Assembly: GCA_000146045.2 (NCBI GenBank)
Contig: BK006937.2
Coordinates: 96,001 to 160,000, forward strand
DNA length: 64,000 bases
Origin: TPA_inf: Saccharomyces
Lineage: Eukaryota
Direction of reading: 5' to 3'
Part shown: in pieces, positions 1-64,000 of the stretch
Layout of the letters: every line of letters starts with the position of its first letter
Position numbering within the stretch: position 1 is the first letter of the stretch
Made by a program: the position numbers and the translations under genes
The notes under the pieces: generated by a model
Told to the model about the DNA's origin: nothing
Databases searched by the model: none
The model's input: only the letters and a program-made list of their open reading frames with translations

Positions 1-12020: not shown

Positions 12021-12791
12021 ATGTTTGTGGTGGATTGGAGCGTGCAGCTATGCATGGGAGTGATTTCACCTCTCTTCCGTGCCCTCGTGCAACTGCCTTT
12101 ATCAATTTTCGTATGGAATGGGTTTCAGCTTGTGGCATTGCCTATCAACATCCCATTGAGGTTGTTCCTGGGGACGTCGCTGAGCCGTTTAGTTGCACAA
12201 ACAAGCACATTAGACTTCTATGTGGTTTTGACGTTGTTTCAATATTTTGCTGTGCTTTGTGCTTTTGGCAGCATCATAGGACTCATCTTTGGATTTATAT
12301 TGGGTGTGTTCCACTCAATCTGCGGGGTACCCAGTGTATACATAAGTCTAGAATGGAAACGGTGGTTTGCTCCGATACGTACGGTCCTTGAACGTGCTTC
12401 CACTAGTATTGTCAACATTATGCGAGGACAAACTATTGCGCCAATACCCATGCCTAAGCCCAATCCCACGCATATATCAAAGCCTAACATGAAAAAATTC
12501 CATGATGAGCCTGGAGCTGATGATATGACTATAACGCATGATGTGAACTGCTACATCACCCCTTGCCAAACGCCTACTAACGAAAAAATTCAGCATTATA
12601 ATAATGATTCATTCAACACGACCACCACAGACGATGAACCCACTGATATTTGGGATAGGTCTGACACTTACCAAAACTCATTCGTCACCAATGAAACTTT
12701 GATGTCTCTTTCTAATAGAGCTAAGCTTCGAAGAAATGCCAGTGATGCGGACATCGTTAATATAAAGATTTTACGAAGGAATTCTAGGTGA
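12021..12791 (+). CDS. LDB16: Lipid-droplet/ER membrane protein (seipin partner)
   Basis: The 256 aa length and the position between VMA9 and PGS1 match memory. The N-terminal half has hydrophobic transmembrane segments and the C-terminus is acidic and Ser/Thr-rich. Confidence 0.75.
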
Positions 12792-13104
12792 TATTGCAAT
12801 TACTTCTTCTCATGCACTAACAAGTGAATGATAGAAATATGTTGAGTTCCTAACTGCCTGATTTTAAATAAGTTTCATATTATAATCTTTTAGCATATAT
12901 ATATATATATTGATCCTCTCTCTTCTTTATTTTCTGCCAGTAACCCATGTGTGAAGAAGAAAACATAAATAAAAAAGCAGTAGCACATGGACACATTCAC
13001 GCCCGAACACTCCTAAAAAGCAGCCCACACAAGAAAGTAGATATAATGTAGGACACCCAGCTTGTCCATAATTGCTAATAGCATACTCAGGATAACATAT
13101 ATTA

Positions 13105-14670
13105 ATGACGACTCGTTTGCTCCAACTCACTCGTCCTCATTACAGATTATTATCCCTACCTCTCCAGAAACCCTTCAATATAAAAAGGCAGATGTCCGCT
13201 GCGAACCCTTCTCCATTTGGCAATTATTTGAACACGATCACTAAGTCCCTACAACAGAATTTACAAACATGCTTTCATTTCCAAGCAAAAGAAATCGATA
13301 TAATCGAATCTCCATCTCAGTTTTACGATCTCTTGAAGACAAAAATACTTAATTCACAAAATAGAATATTCATTGCGTCTCTGTATTTAGGCAAAAGCGA
13401 GACTGAGTTGGTGGACTGCATATCCCAGGCATTGACCAAGAACCCCAAGTTGAAAGTTTCTTTTCTACTTGATGGCCTTCGAGGAACAAGAGAATTGCCT
13501 TCCGCCTGTTCCGCCACTTTATTATCGTCTTTAGTAGCCAAATATGGGTCAGAGAGAGTGGATTGCCGATTGTACAAGACGCCTGCTTATCATGGTTGGA
13601 AAAAAGTCTTGGTTCCCAAGAGATTTAATGAAGGTTTAGGCTTACAACATATGAAAATATATGGGTTTGATAACGAGGTCATTCTTTCGGGAGCCAACCT
13701 TTCGAACGACTATTTCACCAACAGACAAGATAGATACTATCTCTTTAAATCTCGAAACTTCTCCAACTATTATTTTAAATTACATCAACTCATAAGTTCC
13801 TTCAGTTATCAGATTATAAAGCCAATGGTGGATGGTAGCATCAACATCATTTGGCCAGATTCGAATCCTACTGTTGAACCGACGAAAAATAAAAGGCTGT
13901 TTTTAAGGGAAGCATCTCAATTACTAGATGGCTTTTTAAAGAGTTCTAAACAAAGCCTCCCGATTACTGCCGTGGGTCAATTCTCCACATTAGTTTACCC
14001 AATTTCTCAATTCACTCCACTTTTTCCCAAATATAATGACAAATCGACCGAAAAAAGAACAATATTGTCATTGCTTTCCACTATAACAAGCAATGCCATT
14101 TCTTGGACGTTCACTGCAGGATACTTCAATATTTTGCCAGACATCAAAGCAAAACTGCTGGCAACGCCGGTTGCTGAGGCAAATGTAATAACAGCTTCCC
14201 CCTTTGCAAACGGCTTTTACCAATCAAAGGGCGTCTCATCAAATTTACCTGGTGCTTACTTGTACCTGTCAAAAAAATTTCTACAAGATGTATGTAGGTA
14301 CAGACAAGATCATGCTATTACATTAAGAGAATGGCAAAGAGGCGTAGTAAATAAGCCGAATGGTTGGTCATATCACGCAAAAGGTATTTGGCTTTCCGCT
14401 CGTGATAAAAATGATGCTAACAATTGGAAACCCTTTATCACGGTTATAGGATCTTCAAACTATACGAGAAGGGCGTATTCATTAGATTTGGAATCGAATG
14501 CTCTCATTATTACAAGAGATGAAGAGCTAAGAAAAAAAATGAAAGCAGAGTTAGATAATTTATTACAATATACAAAACCTGTAACTCTAGAAGACTTTCA
14601 ATCAGACCCAGAAAGACATGTTGGCACTGGTGTAAAGATAGCTACCTCCATTTTGGGTAAAAAACTTTAG
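13105..14670 (+). CDS. PGS1: Phosphatidylglycerolphosphate synthase of the phospholipase-D superfamily, mitochondrial
   Basis: The 521 aa length matches memory. Two HxK(x)4D PLD motifs are visible (HMKIYGFD...GANLSNDY and HAKGIWLS...GSSNYTRR). An N-terminal presequence-like region is present. Confidence 0.9.
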   Translation: MTTRLLQLTRPHYRLLSLPLQKPFNIKRQMSAANPSPFGNYLNTITKSLQQNLQTCFHFQAKEIDIIESPSQFYDLLKTKILNSQNRIFIASLYLGKSETELVDCISQALTKNPKLKVSFLLDGLRGTRELPSACSATLLSSLVAKYGSERVDCRLYKTPAYHGWKKVLVPKRFNEGLGLQHMKIYGFDNEVILSGANLSNDYFTNRQDRYYLFKSRNFSNYYFKLHQLISSFSYQIIKPMVDGSINIIWPDSNPTVEPTKNKRLFLREASQLLDGFLKSSKQSLPITAVGQFSTLVYPISQFTPLFPKYNDKSTEKRTILSLLSTITSNAISWTFTAGYFNILPDIKAKLLATPVAEANVITASPFANGFYQSKGVSSNLPGAYLYLSKKFLQDVCRYRQDHAITLREWQRGVVNKPNGWSYHAKGIWLSARDKNDANNWKPFITVIGSSNYTRRAYSLDLESNALIITRDEELRKKMKAELDNLLQYTKPVTLEDFQSDPERHVGTGVKIATSILGKKL

Positions 14671-14807
14671 ATTCTATTCTATCATAGTATGTCGCCTGTA
14701 AATATGGAAAAATAAAAGAAAAAATAGTAATAATAAATGCATTATCTAAAACTCCTTAAATTTGCAAACATCGCAAAGCCATTAAGGTAGAGAATGAGCT
14801 GACCTTG

Positions 14808-15675
14808 TTATAGTTTTCCTTTTGGCAACCGTGGTTTCCGTCCTACGTAAACATACTGAACTTGACAAAGTATGACCAATAAGGTGACAAATTGTATCAA
14901 TTTTACCCAAAAGGGCGTTGAATTAAATGGTATCTCGTAAAACAATGCATTGGTCGGTATTACCAGTCTACCTAATAAATCGATAGATTCAGCCAAAAAT
15001 GATATCAATGCAAACTTTGATGATAAACCTACTGTTGAGCATCCCATCCAGTTTATACTCATTTGAGGCACATACTTGAAACATTTAAGCAGATTTGCCA
15101 TTACCCACAAATAATTTATGTGTTCCAAATAGAAAACGCCAAATTTACCTGAATTTTTCAACGGTAAATTAGAGATGGAACAGCCATATGTAAATATGCC
15201 TAATACAAGGAACACACTTATAATTATTATGGAAGTAATGGAAATGCCCTGATAAATATGTTTAGTTGACCTATAATAGTATAACTGCCTTAAAACCATC
15301 ATGCAGCAACAGGAAACGCAAAAATCTTTTAGAATGAGGAAACTGGATATAGGTATACTACGGGCATCATTCAACGGATAAAAAAGTGGGAATCTTTGAG
15401 ACAGTTGTTCCCTCACCAGAGATGAATAACAATAATGCAACGCGCAATACAAGTACAGACCATTACCAACAAAATCTAGCAGAAATAAATCATATGAAAG
15501 CCCGTAAATAGATCGATGAAGTTTATTATAGCGCTTTTGACATAGAATGGCGATGATCTATGTAAGAAATGGAAGTTTTCTCCCTTAGTTAGTCAAACCT
15601 TTCATGTATACTTTCTCCTTCAATTATGCATACTGATAAAAAACCTGCCAAGCCCTGCAGAACAATAACAAGCAT
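14808..15675 (-). CDS. YCL002C: Spliced ORF for a multi-pass membrane protein of unknown function; exon 1 is 15634..15675 and exon 2 is 14808..15557
   Basis: On the minus strand ATGCTTGTTATTGTTCTGCAGGGCTTGGCAGGTTTTTTATCA is followed by GTATGC (rc at 15628..15633), a GACTAAC branchpoint-like element (around 15583) and an AG at 15558..15559. Exon 2 continues in frame (IIAILCQKRYNKL...) into the 214-aa track ORF. The spliced length is 263 aa and the protein is hydrophobic. Confidence 0.7.
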
Positions 15676-15915
15676 GTGAATGATTCAATATAATTGCTTC
15701 GCAGGGCTCCTCAACCTCTCCTCTGGAAAACCTTACCTCAATGAGGTTAAAAATTGTGGGTTTTTCGTTCGCAGAGGAAAAAAAAACTTGTCAAAACACG
15801 CCTCTGCAGTAGAACACGAATTATACATAAGAAAAATAACGATACAAGAAAGGCGATTTCGATTTGGGACTAAGTGTTACACGAAAGGCATAGAGTATCA
15901 AAAAAAGGAAGCAAG

Positions 15916-16482
15916 ATGGATTACGATAGCTCTGATACAATGAACGGTGGTTCAAGTAACCCCTTAATCACTAAGATGAATACAATGAAATTATTATATC
16001 AACACTATTTGGATAAAGTCACTCCTCACGCTAAGGAGAGGTGGGCTGTATTGGGTGGTTTGTTATGTTTGTTTATGGTTCGTATTACAATGGCCGAAGG
16101 CTGGTATGTGATTTGTTATGGTCTAGGTCTATTTTTATTGAATCAATTTTTAGCCTTTTTGACCCCAAAATTCGATATGTCCTTACAGCAAGATGAAGAA
16201 AACAACGAATTGGAAGCTGGAGAAAAATCAGAAGAATTCCGTCCATTCATCAGAAGATTACCAGAGTTCAAATTCTGGTATAACAGCATTAGAGCCACTG
16301 TCATTTCCCTCTTGTTGTCGCTATTTTCAATCTTCGATATTCCAGTATTTTGGCCCATCTTATTGATGTATTTCATATTATTGTTTTTTTTAACTATGAG
16401 AAGGCAGATTCAACATATGATAAAATATAGATATATACCCTTAGATATCGGTAAGAAGAAATATTCTCATTCTTCTAACTGA
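15916..16482 (+). CDS. RER1: Golgi-to-ER retrieval receptor Rer1, a four-TM membrane protein
   Basis: Starting at the internal Met of MDYDSSDTMNGGSSNPLITKMNTMKLLYQHYLDK gives the 188 aa I remember. Four hydrophobic segments are visible. The track ORF begins 14 codons upstream. Confidence 0.85.
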   Translation: MDYDSSDTMNGGSSNPLITKMNTMKLLYQHYLDKVTPHAKERWAVLGGLLCLFMVRITMAEGWYVICYGLGLFLLNQFLAFLTPKFDMSLQQDEENNELEAGEKSEEFRPFIRRLPEFKFWYNSIRATVISLLLSLFSIFDIPVFWPILLMYFILLFFLTMRRQIQHMIKYRYIPLDIGKKKYSHSSN

Positions 16483-17079
16483 TATACCCTGACTCCACAT
16501 ACCTATTCAACGAACACATTCGTATCTTAATTATATGTAAACAAAATTATATGATAGTTACAGAATAATTGTGATTATTTTCTCCTTCTACTCATCTTCT
16601 CTTATATTGGAAGAATACATGAAGTTATTGATTAAGCAAAATTGAAGGGAAGAGGCTCATTTTCTTCCATTTATAAATGGAGAGCTTGAGATGCCTCCAA
16701 TTGATAAATTTTTGTAAAGACTTTCAAGAAACATGTCTAAAAAGAATTGACAGCTTCGAACCTTTCTGCATAATTACTAATACCAAATTAGTGAGAAATG
16801 GGGTATGTCGAGGAATAAAGGATGCAAAAGAGAGAGTAATGTCATGCAAGTTGTGAGTTTGAAATGTTCACACGTTTATAATGTCCATACTCCGTGGCGT
16901 GCATGTGTTTTAGTGTATTAGTTTTCCAAGTTATTAAAGAACTTAGTAAATTTATCATCGAACGCATTTTGATTAAGTGGCACAATAGACTTCAATGGAA
17001 AATGAAAATCATATCTGTAGCAAAAACGACAGCGAAGATAACGGTTACACAATTATCACGTTGATTCGTCAACTTAAAG

Positions 17080-17541
17080 ATGACCTTTTTACAATTTATC
17101 AATAATAATAGACAAGAAGGACAAGGTTATATTTCAGAAAAATTATTCAAAACTAAGAAGAATGAGATGATAAGAAAAACAGTTACCAATTTAGTAGCTG
17201 TAAGATTAAAAAACTTATCCCACGAATTTGATGTAATAGAGAATTATCTGCGCTATATAGCTAGCACCAGTGAACATCTATTTACTGCTATTAAGCGCCA
17301 CTTTAACAAATGTGCCAGAAAACTTTTGAAAGAAGCAATCGACTCCAAATCAAACTCAGAAACTGCTACGGTGGTTCTGCAAGAAGGATTTTCTGGCATT
17401 TGCTTATTGAAAGCGTCTTCAATTATATTAAAACTAAAATTGAAGTTTCCAAAAAAGAAAGATAGAACTGATATTAGCAAATTGTGTGACAAGAAAGAAC
17501 GGATGACACAGTGGTTAGAAATTTCAATTTTGATGAACTGA
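17080..17541 (+). pseudogene. YCL001W-A: Dom34/Pelota-like fragment (N-terminal and central part), likely one half of a disrupted DOM34 paralog
   Basis: The 153-aa ORF resembles Pelota family proteins ([13 protein letters not shown], a KKK basic patch). It ends 186 bp before the next Pelota-like ORF, which lies in a different frame. Confidence 0.5.
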
Positions 17542-17769
17542 GAATAATAATATTATGCTCCCCTGGATTTTATGCGAAGACACTGCTGAAAAAATTTCTG
17601 ATATATGCAGAGAAGGAGCAAATAAGCCAGTTTTAAGGAACCGAGATAAGCTGTTTTCGCCCATTGTTCTAGTTCTACAAAATATCTACAGGGAATCGAT
17701 GAGGTTGTAAGAAATCCTGAATACTCTATGATAGTGCATAACACTAAAAAGTTGAAAGAATCCCGTATC

Positions 17770-18024
17770 ATGGACGATTTCCTTGAACATTTGAGCAAAG
17801 ACGATAACAAAGCATGGTATGGCGCGGAAGAAACCGAGAGAGCTGCAAAATTAGATGCAATAGAAACACTACTTATTACAGATAGTGTACTAAAAAGGAA
17901 CGACGTGAAAAAACGTGAAAAATACCTAGACCTAATAGAGAATAGTGGAAACAACAATGGCAAAATATTCGTACTCAGTACTTCAAAAATCACAGTGAGC
18001 AACTTGACAAACCAACAGATATAG
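17770..18024 (+). pseudogene. YCL001W-B: Dom34/Pelota C-terminal (eRF1 domain 3-like) fragment
   Basis: The 84-aa ORF from MDDFLEHLSKDDNKAWYGAEETERAAKLDAIETLLITDSVLK... resembles the C-terminal domain of Pelota/Dom34. It lies immediately downstream of YCL001W-A on the same strand. Confidence 0.5.
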
Positions 18025-18384
18025 GCTGTGTCTTAAAATATACCATCCAATACCTTGATGAACTTTTCAAAGATGACTAAAATAAGTGAAATTTCAACAT
18101 TAACTTCGAATTTTTTTCTTTTTATCTAACACTTGTCAAACAGAATATAAGGATTACTTGTCTTCTTTGCTACATATTGCTACCACTTCTATTACACAAT
18201 AGTTTCAATAGCTTGCAGCGTAGCTAAACTCTAAAATTTATCTAAATCACTCATATAAACCGAACCCTTCCCCTTCCGCTTATAGTACAGTACCTATACA
18301 TTTCATAAACATGGCATGGCGATCAGCGCCAAACAATATGGAAAATCCACAGAAAGCTATTCATTGAAAAAATAGTACAAATAA

Positions 18385-18501
18385 GTCACATGATGATATT
18401 TGATTTTATTATATTTTTAAAAAAAGTAAAAAATAAAAAGTAGTTTATTTTTAAAAAATAAAATTTAAAATATTAGTGTATTTGATTTCCGAAAGTTAAA
18501 A
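18385..18501. other. CEN3: Point centromere CEN3: CDEI GTCACATG at 18385..18392, CDEII 18393..18476 (84 bp, above 90% A+T), CDEIII TGTATTTGATTTCCGAAAGTTAAAA at 18477..18501
   Basis: The sequence has an exact CDEI consensus RTCACRTG, an 84-bp AT-rich spacer of the canonical length, and a CDEIII with the invariant central CCG (18489..18491) flanked by TGT...TTCCGAAA...AAAA. Together these match the CEN3 sequence. Confidence 0.95.
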
Positions 18502-21379
18502 AAGAAATAGTAAGAAATATATATTTCATTGAATGGATATATGAAACGTTTACTGGTGGAAGTTTTGCTCATATATTATTATTCAATAGAAGTAATAAAG
18601 AAAAAGTTGGTAAAGCAACTTAACAGTAAAAAGGTAATGATTGAAAAAGTTTTTGAACATCTAAGCTATATGTTGATGGGTTTACAATTTTACCATTAGT
18701 ACTCATGCCTATACTTTTCTGTTCGTCCTTAATGTCCGCGATTTAGAGCAATCATTGAAAGTACTAGATACATTTTAGCCAGAGAGGACTCGTTGACGTA
18801 GAATTAAAATTCAAATGAATTTCCGCCCCATTCATATACCCCAAATAACAAACATATTAAAACTTCATAATTATTCAAAATGTGGAGTAGTATAGAAGAG
18901 CAGTACCTTCAAAATTGATTTCTTCAGTTTCCCACCCGGGATCCACTTGTCATGCGGTGAGAATCGTATATTGCGTATAATCCGTGTTTCATCACCCACA
19001 TTATAGTACAAACCTACTGGTGTAACCATTATCATATTCATGACTTGTAGTTAAAAATCTTTCACGATAAATTGAGGAAAAAATCACGTTAAATAGTTTC
19101 ATATCATTCTTTAGTTAAAGTCTGTGCATAAAAAGAGGATCGGGTGTTGTACTCGTTCTATCAAAATATTGTTATTGTTGCATTATCACACGAATTACAA
19201 TCAATTTTTTTATCTACAGGCCAGAGTACCTGAAATAATGGAATTAGATTCAAAAAGGATAGCTTAATCGGTCTTTATACTAATTATTTTACGCCCAGAA
19301 CGAAACATAACGTGCATTAAATCTCACTGTCACAACATTGTATATAATGGTAGCATCGTACTAACTATTGGCATTCATTCAATATTATACAATTATCTTA
19401 TTAATACTTTCTCAAGTAGTCTTGAAGACCAGCATGTAGGAAGGTGATGATATGCTCCGTAAATAATTGGAAATATTGAGATATAATAACGATGACAATA
19501 CTAACAAAAGTAATAGGTGAGCTCCGCCAATTGATTGTTTTGTTTTGAATATATATTGATGCTTAACAATTTAGTCGTCAAATAGCACCTGCAAAACCTA
19601 CCTCTTACAGGCTTTTTTTCAATTTACTCCCCATGTGGGAGTTCTACGTAAACCACTTAGAATGCAGTTTCTCTTCTAAATAACATGTTATATCTTCTGA
19701 AGAAATTGAAACATATTGATTCTTATGGTGAGAGCAATTTATCAATGTTTTATCTTAAGTTCTACTGCCCTTGGAAATTATGTCCTTTGCTTCCCATTTT
19801 ATATGGAAGAAACAAATCAGTACAAAATGCTTGGTCATGTCATAAGCTTCATCGATTTATTGACTTCCCAACTCCTTCGGCTAATATGAATTTTTTTTTC
19901 TTTATAAGAGTTTGCTATGGAACTGTCTCGCTGTTTATTTCAACGTTTCTAAAGAAAATATCCTTTTTTATTTATGTGAACTTCACTGTATACTTTTAGT
20001 ACCTTTCGGTGGATTTCTTCTATTTTACTCGATCACTTTTCTTGACTGTGCACTGTCGGTACAATCCTTATTGTATTAACTTGCGAAGAATATTTAGTCG
20101 TTCAGTAGGGTTCTTTTGGAAGAAATGCTAGCTTAACATGAGTGTGATCTCTTCTAGAATTAACTCTTTTGTTTATCCATGTAATCTGTTACCAACACAT
20201 AAAATGCATTGATAGACCAAATATCAAAAGCGTGCAGGCATCTCTTATCTAACAGTAAGCAAAATTTTGCCTGCGCTTTACTTCAATTTTCCATTCTTTT
20301 TCTGAGTCTTCGTCAGTGCATATTTTTTTACTGACAGCACCATTAATCAATCAGCTCACCTGCGCATTTCCAATAATCGTGCTCATGAAGATCATAAAGA
20401 AACGTCCAAACATGAAAGTGCTCCTTTAGAATTTCTAAATCCAAACGATATATGTACCCCTCGTTGATTTGTCCTAAAATGAGTATAGCTTGATTTTCGT
20501 TATATATTTTTTCATAGTATTCAGAAGAGGAGAGAGGATGTGATTTATCAATATCTGCATTAAGTAATGAACTTTGCCCTCTACTGAGGATATTCCCACT
20601 AGAAAACTATAAAAAATGGGAGAAAGTCAATCGCTGTTCAGGATTCAACATAGTTGTTGACAACGTATGATAAGAAGGCCAGTCCAGTCCTCCTAAGTTA
20701 GGTTAAGGGAGGTAGGGAAAAACTGAAGTGTAATGATAATCGAGGATGAAAGTGTGCGGCCAGAAAAATCTTTTCTTTTTATATTAATCTGTAATAAATA
20801 CAAGACCTATATATTAAAGTAAAACAACATTGAATCAGATCGCATACTGGTGTAGACGTGAAGTAGACATATGATAATCGAGCAGGGTGCTCAATTTGGT
20901 GTGGGACACGTTTGGGAAGGTTAAAAGAAGAGGTATATCCGGATTACATTTATTTTTGGCGTATTTTAATAATTTACTAAAAGCGCGAATAGCTTCCCAT
21001 TAGCAACGCTCAGGGACTCTTTCTAATGTTTATAGTAATACTTTAATAAGATGAGTACCAATTGCTTCTCTATGAGGCACAATCCCTAACCAAACTTTTA
21101 TTTAGAATTACCGGTAAACTCCGTTTTCTTCATAGATTAAATATTTGGCTAAGACAACAAAATGTTCTTTCATTTTACCAAACGAGAAGGTGATAGCTGT
21201 ACGCCAGAAAAGAAGGTAAAAACTCTCGCCAATCCAGCAATACCTGTACCTCTAGTTTTCGATCGCATTATGTCATTATGTAAAACCAAGGAGAGAAGCA
21301 AGTTACGGTGTTTTCATATAGAATAATTTGAGAATTCTTAATAACATAAGATATATAATCACCACCATTCTTATGAGAT

Positions 21380-22348
21380 TCAACGTTGAATGGCGTTGCT
21401 AGACATATGAGCTGAGGAACGACTATTCGCATTTTCTTTCAAGGCAATTAATTGTCTTGCTCTGAACCCTTCATAATGAATGTAGGAAGTTGTTTCGATT
21501 AAGTCTTGGAGATGAGTTCGAATCAAAAATTCCCTTAAATATACAAAATCACACTGGTTGATATCCTCAACATTAATAGCGCTCCAACGAGTTTTTCTTC
21601 CCCTGAAGGTTTCACCGTTTATTTCAATCTCATTCTCAGAACCAACCACTGCAAACGGAATGATAGATCTAACACTTCTGTTTAGTTCTAATTCCTCGTC
21701 AGTTAGTTCTTCCGAATCATAAGGATAAATCTTGAAATTGTATTTTTCGAATTCATTTTGAATAAGCTCCCTAAACTCCGTTCTTTCATCTAAAGTCAAT
21801 GTATCCGACTTGCCAATAACTGGTATAACATTTGCTATTTCTGTCAATCTTTTCAAGGCTTCAACGTCAAGGCGGCTCAACTCCTTTCCATTTGGTTGCA
21901 GGAAATAAAGAATTGCATGAACTCTTGTATCAGTAATAAACCTTTCACGTTGGGCTGTCAATTCTTTACGTAAGTATTGAGAATGTTGTTCCTTAATGTA
22001 CTTCACAATAGGCTCCCAAGCTTTAGAATTGTCAATAAAGTCACCAAATCCAGGTGTATCTATAACATTAATATTCAAGCGAACGCGGTCCTCCACAAGA
22101 GTATGAGTAGAAATTTTCATTTCAGTTGTTTTTGTAACAGGCAGGGCAGAAATATCATCACCAGTAGCAGAATCAATCAAATGTGAGGCAAATAACGTAT
22201 TTATTAGAGTACTTTTACCCAATCCGGATTGGCCAACAACCATTATATTAAATTGAAAACCTTTCTTCAACAGACGATGTTCGATCTGATTCGTGATGGT
22301 ATCAAAACCAACATAAGAAGCAGGCTGTACTGAGCTGAGAGGATCCAT
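21380..22348 (-). CDS. CDC10: Septin with a GTP-binding domain
   Basis: The 322 aa length matches memory. The P-loop GQSGLGKST, the G3 motif DTPGFGD and the G4 motif GKSD are visible. The position is immediately right of CEN3. Confidence 0.9.
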   Translation of the reverse strand: MDPLSSVQPASYVGFDTITNQIEHRLLKKGFQFNIMVVGQSGLGKSTLINTLFASHLIDSATGDDISALPVTKTTEMKISTHTLVEDRVRLNINVIDTPGFGDFIDNSKAWEPIVKYIKEQHSQYLRKELTAQRERFITDTRVHAILYFLQPNGKELSRLDVEALKRLTEIANVIPVIGKSDTLTLDERTEFRELIQNEFEKYNFKIYPYDSEELTDEELELNRSVRSIIPFAVVGSENEIEINGETFRGRKTRWSAINVEDINQCDFVYLREFLIRTHLQDLIETTSYIHYEGFRARQLIALKENANSRSSAHMSSNAIQR

Positions 22349-22571
22349 TAATATATTTATAGAGTGCTTGTAGTAACCGTGGGGCTTGGCCTTGTATTTT
22401 CTTGTCTTTGCCTGAAAAAAGTTAAGTATTACTGATACATGTTTACATATATTCTATTCAGCGATTCTGATCTATTTGTGGTCTCTCGAGGAAATCTCAT
22501 CGTATCATACGATTATTTCCGCAAGCATTCAGAAAGCAAATCTTAATATAAGGCACAATGTTCCCAAATAA

Positions 22572-23171
<600 letters not shown>

Positions 23172-23574
23172 GCTCATCTTTCATCTAGTGGTTTCCTTTT
23201 TAAATAAACTTAAGCCTGTATATAGAAACTTAATTTCAAACTGTATATTTATTGTTTAAGACAGCATCAATGGTAGAATACAAGGAGCGGAAACAGAAAG
23301 AAAAGTCGAAATAGAATTTTTCGCTTTTGGCTTAACAAAATGAGGTCTTTGAAATCAAGAGTTTTGCTTGACAAAAAACAACTATATTTCAAAATATTAG
23401 GAAATGATATTATTAGTACAAGGACTTACAGAAATATACTTTTAATATAAAAAGGAAAAAATAAAATAAAAAGAGTTAATTCTTTATTAATTTTCCAACG
23501 TCCTACATTGATATATCTGCTGAGATAGAATTAATGTTAGTAAGAACTAAATATTAGACGCGAACTGTTGTTTC

Positions 23575-24318
23575 TTACATGACAGTACAGCAGGATAATA
23601 ATCCTTTGTCCTCCTTCTTTTCTGCAGTTGTAGCTGCTGCAGGTTTAGTTTGTCTCTTAGCCGCATCAGAAGTAGTGGTCTTCTTTTCAGTGGAGGGCTT
23701 GGCTTCTTTTGCAGGGAAAAGTTTTTTGGCGGTTTCGTAGAATGTTTTACCTTGAATTTCAGCAATTCTCAATTCAAGTGGAGACGCAGTTCTTGAGCCG
23801 TCAGGTCCTGCAAGGGTACCAGCACCCCATGGAGAGCCACCGTGTACCTCTTCTATACTGGCTAACTCAGCAAATGAATTCTTATAACCCAGTGGTAAAA
23901 AGATAATTCCGTGATGAGCTAAATAAGACAAACAGGCTTTAACGGTACTTTCTTGACCACCTCCGTAACTGGAAGTACTAACGAATATCCCCGCAGCTTT
24001 GCCGTTCAAAGAGCCCTTGGCCCATAATCCACCGGTTTTATCCCAAAAGGCGGACCATTGAGCCGGCAAATTACCAAACCTAGTTGGAACACCGAACAAA
24101 AAGGCGTCATATTCGAGCAACGTTTTCTCAGTGGCAACAGGAATATCTTCAGGTTTCTGAGGAGCGTTCATCTTGGTGAGGACTTCATCAGGTAAAGTTT
24201 CCTCGACCCTGTATATATCAGCTTTACCACCAGCTGCCTCCACACCTTTCTTAACAGCTTGGGCTAAAACGTCTATGTGCCCGTAGGTAGAGTAAGTAAT
24301 TATCGCAATCTTTACCAT
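23575..24318 (-). CDS. YCP4: Flavodoxin-like fold protein (NAD(P)H:quinone oxidoreductase WrbA-like)
   Basis: The 247 aa length matches memory. The N-terminal [15 protein letters not shown] is a flavodoxin signature. The C-terminus ends in a CCTVM lipidation-like motif. Confidence 0.85.
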
Positions 24319-36272: not shown

Positions 36273-37124
36273 TTAAAAGATTACCCTTTCAGTAGATGGT
36301 AATGGGAATGGACGAGCCAGTACATATGAATTCTGCTTTGTAGCAACACCTGCATATGCGTTGTACCAAGCAATGAAAGCAACAACAACTCCCAGGACAC
36401 CACCAGCTCTTGTGACACCAAGTCTATTAGCAAAGTGACCAATAGACAACAGTAGGAAAGTTAATGCTAGTAAGAAGAACAACAAAAAGAACATAACAGT
36501 GGATTTCATGGTACAAACGGTTAAACCAAACGTAAAGATGGCCCACCCCAACAAATAAAATCCTAAAGCATTATTCAAATCAGATTCATTGTCTTCGTAA
36601 GCTTCCAAGATACCAAACCAAGGAATGTAAATTGCAGCGAAACTCAACCAAAACCCACCGTAAGAACATAATGCGGTACCACCAAAAGTATTTTCCAAAG
36701 CTATCTCCCAAATACCAGCAATCAATTGCACCAAACCACCATAAAACATAGCACAACCGACGACAACATTAGGAACAGTGATCCCTTGCGCTCTCGCATT
36801 GAACATGGACAGCACAAATGTCGTCAACGCGAAGGCTGAAAGACCTAAGGGCGCAGGATTAGCAAATTTGTGCACTGGAGCAGGAGCTAACCCTGGATTC
36901 AAGGTACCACCAAAGGCTTGGTATAAGTCGCTCTTCAAAAACTTTTGACGCCCAATATAGATATATTCATTGTTATCACCTCCAGTGTAAATCTTGCCCA
37001 ACGAATCATGAGATGGACGTTCATCTTCTGCAACGCCATTAACGTCGTTATCATGGGAACTATAGTATCCTGCTGGTGCATTCTCCAAATCTGTGTTTCC
37101 GCTCGTTTGTTCCTTGTCAGACAT
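36273..37124 (-). CDS. ADY2: Acetate/ammonium transporter of the GPR1/FUN34/YaaH family, six TM
   Basis: The 283 aa length matches memory. The family signature NPAPLGL is present and six hydrophobic helices are visible. Confidence 0.88.
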   Translation of the reverse strand: MSDKEQTSGNTDLENAPAGYYSSHDNDVNGVAEDERPSHDSLGKIYTGGDNNEYIYIGRQKFLKSDLYQAFGGTLNPGLAPAPVHKFANPAPLGLSAFALTTFVLSMFNARAQGITVPNVVVGCAMFYGGLVQLIAGIWEIALENTFGGTALCSYGGFWLSFAAIYIPWFGILEAYEDNESDLNNALGFYLLGWAIFTFGLTVCTMKSTVMFFLLFFLLALTFLLLSIGHFANRLGVTRAGGVLGVVVAFIAWYNAYAGVATKQNSYVLARPFPLPSTERVIF

Positions 37125-37723
37125 ATTATTTGTTTGTATATGAGTTGTTTTGTGGTTGTTTAGTTATATCTGTGTTAGCTGTCGACTATTTGCCTTTTTC
37201 TTATAAACAGATGCTAGTAGTTTCTGTTGTATTGTTATTGCTATTGGACGATATATAAAATGAACCTATAGCAAGATCTCAGGGAAATACGATCCAACCA
37301 AGGTGCTTTATATACAGCTTGGTGTCTCTGACAGGTTGGAGTACAGAGGAGAAGGCGCCATAGCCGCCCAACCCGCGATAACGAAAAAAAGCTGTAAGAA
37401 AATGCAGTCTTCCCCAACGTTTGTTACCCCAACAATACCGAAATAGCCGCCCAACCGCAAATCTGGCAAAAAATCTTTTCGTATCTCGCTGCAGATGACC
37501 TTCCAACCCGCCCCTTTTTGTAGTCACGCCTTTAAGGGCCCTTGTTTGGCTTGCTCACATGGGGCTACACGTAAAAACCGTAGCTTGGAGAACCACTCAG
37601 CCGCTCGCCTATTCCACGGAGCTCCGGATCAACGGGCAGTGGACCCTCTCGAAAATAAGGAAAGTTGCGGGGCCAAAAATTATTATTTCTTATGTAAAAG
37701 AAGAGACTATATACGACGCCTAT

Positions 37724-40700
37724 CTACTTTTGTTCCACAACTATCCACTTAAGGGCTAGATACCCCATTATTAAAAACACCACATTAAACAGAGCCAGGA
37801 TCTTGATGTCAAATACAAGGTTTTGGACAACAAATCCAAATGTGCTCAAGATAGTAGCGCCTGGAACTTCAATATTTAAGCCGTACTTTCTCTCTTTCAG
37901 CATCAATGTTTTGACCTCATTGATCAATAAAGATTCGTAGGCGTAGTAAAACACAGAGAAGTTTTTCAGGTACTTGAAGGCCACGTTTGTAATATTCTTA
38001 GTATTGATAAATAGTCCGCTAAACAGTAGTGAGCCCAAAAGCACCAGCACGCTTAATATTATGGAGTTATTCAAGTCTTCAAAAATTATGCCGATGGTTA
38101 GGATTTCCAACGATATCCCAAGGTTAAACAGTATAAGGATTCCAATACATTTAAAAAAAGCATTGTCTTTCATGTTTAAACCAGTCATTGGGTAAACAAT
38201 CAATGACAAGAGTATAGGTGGTACAACACGTAGCGGGACCACTTCGCTCATTATCTTACTAATGTAGTATGCAAGTGGCGAGTAATAGTTATTGGATCTT
38301 TCTTTTATGAAAATGATCCTTTCCAGAGCGAACGAGCTGAGACCTGTGAATGTAACAAAACCGAAGTACGTTAGTATAAAGAAGAACAGCCCCATTCTGT
38401 TCTGAAAACCGCTGATATCATTGGAGACGTTGTAATATAGTGTTCCCAAGAATAAACTCAATAGGATCGTCAGTAAATAATTACCCAATAATAGTTTAGG
38501 GTTTCTGTACATGTTTTTAAAACTTCTTGAATTCAATATCGATAACTGTTGCAGAAAACCAGCAGATTGTTGACCTGTGGGTAAATCTCCATTCAAAACG
38601 TTACTTTCCTCATCACCTTCGCTTAAAACTTCCTCGATCTCCTGTGAAAGCTCTGCATAATAGACGCTATCTTTATATTTATCGTGTAGTAGTTTGGTAT
38701 TTAAGTCAATCTCAGTAGCACCTCGCCTTCCATCTGTTCCCTCTACATCTTCTTCATCTCTGAGTAAAGATCTGATCTCATCTCTATGAGCTGCAAGATG
38801 AGCCCACTCTCTCTGTGTTGTACCATCACTGCTAGTAAATGTTGTTTGGTGTATCGTATTATCAATATCGTTAGTATCCGTACCAGCTTCTAAATCGGAA
38901 ATGTTTCTGATTCTTCTCCTTTTCCCCTGAGGACCGGCTTCAAAAGTAATATCAATCAAATAATCAGCAATATTATAGTTGTCCGGACAGATATATCCCT
39001 CATTTCTCAAAAATTCTGACACTTTTTTGGCATTTCCGGAATAGACCATCTCACCTTTACTTAACAGGACCAATTTATCGAATAAATAAAATATATTTGA
39101 TCTTGGCTGATGAATAGATAGCACCAATGTCCTGTTATAGTCGCTGGATAACCTTACCAAACATTCAATAACATTATTGGCATTACTAGCATCTAAACCA
39201 GATGTAGGTTCATCCAAAAATAAAACCAATGGAGATGTCACTAATTCACATGCAATGGAAACTCGGCGTTTTTCACCTCCACTAATACCACGATCAAATT
39301 CATTACCAATAATACGATCTTTGATATCAATAATTCTTAGTTCTTCCAACACCTTATAAACTCTTGCCTTCTTGGCCTCGAATGACAATGCTTTTGGCAA
39401 TCTTAACAGCGCACTATTTAATACGGTTTCAAAAACAGTCAAAGTGGGCAGCAAAAAGTCATCTTGATCGACGAACCCGATTATTTTCGAGAAAGATTTA
39501 CGGTCCATACTAATACCGTTAACTTTTATGGAACCCGAAACGTGACCTGTTTTCCGTTTCATTGCTAGGATATCTAATAAAGTAGTTTTACCCGCACCAG
39601 ATCCACCCATGATAGCTAATATTTGGCCGGGCTTCACGATACCACTTATTTCATTCAGCACAGTTTCTTCAACACCATCTGAATTTATCGAGGGGACACT
39701 ATAAGTGATATTTTCAAAACTTAATGTCGCCAGTGTGTCATCTTCATTTTGTAAGAAATTATTCACCGCATCTTCATCTGGCAAACGAATGGGAGACTTT
39801 GAGGAACCCAATCCATTTCTGAATAACGGAGATTTAGAAATGTAAAAGGTAGCAAATGTAAAAAGTGCCAGGACCATCACAGCAGTCAATGCCAACACCA
39901 ATTTCCCTTGCCATGACACTGTTGGATCTTTTGAAGGAGATTTGTAACCTGGAATCTCACTATAATGAACACATTCACCGGATTCACACTTCAAAGTAAT
40001 ATAAGGGTCACCAAACACGGTCAATATCAAATCATTCATAGAAGGCTCACTGAATTTACATTGCCTTGTTTCTAAATCACAGCTGAAATCTCCTGGCCCT
40101 TTTATTGTCTCTGTCAGGAAATCCGAGATATCTATAGACCCCTTAGCACCACACAACACAGTGTCGGGAACGCATTTGCATTGAACGTCATTACACTTAT
40201 AATGGGAGGTATTCTGTTCCAAGTCGTATTCAAAGGCACAATCACTTAAGCCACAATAGAAGCTTTCTAACTGATCTATCCAAAACTGAAAATTACATTC
40301 TTGATTAGGTTTATCACAGGCAAATGTAATTTGTGGTATTTTGCCGTTCAAAATCTGTAGAATTTTCTCATTGGTCACATTACAACCTGAAAATACTTTA
40401 TCTACAATCATACCATTCTTATAACATGTCCCCTTAATACTAGGATCAGGCATGAACGCATCACAGACAAAATCTTCTTGACAAACGTCACAATTGATCC
40501 CTCCCCATCCGTTATCACAATGACAGGTGTCATTTTGTGCTCTTATGGGACGATCCTTATTACCGCTTTCATCCGGTGATAGACCGCCACAGAGGGGCAG
40601 AGAGCAATCATCACCTGCAAACCCTTCTATACACTCACATCTACCAGTGTACGAATTGCATTCAGAAAACTGTTTGCATTCAAAAATAGGTAGCATACAA

Positions 40701-40873
40701 TTAAAACATGGCGGGCATGTATCATTGCCCTTATCTTGTGCAGTTAGACGCGAATTTTTCGAAGAAGTACCTTCAAAGAATGGGGTCTTATCTTGTTTTG
40801 CAAGTACCACTGAGCAGGATAATAATAGAAATGATAATATACTATAGTAGAGATAACGTCGATGACTTCCCAT
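37724..40873 (-). CDS. ADP1: ABC transporter of the ABCG/White type with an N-terminal signal peptide, a cysteine-rich EGF-like ectodomain, an extra TM, an NBD and a 6-TM domain
   Basis: The 1049 aa length matches memory. The translation shows a signal peptide (LSFLLLSCSVVLA), an EGF-like region (CxCxxGFxGxxC), Walker A GGSGAGKTT, the ABC signature ISGGEKRRVSIA, Walker B LVLFLDEPTSGLD, and a C-terminal polytopic domain. Confidence 0.9.
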   Translation of the reverse strand: MGSHRRYLYYSILSFLLLSCSVVLAKQDKTPFFEGTSSKNSRLTAQDKGNDTCPPCFNCMLPIFECKQFSECNSYTGRCECIEGFAGDDCSLPLCGGLSPDESGNKDRPIRAQNDTCHCDNGWGGINCDVCQEDFVCDAFMPDPSIKGTCYKNGMIVDKVFSGCNVTNEKILQILNGKIPQITFACDKPNQECNFQFWIDQLESFYCGLSDCAFEYDLEQNTSHYKCNDVQCKCVPDTVLCGAKGSIDISDFLTETIKGPGDFSCDLETRQCKFSEPSMNDLILTVFGDPYITLKCESGECVHYSEIPGYKSPSKDPTVSWQGKLVLALTAVMVLALFTFATFYISKSPLFRNGLGSSKSPIRLPDEDAVNNFLQNEDDTLATLSFENITYSVPSINSDGVEETVLNEISGIVKPGQILAIMGGSGAGKTTLLDILAMKRKTGHVSGSIKVNGISMDRKSFSKIIGFVDQDDFLLPTLTVFETVLNSALLRLPKALSFEAKKARVYKVLEELRIIDIKDRIIGNEFDRGISGGEKRRVSIACELVTSPLVLFLDEPTSGLDASNANNVIECLVRLSSDYNRTLVLSIHQPRSNIFYLFDKLVLLSKGEMVYSGNAKKVSEFLRNEGYICPDNYNIADYLIDITFEAGPQGKRRRIRNISDLEAGTDTNDIDNTIHQTTFTSSDGTTQREWAHLAAHRDEIRSLLRDEEDVEGTDGRRGATEIDLNTKLLHDKYKDSVYYAELSQEIEEVLSEGDEESNVLNGDLPTGQQSAGFLQQLSILNSRSFKNMYRNPKLLLGNYLLTILLSLFLGTLYYNVSNDISGFQNRMGLFFFILTYFGFVTFTGLSSFALERIIFIKERSNNYYSPLAYYISKIMSEVVPLRVVPPILLSLIVYPMTGLNMKDNAFFKCIGILILFNLGISLEILTIGIIFEDLNNSIILSVLVLLGSLLFSGLFINTKNITNVAFKYLKNFSVFYYAYESLLINEVKTLMLKERKYGLNIEVPGATILSTFGFVVQNLVFDIKILALFNVVFLIMGYLALKWIVVEQK

Positions 40874-41270
40874 ACTGTAATTGCTTTTAGTTGTGTATTT
40901 TTAGTGTGCAAGTTTCTGTAAATCGATTAATTTTTTTTTCTTTCCTCTTTTTATTAACCTTAATTTTTATTTTAGATTCCTGACTTCAACTCAAGACGCA
41001 CAGATATTATAACATCTGCATAATAGGCATTTGCAAGAATTACTCGTGAGTAAGGAAAGAGTGAGGAACTATCGCATACCTGCATTTAAAGATGCCGATT
41101 TGGGCGCGAATCCTTTATTTTGGCTTCACCCTCATACTATTATCAGGGCCAGAAAAAGGAAGTGTTTCCCTCCTTCTTGAATTGATGTTACCCTCATAAA
41201 GCACGTGGCCTCTTATCGAGAAAGAAATTACCGTCGCTCGTGATTTGTTTGCAAAAAGAACAAAACTGAA

Positions 41271-41320
41271 AAAACCCAGACACGCTCGACTTCCTGTCTT
41301 CCTATTGATTGCAGCTTCCA
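41271..41320. promoter_or_regulatory. PGK1 UAS: Rap1-type site ACCCAGACACGC at 41275..41286 followed by three CTTCC (Gcr1 CT-box) repeats at 41290..41294, 41298..41302 and 41315..41319
   Basis: The motifs are read directly from the sequence about 430 to 470 bp upstream of the PGK1 ATG. This matches the published organisation of the PGK activator core. A TATA element TATATATAAA lies at 41593..41603. Confidence 0.7.
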
Positions 41321-41745
41321 ATTTCGTCACACAACAAGGTCCTAGCGACGGCTCACAGGTTTTGTAACAAGCAATCGAAGGTTCTGGAATGGCGGGAAAG
41401 GGTTTAGTACCACATGCTATGATGCCCACTGTGATCTCCAGAGCAAAGTTCGTTCGATCGTACTGTTACTCTCTCTCTTTCAAACAGAATTGTCCGAATC
41501 GTGTGACAACAACAGCCTGTTCTCACACACTCTTTTCTTCTAACCAAGGGGGTGGTTTAGTTTAGTAGAACCTCGTGAAACTTACATTTACATATATATA
41601 AACTTGCATAAATTGGTCAATGCAAGAAATACATATTTGGTCTTTTCTAATTCGTAGTTTTTCAAGTTCTTAGATGCTTTCTTTTTCTCTTTTTTACAGA
41701 TCATCAAGGAAGTAATTATCTACTTTTTACAACAAATATAAAACA

Positions 41746-42996
41746 ATGTCTTTATCTTCAAAGTTGTCTGTCCAAGATTTGGACTTGAAGGACAAGCGTG
41801 TCTTCATCAGAGTTGACTTCAACGTCCCATTGGACGGTAAGAAGATCACTTCTAACCAAAGAATTGTTGCTGCTTTGCCAACCATCAAGTACGTTTTGGA
41901 ACACCACCCAAGATACGTTGTCTTGGCTTCTCACTTGGGTAGACCAAACGGTGAAAGAAACGAAAAATACTCTTTGGCTCCAGTTGCTAAGGAATTGCAA
42001 TCATTGTTGGGTAAGGATGTCACCTTCTTGAACGACTGTGTCGGTCCAGAAGTTGAAGCCGCTGTCAAGGCTTCTGCCCCAGGTTCCGTTATTTTGTTGG
42101 AAAACTTGCGTTACCACATCGAAGAAGAAGGTTCCAGAAAGGTCGATGGTCAAAAGGTCAAGGCTTCCAAGGAAGATGTTCAAAAGTTCAGACACGAATT
42201 GAGCTCTTTGGCTGATGTTTACATCAACGATGCCTTCGGTACCGCTCACAGAGCTCACTCTTCTATGGTCGGTTTCGACTTGCCACAACGTGCTGCCGGT
42301 TTCTTGTTGGAAAAGGAATTGAAGTACTTCGGTAAGGCTTTGGAGAACCCAACCAGACCATTCTTGGCCATCTTAGGTGGTGCCAAGGTTGCTGACAAGA
42401 TTCAATTGATTGACAACTTGTTGGACAAGGTCGACTCTATCATCATTGGTGGTGGTATGGCTTTCACCTTCAAGAAGGTTTTGGAAAACACTGAAATCGG
42501 TGACTCCATCTTCGACAAGGCTGGTGCTGAAATCGTTCCAAAGTTGATGGAAAAGGCCAAGGCCAAGGGTGTCGAAGTCGTCTTGCCAGTCGACTTCATC
42601 ATTGCTGATGCTTTCTCTGCTGATGCCAACACCAAGACTGTCACTGACAAGGAAGGTATTCCAGCTGGCTGGCAAGGGTTGGACAATGGTCCAGAATCTA
42701 GAAAGTTGTTTGCTGCTACTGTTGCAAAGGCTAAGACCATTGTCTGGAACGGTCCACCAGGTGTTTTCGAATTCGAAAAGTTCGCTGCTGGTACTAAGGC
42801 TTTGTTAGACGAAGTTGTCAAGAGCTCTGCTGCTGGTAACACCGTCATCATTGGTGGTGGTGACACTGCCACTGTCGCTAAGAAGTACGGTGTCACTGAC
42901 AAGATCTCCCATGTCTCTACTGGTGGTGGTGCTTCTTTGGAATTATTGGAAGGTAAGGAATTGCCAGGTGTTGCTTTCTTATCCGAAAAGAAATAA
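41746..42996 (+). CDS. PGK1: 3-phosphoglycerate kinase
   Basis: The 416-aa translation ([33 protein letters not shown]...) is the yeast Pgk1 sequence. The ORF shows extreme codon bias (TTG, GGT, AAG, GCT, TTC, GTC almost exclusively), consistent with a highly expressed glycolytic gene. Confidence 0.98.
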
Positions 42997-43184
42997 ATTG
43001 AATTGAATTGAAATCGATAGATCAATTTTTTTCTTTTCTCTTTCCCCATCCTTTACGCTAAAATAATAGTTTATTTTATTTTTTGAATATTTTTTATTTA
43101 TATACGTATATATAGACTATTATTTATCTTTTAATGATTATTAAGATTTTTATTAAAAAAAAATTCGCTCCTCTTTTAATGCCT

Positions 43185-44933
43185 TTATGCAGTTTTTTTT
43201 TCCCATTCGATATTTCTATGTTCGGGTTCAGCGTATTTTAAGTTTAATAACTCGAAAATTCTGCGTTCGTTAAAGCTTTCGAGAAGGATATTATTTCGAA
43301 ATAAACCGTGTTGTGTAAGCTTGAAGCCTTTTTGCGCTGCCAATATTCTTATCCATCTATTGTACTCTTTAGATCCAGTATAGTGTATTCTTCCTGCTCC
43401 AAGCTCATCCCACTTGCAACAAAAAAAGTCTAATCTTCTGCAATAATTTCCATCCTTGGCATTCAGAGACATATATTGGTCAATCGGTTTTAATTTTGTT
43501 TCTTCTTCTTCTTCTTCTTCAATTAACAATGTGCCTTCATCATTTTTCATTTCTTTCAGTTCTTCTAATTCTCTTGGAGACAATTTGACTCCCATGAAAA
43601 ATTTCTTGATTATCTCAGAAGAATACCACCTCTTTCTTTCTCCATACCCAACAATCTTCGCTGTACGAAATCTCTCCACTATTCTTTTTAAGAATAGCTT
43701 TTCCAAGTTTGGCGTTAGCTGTAAAAAACAATGGATATAGCCATCCTTGTACAACTTAATACAAAGCGTTTCCATGATTTTTGCCAACTCGGTCGTGTCA
43801 TTACAAAACGGCTTGAAAAATAAAAGATCAATGTCACCACACTTGGAATAGCCCCTATTATAACTTCCCTGTAATTCGACTTGGCATTCAGGATCAATGC
43901 CACGCAGCGCTTTTTGAACCTTCTTTAAATGTGTGAAACATTCATTCCGAGACATCTTGCATAACCAATCGTCGTAATATGACCAACCAAATAAAATTGT
44001 CCAATCTGATACAAACTCCTCTGGGTCCTTCTTAGCTGCAACACAAAAGCTTTCAAAATTTAGAAGATTCCAGCGTTTAGCAATTTCCGACCCAATGCCG
44101 TAACAATTTTTGAAGTATTTCAACTTGTCTTCTAATCCCACTGAATCATTTAAACCTGGTAAAACTCCCGTATCTAATATAACTTGTATTTTTTTGGCAA
44201 TACTAGGCCCGATATTCCTTAATTTAGTATGTGCTTCTTCACCGGAACGAACATTGAAATCGCAATTTTCCATCGACTGTTTAGCCAGTCTATAACTTCT
44301 TGCACGAAATTTCTCACCTTCGATCTCATATTTTTTTGTTAACCTTTTCAACGCTCCGATAATCAATTCATTGTTTTTGTACTTCGTTTTGTCAGTAACA
44401 AGGGAAGCTCTTCCTTTATCCCCCTGTAAGAGTCGCTTAAGAGGTTTTGAAGCTTGTATCATATCTTTATTGTTGCTGTCATCATTCCTTTCACTTTCTA
44501 CGTCAGTTGAAATCTCACTCTCTTTATCAGTAGAACTTTGTCCGTCATCAGCGTTATCTGATATAACGATAATGGATGGTTGAAATTTAATCAAATCATC
44601 TTTTTGAAACGCAAATTTATCATTCTGGACCCACTTTGTGATGCAACTGGTTTTCACACATTGAATGCCTGACTGTTCAATCTTACCAAGAAATTCATCG
44701 ACATCATTTAAGCCTGCTTCCCTTTGGAAAATATCTTTCTGAGTCAAATGCATATCAGAATCAACAAAGGAGTCCTCAATCAAAATGACCACTTCCTTAC
44801 GGCTAGATTGAAGACAATTTTGAATACTTGACACAATTGTGGCGCCCTTTTTCTCCAATATACTCTTAAAGAACTTATTGGAAGATGTGTTAGGATTAGG
44901 TAAAAAGGCGAAAAATTTACCCTTTAGAGACAT
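43185..44933 (-). CDS. POL4: DNA polymerase IV (Pol X family, Pol lambda-like) with an N-terminal BRCT domain
   Basis: The 582 aa length matches memory. The Pol X palm motifs GSYNRGYSKCGDIDLLF are visible (the catalytic D..D is within DIDLL), and there is an N-terminal BRCT-like region. Confidence 0.88.
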   Translation of the reverse strand: MSLKGKFFAFLPNPNTSSNKFFKSILEKKGATIVSSIQNCLQSSRKEVVILIEDSFVDSDMHLTQKDIFQREAGLNDVDEFLGKIEQSGIQCVKTSCITKWVQNDKFAFQKDDLIKFQPSIIVISDNADDGQSSTDKESEISTDVESERNDDSNNKDMIQASKPLKRLLQGDKGRASLVTDKTKYKNNELIIGALKRLTKKYEIEGEKFRARSYRLAKQSMENCDFNVRSGEEAHTKLRNIGPSIAKKIQVILDTGVLPGLNDSVGLEDKLKYFKNCYGIGSEIAKRWNLLNFESFCVAAKKDPEEFVSDWTILFGWSYYDDWLCKMSRNECFTHLKKVQKALRGIDPECQVELQGSYNRGYSKCGDIDLLFFKPFCNDTTELAKIMETLCIKLYKDGYIHCFLQLTPNLEKLFLKRIVERFRTAKIVGYGERKRWYSSEIIKKFFMGVKLSPRELEELKEMKNDEGTLLIEEEEEEETKLKPIDQYMSLNAKDGNYCRRLDFFCCKWDELGAGRIHYTGSKEYNRWIRILAAQKGFKLTQHGLFRNNILLESFNERRIFELLNLKYAEPEHRNIEWEKKTA

Positions 44934-45216
44934 GTGCGATTTGTCTAACAGGTCGCATGTTTATCCTTTACTTATTATCACTGTGACATATAAGTTCTTT
45001 GCAAGCCCTTAAAATTATTAGCCCCATGTATTTGAACATCTCAAAGTAATTTTAGACCGAGACCGATTACGGAGATAGAAGAATAGTGCAAGTGAAATAC
45101 TATTTTATCTTTACTTAAAAAAGAAAAAACAGGAGGAAAATTAGCGGTATTCCATTATTATTAGCACTGCAACGTCCTGGTTATATAAATTTGAATATAC
45201 AGGATTTCATCCGTTT

Positions 45217-46170
45217 CTACATTTTTGTTACCTGCATGATCAAATCTTTTAAAGAGTCCCAGGATTTCACAAGGTAGGCACCTTTACCGCCTTCCTTTTC
45301 ACAAAACTGTAACCACGCTGGACCATTATCAGCTTCAAAACTCGAGATTTTATCCTTTGGGATACCAATAATCTTTTCGGTAATTTTTATGAATTTGGAA
45401 GGATTTTCTTGCGGGTTTATTAGCAGTACACCATTAGTAGATGGATGTAATATGGACAACAAGTCAGTCTCACTATCCCCTATATACCAATAGCTGCAAG
45501 AATTTCCTTCTTTATTGCAACCTGAGTCGATCTTATCTAATATTTCACCCAGTATCTTGACCTTATCAGAGCCTGTCAATAACCGACAATCAAATTCACC
45601 ATTGTAGCTTTGAGAACACTTGTCACTAACTTTTTTTAGATCGTTACAAAAAATATGACTATTTTTAAGTCTTCTGTCACCAATGACTTCATGAATAAAC
45701 TCTTTTGACCAATTTATAGATAAAACGTAAAAATCACTTTCAAAATTTTTGACAACTGAAGAGCAAAACGTTTTGAAACCATCTCTTAGTAAACAATCTT
45801 CGTGATTCTGATCTCTGGCGAACGTTTTCATTTGATCCAAAGAAATCGACTTAAAAATCTGTTGTTTTGTAATTTCATTTACACTATTTAACTCAACAAC
45901 CCTGTTATGATTTTGATATTTTAATTCGTCCGCAAACAACTTATTGAAGTTAGACTGCGAAATTATCGTAGGTACGCCTGAAGATAACAACGGCAGTGAT
46001 CTCGTTCCATTGTATTTGTATTTATGGTATCCGTCCATATATGTCTTGGTAAAATGACCCCACTCAGGTTTCAACCGCGGGTTCAGTAGATACGGTAATT
46101 TAGCAATGGTGCAGATTGTGTCAACTCTTGTGATTGTTTCATCAAAATCTGAAATAATAATGGTTTTCAT
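45217..46170 (-). CDS. YCR015C: HAD-superfamily hydrolase-like protein of unknown function
   Basis: The internal Met at MKTIIISDFDETITR gives 317 aa. The HAD motif I DxDxT (DFDET) lies at the N-terminus. Confidence 0.7.
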   Translation of the reverse strand: MKTIIISDFDETITRVDTICTIAKLPYLLNPRLKPEWGHFTKTYMDGYHKYKYNGTRSLPLLSSGVPTIISQSNFNKLFADELKYQNHNRVVELNSVNEITKQQIFKSISLDQMKTFARDQNHEDCLLRDGFKTFCSSVVKNFESDFYVLSINWSKEFIHEVIGDRRLKNSHIFCNDLKKVSDKCSQSYNGEFDCRLLTGSDKVKILGEILDKIDSGCNKEGNSCSYWYIGDSETDLLSILHPSTNGVLLINPQENPSKFIKITEKIIGIPKDKISSFEADNGPAWLQFCEKEGGKGAYLVKSWDSLKDLIMQVTKM

Positions 46171-46700
46171 ATCCTCCACTGTTCGCTTCTGGTTACTGCA
46201 ATTGTTAAATGCATTGGCTCGATTGTCAACATTGCTTTGTGCGAAGAAAGGTCGCTTTTAAAGAAAACGATAAGAACTAACCTCTAACTACATAATAATA
46301 AGAAAAAAGTATACAGATAAACAAGCTCAGTAGTAATACATAAAATAAAAAGTTTTGCAAATCGATTGTCCACACACTTCTATATCAATTCCAACTAAGA
46401 AAACGAAGGAACCGACTCAAACCGGTGTAAAAGCTAGGCTTTCAATCTCTGCTCCTCCAAACAAAACTAGTGCTTGATATCACATCCAATTAAATTACGT
46501 AAATAATTTTAGAGTGACACCATCGTACAAAGAGGGCATTAAGCTTATTTTTTTAATTCTTATGAAAAAAAAAATGTGAAAGAGAGTAGAAAATTTTCAT
46601 AACGAATCTCTTCTATTCTTATGTACCGTTCCGCCAAATTTTTCATGAAAAAATTTGGGAAAAAGAAAAAAAAAAAAAATAGTATATAAAGTAAAAAAGA

Positions 46701-46771
46701 TGCGCAAGCCCGGAATCGAACCGGGGGCCCAACGATGGCAACGTTGGATTTTACCACTAAACCACTTGCGC
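46701..46771 (-). tRNA. tG(GCC)C: tRNA-Gly (anticodon GCC)
   Basis: The reverse complement reads GCGCAAGTGGTTTAGTGGTAAAATCCAACGTTGCCATCGTTGGGCCCCCGGTTCGATTCCGGGCTTGCGCA. The B-box GGTTCGATTCC is present and the anticodon is GCC. A T-tract lies on the coding strand downstream (lower coordinates). Confidence 0.92.
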
Positions 46772-46811
46772 TAGTAATCTTGATACATGATTCGAGAAAA
46801 GCAACAATATT

Positions 46812-47080
46812 ATGTATACGGAATATACTAGGAGTTCTCTTCAAGGATAGAGGAATCCTCAAAATGGAATCCATATTTCTACATACTAATATTACGATTA
46901 TCCCTTCTTCTATTTTATATGTTTCATTATCCTATTACATTATCAATCCTTGCACTTCAGCTTCCTCTAACTTCGATGACAGCTTCTCATAACTTATGTC
47001 ATCATCTTAACACCGTATATGATAATATATTGATAATATAACTATTAGTTGATAGACGATAGTGGATTTCTATTCCAACA
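46812..47080 (-). mobile_element. 5'-truncated Ty1 delta LTR of about 270 bp, inverted, starting about 40 bp upstream of tG(GCC)
   Basis: The element ends ...GATAGTGGATTTCTATTCCAACA and contains GGAATCCTCAAAATGGAATCCATATTTCTACATACTAATATTACG. It shares about 90% identity by eye with the delta at 28134..28465 over the shared part. Confidence 0.85.
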
Positions 47081-47633
47081 AGAACATCCTTGAAAGGTCG
47101 ACTATTAACATAAGAATAAGAGAGAGTGTGTGGCCGATGCTGTTGCTATAGCTCGGTCGTAGTTTAACACCACGGCATTATTCAGCTTTAAAACAATTGA
47201 ATTATAAACCTGCTTTTCTTACTACGAAAAGTGTTTCCCTTTAATAAATCTATTGTACATACTTTACAGTTGATAGTACCTTCACCATAAAAATATGCAA
47301 ACGCTTTTGTTATTGGGAACAGGAATACCAACCGTTCTCATGGAAAATAGCAAAGTGTAAAAGAATTTATTATCATCGAGTGATAAAGAATATCGCCAGA
47401 TCTTTACGGATATATATCGCTAAAAATATTTGTCGCCAATAAAAGATATGTCTAACGCTCCCTTTGCAGGTAGTTTTTTACTGGCATCGCCTTTTTACTG
47501 CAAATTATTGAAAATTTTCGAGCGAGAAAAAGGAACGAAAAGAGATGAGCTAAATTCAAATATCAAAGTACTGTCATAAGTGCTTTCTTTATCGACAAAT
47601 TACAAGCAGAAGAAACATTCACTTCACAATTAA

Positions 47634-48506
47634 ATGTCCGAAAATCACGTTCCTGCCTGGAAAAGAATTGCTTTGAAGAGACAGACTATAAGCAGTGGTG
47701 ACGAAAGTAAAGAAAAAGGCCAATCCAATCTAATAGATGATGATCCACTAAATATCACTACGCATTTATCCACTGGTAATTTGACAAAGAAAGAGAAAAA
47801 AAGAATCATTAATGGTGAGAGCAAATCCTCTACCAAAAAAGGGAAGCGTGTGTCGAAACCAGGGACGAAGAAGAAGGAAAAATTGTCAAAGGATGAAAAG
47901 AATTCGAAAAAAAATAAAATTCTTAAAGATCAATTACGTTACCTGATAGAATTTTTCAGGACAAAGTCTGAGAGCAAGTTTCCCACCGGAATCCTAGAAT
48001 TGGAAAGTGTAAAAGAAAATTACGGCGACTCCCTGATCAAAGACGAGCCATCAGAGTCTGGTGTTGTTGAAGTTTGGAAATTTTCCAAGCAAAAGCAAAA
48101 TTGGCTTATTAAGCATTTTTTCAACTTGGACGAAATCCCCTCAGTATATAATGATCTTTTGCTTTTATATTTCAGGGACTTACAAGGTAAATCAAAAGAA
48201 GAACTAATATCAAAATGCAAAGGAAAACTGAAGCAATGGAACGACTATGTGGAAGATCAAGAAACAAAAATAAAAGCGTTAATTGCAGAGGATAAGGCTA
48301 GCGAACCAATTAATGGTGAAGAAAAAGAAGAAGGTGAAAAAGACGGTAATGCCGAACAAGGGAAGCAAAAAGAGGTACAAGACGAGCAAGAGGAAGTACA
48401 AATGCCGAATAAAGAGCTTGTTCAAAGAAGTCTGAAATTACTAGAAATTTGGAAGAATGATGACTCGGAGCAGATAGAACTTAAGAATTTCTTCGTTGAT
48501 GTTTAA
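47634..48506 (+). CDS. YCR016W: Lysine/glutamate-rich nucleolar-type protein of unknown function
   Basis: The 290-aa ORF has a KKGK/KKKEK basic N-terminal region and a glutamate-rich C-terminus. The position between tG(GCC) and CWH43 fits. Confidence 0.7.
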   Translation: MSENHVPAWKRIALKRQTISSGDESKEKGQSNLIDDDPLNITTHLSTGNLTKKEKKRIINGESKSSTKKGKRVSKPGTKKKEKLSKDEKNSKKNKILKDQLRYLIEFFRTKSESKFPTGILELESVKENYGDSLIKDEPSESGVVEVWKFSKQKQNWLIKHFFNLDEIPSVYNDLLLLYFRDLQGKSKEELISKCKGKLKQWNDYVEDQETKIKALIAEDKASEPINGEEKEEGEKDGNAEQGKQKEVQDEQEEVQMPNKELVQRSLKLLEIWKNDDSEQIELKNFFVDV

Positions 48507-48772
48507 CATAGAGTTCAACAACGTTGTTCAGTTGTAGTATATATTTTACTGTGAAATACGCTCAAAAAGTAGCGGGATAAATCGTTTCAGGAAGTATAAT
48601 TTCTTACAAAACTATAACAAGATCGTCTAAGTAACATACATAAAGAAATCACATAAATTTTTAAAATTCGAGGTCAAAAAAATCAGGTGGATACATAACT
48701 TACCTTAAGTTATCAAGATTTTCAGTACACACAATGTGATTACACTGATTTATAAAACCACCTTACGGCCTC

Positions 48773-51634
48773 TTATAAGTAATAACGTGGCTCATCAAAA
48801 ACATGGTAGAAGTGACCCCTCTCACCTTCGCCTAAAAACTTATCTGGAAATTTCATGTCCTCATATTCCGGTTCACTCATATGACCGTATTCATACATAG
48901 AATCCGAGTGCTCTACTAACGCTTGCTCACTCAAAACTTGGAACTTACCAACTTGTAGCTCCGTATCGGTTATCGTTCCTCTTGCAACTCTAGCATATCC
49001 TGTTCTTCTCAAGCCCCTATACAAGATATACTCACACCATCTATCATCGTCAGAAGGATCAATGTCGTGCATTCCGGATGTTTCACTAACGTACGTATTG
49101 TAGTTGCCTTCACCTGGATCAACAACTAAGTAACTTAATAAAATAGCTGGGCGAGTCGTATTGCCCATGAGCTTAGCCATGTAGTTACTTTGCAGTCTTC
49201 TATCCTCTTCATCCTCTTCTTGTCCACTATGGAATACAAAGACGTCAACGAGAGTGTCATTGTACGTTTGAAGTGTGGCATGAATGGCTGGCGCAAGTTC
49301 CCCAACTGGAGAGGGCAATAAATGATGCGTAGAATTTACGATAGGGAATTTAGAAAGAAGAACACAGCCCCAGGTATGTTTATTTGGACCTGGTCCGAAA
49401 TCTGCATACATATTCAAATCATGAGCTAGTTTGCTAGTTAGATCCCTGTTCCCCATGGTAATTCTTTGTGTATCTGTTTCTAGTAGACCTACCACATCTA
49501 GTTCCATATCTTTAATAAGGTTGATCATTCTGTCTTCAGATGCCCACATATCATTATCGAGACCAAAGTGGATAGTCCAAATACCAGCTGTAATCAACTG
49601 AGAATCTGGATGATAAGGCTGAGGAATTCCTGTAGGTCTAATATCATACACGAACCTAGCTGTTAGTGATAGCAGGGCCACGGCAAAGAAGAAAACATAA
49701 ATGAAGAATTTTTTGCCCATAGTCACCAGTTGAATGTTAAGGTTTTTGCATGTTAAAGCACCAATAATGATAAATGTGGAAGAAAAGGCAAGAACCGTCT
49801 CAATCTTCTCCCTCAGTACCCAGCCCATTGGAACAAATGCGTATGCAACGACCCAAACATGGGCAAGGACAAAGATAATATAAACGGAGAATGATAGGAC
49901 ATAAACCCATATGTTTTGAACTTGGCCTAATGCAGAAAAATACGAAGGAACTAACCAAAGCATAGCGATAGCGTACAATAAACCACCGAAAATATATTTA
50001 GGCCATTGTGTAATGCTTCTAGCTGAAAGTACAGCAGTGGATATGAGAAGCAACAAACATGGAACTAATGGCTTGCCCATAAACTTCACAGAACTCAAAG
50101 AAGCAAATAACATGACCGTACAAGTTAAGGCGCCCCAAGGCCATGGCAAGGGACCGTGTGATTCATTGTAACCTTCCCATGCCCAATAAATAGTAGTAGA
50201 AGAATCCGTCAATAACTGATGAATTCCGAATAACAACGAGCCAAAACCAACAGCCAAAAATAATTTGCCAATCAACGAAGCAGATTTTGCTTGAGCATTC
50301 CTTTTCCCTTCGAAATTAATTGAATTAACATAAGGCGACAGCATGCCGAATAAAACAGTAAGCACGAGAGCTGTCTTATTATACCCACCATTACGTTCAT
50401 CTAAAATGACCCAAGTTGGATTGTTGGTATAGAACCCCATTTTCAAGATCACAGATGCAACAAGACCTAACAGCCAAGTTAGAGCAAAAGAGAAACTAGT
50501 CTCCGCATTTGTGATATATCTTAGATTTTGTACAAACGTTGCAACGGTAATGGAAGTTCCCACAGCTACAGAAATCAACCTTAATTCTGGCATCTGAACA
50601 ATATAGGCACCAATGGCAATAATACCTCCTAAAAGTACACCATATTGCGTGAAGGCTTCAGAAACGAACGGCAGATATAAGAAAATGGGTCCCAAATAAC
50701 CCAATATTGCAGCTTCATAACCTGAGATTCCCATATACCATAGCGGGAAATGCCAAATACTACATAACAGGGACGTAACGTTCGACCAGAAAAGAAAACC
50801 GTTAAAAATATTTGTTAGTAAGTAAAAAAAAGAGTCAAACCTGAAATATGAACCAGTTGCGCTTCTAGCAACGGGTTTTTCCTTTTCAACCTTCTTTTCA
50901 CCACTTTTCTGCAATTCTGAACTTTTTTCTTCTCCATAATTTATGGGACTAGAGTCTCTAATTTGGAAAAAACTGGTATTACCGGGTTTCTCATTAAAAG
51001 CGAGAACAATATCTATCTTTTTGAAATCAGCGTAAGCAAATGCATCAAATGCAATATCTAAAAGAATCAGAGACCATTCGAAATAAGCATATATAGAATA
51101 TGCCCCAGCTCTCTGTTGGACGGAGTGCTGAATGTACCAGTAAATCATCGGGAACAATGTTCCAAAAAAAATTGTAGCAGTCAACCCTTTGTTCTTCGAA
51201 GTTAAAGGACTAGAATAGCGGGTAATCATTATATCCCATGGTAACGTTAAAACAATGTATGTGATCATAAATATATCATGAATATCGTGGTCATCTGTAC
51301 TTGTAATGTATACCCAACCACCGCAAGAGACTGTCCGGAGTACACCGACAAGGAAGCATACCTTAGATTGGTTCAAGTAGTAGTGACCTAGTAGCAGTAA
51401 AAATCTTGGAAAAGCAGTTAGAGCTATTAAGATTTGGAAAATAGAACGTTCCGGATAGCGGTCCCCGATAGTGGCTGATACACTAGGAAACCACTCATCT
51501 GGATACGTATAATGTGCATTGGTTACAATTTTATGAAAATGTAATGAATAACCAGTGACCAAAGCTGCAAAGAAGGCGGAGAATGCACAAATAGTATGAG
51601 CTATAGGGATGATCTTCCCATTGATGATCAGCAT
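48773..51634 (-). CDS. CWH43: GPI lipid-remodelling protein: an N-terminal PER1/Frag1-like multi-TM region fused to a C-terminal endonuclease/exonuclease/phosphatase-like domain
   Basis: The 953 aa length matches memory. The translation shows about 19 hydrophobic segments followed by a soluble C-terminal domain (DVVGLLETD...). Confidence 0.85.
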
Positions 51635-52237
51635 AACTGGCGGTGGATACCTTCTGTATTCCTGGTTACTTATTCCTCGAGAAATCGGACATTAAAAGGG
51701 TGCAAATACTGTGGAGAAATTATAAGTTACCAAGTCAAAAAGCGAATGAGAATCTATTGTTGCGATTTTTTTGGTTACTACTTCTTACCCGAACTAACTT
51801 TACATAATAAAAAAGCATGAAGCGCATATTCAGGGACTCAAAAATCCCAAACTGGCACTTCTGTATATACCGATGAGCATACTTTGATTGTAAAAAACAA
51901 CATTAAAAAGAACTGCAAACCTGAACCAAGAATACTTAATTTCAAAACCGAGAAATGAGGTACAACTTGTAGAAGTTCACTTAAACTTATTGAGCATACA
52001 ATCTCAACAAAACTAACTGCAAAGTTTGTTGCTATAGTCATATAGTAATACTAGCAGGAAGCCATTAATCAAAAAGAAACTCCATATAAAACGTAATAAA
52101 TATTATGAATAATAGTACAATATAAGAACAAAGACGAAGAAAATACATTATAACTGAAGTGCCAATATTAGAAAAAAAAAAGGTGGAATATCCTAGTGGA
52201 AAAATATCATCTATGCGGTGAAAGAATTAAATAGATA

Positions 52238-52903
52238 CTATGGATTGTTTCGATCTATCCTTTTATCTGCTGCTTGCCTTTTTTTTTCATTCTCCTTCTT
52301 CAGTCTTTTTCCATAGGCGAGTCCACAGGGACTACAAAGTTCCCTGTTTTGGTCGGGTCCACTACGCCATTGAATTGTCCAAGTGTCTTTACATTTAGAG
52401 CATTCCTTTATCTCACCATTTGGGAGGATTGTTTGTCTCTTTTCTCTTTTAGGACGACTAGTAGTCTTTTTGCTGTATTTCTTCGTAATACTGGCAGACC
52501 GACTAGTTCCTTGTGCACAACTATGGTAGCCTTCAAGATTGTTTGCTTCTTGGCTAGTCGTACGTCTCTCGGAATTGCATGCACTAGTTACACGATTCTT
52601 TGAGGGTGTAATTTCGTTCAAAGAGCTGGTTTTGTTCTTAACAATATTTCTTGTAAGATCTCTTAGTTGTTCGGCATTCTCAATTTTTTTTTCAACATCA
52701 ACAGCCCTTATTTGAGAAAAGGATACTTCAATAAATGAGCAACTTGCATAAACTCTTCCGCGTTCCTTATATGCCTTCTTTTTATCGTTTGACTTCCAGT
52801 CATCAATTTCTCTATTTAATAATAACGTTTTCTCCATATCTGACTTTTTAACTACTCTAGTTAAGAAGGAACTTCCAGAGTTGTCATAATTATTATATCG
52901 CAT
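52238..52903 (-). CDS. SRD1: GATA-type zinc-finger protein
   Basis: The zinc finger C-x2-C-x17-C-x2-C is visible as CSKCKDTWTIQWRSGPDQNRELCSPCGLAY, followed by a basic tail. The position fits. Confidence 0.8.
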   Translation of the reverse strand: MRYNNYDNSGSSFLTRVVKKSDMEKTLLLNREIDDWKSNDKKKAYKERGRVYASCSFIEVSFSQIRAVDVEKKIENAEQLRDLTRNIVKNKTSSLNEITPSKNRVTSACNSERRTTSQEANNLEGYHSCAQGTSRSASITKKYSKKTTSRPKREKRQTILPNGEIKECSKCKDTWTIQWRSGPDQNRELCSPCGLAYGKRLKKENEKKRQAADKRIDRNNP

Positions 52904-53326
52904 ACTAGCAATAGTAAATGTCTGGTTATTTACCTAGCAACCTCTTAACAAAGCGATAACAATGAAACAGCAATATAAGTCTATTTAATTGACAACATCA
53001 TTGATAAAAGTTTGAACAAGCGTCTAAAAGTCGAAGAAGTTCATTTCAAAGTTTTGTGTATCGAGCTTGATGATACTTATTTAGGGATCCGCTCTAGTTT
53101 ACTGTGATACAACTGAAAAACATTACAAAGCTATCGCGCCTGCATTCTCATATTAGTGGCGTATGTTTGTGTCACATTCGATACTTCTACATAATACAAT
53201 GACTGAACCCTTACCGCTGGCACAGGAATACCGCGCCGCGAAAGCAGGGTCTAGGAGAAACAATAGAATTCTTGGCGATGAGAGAGGGGAAGGCTTTAAT
53301 AAAAAAAAATAGCGCTTATCCGATTC

Positions 53327-53481
53327 TGTTGGAATAAGTGGCTATCAATATTTACATGTTGATATGGTAGTAAGGATATAAATGCTTATATTGAATATTT
53401 GGAATAAGCATCAACTATCACTTATTGAAAAGGACTCGAACAAAAAAATATGAAATGTCGAAAGCCACATCACTGAGAAGT
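53327..53481 (+). mobile_element. LTR fragment beginning TGTTGGAATAAG, probably a truncated delta/tau-type LTR interrupted by the next element
   Basis: The fragment starts with the canonical LTR terminus TGTTGGAATA and abuts a second TGTTGG start at 53482. This is a nested-insertion pattern. Confidence 0.5.
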
Positions 53482-53826
53482 TGTTGGATTGAAGCTCTAA
53501 AATGTCATCTTTTAGTAGTATTCGTGTTACTAGTATATTATCACATGCGGTGTAAAAAGATGACGTAAAGATTGAGAAACAGTCATCAACTGTTATGGAA
53601 GCTGAAATGCAAATATTGATAATGTAATAGGATAATGAAACGTATAAAATGAAAAAGAATAATAAAATATTATTATGTAGAAATACCGATTCCATTTTGA
53701 GAATTCCTATATCCTTGAGAAGAACTTCTAGTATATTCTGTATACATAATATTACTGCCTTTATCAACAATGGAATGCCAAAAATTATCAAAATATCACC
53801 CAATATTCAATTTTATTGTTGTGAAG
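53482..53826 (+). mobile_element. Diverged delta-like LTR of about 345 bp, ending about 95 bp upstream of tM(CAU)
   Basis: The LTR starts TGTTGGATTGAAG. It contains delta-like blocks (GGAAGCTGAAATGCAAATATTGATAATGTAATAGGATAATGAAACGTATAAAATG and GATTCCATTTTGAGAATTCCTATATCCTTGAGAAGAACTTCTAGTATATTCTGTATACATAATATTACTGCCTTTATCAACAATGGAATGCCAA). It is diverged from the deltas at 28134 and 55521. Confidence 0.75.
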
Positions 53827-53919
53827 ACATCAAGCCCTAGATATATATCATAGTAGGATAAAATAGTAGAATAAAACTATTCATATATCTACGTGAAAGC
53901 ATCAGAGATTGTAATGTTG

Positions 53920-53991
53920 AGCGCCGTGGCGCAGTGGAAGCGCGCAGGGCTCATAACCCTGATGTCCTCGGATCGAAACCGAGCGGCGCTA
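53920..53991 (+). tRNA. tM(CAU)C: Initiator tRNA-Met (anticodon CAU)
   Basis: The sequence AGCGCCGTGGCGCAGTGGAAGCGCGCAGGGCTCATAACCCTGATGTCCTCGGATCGAAACCGAGCGGCGCTA shows initiator features: an A1:U72 end, three G:C pairs in the anticodon stem, and GATCGAAAC in the T-loop region. A T-tract follows. Confidence 0.92.
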
Positions 53992-54246
53992 TTAAATTTT
54001 TTGAACTGTCCATTAATAATAATGGAACTGACGTCGTCAATTACCGGTAGCTTTTTTGCCCACATTTTTAATCATCTTTTAAGTATTTGAGTATTTGTTG
54101 TTCACTAGAGTTTTACTAATTAAGGTTCTGAGAAAATAAAGATATGCATTTAGAAAAGTCGGTTCTACACCGCAAATTTCTTTATTACAGAAACATTTTA
54201 TACAAAGAGGATACATAGTTATTGGAAAGAAAATCAATTATCTTTT

Positions 54247-54548
54247 TGTTGGGTAGTATGAATATTACTTGTACATTATCATATACAATATAAAAAGATG
54301 TCATAGAGTTGTGAAATATTTATTATATTTAATAAAAGCTGAAGCGCAATGATTGAAAACGTTTTAGGATGATTAATGATAAAGTACAAAATGAGGAGAA
54401 GAAATAATAATAACATAAAGTGGAAATACCGGTTATCTTTTAAGGATATTATAACCTGGAGGAAAACTTCCTGGGTTCTCTGTATATTCAACACTTTTCC
54501 GTTATCAAAAATAGAATCCCAACAGTATCCCCATTTTCGTCAATATCT
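54247..54548 (+). mobile_element. Degenerate LTR remnant, tau/delta-like, family uncertain
   Basis: The remnant starts TGTTGGGTAGTATG. It contains diverged counterparts of the LTR blocks (GCTGAAGCGCAATGATTGA, GGATATTATAACCTGGAGGAAAACTTCCTGGGTTCTCTGTATATTCAACA, AAAATAGAATCCCAACAG) in the same order as in delta. Confidence 0.45.
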
Positions 54549-55283
54549 CCATAACGACAAGGTCTTCTAGATACCATATAATGACAATAACCAAGCCCAC
54601 CATTTAGGTGGATTTTTTGTGTGGTTTTGAAATTAAAACATTTTTAGAGGAAAATTGTGATCACAGAATTTCACATTCCCAGTTACTTTAATAATATTCA
54701 TAGTTAGAGATGAAGAGGTACTATTAATATGAAGGTTAAGTATGAATCTTCTCATGCTTCTATAAGCGAGGGATATAAAACATCGCCAACTGTTTCATCT
54801 TATTTATTATCAATATTATGTGTGTTTGGAGCTTACTATACAGTTAATGTGATAATTAATATAACTCTTGTATAACTACCATATCAATGTTCAATTAATA
54901 GATCTTAAATCGGTTTCATTACTACCTGAACTGCATGTATGAAATTTCCTTCCACATTAGGCACATTCACATGTAATACGAGATGTACATCTATATGTGA
55001 TATTAGCATTTACACAGCAATCCTATATCACTATTAATGGCCACTTGTTCCAAAAAGTATATATTATGAAGCGTATTATTATTTTATACTCAGATAGCTG
55101 GTGCGATACGTTCGCAGATTTTGAGCGCAATGCAATGAGTATGACGGAAAGGTTCACTCATAATTTCAATAACTCAAGTTGTTTGAATTTAAAATACATT
55201 CCCCGTTAGATAAGCTATAAACATTGTTACTTGCGCTTGCGGCACATGTAATGTAGTTTCTTTCTTTTTCCAAGAAAAAAGAA

Positions 55284-55356
55284 AGCCCTGTAGGGGGCTC
55301 GAACCCCTAACCTTATGATTAAGAGTCATACGCGCTACCGATTGCGCCAACAAGGC
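55284..55356 (-). tRNA. tK(CUU)C: tRNA-Lys (anticodon CUU)
   Basis: The reverse complement reads GCCTTGTTGGCGCAATCGGTAGCGCGTATGACTCTTAATCATAAGGTTAGGGGTTCGAGCCCCCTACAGGGCT. The B-box GGTTCGAGCCC is present and the anticodon is CTT. A T-run lies on the coding strand downstream. Confidence 0.92.
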
Positions 55357-55454
55357 TCTTTAATTATGAAAAATTACGTTTAATAAGTGACTTAAAAATA
55401 TAAATACTGTTACTAAAATGTGAACTAAAACCTCAATATTATTTTCTGATCACT

Positions 55455-55520
55455 TGATGAATAGCTGGTAATTGTTGGATTCCATTGTTGGTAAAGGCTA
55501 TAATTTTACGTATATAGAAT
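55455..55520 (-). mobile_element. Short inverted delta terminal fragment, truncated by the adjacent full delta
   Basis: TGATGAATAGCTGGTAATTGTTGGATTCCATTGTTGGTAAAGGCTATAATT aligns with the delta end in reverse complement (TGAGAAATGGGTGAATGTTGAGATAATTGTTGGGATTCCATTGTTGATAAAGGCTATAATATT). Confidence 0.55.
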
Positions 55521-55851
55521 TGTTGGAATAAAAATCCACTATCGTCTATCAACTATAGTTATATTATCAATATATTATCATATACGGTGTTAAGATGATG
55601 ACATAAGTTATGAGAAGCTGTCATCGAAGTTAGAGGAAGCTGAAGTGCAAGGATTGATAATGTAATAGGATAATGAAACATATAAAACGGAATGAGGAAT
55701 AATCGTAATATTAGTATGTAGAAATATAGATTCCATTTTGAGGATTCCTATATCCTCGAGGAGAACTTCTAGTATATTCTGTATACATAATATTACTGCC
55801 TTTATCAATAATGGAATCCCAACAACTATCTGAAAATTCACGTGATTCTCA
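55521..55851 (+). mobile_element. Solo Ty1 delta LTR of about 331 bp, about 165 bp upstream of tK(CUU)
   Basis: The LTR runs TGTTGGAATAAAAATCCACTATCGTCTATCAACTATAGTTATATTATCAATATATTATCATATACGGTGTTAAGATGATGACATAAGTTATGAGAAGCTGTCATCGAAGTTAGAGGAAGCTGAAGTGCAAGG...CACGTGATTCTCA. It is a near-exact reverse complement of the 28134..28465 element. Confidence 0.92.
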
Positions 55852-56836
55852 TGTGAGTACATCAGAAAACAACCACCTAACAACCGTGTTTGAATGTTGA
55901 TCTGAAAACAAAAATTAATCTCTCGTACTTATTATGGATATTGTATTTTCTCAAAATTCCAAATGATTTTCTTGTTAGATGGTATTCACGGTCATCGGAA
56001 TCTCAGTTCAATATCACCAATTTGCTTATAAGGTTTATGCAAGATAACATGTTTGGTCTTGTTCCCAAGTATAACTTAAGAAAAAAAAATTACAATCCAA
56101 GAAAGGTAATACAGAATTCATAGCAATAATGGGGTCCATTTTCAATAGATAATGTACCTGGAAGAAAAGGGCTGACTAGGAAACAAAAAGAAAAACAAAA
56201 CTATGATACTCCATCAAACATAGGGAAATTTACTCGAATATGAAAAGTACAAATCTGTCAAAAGCACATCGTATATTGTCTTGGTTCCGCTTTTATTCAG
56301 AAGAATTACTGAAATGAAGAGGAATGACGTAATAAACAAACAACGATTCTGATATCAGAAAGACATCTTGAATATTCCTATGTAGTAATTAACTATCCCA
56401 GTACTTACAAACATAACTTGACGATGCACGCTACGATTTTTGTGTGTTTAAACTTTTGTTGGTTGGGACTCAAGAAGATCTTCTCTGAGATAATTGTAAT
56501 TAAATGTACTTTAGGAGTGTTCATGTATAATTTGCCTCTGCAAAAACTTAATAATGTATTTTAAAACTTGCATGTTGCTCTGTGAATCTGAATGTATGAT
56601 AATGCTACGATTACTCTAGGGAACTTCCTTTTTACATTTAAAATTTCCGAGATCCTCAGCTGACAAATAAATGTCATATCAAGACAATAAACGGTAGTGC
56701 TAAAGTAATTGCATATTAAACAGGCGCGACTAAAGCTTTCATCCCTTCTATTATTGCATAACCTGGCTATACATGAAAACACTTCTCACATTTGATTTAA
56801 GAAGTTTACTGTTCTAAGAAAATAAAGAACGTGATA

Positions 56837-57928
56837 ATGATGAATGAAGAGGATTCTACAGAAACGAAAAGCCTAGTCATAACTAATGGCATGTTTATCA
56901 TAGACGACATCGAGCGTAGTAAATATAATATTCACTATAAGAATGTCCCAGGAGGCGGAGGGACTTTTGCCATTTTGGGTGCATGCATAATATCTTCCGG
57001 CAATGTCACATCCAAAGGTTTGAAGTGGATAGTGGACAGAGGCTCTGACTTTCCAAAGGAAGTTATAAGGGAAATAGACTCATGGGGTACTGATGTGAGG
57101 TTTCGAGATGACTTTAGCAGATTAACTACCAAAGGGTTGAATTATTACGAGGGAAGTGATGATTTGAGAAAGTTCAAGTTTTTGACGCCGAAGAAGCAGA
57201 TTAACGTCGATGACTGGATTTCCACATTTGGGCAGAAGATAATTGATGAAATGCATGCGTTTCATTTGCTATGTTCTGGGTCTAGATGCTTAGACATAAT
57301 AAACGATCTGCTACGGGTGAAAAGTTCAAAGGGCACAAAACCAATCGTGATTTGGGAGCCATTCCCAGATCTTTGCGACTTTGATCATCAAAATGACATT
57401 AAAAGTGTAATGCAGAGGAACGATGTTACGGTAATATTATCTCCAAATGCCGAAGAATCAAGTCGCTTATTTGGTTTAAGTAGCAAGGAACCGACTAGTT
57501 TGGAAGAATGTCTAGCATTAGCGCATCGTTTCGATGATTTCATGGATGAAAACAATATGTGTATTCTACGATGCGGTGCCCTCGGAAGCATATCGGTAAG
57601 TGAGAAGTTTAAGAACGGACGAACCTATGACCATTTCCCCGCCTACCATTTCAAAACTCAGTCTAAAGTACTAGATCCTACTGGCGGGGGAAACTCGTTC
57701 CTTGGCGGCTTTGCAGTTTCTTATGCCCTAACGAAAAGCTTAGATATTGCTAGTATATGTGGGAACATCGCTGCAGGCGCAATAATTGAACAATTCGGAA
57801 TACCGAGGTACGATCCAATTGCTAAAACCTGGAACGGAATCACATTCTTGGATAGACTGAAATTTTACCTTTCACAGTCCGGTCTTCAATATAATATAAA
57901 CGATCTTTACAAAAGTCTAACACGATGA
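56837..57928 (+). CDS. MAK32: PfkB/ribokinase-family sugar kinase-like protein (maintenance of killer)
   Basis: The ORF is about 363 aa. The PfkB C-terminal motif DPTGGGNSFLGGF is visible and the position is adjacent to PET18. Confidence 0.8.
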   Translation: MMNEEDSTETKSLVITNGMFIIDDIERSKYNIHYKNVPGGGGTFAILGACIISSGNVTSKGLKWIVDRGSDFPKEVIREIDSWGTDVRFRDDFSRLTTKGLNYYEGSDDLRKFKFLTPKKQINVDDWISTFGQKIIDEMHAFHLLCSGSRCLDIINDLLRVKSSKGTKPIVIWEPFPDLCDFDHQNDIKSVMQRNDVTVILSPNAEESSRLFGLSSKEPTSLEECLALAHRFDDFMDENNMCILRCGALGSISVSEKFKNGRTYDHFPAYHFKTQSKVLDPTGGGNSFLGGFAVSYALTKSLDIASICGNIAAGAIIEQFGIPRYDPIAKTWNGITFLDRLKFYLSQSGLQYNINDLYKSLTR

Positions 57929-58011
57929 TCATATCAGCTTGTTCATTGCTCTTATTTTTCTGCAAAAATATACATATATATATATAAGTAAGTGTTATAT
58001 ACTACTTGAGA

Positions 58012-58659
58012 TTAGGCGTTGTAACAAGATTCAAAAAATTCGAACTCGAACTGTGAAACCTTCACAAATATGCTTTCCACTTCTTCGACGGGAAACTTGT
58101 CAACTTCAGCCTTTAGAAATTCACACCAAGTTTGAAAATGCTCACCATCATGTAAATCAATCCATTTTTGATATTTCCAATGCAACCCTGGGGCTCTAGG
58201 AGTATCACGAGCCCATCTCCAATAGAGTTCCTCAGCAACCCATAAGCTGGTTACTAAGGATGGCCATGTAATTGAGGCGTCCTTTCTCAGCTCATCTAAG
58301 AAATTAATATACGCATCAACGCCGGGGATCGCTTTATTGTCAAAATTATCTCTTTCTTCCTTGGTGAGGGATGGTGCCAATAATTCTAAGCAGTCATGAA
58401 AGTATGAGTTTTCATCATTAGAAAAAAATCCAATCTTTTTGGCTAAGGTTATTAAAGCGTGAGTAGTTGGTGCTAAAGAAGTCGTCTTACATATCAACCT
58501 TAAGCTAGTTTCAAAAAATTGCAGATCTTGTGATAAATAGATGTACAAACTACGGTCCTTCAATGTTCCGGCACATAGTTCCTTAGCGAATTTATGTTCT
58601 GTGGTTTTCCTAACAAGGGCGTCGTACTTTTGTATTAACTTATCAGTGGTACAGCTCAT
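58012..58659 (-). CDS. PET18: TenA/THI-4 (thiaminase II-like) family protein
   Basis: The 215-aa all-helical protein has TenA-like features (paralogous to the C-terminus of THI20). The position between MAK32 and MAK31 fits. Confidence 0.8.
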
Positions 58660-58829
58660 TGTTCTTCCTTGCAGATATTGTTGATATTGTTATTATTTGC
58701 GCTAAATTTTAGTTAATACAGAAAAAAATATCTAAGTTCAGTCCAGTTCATATTCGTTTATATATCTTTCGAAGCCAGACCTTTTTTGCCAAGCAATTGT
58801 TACTATGGAAACTATTAGAACCATATGCG

Positions 58830-59096
58830 CTAAACAATATTAGCCATCAATTCAACTTTATTCGCAGTAAGCTCCTGCAGAACAGGCTTATCAATCATTA
58901 TGGTCTTAACGGAACGCCTAGGGACGCTGACTAGGCCCATCATTCTACTACTGGAGCCCATACGTTCCTCAACATGATCTAATAGCAAATTCATTTGGGC
59001 ATCTACAGCAACCAAGCTTCCAACTAAAATACGATCTTCTGTAAGGGAAACTATTAAAGTATTTCCAATAAAATCTGACAGTTTCAAGATGTCCAT
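58830..59096 (-). CDS. MAK31: Sm-like (LSm fold) protein, NatC N-acetyltransferase subunit
   Basis: The internal Met at MDILKLSDFIGNTLIVSLTEDRILVGSLVAVDAQMNLLL gives 88 aa. The Sm1/Sm2 motif pattern is visible (ILVGSLVAVDAQMNLLL ... IMIDKPVL). Confidence 0.8.
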   Translation of the reverse strand: MDILKLSDFIGNTLIVSLTEDRILVGSLVAVDAQMNLLLDHVEERMGSSSRMMGLVSVPRRSVKTIMIDKPVLQELTANKVELMANIV

Positions 59097-59319
59097 GACG
59101 CTTTGGTGCCCCTTACTAAGTTTGTTGAAGACTATCTTCACCCTATCAATGATATCATCGCATTTAAAAAATAGTCAGAACTCATGCACTTCGCGAGATA
59201 TTTTTTGAAAAAAAAAAAATTAATCCGCCACATAAGATGCACAAAATGAGCCTATAACATTGAATTTTATGATAGAACGAAAGGATTGTGTTATTTAGAA
59301 CAGAGTATCAGTATATCGT

Positions 59320-59556
59320 ATGTCACAGAACAACACAATCAGCTCAATGAATCCTGAAAGAGCTTACAACAATGTAACGCTGAAAAATTTAACAGCATTT
59401 CAGTTATTATCTCAAAGAGAAAACATATGCGAGTTATTGAACTTGGTAGAAAGTACGGAAAGACACAATAGTATTATCAATCCTGAAAGGCAAAGGATGA
59501 GTTTGGAAGAAATGAAAAAAATGCTCGATGCTTTGAAAAATGAAAGGAAAAAGTAG
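59320..59556 (+). CDS. HTL1: Small RSC chromatin-remodeller subunit
   Basis: The 78 aa length and the position between MAK31 and HSP30 match memory. Confidence 0.7.
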   Translation: MSQNNTISSMNPERAYNNVTLKNLTAFQLLSQRENICELLNLVESTERHNSIINPERQRMSLEEMKKMLDALKNERKK

Positions 59557-60108
59557 GAAAACGCAACATTCACAATTGTAAGCTACAAAATATTGAATGT
59601 GAATCCTGCTTCATTACAAATGAAGAATTTCAAAGCGTATCTAGTTCACCAAAAGTCACAATATCTTATTATTATTTGGAAGCTTTTATATGCATCTAAT
59701 GGTCATAAATCCCATCTCACTTTATAAAACAAGTTACCGCGAATGTATCCAGTGATACAGAATAGAGTGTAACAAATGAGAATAAAAATACCATATTATC
59801 GTTTAATTTTGGTAGGGTACGCTAAAATAAAGTGGTGTTTGCGTCTCCATATAACTAAAAAGAATTGAAATGGCCTACTATCGATTAGACTATTCAGGCA
59901 TGGAAGCAGTAAGAACATTTCTTGATTTTGGAAAAATGAGATTAGATTATTAATTATTGTGTTTGTGTATATAATTTATTTTGCATATTTCATAAAGAAA
60001 TTAAAATTAGATTATTAAATATTAAGTTTCATTAGTGACATTAAAAGAAGAAAACTGATGTTTTGAAATGTGTTAAGCAAAGAATGATTAAGACAATCTC
60101 AAGCTGCT

Positions 60109-61107
60109 CTAAGCAGTATCTTCGACAGCTTGCTCTGCTTCAGGTTCGGGTTCGTGGATTGCAGTCTCTCCAGATGCTCTTGGGCTCTCTGGAACAGCTT
60201 CTTTTGTTTCAGGAGCCGCATCTTCCACATCGTCCGTAGCATGGTGATGAGAGAATCCTCCTGTCAAAGATAGCCTTGGCAATTTGCCATCACGGCTGAC
60301 TGCAATTAGCAAGTAACATGGATAAATGGCAAATACACATAAATCCAAAACACCATAAAAGATAGCCTCACCGTCTGGTTGAATACGGTTACCACCATCA
60401 CTTAGACCCCAACAGATAAAGTACAACCAAACGATTACCATGCAGGTACACAGCATAAGTGCATTGAACCCTCTAGTTTTCAAATTGAAGAATTGACGTT
60501 GGCATATCACACCTTGGGTAACCAACATAGCGACAGCACCAATGGTGTAATAACCCCACTTGTAGGTGGACTTGATCAATGAACCAACTAATAGCGAAAC
60601 AACCCAGAATAAGGTACCCACGATTTGAATTAACAGCGAATGTACCATATCCAAGGCGGAAATGTCGTCATTCTCACCAGTAGTACTAGCGGCTAACTCG
60701 ATTAAAAATAAAAGGCATGGCCAGGACAAGAACCAGGCAATATATTTCGAGTAAAAGATTTGTCTAATACCGGGAACTTCACCTGTGATAGACTTGCTAA
60801 CCTTGACGTGGTTAAATTCAGCTTGAACACCAGTCCAACCTAAATCAGAAGCATAAGTGAAGAAAGCAAAAAATTCAAAGAAAGTGATCAAAAATGCAGG
60901 AGCTAAGGCATATCTAGTCAATCTGGAGCCCTTGTTCTCCGCAATGAAGAACATCACAACATAGCATAGCAATATAAAGCCAAAGACTGCAAACACTGCC
61001 CATAACCAATCCGAACCTCTCTTGGTAATGTGCATATCCAGGCCATGTGGTGGATTAAGCCCTAAAGCCTCGTTACGATTTAAAAAGCTTGATAGCGTAT
61101 CGTTCAT
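60109..61107 (-). CDS. HSP30: Plasma-membrane seven-TM heat-shock protein (microbial rhodopsin-like fold, no retinal Lys claimed)
   Basis: The internal Met at MNDTLSSFLNRNEALGLNPPHGLDMHI gives 332 aa. Seven hydrophobic helices are followed by a hydrophilic acidic C-terminal tail. Confidence 0.85.
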   Translation of the reverse strand: MNDTLSSFLNRNEALGLNPPHGLDMHITKRGSDWLWAVFAVFGFILLCYVVMFFIAENKGSRLTRYALAPAFLITFFEFFAFFTYASDLGWTGVQAEFNHVKVSKSITGEVPGIRQIFYSKYIAWFLSWPCLLFLIELAASTTGENDDISALDMVHSLLIQIVGTLFWVVSLLVGSLIKSTYKWGYYTIGAVAMLVTQGVICQRQFFNLKTRGFNALMLCTCMVIVWLYFICWGLSDGGNRIQPDGEAIFYGVLDLCVFAIYPCYLLIAVSRDGKLPRLSLTGGFSHHHATDDVEDAAPETKEAVPESPRASGETAIHEPEPEAEQAVEDTA

Positions 61108-61518
61108 TTGAAATTTGTTGTTTTTAGTAATCAAAAGATATTAAAGTCTCAAACTTGTTGTTTTGTTTTTGTAATTATAAATAATAATAATTGAGTTAAT
61201 ATTTGTTGTTGTGTTGTATTGCAGAATGTAAAAACAAGAAACAAGATTAGAAAGTGAATAGGTGTTACGCTAAATAATTGAAGACTCTCACAGACTTATA
61301 TATGATTTTTTTAGTGTGATACAACTTGTAATGAGGTAAGGGATTGATATTATACTTTCTAACTGATGATGAATATGAAAACTTTGGCCAATTAGGGAGA
61401 GGAAAGTTTTCGATGAGATGCTAGAAAAAAACTTGTCCTTGCCATAGCAGAAAGGGATGATGAAATAACGAAGATGAGCTAATTTGGTATTCGAATAAAC
61501 ATGCAGGATGTGGCGGAA

Positions 61519-61553
61519 GGGATCGGAATAAGAGTCGGGATCGGGATCGGGAT
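61519..61553. repeat. (GGGATC)n imperfect hexamer minisatellite
   Basis: GGGATCGGAATAAGAGTCGGGATCGGGATCGGGAT is read directly from the sequence, in the HSP30 upstream region. Confidence 0.8.
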
Positions 61554-62537
61554 ATGGCTTTGCTTACTTTAGCCATACCAAATATTCTTACAAAGCACGC
61601 TTTCGATGCGTTTTTGCCTTCTGAGAGAATCCTCCTACGGCTCGACCCTTGAAAAATTCTAGAGGATCTGGAAAATGGCCAACAAAATCGCGCAGGGAGA
61701 CGCAAGGAAAGTAAGTCAGATGGATCCGACTGTATGTAACAAGGGTTGCTGCAGCGGTTTTCCATCCCTTTCGGCACCCTGCACAAGTAGTTATTCTTAC
61801 TTATGCAAAACGGATATGAGCTACATAGCGTTCATTTTTTAGGTTTTCAGAAGCTATTACAACGCAGTAAAAAGGATACACAACTTTCTTACGGGGAAGA
61901 AGAATACGGCTCAATGCACCCACTTCAACCCCCGGTATCACGCGGCACTAAAGTTGTTTGATTGTAATAGTAATACTGCTGTTGAGGTTTTCTTCTTCAG
62001 GGCTGCTCACAACGTGATATATTTGAATTGACAGGACGTATTCAGCGCAGTTGAGGAAAATTAACATATGACATGCGCAGGAAATAAGTGCTCAAGTTTT
62101 CTACTTTTGAAGAAAGGACTTTGGTTTACTTGCCTACTATCTCCATGTCAAGTACTCGGTTGTATGATGTTAAGGAGCGCAGGGAACACTAATCGATAAA
62201 AAACCCTTATTGGCTATTACTAAATGTAACGGCCGTGCTCTAGTGAAATTTGTATAGAAAAATGGGTTCTCTCGCTCAAAATGGGCGCCATTACTTGTCT
62301 GGTCAAATTGAGTTCCTGGATATAATTACATAAACGGATTGAAATTTACATAAGGAGTATAATAATTCCGGAAACTATCTTGAGTGCAATGCCATCACGC
62401 GGCCATGCCTTGACATAACATGCTCTCATCAAAAAGGTGCAAATTTTCGCCAGTTATGGTTGATATCTAAAATCTACTGGAGTTCATTTTTTTTTTTATT
62501 AGATATCCTTTTTGCAAGCCTTCTGAAAAAAAATTTC

Positions 62538-64000
62538 TCATGTGGTACAGCGTTGGTTACTTAAGCTGCTTAAACTAGATCGATGAGCCATTCTTAAATC
62601 AGAAGACTGTGACTGCGAATTGTAGGCATCTTCACTACCCTGTCCATGAAGCTCATTTTCGTTATCATCAATTGGTGCTATCTTATAACTTTGATAAAGA
62701 GCTACCATACAAAAAAGACTTAACGACCACCAACTGACCCAGGCGACGTCATTTTGCTGGGACCAAGACATAATATAGCCCCATACTAAGGGACCTATGA
62801 AACGAGCAGAGGCAGAAATACTAATGGTGGCGCCATTGATGACTGATCTACAACTCAAGGGACTCGAATTATGAATTAATAACATAATTTGTGGTGACGT
62901 TAAAGCGCCACAAAATGTTTTTATCCCTGTGATTATGTACAAGTAGACGACAGTATACCAGCTAGGAATCCGTTCATTCTGTAGAAAAACAACGTAAGGA
63001 ACCATAACGTACATAATAGGGTACAGCTTGACTAAAGTTCTGAAAATTGTTAAACAATCGAAATTTCGATCAACTATGGGAAAAATGAAAATAACCACAA
63101 AACAACCAAAGATACCTGTTGTCGACAAAAGAGTACCGGTTTGTTCTGGTTCATAACCTATACCGCCAGATATTTTCCACGGAAATTTTGAAGCCAGCTT
63201 CTTTGGATTTTCTGGATCTACGGCTAAATCATAAGCTAAAAAAACAGGCAAAAATTCGTTGTATACAATCAAATGTAAAGCCATAATAAAATTCACCGAT
63301 ATAGGGTAAAATACTTTTGTATGAAAAACGTGATGAAATATACTACTTTCTTTACAACCGTCTGGAGCTGTATCTATATTGGCATGCACAGCGTCTGTTG
63401 GTTCATGCAGAGAATATGTCCTAATCAGGCCTACAGACTGTCTTCTTGTTAAAATAGGATCAATCGATTGTATGCTTTCAGTATCATCGTCATTGGTAGT
63501 ATTCACTAGGGGACTATTTTCATCCTCTTCACTATCTTGTCCTCGAATGCTGTTCACATTCTCATTACGGTGGTGAATGTTTTCCGAATCATCCTGAATG
63601 CGCTTTTGCCAGGGTCTTCTTTTCGGCTGTATACCAAATATATTCTTCTTAATAAAATCACCGACCTCTAAACCGTAATCTCTTCTATCTTTAAAAGCAG
63701 GATGTGTTTCTTCCAAAAACAATGTTGCATTAGTTAAACCAAACATCAAAAACATGCACACTACCACGTTTGGCAAGGCGTACGGATATGACCTAATTAT
63801 TCTTTTTGCAAAATGTGGAAACCATAGTGGCACTTCATTCATTGTTCCATCTCTAAATACAAGAAACCCACCGATCATAGGCCCAACAACGGCACCAAAT
63901 TGAAATAATAAAGGCATAGTACTGAAAGCTAAAGCCTGATGTTTTCTTTCAGTTGCTATTTCACCAATAATGGTTCTAATAACGCCGACGTTACCATTTA
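62538..64000 (-). CDS. YCR023C: MFS-family transporter, 5'-truncated by the window edge (3' part only)
   Basis: The minus-strand frame has a stop at 62538..62540. It remains open past the first Met (63917) to the end of the window (no stop codons in 63918..64000). MFS-like TM segments are visible with a large hydrophilic loop. The expected full length is about 611 aa, which would start beyond 64000. Confidence 0.7.
   Translation of the reverse strand, partial: NGNVGVIRTIIGEIATERKHQALAFSTMPLLFQFGAVVGPMIGGFLVFRDGTMNEVPLWFPHFAKRIIRSYPYALPNVVVCMFLMFGLTNATLFLEETHPAFKDRRDYGLEVGDFIKKNIFGIQPKRRPWQKRIQDDSENIHHRNENVNSIRGQDSEEDENSPLVNTTNDDDTESIQSIDPILTRRQSVGLIRTYSLHEPTDAVHANIDTAPDGCKESSIFHHVFHTKVFYPISVNFIMALHLIVYNEFLPVFLAYDLAVDPENPKKLASKFPWKISGGIGYEPEQTGTLLSTTGIFGCFVVIFIFPIVDRNFDCLTIFRTLVKLYPIMYVMVPYVVFLQNERIPSWYTVVYLYIITGIKTFCGALTSPQIMLLIHNSSPLSCRSVINGATISISASARFIGPLVWGYIMSWSQQNDVAWVSWWSLSLFCMVALYQSYKIAPIDDNENELHGQGSEDAYNSQSQSSDLRMAHRSSLSSLSNQRCTT

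Follow-up and report, generated by a model that had tools for sequence, protein, structure and literature searches.

The window analysed here is a stretch of 64,000 nucleotides of Saccharomyces cerevisiae DNA, and the region of interest lies on chromosome III between RER1 and the centromere CEN3. RER1 (15916..16482, forward strand; Pfam Rer1, E-value 1e-75) is a syntenic neighbour on the upstream side in all of the loci examined. It is followed on the same strand by two short open reading frames that are annotated in SGD as YCL001W-A and YCL001W-B. YCL001W-A (17080..17541) is an ATG-initiated frame of 153 residues. YCL001W-B runs stop to stop from an ATG at 17728 to 18024 (98 residues) and has been annotated from an internal ATG at 17770. 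A point centromere has been identified by pattern match at 18386..18493 (forward strand) and is made up of CDEI (TCACATG), an AT-rich CDEII and CDEIII (TGTATTTGATTTCCGAA); the pattern has a single match in the sequence and none in 100 shuffles. A citrate synthase gene, at the position of CIT2, is encoded further downstream on the reverse strand (24946..26328; Citrate_synt, 3.7e-96).

YCL001W-A shares significant similarity with S. cerevisiae Dom34 (PDB 2vgm_A) in a phmmer comparison (E-value 2e-20), with residues 17-62 corresponding to Dom34 41-86 and residues 59-142 to Dom34 104-191. The match takes in the last part of the N domain and the beginning of the central one. The frame ending at 18024 matches Dom34 273-355 (E-value 4e-20), and an eRF1_3 domain (PF03465) has been assigned to it at 68.8 bits (E-value 6.7e-19), well above the curated cut-off of 25.8 bits. 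A first-pass annotation had likened the first frame to the N-terminal and central regions of Pelota and the second to the C-terminal domain of eRF1, and both assignments hold. The central domain, eRF1_2 (PF03464), is split across three frames; its matches in the fragments score 13.9 and 22.5 bits, under the cut-off of 27.1 bits. It is recognised by direct alignment to Dom34 104-191 (E-value 1.9e-15) and is fully covered in the frame-corrected alignment to Dom34. The homologous coding remnant that had been expected between the two frames is also present, in other frames, as exemplified by a frame-3 ORF at 17511-17636 with similarity to eRF1_2 (E-value 1.5e-4).

For the comparison of Dom34 with the complete region we have used frame-aware dynamic programming and then aligned the DNA with that of the intact orthologue. 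A plain tblastn search with Dom34 matches the C-terminal tail to Dom34 360-381 (E-value 2.7e-4), but was set aside for mapping the lesions, its one-frame alignment having passed through stops and masked the frame changes. Once frame changes are allowed, the whole of Dom34 (1-386) aligns to 17002-18077 with an identity of 49%, in agreement with the earlier proposal of a single broken DOM34/Pelota paralog of which the two frames are collinear parts. The extent of 17080-18024 given for it earlier falls short of the full region, which covers 17002-18080. A word-indexed homolog search with the second frame alone retrieved only short ORFs of the S. cerevisiae type and missed Dom34; homologs were reached with a stitched, frame-corrected query and then with the S. 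paradoxus protein.

Intact copies of the gene are encoded in S. paradoxus (SPAR_C00590) and S. uvarum (SUVZ_03G0620), and, as described below, an introgressed allele is intact in five S. cerevisiae assemblies, as had been anticipated for other yeasts or strains. The order RER1, gene, CDEI/II/III centromere is observed in the window and in loci L003-L006 and L010-L015, and the CDEI-CDEII-CDEIII pattern is likewise found downstream of the intact gene in L003-L006. The proximity to the centromere remarked on earlier is therefore real, with the elements at 18386-18493 starting about 305 bp downstream of the relic. The allele of S. paradoxus CBS432 (L014:10001-11161) is an intact gene of 386 codons at the same site between RER1 and CEN3. 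The syntenic comparison that had been suggested aligns it with the relic from ATG to TAA, in which the initiation codon (ATG, 17002) and the termination codon (TAA, 18078-18080) have stayed in register with those of the intact gene. The MAFFT alignment of the two has a DNA identity of 81.3% over 1067 columns and contains 12 indels; insertions account for 4 of them (12 nt) and deletions for 8 (94 nt), and 9 of the 12 change the frame while 3 are in-frame. Alignment with the intact gene of locus L003 also extends from ATG to TAA and gives a similar lesion picture. The idea of a broken gene is thus upheld, but not that of a single frameshift or stop.

The frame-changing lesions have, in order, the sizes +2, +2, +2, -1, -5, -16, -1, -1 and -1. 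The first three are 2-nt insertions (AC at 17026, AT at 17102 and CA at 17135; 17026..17136) that carry the ancestral path from frame 1 through frames 3 and 2 back to frame 1, with peptides similar to Dom34 in frames 3 and 2. Two in-frame deletions of 30 nt and 39 nt (17256..17265), seen in the alignments to Dom34 as well as to DNA, remove 23 codons of the N-terminal domain that correspond to Dom34 residues of about 83-105. Deletions of 1 nt at 17434, 5 nt at 17448 and 16 nt at 17494 follow, the last of which ends the ancestral frame within YCL001W-A. The stretch of 17494..17666 is a remnant of the central domain, first in frame 3 and then in frame 2, delimited by the loss of single nucleotides at 17619 and 17650 and an insertion of 6 nt at 17666. 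A final 1-nt deletion at 17985 moves the last 32 or so ancestral codons, up to 18080, into frame 3 (EQLDKPTDIGCVLKYTIQYLDELFKDD*).

The annotated frames therefore do not coincide with what is left of the ancestral gene. YCL001W-A follows the ancestral frame only in about 17137-17433 and 17448-17493, and its first 19 and last 16 or so codons are out-of-frame translation. YCL001W-B follows it up to 17984 and has its last 13 codons out of frame. The first-pass annotation had placed a frame change between the two; a single-frame translation however displays both in the same reading frame, with 7 stops in between, because the homologous path leaves their frame and then re-enters it. The lesions between them (-16, -1, -1 and +6) amount to -12 nt. 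The gap of 186 bp that had been given is correct when measured to 17728; from 17770 it is 228 bp. No stop codon made by substitution occurs in the ancestral codon columns, all the stops being the product of frame changes; this absence is a point against a dead gene. YCL001W-A and YCL001W-B are the two longest stop-free stretches remaining in one of the three frames.

Neither a complete Sm-like N-terminal domain (Pelota_N / eRF1_1) nor a single ORF of about 380-400 codons is found in the relic. The former is spread over three frames and lacks the 23 deleted codons; eRF1_1 is recognised in the intact S. paradoxus protein at 74.5 bits. With nine frame-changing indels and a longest open piece of 153 codons, the region is therefore the remains of a member of the Pelota/Dom34 family and not a functional member. 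The collinearity of the pieces is all that speaks for continued synthesis of a full-length protein through readthrough or programmed ribosomal frameshifting. Such a product would have to bypass nine frame changes of varied size and sign and would still be without 23 codons of the N domain, and there is no conserved shift site, the coding sequence of the relatives being uninterrupted. A full-length product is effectively refuted, and is the least credible of the alternatives considered here.

The intact paralog is under purifying selection, with an omega of 0.08 between S. paradoxus and S. uvarum. The branch dN is 0.138 for S. cerevisiae vs 0.029 for S. paradoxus, and the approximate branch omega is about 0.47 (bootstrap 0.30-0.65) vs 0.10 (0.05-0.16), values that are rough as synonymous divergence from S. 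uvarum has reached saturation (dS about 1.6). The rise in omega on the S. cerevisiae branch extends to each of the three domains and to the interior of YCL001W-B. The lineage-specific changes at the three codon positions number 50/32/50 in S. cerevisiae, where they are near-uniform, vs 12/6/38 in S. paradoxus, which indicates relaxed constraint on the S. cerevisiae lineage. The nucleotide identity of the relic to S. paradoxus, 80%, lies between that of the RER1 coding region (92%) and intergenic DNA (77%). The S. cerevisiae-branch omega stays below 1, which we attribute to the averaging of a period of function with one of neutral evolution; weak constraint on YCL001W-B is also compatible with this value.

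Upstream of the gene, comparison with S. paradoxus and S. uvarum has revealed a conserved block (16795..16830, forward strand) with two Aft-type motifs (GGGTGY, or RCACCC on the other strand). Both motifs are present in the two other species and each is broken in S. cerevisiae by a G-to-A change, at 16805 and 16822. The motif has been described as enriched in the DOM34b lineage and lost from S. cerevisiae (PMC6250833).

These observations bear on the suggestion that the two frames are genuine small genes, one or both of which have been retained as a truncated Pelota-like protein, for example the eRF1_3-like domain of 84-98 residues, with a putative role in binding Hbs1 or Rli1 or in modulating Dom34. 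The eRF1_3 score of YCL001W-B lies well above the Pfam cut-off and its S. cerevisiae-branch omega, 0.31, is the lowest among the regions; its branch dN is nevertheless about five times that of S. paradoxus (0.101 vs 0.019). Both are listed in SGD as uncharacterised ORFs, and YCL001W-B has been taken as a possible active paralog in several papers, while a recent preprint has proposed both as dubious (bioRxiv 10.1101/2023.09.07.545205). The terminal parts of the frames read the ancestral gene out of frame, both conserved Aft-type motifs carry mutations, and YCL001W-B differs between strains in length (98, 99 and 103 aa) and at many amino-acid positions. The genetic data fall on both sides. In a genetic-interaction screen, synthetic sickness with rrp46-DAmP and nop56-DAmP was reported for the YCL001W-A deletion (bioRxiv 10.1101/2020.10.04.325191), which could reflect residual function or a neighbour effect on RER1 or CEN3; 18S NRD is unaffected when either ORF is deleted, be it singly or in combination with dom34-delta (PMC5689013). 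In our estimate it is improbable that these are small genes in their own right, and equally so that a surviving fragment is still expressed and has been retained as a small protein modulating ribosome rescue or RNA surveillance. Such a role would be most plausible for the eRF1_3-like YCL001W-B, or else for YCL001W-A in view of the synthetic sickness, and the locus would then have preserved a functional mini-protein out of a dying ohnolog instead of being mere wreckage. The nine frame-changing indels, the relaxed constraint in all domains, the mutated promoter motifs and the out-of-frame ends argue that YCL001W-A and YCL001W-B are wreckage, and judged from the sequences most likely neither of them gives rise to a functional Pelota-like protein.

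Five S. cerevisiae assemblies encode an intact allele of 386 residues, an observation that could point to a strain-specific null allele or a sequencing error in the reference strain in place of a relic common to the species. Every intact allele that was retrieved is however 100% identical in nucleotide sequence to S. paradoxus CBS432 and is located inside a block that is 99-100% CBS432-like and only 65-92% S288C-like. On the basis of this sequence comparison the intact alleles are introgressions, and the S. paradoxus block of these assemblies takes in the centromere. The lesions of the window are all carried by the independent native alleles L001 and L002 (L002 in its 5' part). In a published survey of 94 strains and 1011 genomes, 86 of 93 strains are reported to carry the relic, and none of the native alleles to be intact (bioRxiv 10.1101/2023.09.07.545205). 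A defect confined to some strains or to the reference is accordingly given almost no credence.

Two further alleles, from the strains CFF and ASB (L008 and L009), have a protein identity of 80-86% to YCL001W-B. They were considered as intermediates that might date the order of the lesions, and were rejected for this purpose as the parental states of both species are mixed in them. They carry S. cerevisiae-derived as well as S. paradoxus-derived states, have only 3 and 2 private changes respectively over 875 sites, and switch between the parents 84 and 55 times in 1.1 kb. They are therefore most simply regarded as mosaics, that is, consensus chimeras of heterozygous loci in "collapsed" assemblies.

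The age of the duplication has been addressed by synteny and phylogeny. On chromosome 14 of S. mikatae (L007) a pelota gene on the forward strand is followed by a centromere gap and, just past it, by the citrate synthase counterpart on the reverse strand, an order that matches the window; the order pelota, centromere, citrate synthase has therefore been duplicated. The strict centromere pattern has no match to CEN14 in this S. mikatae locus. In a neighbour-joining tree the relic groups with SPAR_C00590, SUVZ_03G0620, NDAI_0G04380, KAFR_0I02320 and others in a DOM34b clade with a bootstrap support of 99%. Naumovozyma dairenensis, Kazachstania africana and Maudiozyma exigua each contribute one copy to either clade, their second copies falling with DOM34 proper, for which the support as a DOM34a clade is weak (56%). 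The single N. bracarensis sequence in the tree belongs to the DOM34b clade, and the species that diverged before the WGD fall outside both clades. As the chromosome III-type genes group with copies from other genera and not with Saccharomyces DOM34, the duplication must be older than these genera. We infer that it predates the radiation of Saccharomyces, Kazachstania, Naumovozyma and Nakaseomyces and corresponds to the whole-genome duplication (WGD), in agreement with the literature. DOM34a and DOM34b have been described as ohnologs, with YCL001w-a/-b "on its way to pseudogenization" (PMC6250833), and the pair has been assigned to the WGD (PMC6250833; SGD text quoted in PMC8101470; bioRxiv 10.1101/2023.09.07.545205).

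The term segmental duplicate used in the first-pass annotation consequently understates the age of the copy. A recent segmental duplication of DOM34 from chromosome XIV to III, now decaying, would give the same local picture, as the centromere regions of the two chromosomes share a duplicated block that a regional duplication could equally have produced. The relic is however only 48-49% identical in protein sequence to Dom34 as against 67-70% to the S. paradoxus chromosome III gene, and the Saccharomyces genes of the chromosome III type group, at the bootstrap value given above, with one of the two copies of Naumovozyma, Kazachstania and Maudiozyma. Along with the assignment to the WGD in the literature, this makes a recent duplication less probable still than the retention of small genes.

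We therefore regard 17002-18080 (forward strand), with a probability of roughly 0.94, as a dead, in-place relic (unitary pseudogene or "gene remnant") of DOM34b between RER1 and CEN3. DOM34b would represent the second WGD copy of the ribosome-rescue factor DOM34/Pelota. It presumably retained its function through most of its history after the duplication, and in S. paradoxus and S. uvarum it remains intact and subject to purifying selection. Its inactivation probably came later than the divergence from S. paradoxus, within the lineage of S. cerevisiae. Drift since then probably accounts for the 12 indels, the 23 lost codons of the N domain, a rate of amino-acid substitution raised about five-fold and the mutation of both Aft-type motifs.

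The relic is already known. The locus is annotated in SGD (YCL001W-A/-B), was discussed in 2018 as a decaying DOM34 ohnolog (PMC6250833) and has been described lesion by lesion in a preprint of 2023-2025 (bioRxiv 10.1101/2023.09.07.545205). REMYCL001W-A of this preprint is the same object, its start at 113002 being position 17002 of the window. Its published counts relative to CBS432 agree with ours: of 12 indels, 9 are out of frame, and the total is made up of 8 deletions (94 nt altogether) and 4 insertions (12 nt altogether). The assignment as a WGD paralog and the introgressed allele identical to CBS432 in some strains are in agreement as well. The two descriptions differ at the 3' end, which is placed at 113982 in the preprint, whereas we follow 32 more codons past the 17985 deletion to the shared TAA. 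They also differ in that the preprint names three in-frame stops.

DOM34 itself (YNL001W; 2vgm/2vgn/3izq/5m1j) comprises the Sm-like N domain, eRF1_2 and eRF1_3, is collinear with the relic over 1-386 and has a similar position with respect to a centromere and a citrate synthase gene. The relic is distinct from it in its low frame-corrected identity, in having no open gene, in the loss of about 23 N-domain codons and in belonging to the other ohnolog clade. CAGL0B04675g, the DOM34b of Candida (Nakaseomyces) glabrata, is of the ohnolog lineage of the relic (PMC6250833), with which the placement of the N. bracarensis sequence is consistent. This gene is intact and induced by iron starvation via Aft2 (PMC6250833), and the intact Saccharomyces orthologues of the relic also have Aft-type motifs upstream; in the relic the coding sequence is destroyed and these motifs are mutated. 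REMYCR099C (VTH4) and REMYKL162C-A (PIR6) are comparable in-place relics of WGD paralogs. They share multiple frameshifts, partial annotation as small ORFs, an intact S. paradoxus counterpart and, at times, restoration by introgression. The DOM34b relic is of a different gene family and, unlike them, adjoins a centromere.

As a discovery the finding carries little weight. Its practical value is a caution on treating YCL001W-A and YCL001W-B as possible active paralogs of DOM34. The locus is a clean, datable case of the late loss of a whole-genome-duplication copy, of which a functional version has come back in some strains through introgression from S. paradoxus.

The two adjacent open reading frames that the first-pass annotation had taken for a broken DOM34/Pelota paralog beside the centromere belong to a gene relic that is already known and published. 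That description was essentially right. The relic (17002-18080, plus strand) aligns with an intact syntenic gene and has CEN3 downstream. The first ORF (17080-17541) encodes 153 residues, and the second, ending at 18024, encodes 98 residues from the ATG at 17728 or 84 from the internal ATG at 17770; they are the annotated YCL001W-A and YCL001W-B respectively. YCL001W-A matches S. cerevisiae Dom34 (PDB 2vgm_A) with an E-value of 2e-20 in two collinear stretches (residues 17-62 with Dom34 41-86 and 59-142 with 104-191), and YCL001W-B matches Dom34 273-355 (E-value 4e-20), in keeping with the collinear, Pelota-like arrangement noted earlier. The assignment of YCL001W-B to the eRF1-like C-terminal domain is borne out by its Pfam eRF1_3 score of 68.8 bits against a cut-off of 25.8. 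More Pelota sequence lies between the ORFs in other frames, including a frame-3 ORF (17511-17636) that matches eRF1_2 (E-value 1.5e-4), and the intervening DNA thus carries a homologous coding remnant. The frame change proposed between the two ORFs is not found: single-frame translation places both in one frame with seven stops between them. The spacing of 186 bp holds for the start at 17728 and not for the start at 17770 to which it had been attached.

The region is the surroundings of CEN3 on chromosome III of Saccharomyces cerevisiae. RER1 (15916-16482; Pfam Rer1, 1e-75) precedes the relic, and a point centromere with CDEI (TCACATG), an AT-rich CDEII and CDEIII (TGTATTTGATTTCCGAA) follows at 18386-18493; the budding-yeast centromere pattern has one match in the window sequence and none in 100 shuffles. 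To the right of the centromere are a septin gene (21380-22348) and a citrate synthase gene on the minus strand (24946-26328). Chromosome III positions are obtained by adding 96000 to the window position, judged by where the relic is placed in the literature. The spacer from the relic stop codon to CDEI (18081-18385) is of 305 bp as against 190 bp in an S. paradoxus-type locus (L003, 6162-6351). The two spacers are nearly unalignable (53% over 175 columns), the centromere side having diverged far beyond the relic itself. Several deposited S. cerevisiae annotations also contain a "RER1" gene model of 293 residues (P0046) joining 15916-16368 to 17113-17538, that is, RER1 codons 1-151 spliced onto the YCL001W-A frame, which looks like an automated-annotation artefact caused by the relic.

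The breaks were located by alignment to Dom34 across frames, as had been suggested, with a purpose-written frame-aware alignment whose Dom34 query was checked against 2vgm_A. The entire Dom34 (1-386) aligns to 17002-18077 across a series of frame changes, with 49% identity. At the DNA level the relic and the gene of S. paradoxus strain CBS432 (L014, 10001-11161) share the ATG at 17002 through the TAA at 18078-18080, with 81.3% identity over 1067 columns and 12 indels, nine of them frame-changing. Relative to CBS432 the relic has four insertions totalling 12 nt (2 nt at each of 17026, 17102 and 17135, and 6 nt at 17666) and eight deletions totalling 94 nt (30 nt at 17256, 39 at 17265, 1 at 17434, 5 at 17448, 16 at 17494, and 1 at each of 17619, 17650 and 17985). 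A second S. paradoxus lineage (L003) used as reference gives the same picture. This independent count agrees exactly with that reported for REMYCL001W-A (chromosome III 113002-113982), in which eight deletions remove 94 bases, four insertions add 12 and nine of the 12 indels are out of frame; the authors proposed both ORFs to be dubious (bioRxiv 10.1101/2023.09.07.545205). The sole difference is the end point, our alignment running 98 nt beyond 113982 and ending at the common TAA; past the single nucleotide lost at 17985, this original stop and the ~32 ancestral codons before it still align clearly in another frame.

No stop in the ancestral codon columns of the relic was made by substitution, and all its stops are due to frame changes. 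What has been annotated is therefore the pair of longest open stretches in a single frame. At the ends of these ORFs the ancestral gene is translated out of frame: ~19 codons at the start and ~16 at the end of YCL001W-A, and 13 at the end of YCL001W-B. Programmed frameshifting yielding a full-length product is not tenable, as it would need nine shifts differing in size and sign. Further native S. cerevisiae alleles were retrieved, L001 and, over its 5' 900 nt, L002; these share all the lesions, which rules out an artefact of the reference strain.

The stitched translation of the relic used as query identified intact relatives of 386-390 residues at the same chromosomal position, namely an S. 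paradoxus cluster (P0054, SPAR_C00590) and S. uvarum SUVZ_03G0620, each flanked by RER1 and a CDEI-II-III centromere. The expectation that other yeasts or strains keep the gene intact at the syntenic locus is confirmed by these two species and by an introgressed allele in S. cerevisiae assemblies. Within Saccharomyces, the homolog searches gave intact DOM34b-type proteins in S. paradoxus and S. uvarum only; the chromosome-14 DOM34 was the sole copy seen in S. mikatae and S. arboricola, and no protein was identified in S. kudriavzevii. The gene has been described as split in most Saccharomyces species (PMC6250833). As S. paradoxus is the closest to S. cerevisiae, this pattern would need several independent losses.

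The intact paralog is constrained, with dN of 0.13, dS of about 1.6 (saturated) and omega of about 0.08 between S. paradoxus and S. uvarum. When S. uvarum serves as outgroup, 68 private amino-acid changes fall on the S. cerevisiae lineage and 16 on that of S. paradoxus, and nucleotide changes by codon position are 50/32/50 and 12/6/38 respectively. The branch dN is 0.138 for S. cerevisiae against 0.029 for S. paradoxus; with half of the pairwise dS assigned to each branch, the corresponding omega values are about 0.47 (bootstrap 0.30-0.65) and 0.10 (0.05-0.16). A value near 0.5 would be expected from a branch along which the gene was first functional and then neutral. At 80%, the DNA identity of the relic to S. 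paradoxus is intermediate between 92% for RER1 coding sequence and 77% for the intergenic DNA upstream.

The excess of dN extends over all three domains (N, M and C) and into both ORFs (for YCL001W-B, 0.101 against 0.019), which speaks against residual function of a surviving fragment, as do the out-of-frame ends of the ORFs, their differing lengths among strains and the absence of an 18S NRD phenotype on deleting either ORF, alone or with dom34-delta (PMC5689013). Such function is very improbable, even though the YCL001W-B domain is still recognisable and ycl001w-a-delta showed synthetic sickness with rrp46-DAmP and nop56-DAmP in a genetic-interaction screen (bioRxiv 10.1101/2020.10.04.325191).

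The locus had been regarded as a decaying segmental duplicate. It is duplicated and decaying, but the tree and synteny fit the whole-genome duplication and not a recent segmental copy, a conclusion partly based on literature. In a simple neighbour-joining distance tree of 32 Dom34-family proteins (380 columns, 200 bootstraps), the relic, SPAR_C00590, SUVZ_03G0620, NDAI_0G04380, KAFR_0I02320 and one copy each of Maudiozyma exigua and Nakaseomyces bracarensis form a clade at 99% bootstrap. Saccharomyces DOM34 and the second copies of N. dairenensis, K. africana and M. exigua form a weakly supported DOM34a clade (56%), and the pre-WGD genera fall outside both. Copies of several genera occur in each clade and the duplication is hence older than these genera. 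Gene order is alike at the two copies: a ~1-kb gap and then a citrate synthase gene on the minus strand come after the DOM34 orthologue of S. mikatae chromosome 14, and in the window CEN3 and, at a greater distance, a minus-strand citrate synthase gene come after the relic. According to the SGD text cited in PMC8101470, YCL001W-B is a paralog of DOM34 dating from the whole-genome duplication. The ohnologs DOM34a and DOM34b were defined in 2018, both being kept in S. uvarum, C. glabrata, N. castellii and K. africana, and YCL001w-a/-b was described there as heading for pseudogenization (PMC6250833).

Upstream of the relic is a well conserved promoter block of ~45 bp, whose S. paradoxus (L003, 4811 and 4830) and S. 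uvarum (L006, 4794 and 4812) versions each hold two motifs of Aft type (GGGTGY). The DOM34b lineage is enriched for Aft motifs, and DOM34b of C. glabrata is induced by Aft2 and iron starvation (PMC6250833), whereas in S. cerevisiae both motifs are mutated by a G-to-A change (16805 and 16822, in block 16795-16830), with no RCACCC site left in 16483-17001.

At least five assemblies deposited as S. cerevisiae (L010-L013 and L015) encode a protein identical to SPAR_C00590. Comparison of these loci (10001-11161 and flanks) with 5000-29000 of the window reveals that the gene is 100% identical to CBS432 in nucleotides in all five, and that the surrounding block is 99-100% CBS432-like and only 65-92% S288C-like. 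These intact alleles are introgressions and not surviving native alleles. A CBS432-identical introgressed allele has been reported in 7 of 93 strains and 66 of 1011 genomes (bioRxiv 10.1101/2023.09.07.545205).

Two "collapsed" assemblies, of strains CFF (L008, 2339-3500) and ASB (L009, 2263-3400), carry alleles in which S288C-type relic and CBS432-type gene alternate on a fine scale, with 84 and 55 parent switches in 1.1 kb, private sites at 3 and 2 of 875 positions, and flanks also of intermediate identity. The mosaic pattern and the near absence of private sites rule out evolutionary intermediates; these alleles are most likely consensus chimeras of a heterozygous relic/introgressed locus. 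A Logan contig (L002, 583-1662; ERR2021948) starts as S. cerevisiae-relic type for ~900 nt and, after a clean switch equivalent to ~17905, is of S. paradoxus type over its remaining ~170 nt and past the end of the gene; it is either a true recombinant at an introgression edge or a short-read assembly join.

The left breakpoints of the introgressed block vary among strains (kb 1-8 of the loci), and the block spans the whole centromere, extending on the right side to the citrate synthase gene or further. Since it includes CEN3, chromosome III of those five strains runs on an S. paradoxus-derived centromere.

Follow-up and report, generated by a model that had tools for sequence, protein, structure and literature searches.

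Between SRD1 and MAK32, the stretch of DNA analysed here (64 kb in full; hereafter the window) carries two tRNA genes and six LTR remnants, two of them upstream of tRNA-Met, two in the spacer between the tRNA genes and two upstream of tRNA-Lys. Five of the LTRs are numbered as pieces 1 to 5 in their order along the forward strand, and the sixth lies between pieces 3 and 4. The features are as follows:

53327–53481, + strand: piece 1, resembling the 5′ fragment of a decayed tau-type (Ty4-family) LTR, cut by piece 2 (partial tau similarity)
53482–53809, + strand: piece 2, full-length diverged delta of 328 bp, TG..CA, TGTTGG...TTCA (Ty1 LTR alignment)
53920–53991, + strand: tRNA-Met(CAU), initiator type, Pol III target (ARAGORN; Rfam RF00005, 63.6 bits)
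53992–54217, no strand: tRNA-Met 3′ flank, unique and without Ty origin (65–71% to the S. paradoxus spacer, with which it is collinear)
54220–54551, + strand: piece 3, full-length, heavily decayed delta of 332 bp (65–71% to deltas, z 17–33)
54695–55055, − strand: sixth LTR, full-length decayed tau (Ty4 LTR) of 361 bp (70–71% to tau, z 43–62)
55058–55282, no strand: tRNA-Lys 3′ flank, unique (~68% to the collinear segment 8051–7849 of S. paradoxus L016)
55284–55356, − strand: tRNA-Lys(CUU), Pol III target (Rfam RF00005, 67.8 bits; ARAGORN gives 55283–55357)
55455–55520, − strand: piece 4, inverted 3′-terminal 66 bp of a delta, truncated at the piece 5 boundary (delta similarity)
55521–55851, + strand: piece 5, intact solo delta of 331 bp, TGTTGG...TCTCA (delta alignment)

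The two tRNA genes were all that an Rfam search of positions 52900–56900 returned, and they are convergent, tRNA-Met on the + strand being followed by tRNA-Lys on the − strand. An earlier reading of the bare letters (the sequence-only reading) had taken them as divergent, with every LTR piece between them and within their upstream windows. Pieces 1, 2, 4 and 5 instead lie outside the pair, each upstream of one tRNA gene (439–593 and 111–438 bp upstream of tRNA-Met for pieces 1 and 2, 99–164 and 165–495 bp upstream of tRNA-Lys for pieces 4 and 5), and piece 3 lies downstream of both genes, at 229 bp from tRNA-Met and 732 bp from tRNA-Lys. The tRNA-Met gene is kept in S. paradoxus, S. mikatae, S. 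kudriavzevii and S. eubayanus, and the tRNA-Lys gene is 97–98% conserved across the other Saccharomyces species. The sequence directly upstream of both genes is unique and conserved, and the 3′ flank of tRNA-Met showed no LTR or Ty1-internal similarity. A Ty3 sigma would be expected 16–19 bp upstream of a tRNA gene; a search of the window with a 21-mer of its 5′ end, allowing up to 3 mismatches, found no match, which counts as a weak negative. No long ORFs were found between SRD1 and MAK32.

Delta similarity was assessed with the LTR of a full-length Ty1 in L024 and with a solo LTR in L008. The L024 element consists of a target-site duplication (TSD, GATTC), an LTR, a PBS (TGGTAGCGCC) complementary to tRNAiMet, a PPT (GGGTGGTA) and a second LTR, and its PBS is exactly complemented by the 3′ end of the window's tRNA-Met(CAU) plus CCA. 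The tau reference shares 99.5% identity with the LTR of a copia-type element of 6.2 kb in L026, a Ty4 with 371-bp LTRs, the pol order Pol_BBD-rve-RVT_2 and a PBS (TGGCGACCCCAGTGAGGG) that complements the 3′ end of the window's tRNA-Asn plus CCA. These references covered the LTRs of Ty1 and Ty4, and delta calls stand for Ty1 and Ty2 jointly. The LEU2-proximal element of L022, tried as a Ty2 reference, turned out to be a Ty1 (99.2% to the Ty1 of L004), and the split between Ty1 and Ty2 was therefore dropped. When run with the Ty1 and Ty4 elements, the pieces do align to Ty LTRs, as had been proposed: pieces 2, 3, 4 and 5 are homologous to delta, pieces 2, 3 and 5 at about the usual delta length of 330–335 bp (328, 332 and 331 bp) and piece 4 as a 66-bp fragment. 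No Ty-internal remnants were detected in the seven gap segments by comparison with a complete Ty1, and the LTRs of the window are solo LTRs, without adjacent Ty-internal sequence.

On the upstream side of tRNA-Met, piece 1, an LTR start fragment in the sequence-only reading, matches no delta (z ~1). It is tau-like over its first 70–110 nt (identity 71% across the leading 73 nt and 64% across 108–126 nt; z 6.5, a score reached by 0 of 300 shuffles), and its second half, 53400–53481, matches nothing. The positional orthologue of piece 1 in S. paradoxus is 82–83% identical to tau positions 1–69 (E 2e-13). Piece 1 resembles a tau-type 5′ fragment, an assignment made on modest similarity. Piece 2 aligns over its positions 1–328 to positions 1–333 of the Ty1 LTR (78%, z 97), and its identity is 77–85% to other deltas (z ~90–130), 80–85% to piece 5 and 82–83% to both S. 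paradoxus deltas; judged by these alignments, it is a delta of an S. paradoxus-like subfamily. Its delta homology stops at 53809 and not, as previously given, at 53826, and its flanks, GAAGT to the left and ATTTT to the right, do not form a perfect TSD. The S. paradoxus delta at 6697–7016 resembles piece 2 in position and junction and is a candidate orthologue; the two S. paradoxus deltas are, however, equally close to piece 2 and 93% identical to each other.

In the spacer, piece 3 had been described as a tau- or delta-like remnant at 54247–54548. The delta half of this description stands (71% to the Ty1 LTR reference, z 32), but no similarity to tau was found (z <1), and the element is a complete delta whose onset lies at ~54220 (TATTGGAAAG) rather than at the internal TGTTGGG at 54247. 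Its start is mutated (TATTGG...TCCA), the homology beginning at delta position 3 (54222), and its flanks mismatch (ATAGT/TAACG). The sixth LTR, at 54695–55055, aligns to positions 3–369 of the 371-bp tau; its site is empty (single copy) in S. paradoxus, and the flanks AATAA/AGTAT, which agree at three of five positions, look like what may be a degenerate TSD. An origin from a Tsu4-like or other Ty4 relative was rejected: the nearest sequence is the S. cerevisiae tau (70%), and identity is only 61–72% to the L025 LTR and to tau-like pieces of S. paradoxus, S. eubayanus and S. mikatae. Orthology to the S. paradoxus tau at L016 7016–7263 was likewise discarded, the orthologous site being empty in that species; this other tau, situated across tRNA-Lys from the sixth LTR, has 95% identity to modern tau. 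Both spacer LTRs lie downstream of both tRNA genes, the disfavoured side, which speaks against the explanation of the locus that we favour below.

The spacer also bears on the sequence-only reading taken at its word, namely five pieces between divergent tRNA genes, all upstream of them, and an LTR-free block of about 700 bp (54560–55280) of possibly old Ty-internal or unique sequence. Five LTR-derived pieces, of the six present, do lie approximately where they had been placed, although some of their ends and identities required correction, and segments 54628–54693 (76% to S. paradoxus) and 55058–55282 of the block are indeed unique and conserved. The block nevertheless contains the 361-bp tau (z 43–62), which had been missed, and Ty1-internal similarity is absent from every gap segment. 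Together with the convergence of the tRNA genes and the position of piece 3, downstream of both, this refutes the literal version in those details and makes it very improbable as a whole.

On the upstream side of tRNA-Lys, piece 4 corresponds to delta positions ~256–333 in inverted orientation, with identities of 83–91% (z 15–24) that range from 83% to the Ty1 LTR reference (z 15) to 91% to positions 257–309 of the delta at 28134 (z 24). L003 and L006 have lost most of this piece through a deletion between 10-bp repeats (AATTGTTGGA). Piece 5 is 94–95% identical to the solo deltas at 28134–28470 and 46786–47081, and only 80–81% identical to the active Ty1 LTR (z 104). From these identities we class it as a solo delta of an older subfamily; the near-identity to the 28134 delta once attributed to it amounts to 94.3–95.1%. 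Piece 5 is without a TSD because its flanks, AGAAT and TGTGA, differ, and it hosts further insertions in L004 and L009.

The LTR cluster of the window is the right arm transposition hotspot (RAHS) of S. cerevisiae chromosome III. It lies between SRD1 and MAK32, centromere-distal to YCRCdelta6 and YCRCdelta7, as RAHS does, and the RAHS interval at SGD 146628–152734 corresponds to window positions 50628–56734. From the distances that Hoang et al. (PMC2996329) give, RAHS has its edge at 151834, while delta7 and delta6 lie at 143063 and 124449; shifted by +96000, the LTR ends 55851, 47081 and 28470 of the window agree with these positions to within ~20 bp. The locus is thus a real, ordinary and already known one, since the cluster is the published RAHS, which has been in print since Warmington et al. 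1987 (Nucleic Acids Res 15:8963) and was sequenced again by Hoang et al. 2010 (PMC2996329; GenBank GU220389). According to the latter study, RAHS is a Ty cluster, chromosome III of the reference is a composite sequence, and the RAHS of true S288C differs from it, being 8.4 kb longer and holding two tandem Ty1. This could suggest that the arrangement seen here is an artefact of a reference pieced together from a number of non-S288C strains and that no real strain has it. Such an artefact is extremely unlikely and is refuted by independent sequences: L001 and L002 are collinear with the window over 52000–58000 at 99.0–99.1% identity, and L024 has flanks 99.9% identical to those of the window and differs by one additional Ty1.

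Comparison of the window with 11 other S. cerevisiae assemblies bore out the anticipated presence/absence polymorphism, with nine structural alleles among the 12 sequences; these counts are not population frequencies, because the compared strains were chosen to differ. At least six extra clean insertions have perfect 5-bp TSDs (TAATA, ATAAT, AGAAT, GATTC, CCATT and AACGG), all of them ~120–380 bp upstream of tRNA-Met or tRNA-Lys, with 121–333 bp as the range for the six whose TSDs are listed here. Among them is a live full-length Ty1 (L024, GATTC), and perfect duplications of ATAAT, GATTC, CCATT and AACGG flank polymorphic deltas or Ty1 of other strains. The 5-mer ATAAT at 53746–53750 has been used as an insertion site in both orientations. 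Young tau solo LTRs of 371 bp, with TGTTG...CAACA termini and 5-bp TSDs, lie within the cluster in L007 and L010. L004, L005 and L009 contain a hybrid delta that is built as recombination between an old and a new LTR would predict, and in L009 there are also tau debris in palindromic arrangement and a duplicated segment of piece 5. The TSDs looked for at this locus are therefore present around the insertions of other strains but not around the LTRs of the window, none of which (0 of 6) has a perfect 5-bp TSD. For the window deltas this loss is as expected of old or recombinant solo LTRs, and the independent integration of each window LTR is therefore something that we infer rather than observe.

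The distribution of the pieces across species differs from one to another. The junction of piece 1 with the SRD1-side flank is present in S. paradoxus too; piece 3 and the sixth LTR are clean insertions relative to S. paradoxus and are absent there; and the extra insertions at the locus are strain-specific. A ranking of ages by divergence, as the sequence-only reading had it, does not survive this comparison: the two most decayed LTRs are missing in S. paradoxus, with which the piece 1 junction is common. That divergence does not track age here counts against the explanation favoured below, which has to call on extinct or divergent subfamilies, or on gene conversion, to account for it; the pattern hints at extinct divergent Ty sublineages or at gene conversion between LTRs. 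The orientation of the tRNA cassette varies as well. The order tM+ tK−, seen in S. cerevisiae and S. mikatae, is inverted to tK+ tM− in both S. paradoxus and S. eubayanus, and S. kudriavzevii has tM− tK−; S. arboricola is uninformative, since an assembly gap of 1814 N covers the locus. In S. cerevisiae the cassette is bounded by deltas on opposite strands (piece 2 on +, piece 4 on −). In view of these differing orders and of the oppositely oriented deltas, we tentatively raise the possibility, without preferring it, that the cassette, together with its conserved flanks, has flipped more than once in Saccharomyces and that the hotspot could be a recurrent LTR-mediated inversion switch predating the split of S. 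cerevisiae and S. paradoxus.

Some of the same observations could be explained by only two or three original Ty elements. Local duplication, inversion and unequal recombination would then have multiplied, inverted and truncated their LTRs, in place of six or more separate integrations. The want of a perfect TSD at any window LTR, the direct abutment of pieces 4 and 5 without a TSD, the inversion of the cassette between species, and the palindromic debris and duplicated segment of L009 all fit such a history. The LTRs, however, fall into at least four distinct sequence groups (piece 1, the old tau, piece 2, piece 3 and pieces 4/5; pairwise identity 63–83%), and because of these groups and of their differing phylogenetic distributions the pieces are not recent copies of one another. 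Clean, independent, TSD-flanked integrations are moreover seen here in other strains, and we consider a history of few integrations and many rearrangements unlikely.

It is highly probable that RAHS results from repeated Ty1/Ty2-type and Ty4-type integrations at two convergent Pol III genes, followed by LTR recombination. The central proposal of the sequence-only reading, that of repeated, temporally separated integrations and LTR recombination at one hotspot, is supported in this form by the LTR alignments, the TSDs of other strains, the polymorphism, the species distribution and the literature; all the checks that this reading had put forward come out in its favour. tRNA-Met and tRNA-Lys(CUU) would have drawn Ty1/Ty2-type and Ty4-type integrations over millions of years, newer elements landing inside older LTRs, and most full elements would later have been cut to solo LTRs via LTR–LTR recombination. 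Recombination between non-sister LTRs and small deletions may then have removed TSDs and truncated pieces, the specific events being reconstructed. Ty1 integrase is tethered to the AC40 subunit of Pol III, and Ty1 inserts into nucleosomes, with nucleosomal periodicity, over ~1 kb on the upstream side of Pol III genes; Ty4, too, occurs beside tRNA genes. Targeting of this kind would account for the choice of site, and a scan of the whole 64-kb window found LTR-like DNA only at <500 bp from tRNA genes.

The value of these results as new knowledge is small, as tRNA-linked Ty hotspots and RAHS have been textbook matter since 1987, and RAHS serves as a standard substrate in work on non-allelic recombination and on fragile sites. 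What is gained in practice is annotation detail, with the sixth LTR at 54695–55055, a full delta at 54220–54551 and a tau-type assignment for piece 1. The inversion of the tRNA pair between species offers a modest lead for work on LTR-mediated micro-rearrangements. It is also worth keeping in mind that real S288C, with its two Ty1 elements here, does not have the reference allele.

Compared with RAHS as published, the window is the same locus with the same Ty LTR cluster, the strain polymorphism and role as a substrate of non-allelic recombination of which were known, and there is no difference in kind; the laboratory S288C carries the two tandem Ty1 (YCRWTy1-2 and -3), whereas the window is the reference allele, without a full-length Ty1. 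The other Ty clusters of chromosome III, LAHS and FRAHS, likewise consist of nested LTRs and Ty beside tRNA genes and are polymorphic and recombinogenic, but they are separate loci, LAHS lying just to the left of the window; LAHS in L022 carries a Ty1 ~99% (99.2%) identical to the Ty1 in RAHS of L004. Ty4 tau is matched end to end by the sixth LTR, which is however ~30% diverged and 10 bp shorter, with mutated termini (TTTTGG...TGAATA). Finally, the positions of all six clean strain-specific insertions and of four of the six window LTRs, each 99–593 bp upstream of a tRNA gene, agree with the Pol III targeting of Ty1/Ty2, whereas two old LTRs downstream of both tRNA genes are at variance with such upstream targeting, an arrangement that is unusual, although not unheard of, for Ty1 and Ty4.

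The stretch between SRD1 and MAK32 holds two tRNA genes and six LTR remnants, and the remnants account for 1573 of the cluster's 2525 bases. Its delta (Ty1/Ty2 LTR) pieces were identified by self-comparison of the window and by alignments with shuffle controls, and the features are as follows.

53327-53481, piece 1, tau-like (Ty4 LTR) over its first 70-110 nt (z 6.5, 0 of 300 shuffles)
53482-53809, piece 2, complete 328-bp delta, 77-85% identical to other deltas
53920-53991, + strand, tRNA-Met(CAU) (ARAGORN, Rfam)
54220-54551, piece 3, complete, heavily decayed delta (65-71%, z 17-33 against deltas)
54695-55055, - strand, old tau, full-length, about 30% decayed (tau positions 3-369, z 43-62)
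55284-55356, - strand, tRNA-Lys(CUU) (ARAGORN, Rfam)
55455-55520, piece 4, inverted, terminal 66 bp of a delta
55521-55851, piece 5, intact 331-bp delta

Four delta-type pieces (53482-53809, 54220-54551, 55455-55520 and 55521-55851) were confirmed, two of them with altered boundaries. Piece 2 had been extended to 53826, but its delta homology stops at 53809; piece 3 had been started at an internal TGTTGGG (54247), whereas its true start is a mutated TATTGGAAAG near 54220, and shuffle-controlled alignment detected no tau similarity in it (z<1). Elsewhere in the window, the solo deltas 28134-28470 and 46786-47081 show 94-95% identity to piece 5; for the LTR of an active Ty1 the figure is 80-81%. 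The block 54560-55280, described as free of LTRs in the sequence-only reading, contains the full-length old tau; its remaining segments, 54628-54693 and 55058-55282, are unique and are conserved with S. paradoxus. Piece 1, previously called an LTR start fragment, gave no delta match. We favour reading it as an old fragment of tau type, because its start is tau-like and S. paradoxus, where the junction with the flank on the SRD1 side is the same, has a fragment there that is 82-83% identical to tau 1-69.

LTR references were drawn from other strains, found through contigs with coding regions for the SRD1, MAK32 and BUD3 proteins of the window; the S. cerevisiae assemblies so obtained were L001-L010, L018-L023 and L024. 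The last carries a full-length Ty1 within this cluster, with target-site duplication GATTC, two LTRs, primer-binding site (PBS) TGGTAGCGCC and polypurine tract GGGTGGTA. Solo LTRs of 371 bp with TGTTG...CAACA termini and perfect duplications were found in L007 and L010. A pattern joining the 3' end of this LTR to the reverse complement of the 3' end of the window's tRNA-Asn retrieved a 6.2-kb element flanked on either side by the 371-bp LTR, at 99.5% identity, with an 18-nt PBS for tRNA-Asn. Its pol order is protease-integrase-reverse transcriptase; therefore the element is Ty4 and the 371-bp LTR is tau. The tRNA-Asn(GUU) gene (31717-31790), the primer tRNA of Ty4 by its 18-nt match to the PBS of this element (contig L026), is the only one of the window's five tRNA genes without LTR-like sequence within 500 bp.

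The tRNA pair had been taken as divergent; with tRNA-Met on the plus and tRNA-Lys on the minus strand, the genes face each other and are thus convergent. The proposal that all pieces occupy upstream windows holds for four of them: pieces 1 and 2 are 111-593 bp from tRNA-Met, and pieces 4 and 5 are 99-495 bp from tRNA-Lys, on the upstream side in both cases. It fails for piece 3 and the old tau, which are in the inter-tRNA spacer, downstream of both genes. Throughout the 64-kb window, LTR-like DNA is confined to within 500 bp of tRNA genes. The solo delta YCRCdelta7 (46786-47081), its final ~40 bases absent or replaced, ends just 15 bp upstream of tRNA-Gly(GCC) (46701-46771), a proximity unusual for a Ty1-type LTR. 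The AC40 subunit tethers Ty1 integrase to Pol III, and Ty1 inserts into nucleosomes on the upstream side of Pol III-transcribed genes; Ty4, too, is found near tRNA genes, and LTR-LTR recombination yields solo LTRs. The tRNA-Met gene shows the hallmarks of an initiator, namely the A1:U72 pair and a GGG/CCC stem below the anticodon. With CCA added, its 3' end is perfectly complementary to the PBS TGGTAGCGCC (L024 2957-2966) of the Ty1 inserted about 1.5 kb away in strain L024; the target gene at this hotspot thus specifies the very tRNA that primes the incoming element.

In the window, no LTR retains a perfect 5-bp duplication. The sequences on either side of the old tau, AATAA and AGTAT, agree at three of five positions, and the site is single-copy in S. 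paradoxus. As to the specific events behind the window's present arrangement, we infer that LTRs from separate insertions recombined, or that sequence was deleted, at pieces 4 and 5, because the flanks of piece 5 (AGAAT/TGTGA) are mismatched and the inverted delta it abuts has lost its remainder.

Strain comparison revealed nine structural alleles among twelve sequences, window included, counts that are not population frequencies as the look-up favours dissimilar loci. The locus takes up new Ty1, delta and tau insertions; those listed here are clean, and each has a perfect target-site duplication:

53660-53664, tau, duplication TAATA (L007)
53746-53750, inverted Ty1-type delta, duplication ATAAT (L008)
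55478-55482, full-length Ty1, duplication GATTC (L024)
55483-55487, delta, duplication CCATT (L009)
55516-55520, inverted tau, duplication AGAAT (L010)
55686-55690, delta, duplication AACGG (L009)

All clean strain-specific insertions obey the upstream rule, lying 121-333 bp upstream of tRNA-Met or tRNA-Lys with none in the spacer, and old LTRs serve as their landing sites. At the ATAAT site, L004, L005 and L009 carry a hybrid delta oriented opposite to the inverted delta of L008; such a structure is what would arise if the old delta recombined with a newcomer's 3' LTR. The use of this site in both orientations is hotspot behaviour at nucleotide resolution. Small deletions also arise: L003 and L006 lack 48 bp at 55470-55527, between two 10-bp direct repeats (AATTGTTGGA), which takes out most of piece 4. 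In L004, a 5046-bp Ty1 (2059-7104; reverse-complement 13563-18608), 5'-truncated and lacking its 5' LTR and ~870 bp of gag, sits inside piece 5 at about window 55733. It meets the flank via a 27-nt poly(T)-rich run, with a duplication of 8-9 bp (ATAGATTC) rather than 5 bp; aberrant insertion of cDNA or an artefact of assembly may account for it. In L009, a near-perfect palindrome of two inverted tau 3' end copies (reverse-complement 11147-11237) stands in place of most of pieces 1 and 2, followed by the 3' part of a Ty1-type delta joined at the ATAAT site.

The tRNA pair lies between SRD1 and MAK32, each time with LTR debris, in S. paradoxus, S. mikatae, S. kudriavzevii and S. eubayanus. That integrations were spread over time, as first suggested, is borne out, because the spacer alignment shows piece 3 and the old tau as cleanly inserted with respect to S. 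paradoxus, which does share the piece 1 junction; divergence from modern LTRs gives the wrong order of integrations. Piece 2 is 82-83% identical to two S. paradoxus deltas (L016 6697-7016 and 7264-7581) versus 75-77% to the S. cerevisiae deltas examined, and shares diagnostic motifs with both (e.g. TGAA.TTCTAAT.TCATCT, CACATGCGGTG and AAAGATTGAGAAACAGTC). It is a member of a delta subfamily seen in S. paradoxus and may be orthologous to one of that species' deltas. Comparison of the tRNA cassette (window 53920-55356) with contigs L016 7755-8470, L017 7980-8663, L012 7896-8517 and L014 6114-8560 showed that its orientation relative to SRD1/MAK32 is the same in S. cerevisiae and S. mikatae and inverted in S. 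paradoxus, where the independent short-read contig L011 agrees, and in S. eubayanus. In S. kudriavzevii the two tRNA genes share the minus strand and are separated by a DUP-family gene. The accepted species tree needs at least two cassette inversions, and the S. cerevisiae cassette is bounded by deltas of opposite orientation. L011, a S. paradoxus-like contig, terminates inside the tRNA-Met gene, and in the S. arboricola assembly (L027 6697-8510) precisely this locus is replaced by 1.8 kb of N, which illustrates how the cluster breaks assemblies.

The sequence-only observation is thus confirmed in part, and its core interpretation, repeated Ty integration at one hotspot, is supported; the useful output is the set of annotation corrections. 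The cluster is a classical, already known locus rediscovered, since the 'right arm transposition hotspot (RAHS)' of chromosome III has been published at a matching position (SGD 146628-152734; Hoang et al. 2010, PMC2996329, citing Warmington et al. 1987), and, with an offset of +96000, the deltas of the window fit the distances those authors give for YCRCdelta6 and YCRCdelta7. The same authors show that chromosome III of the reference was put together from strains other than S288C; the real S288C carries two tandem Ty1 elements at RAHS (GU220389), a pair also mentioned in a later paper, and RAHS is often a partner in non-allelic recombination (PMC2996329).
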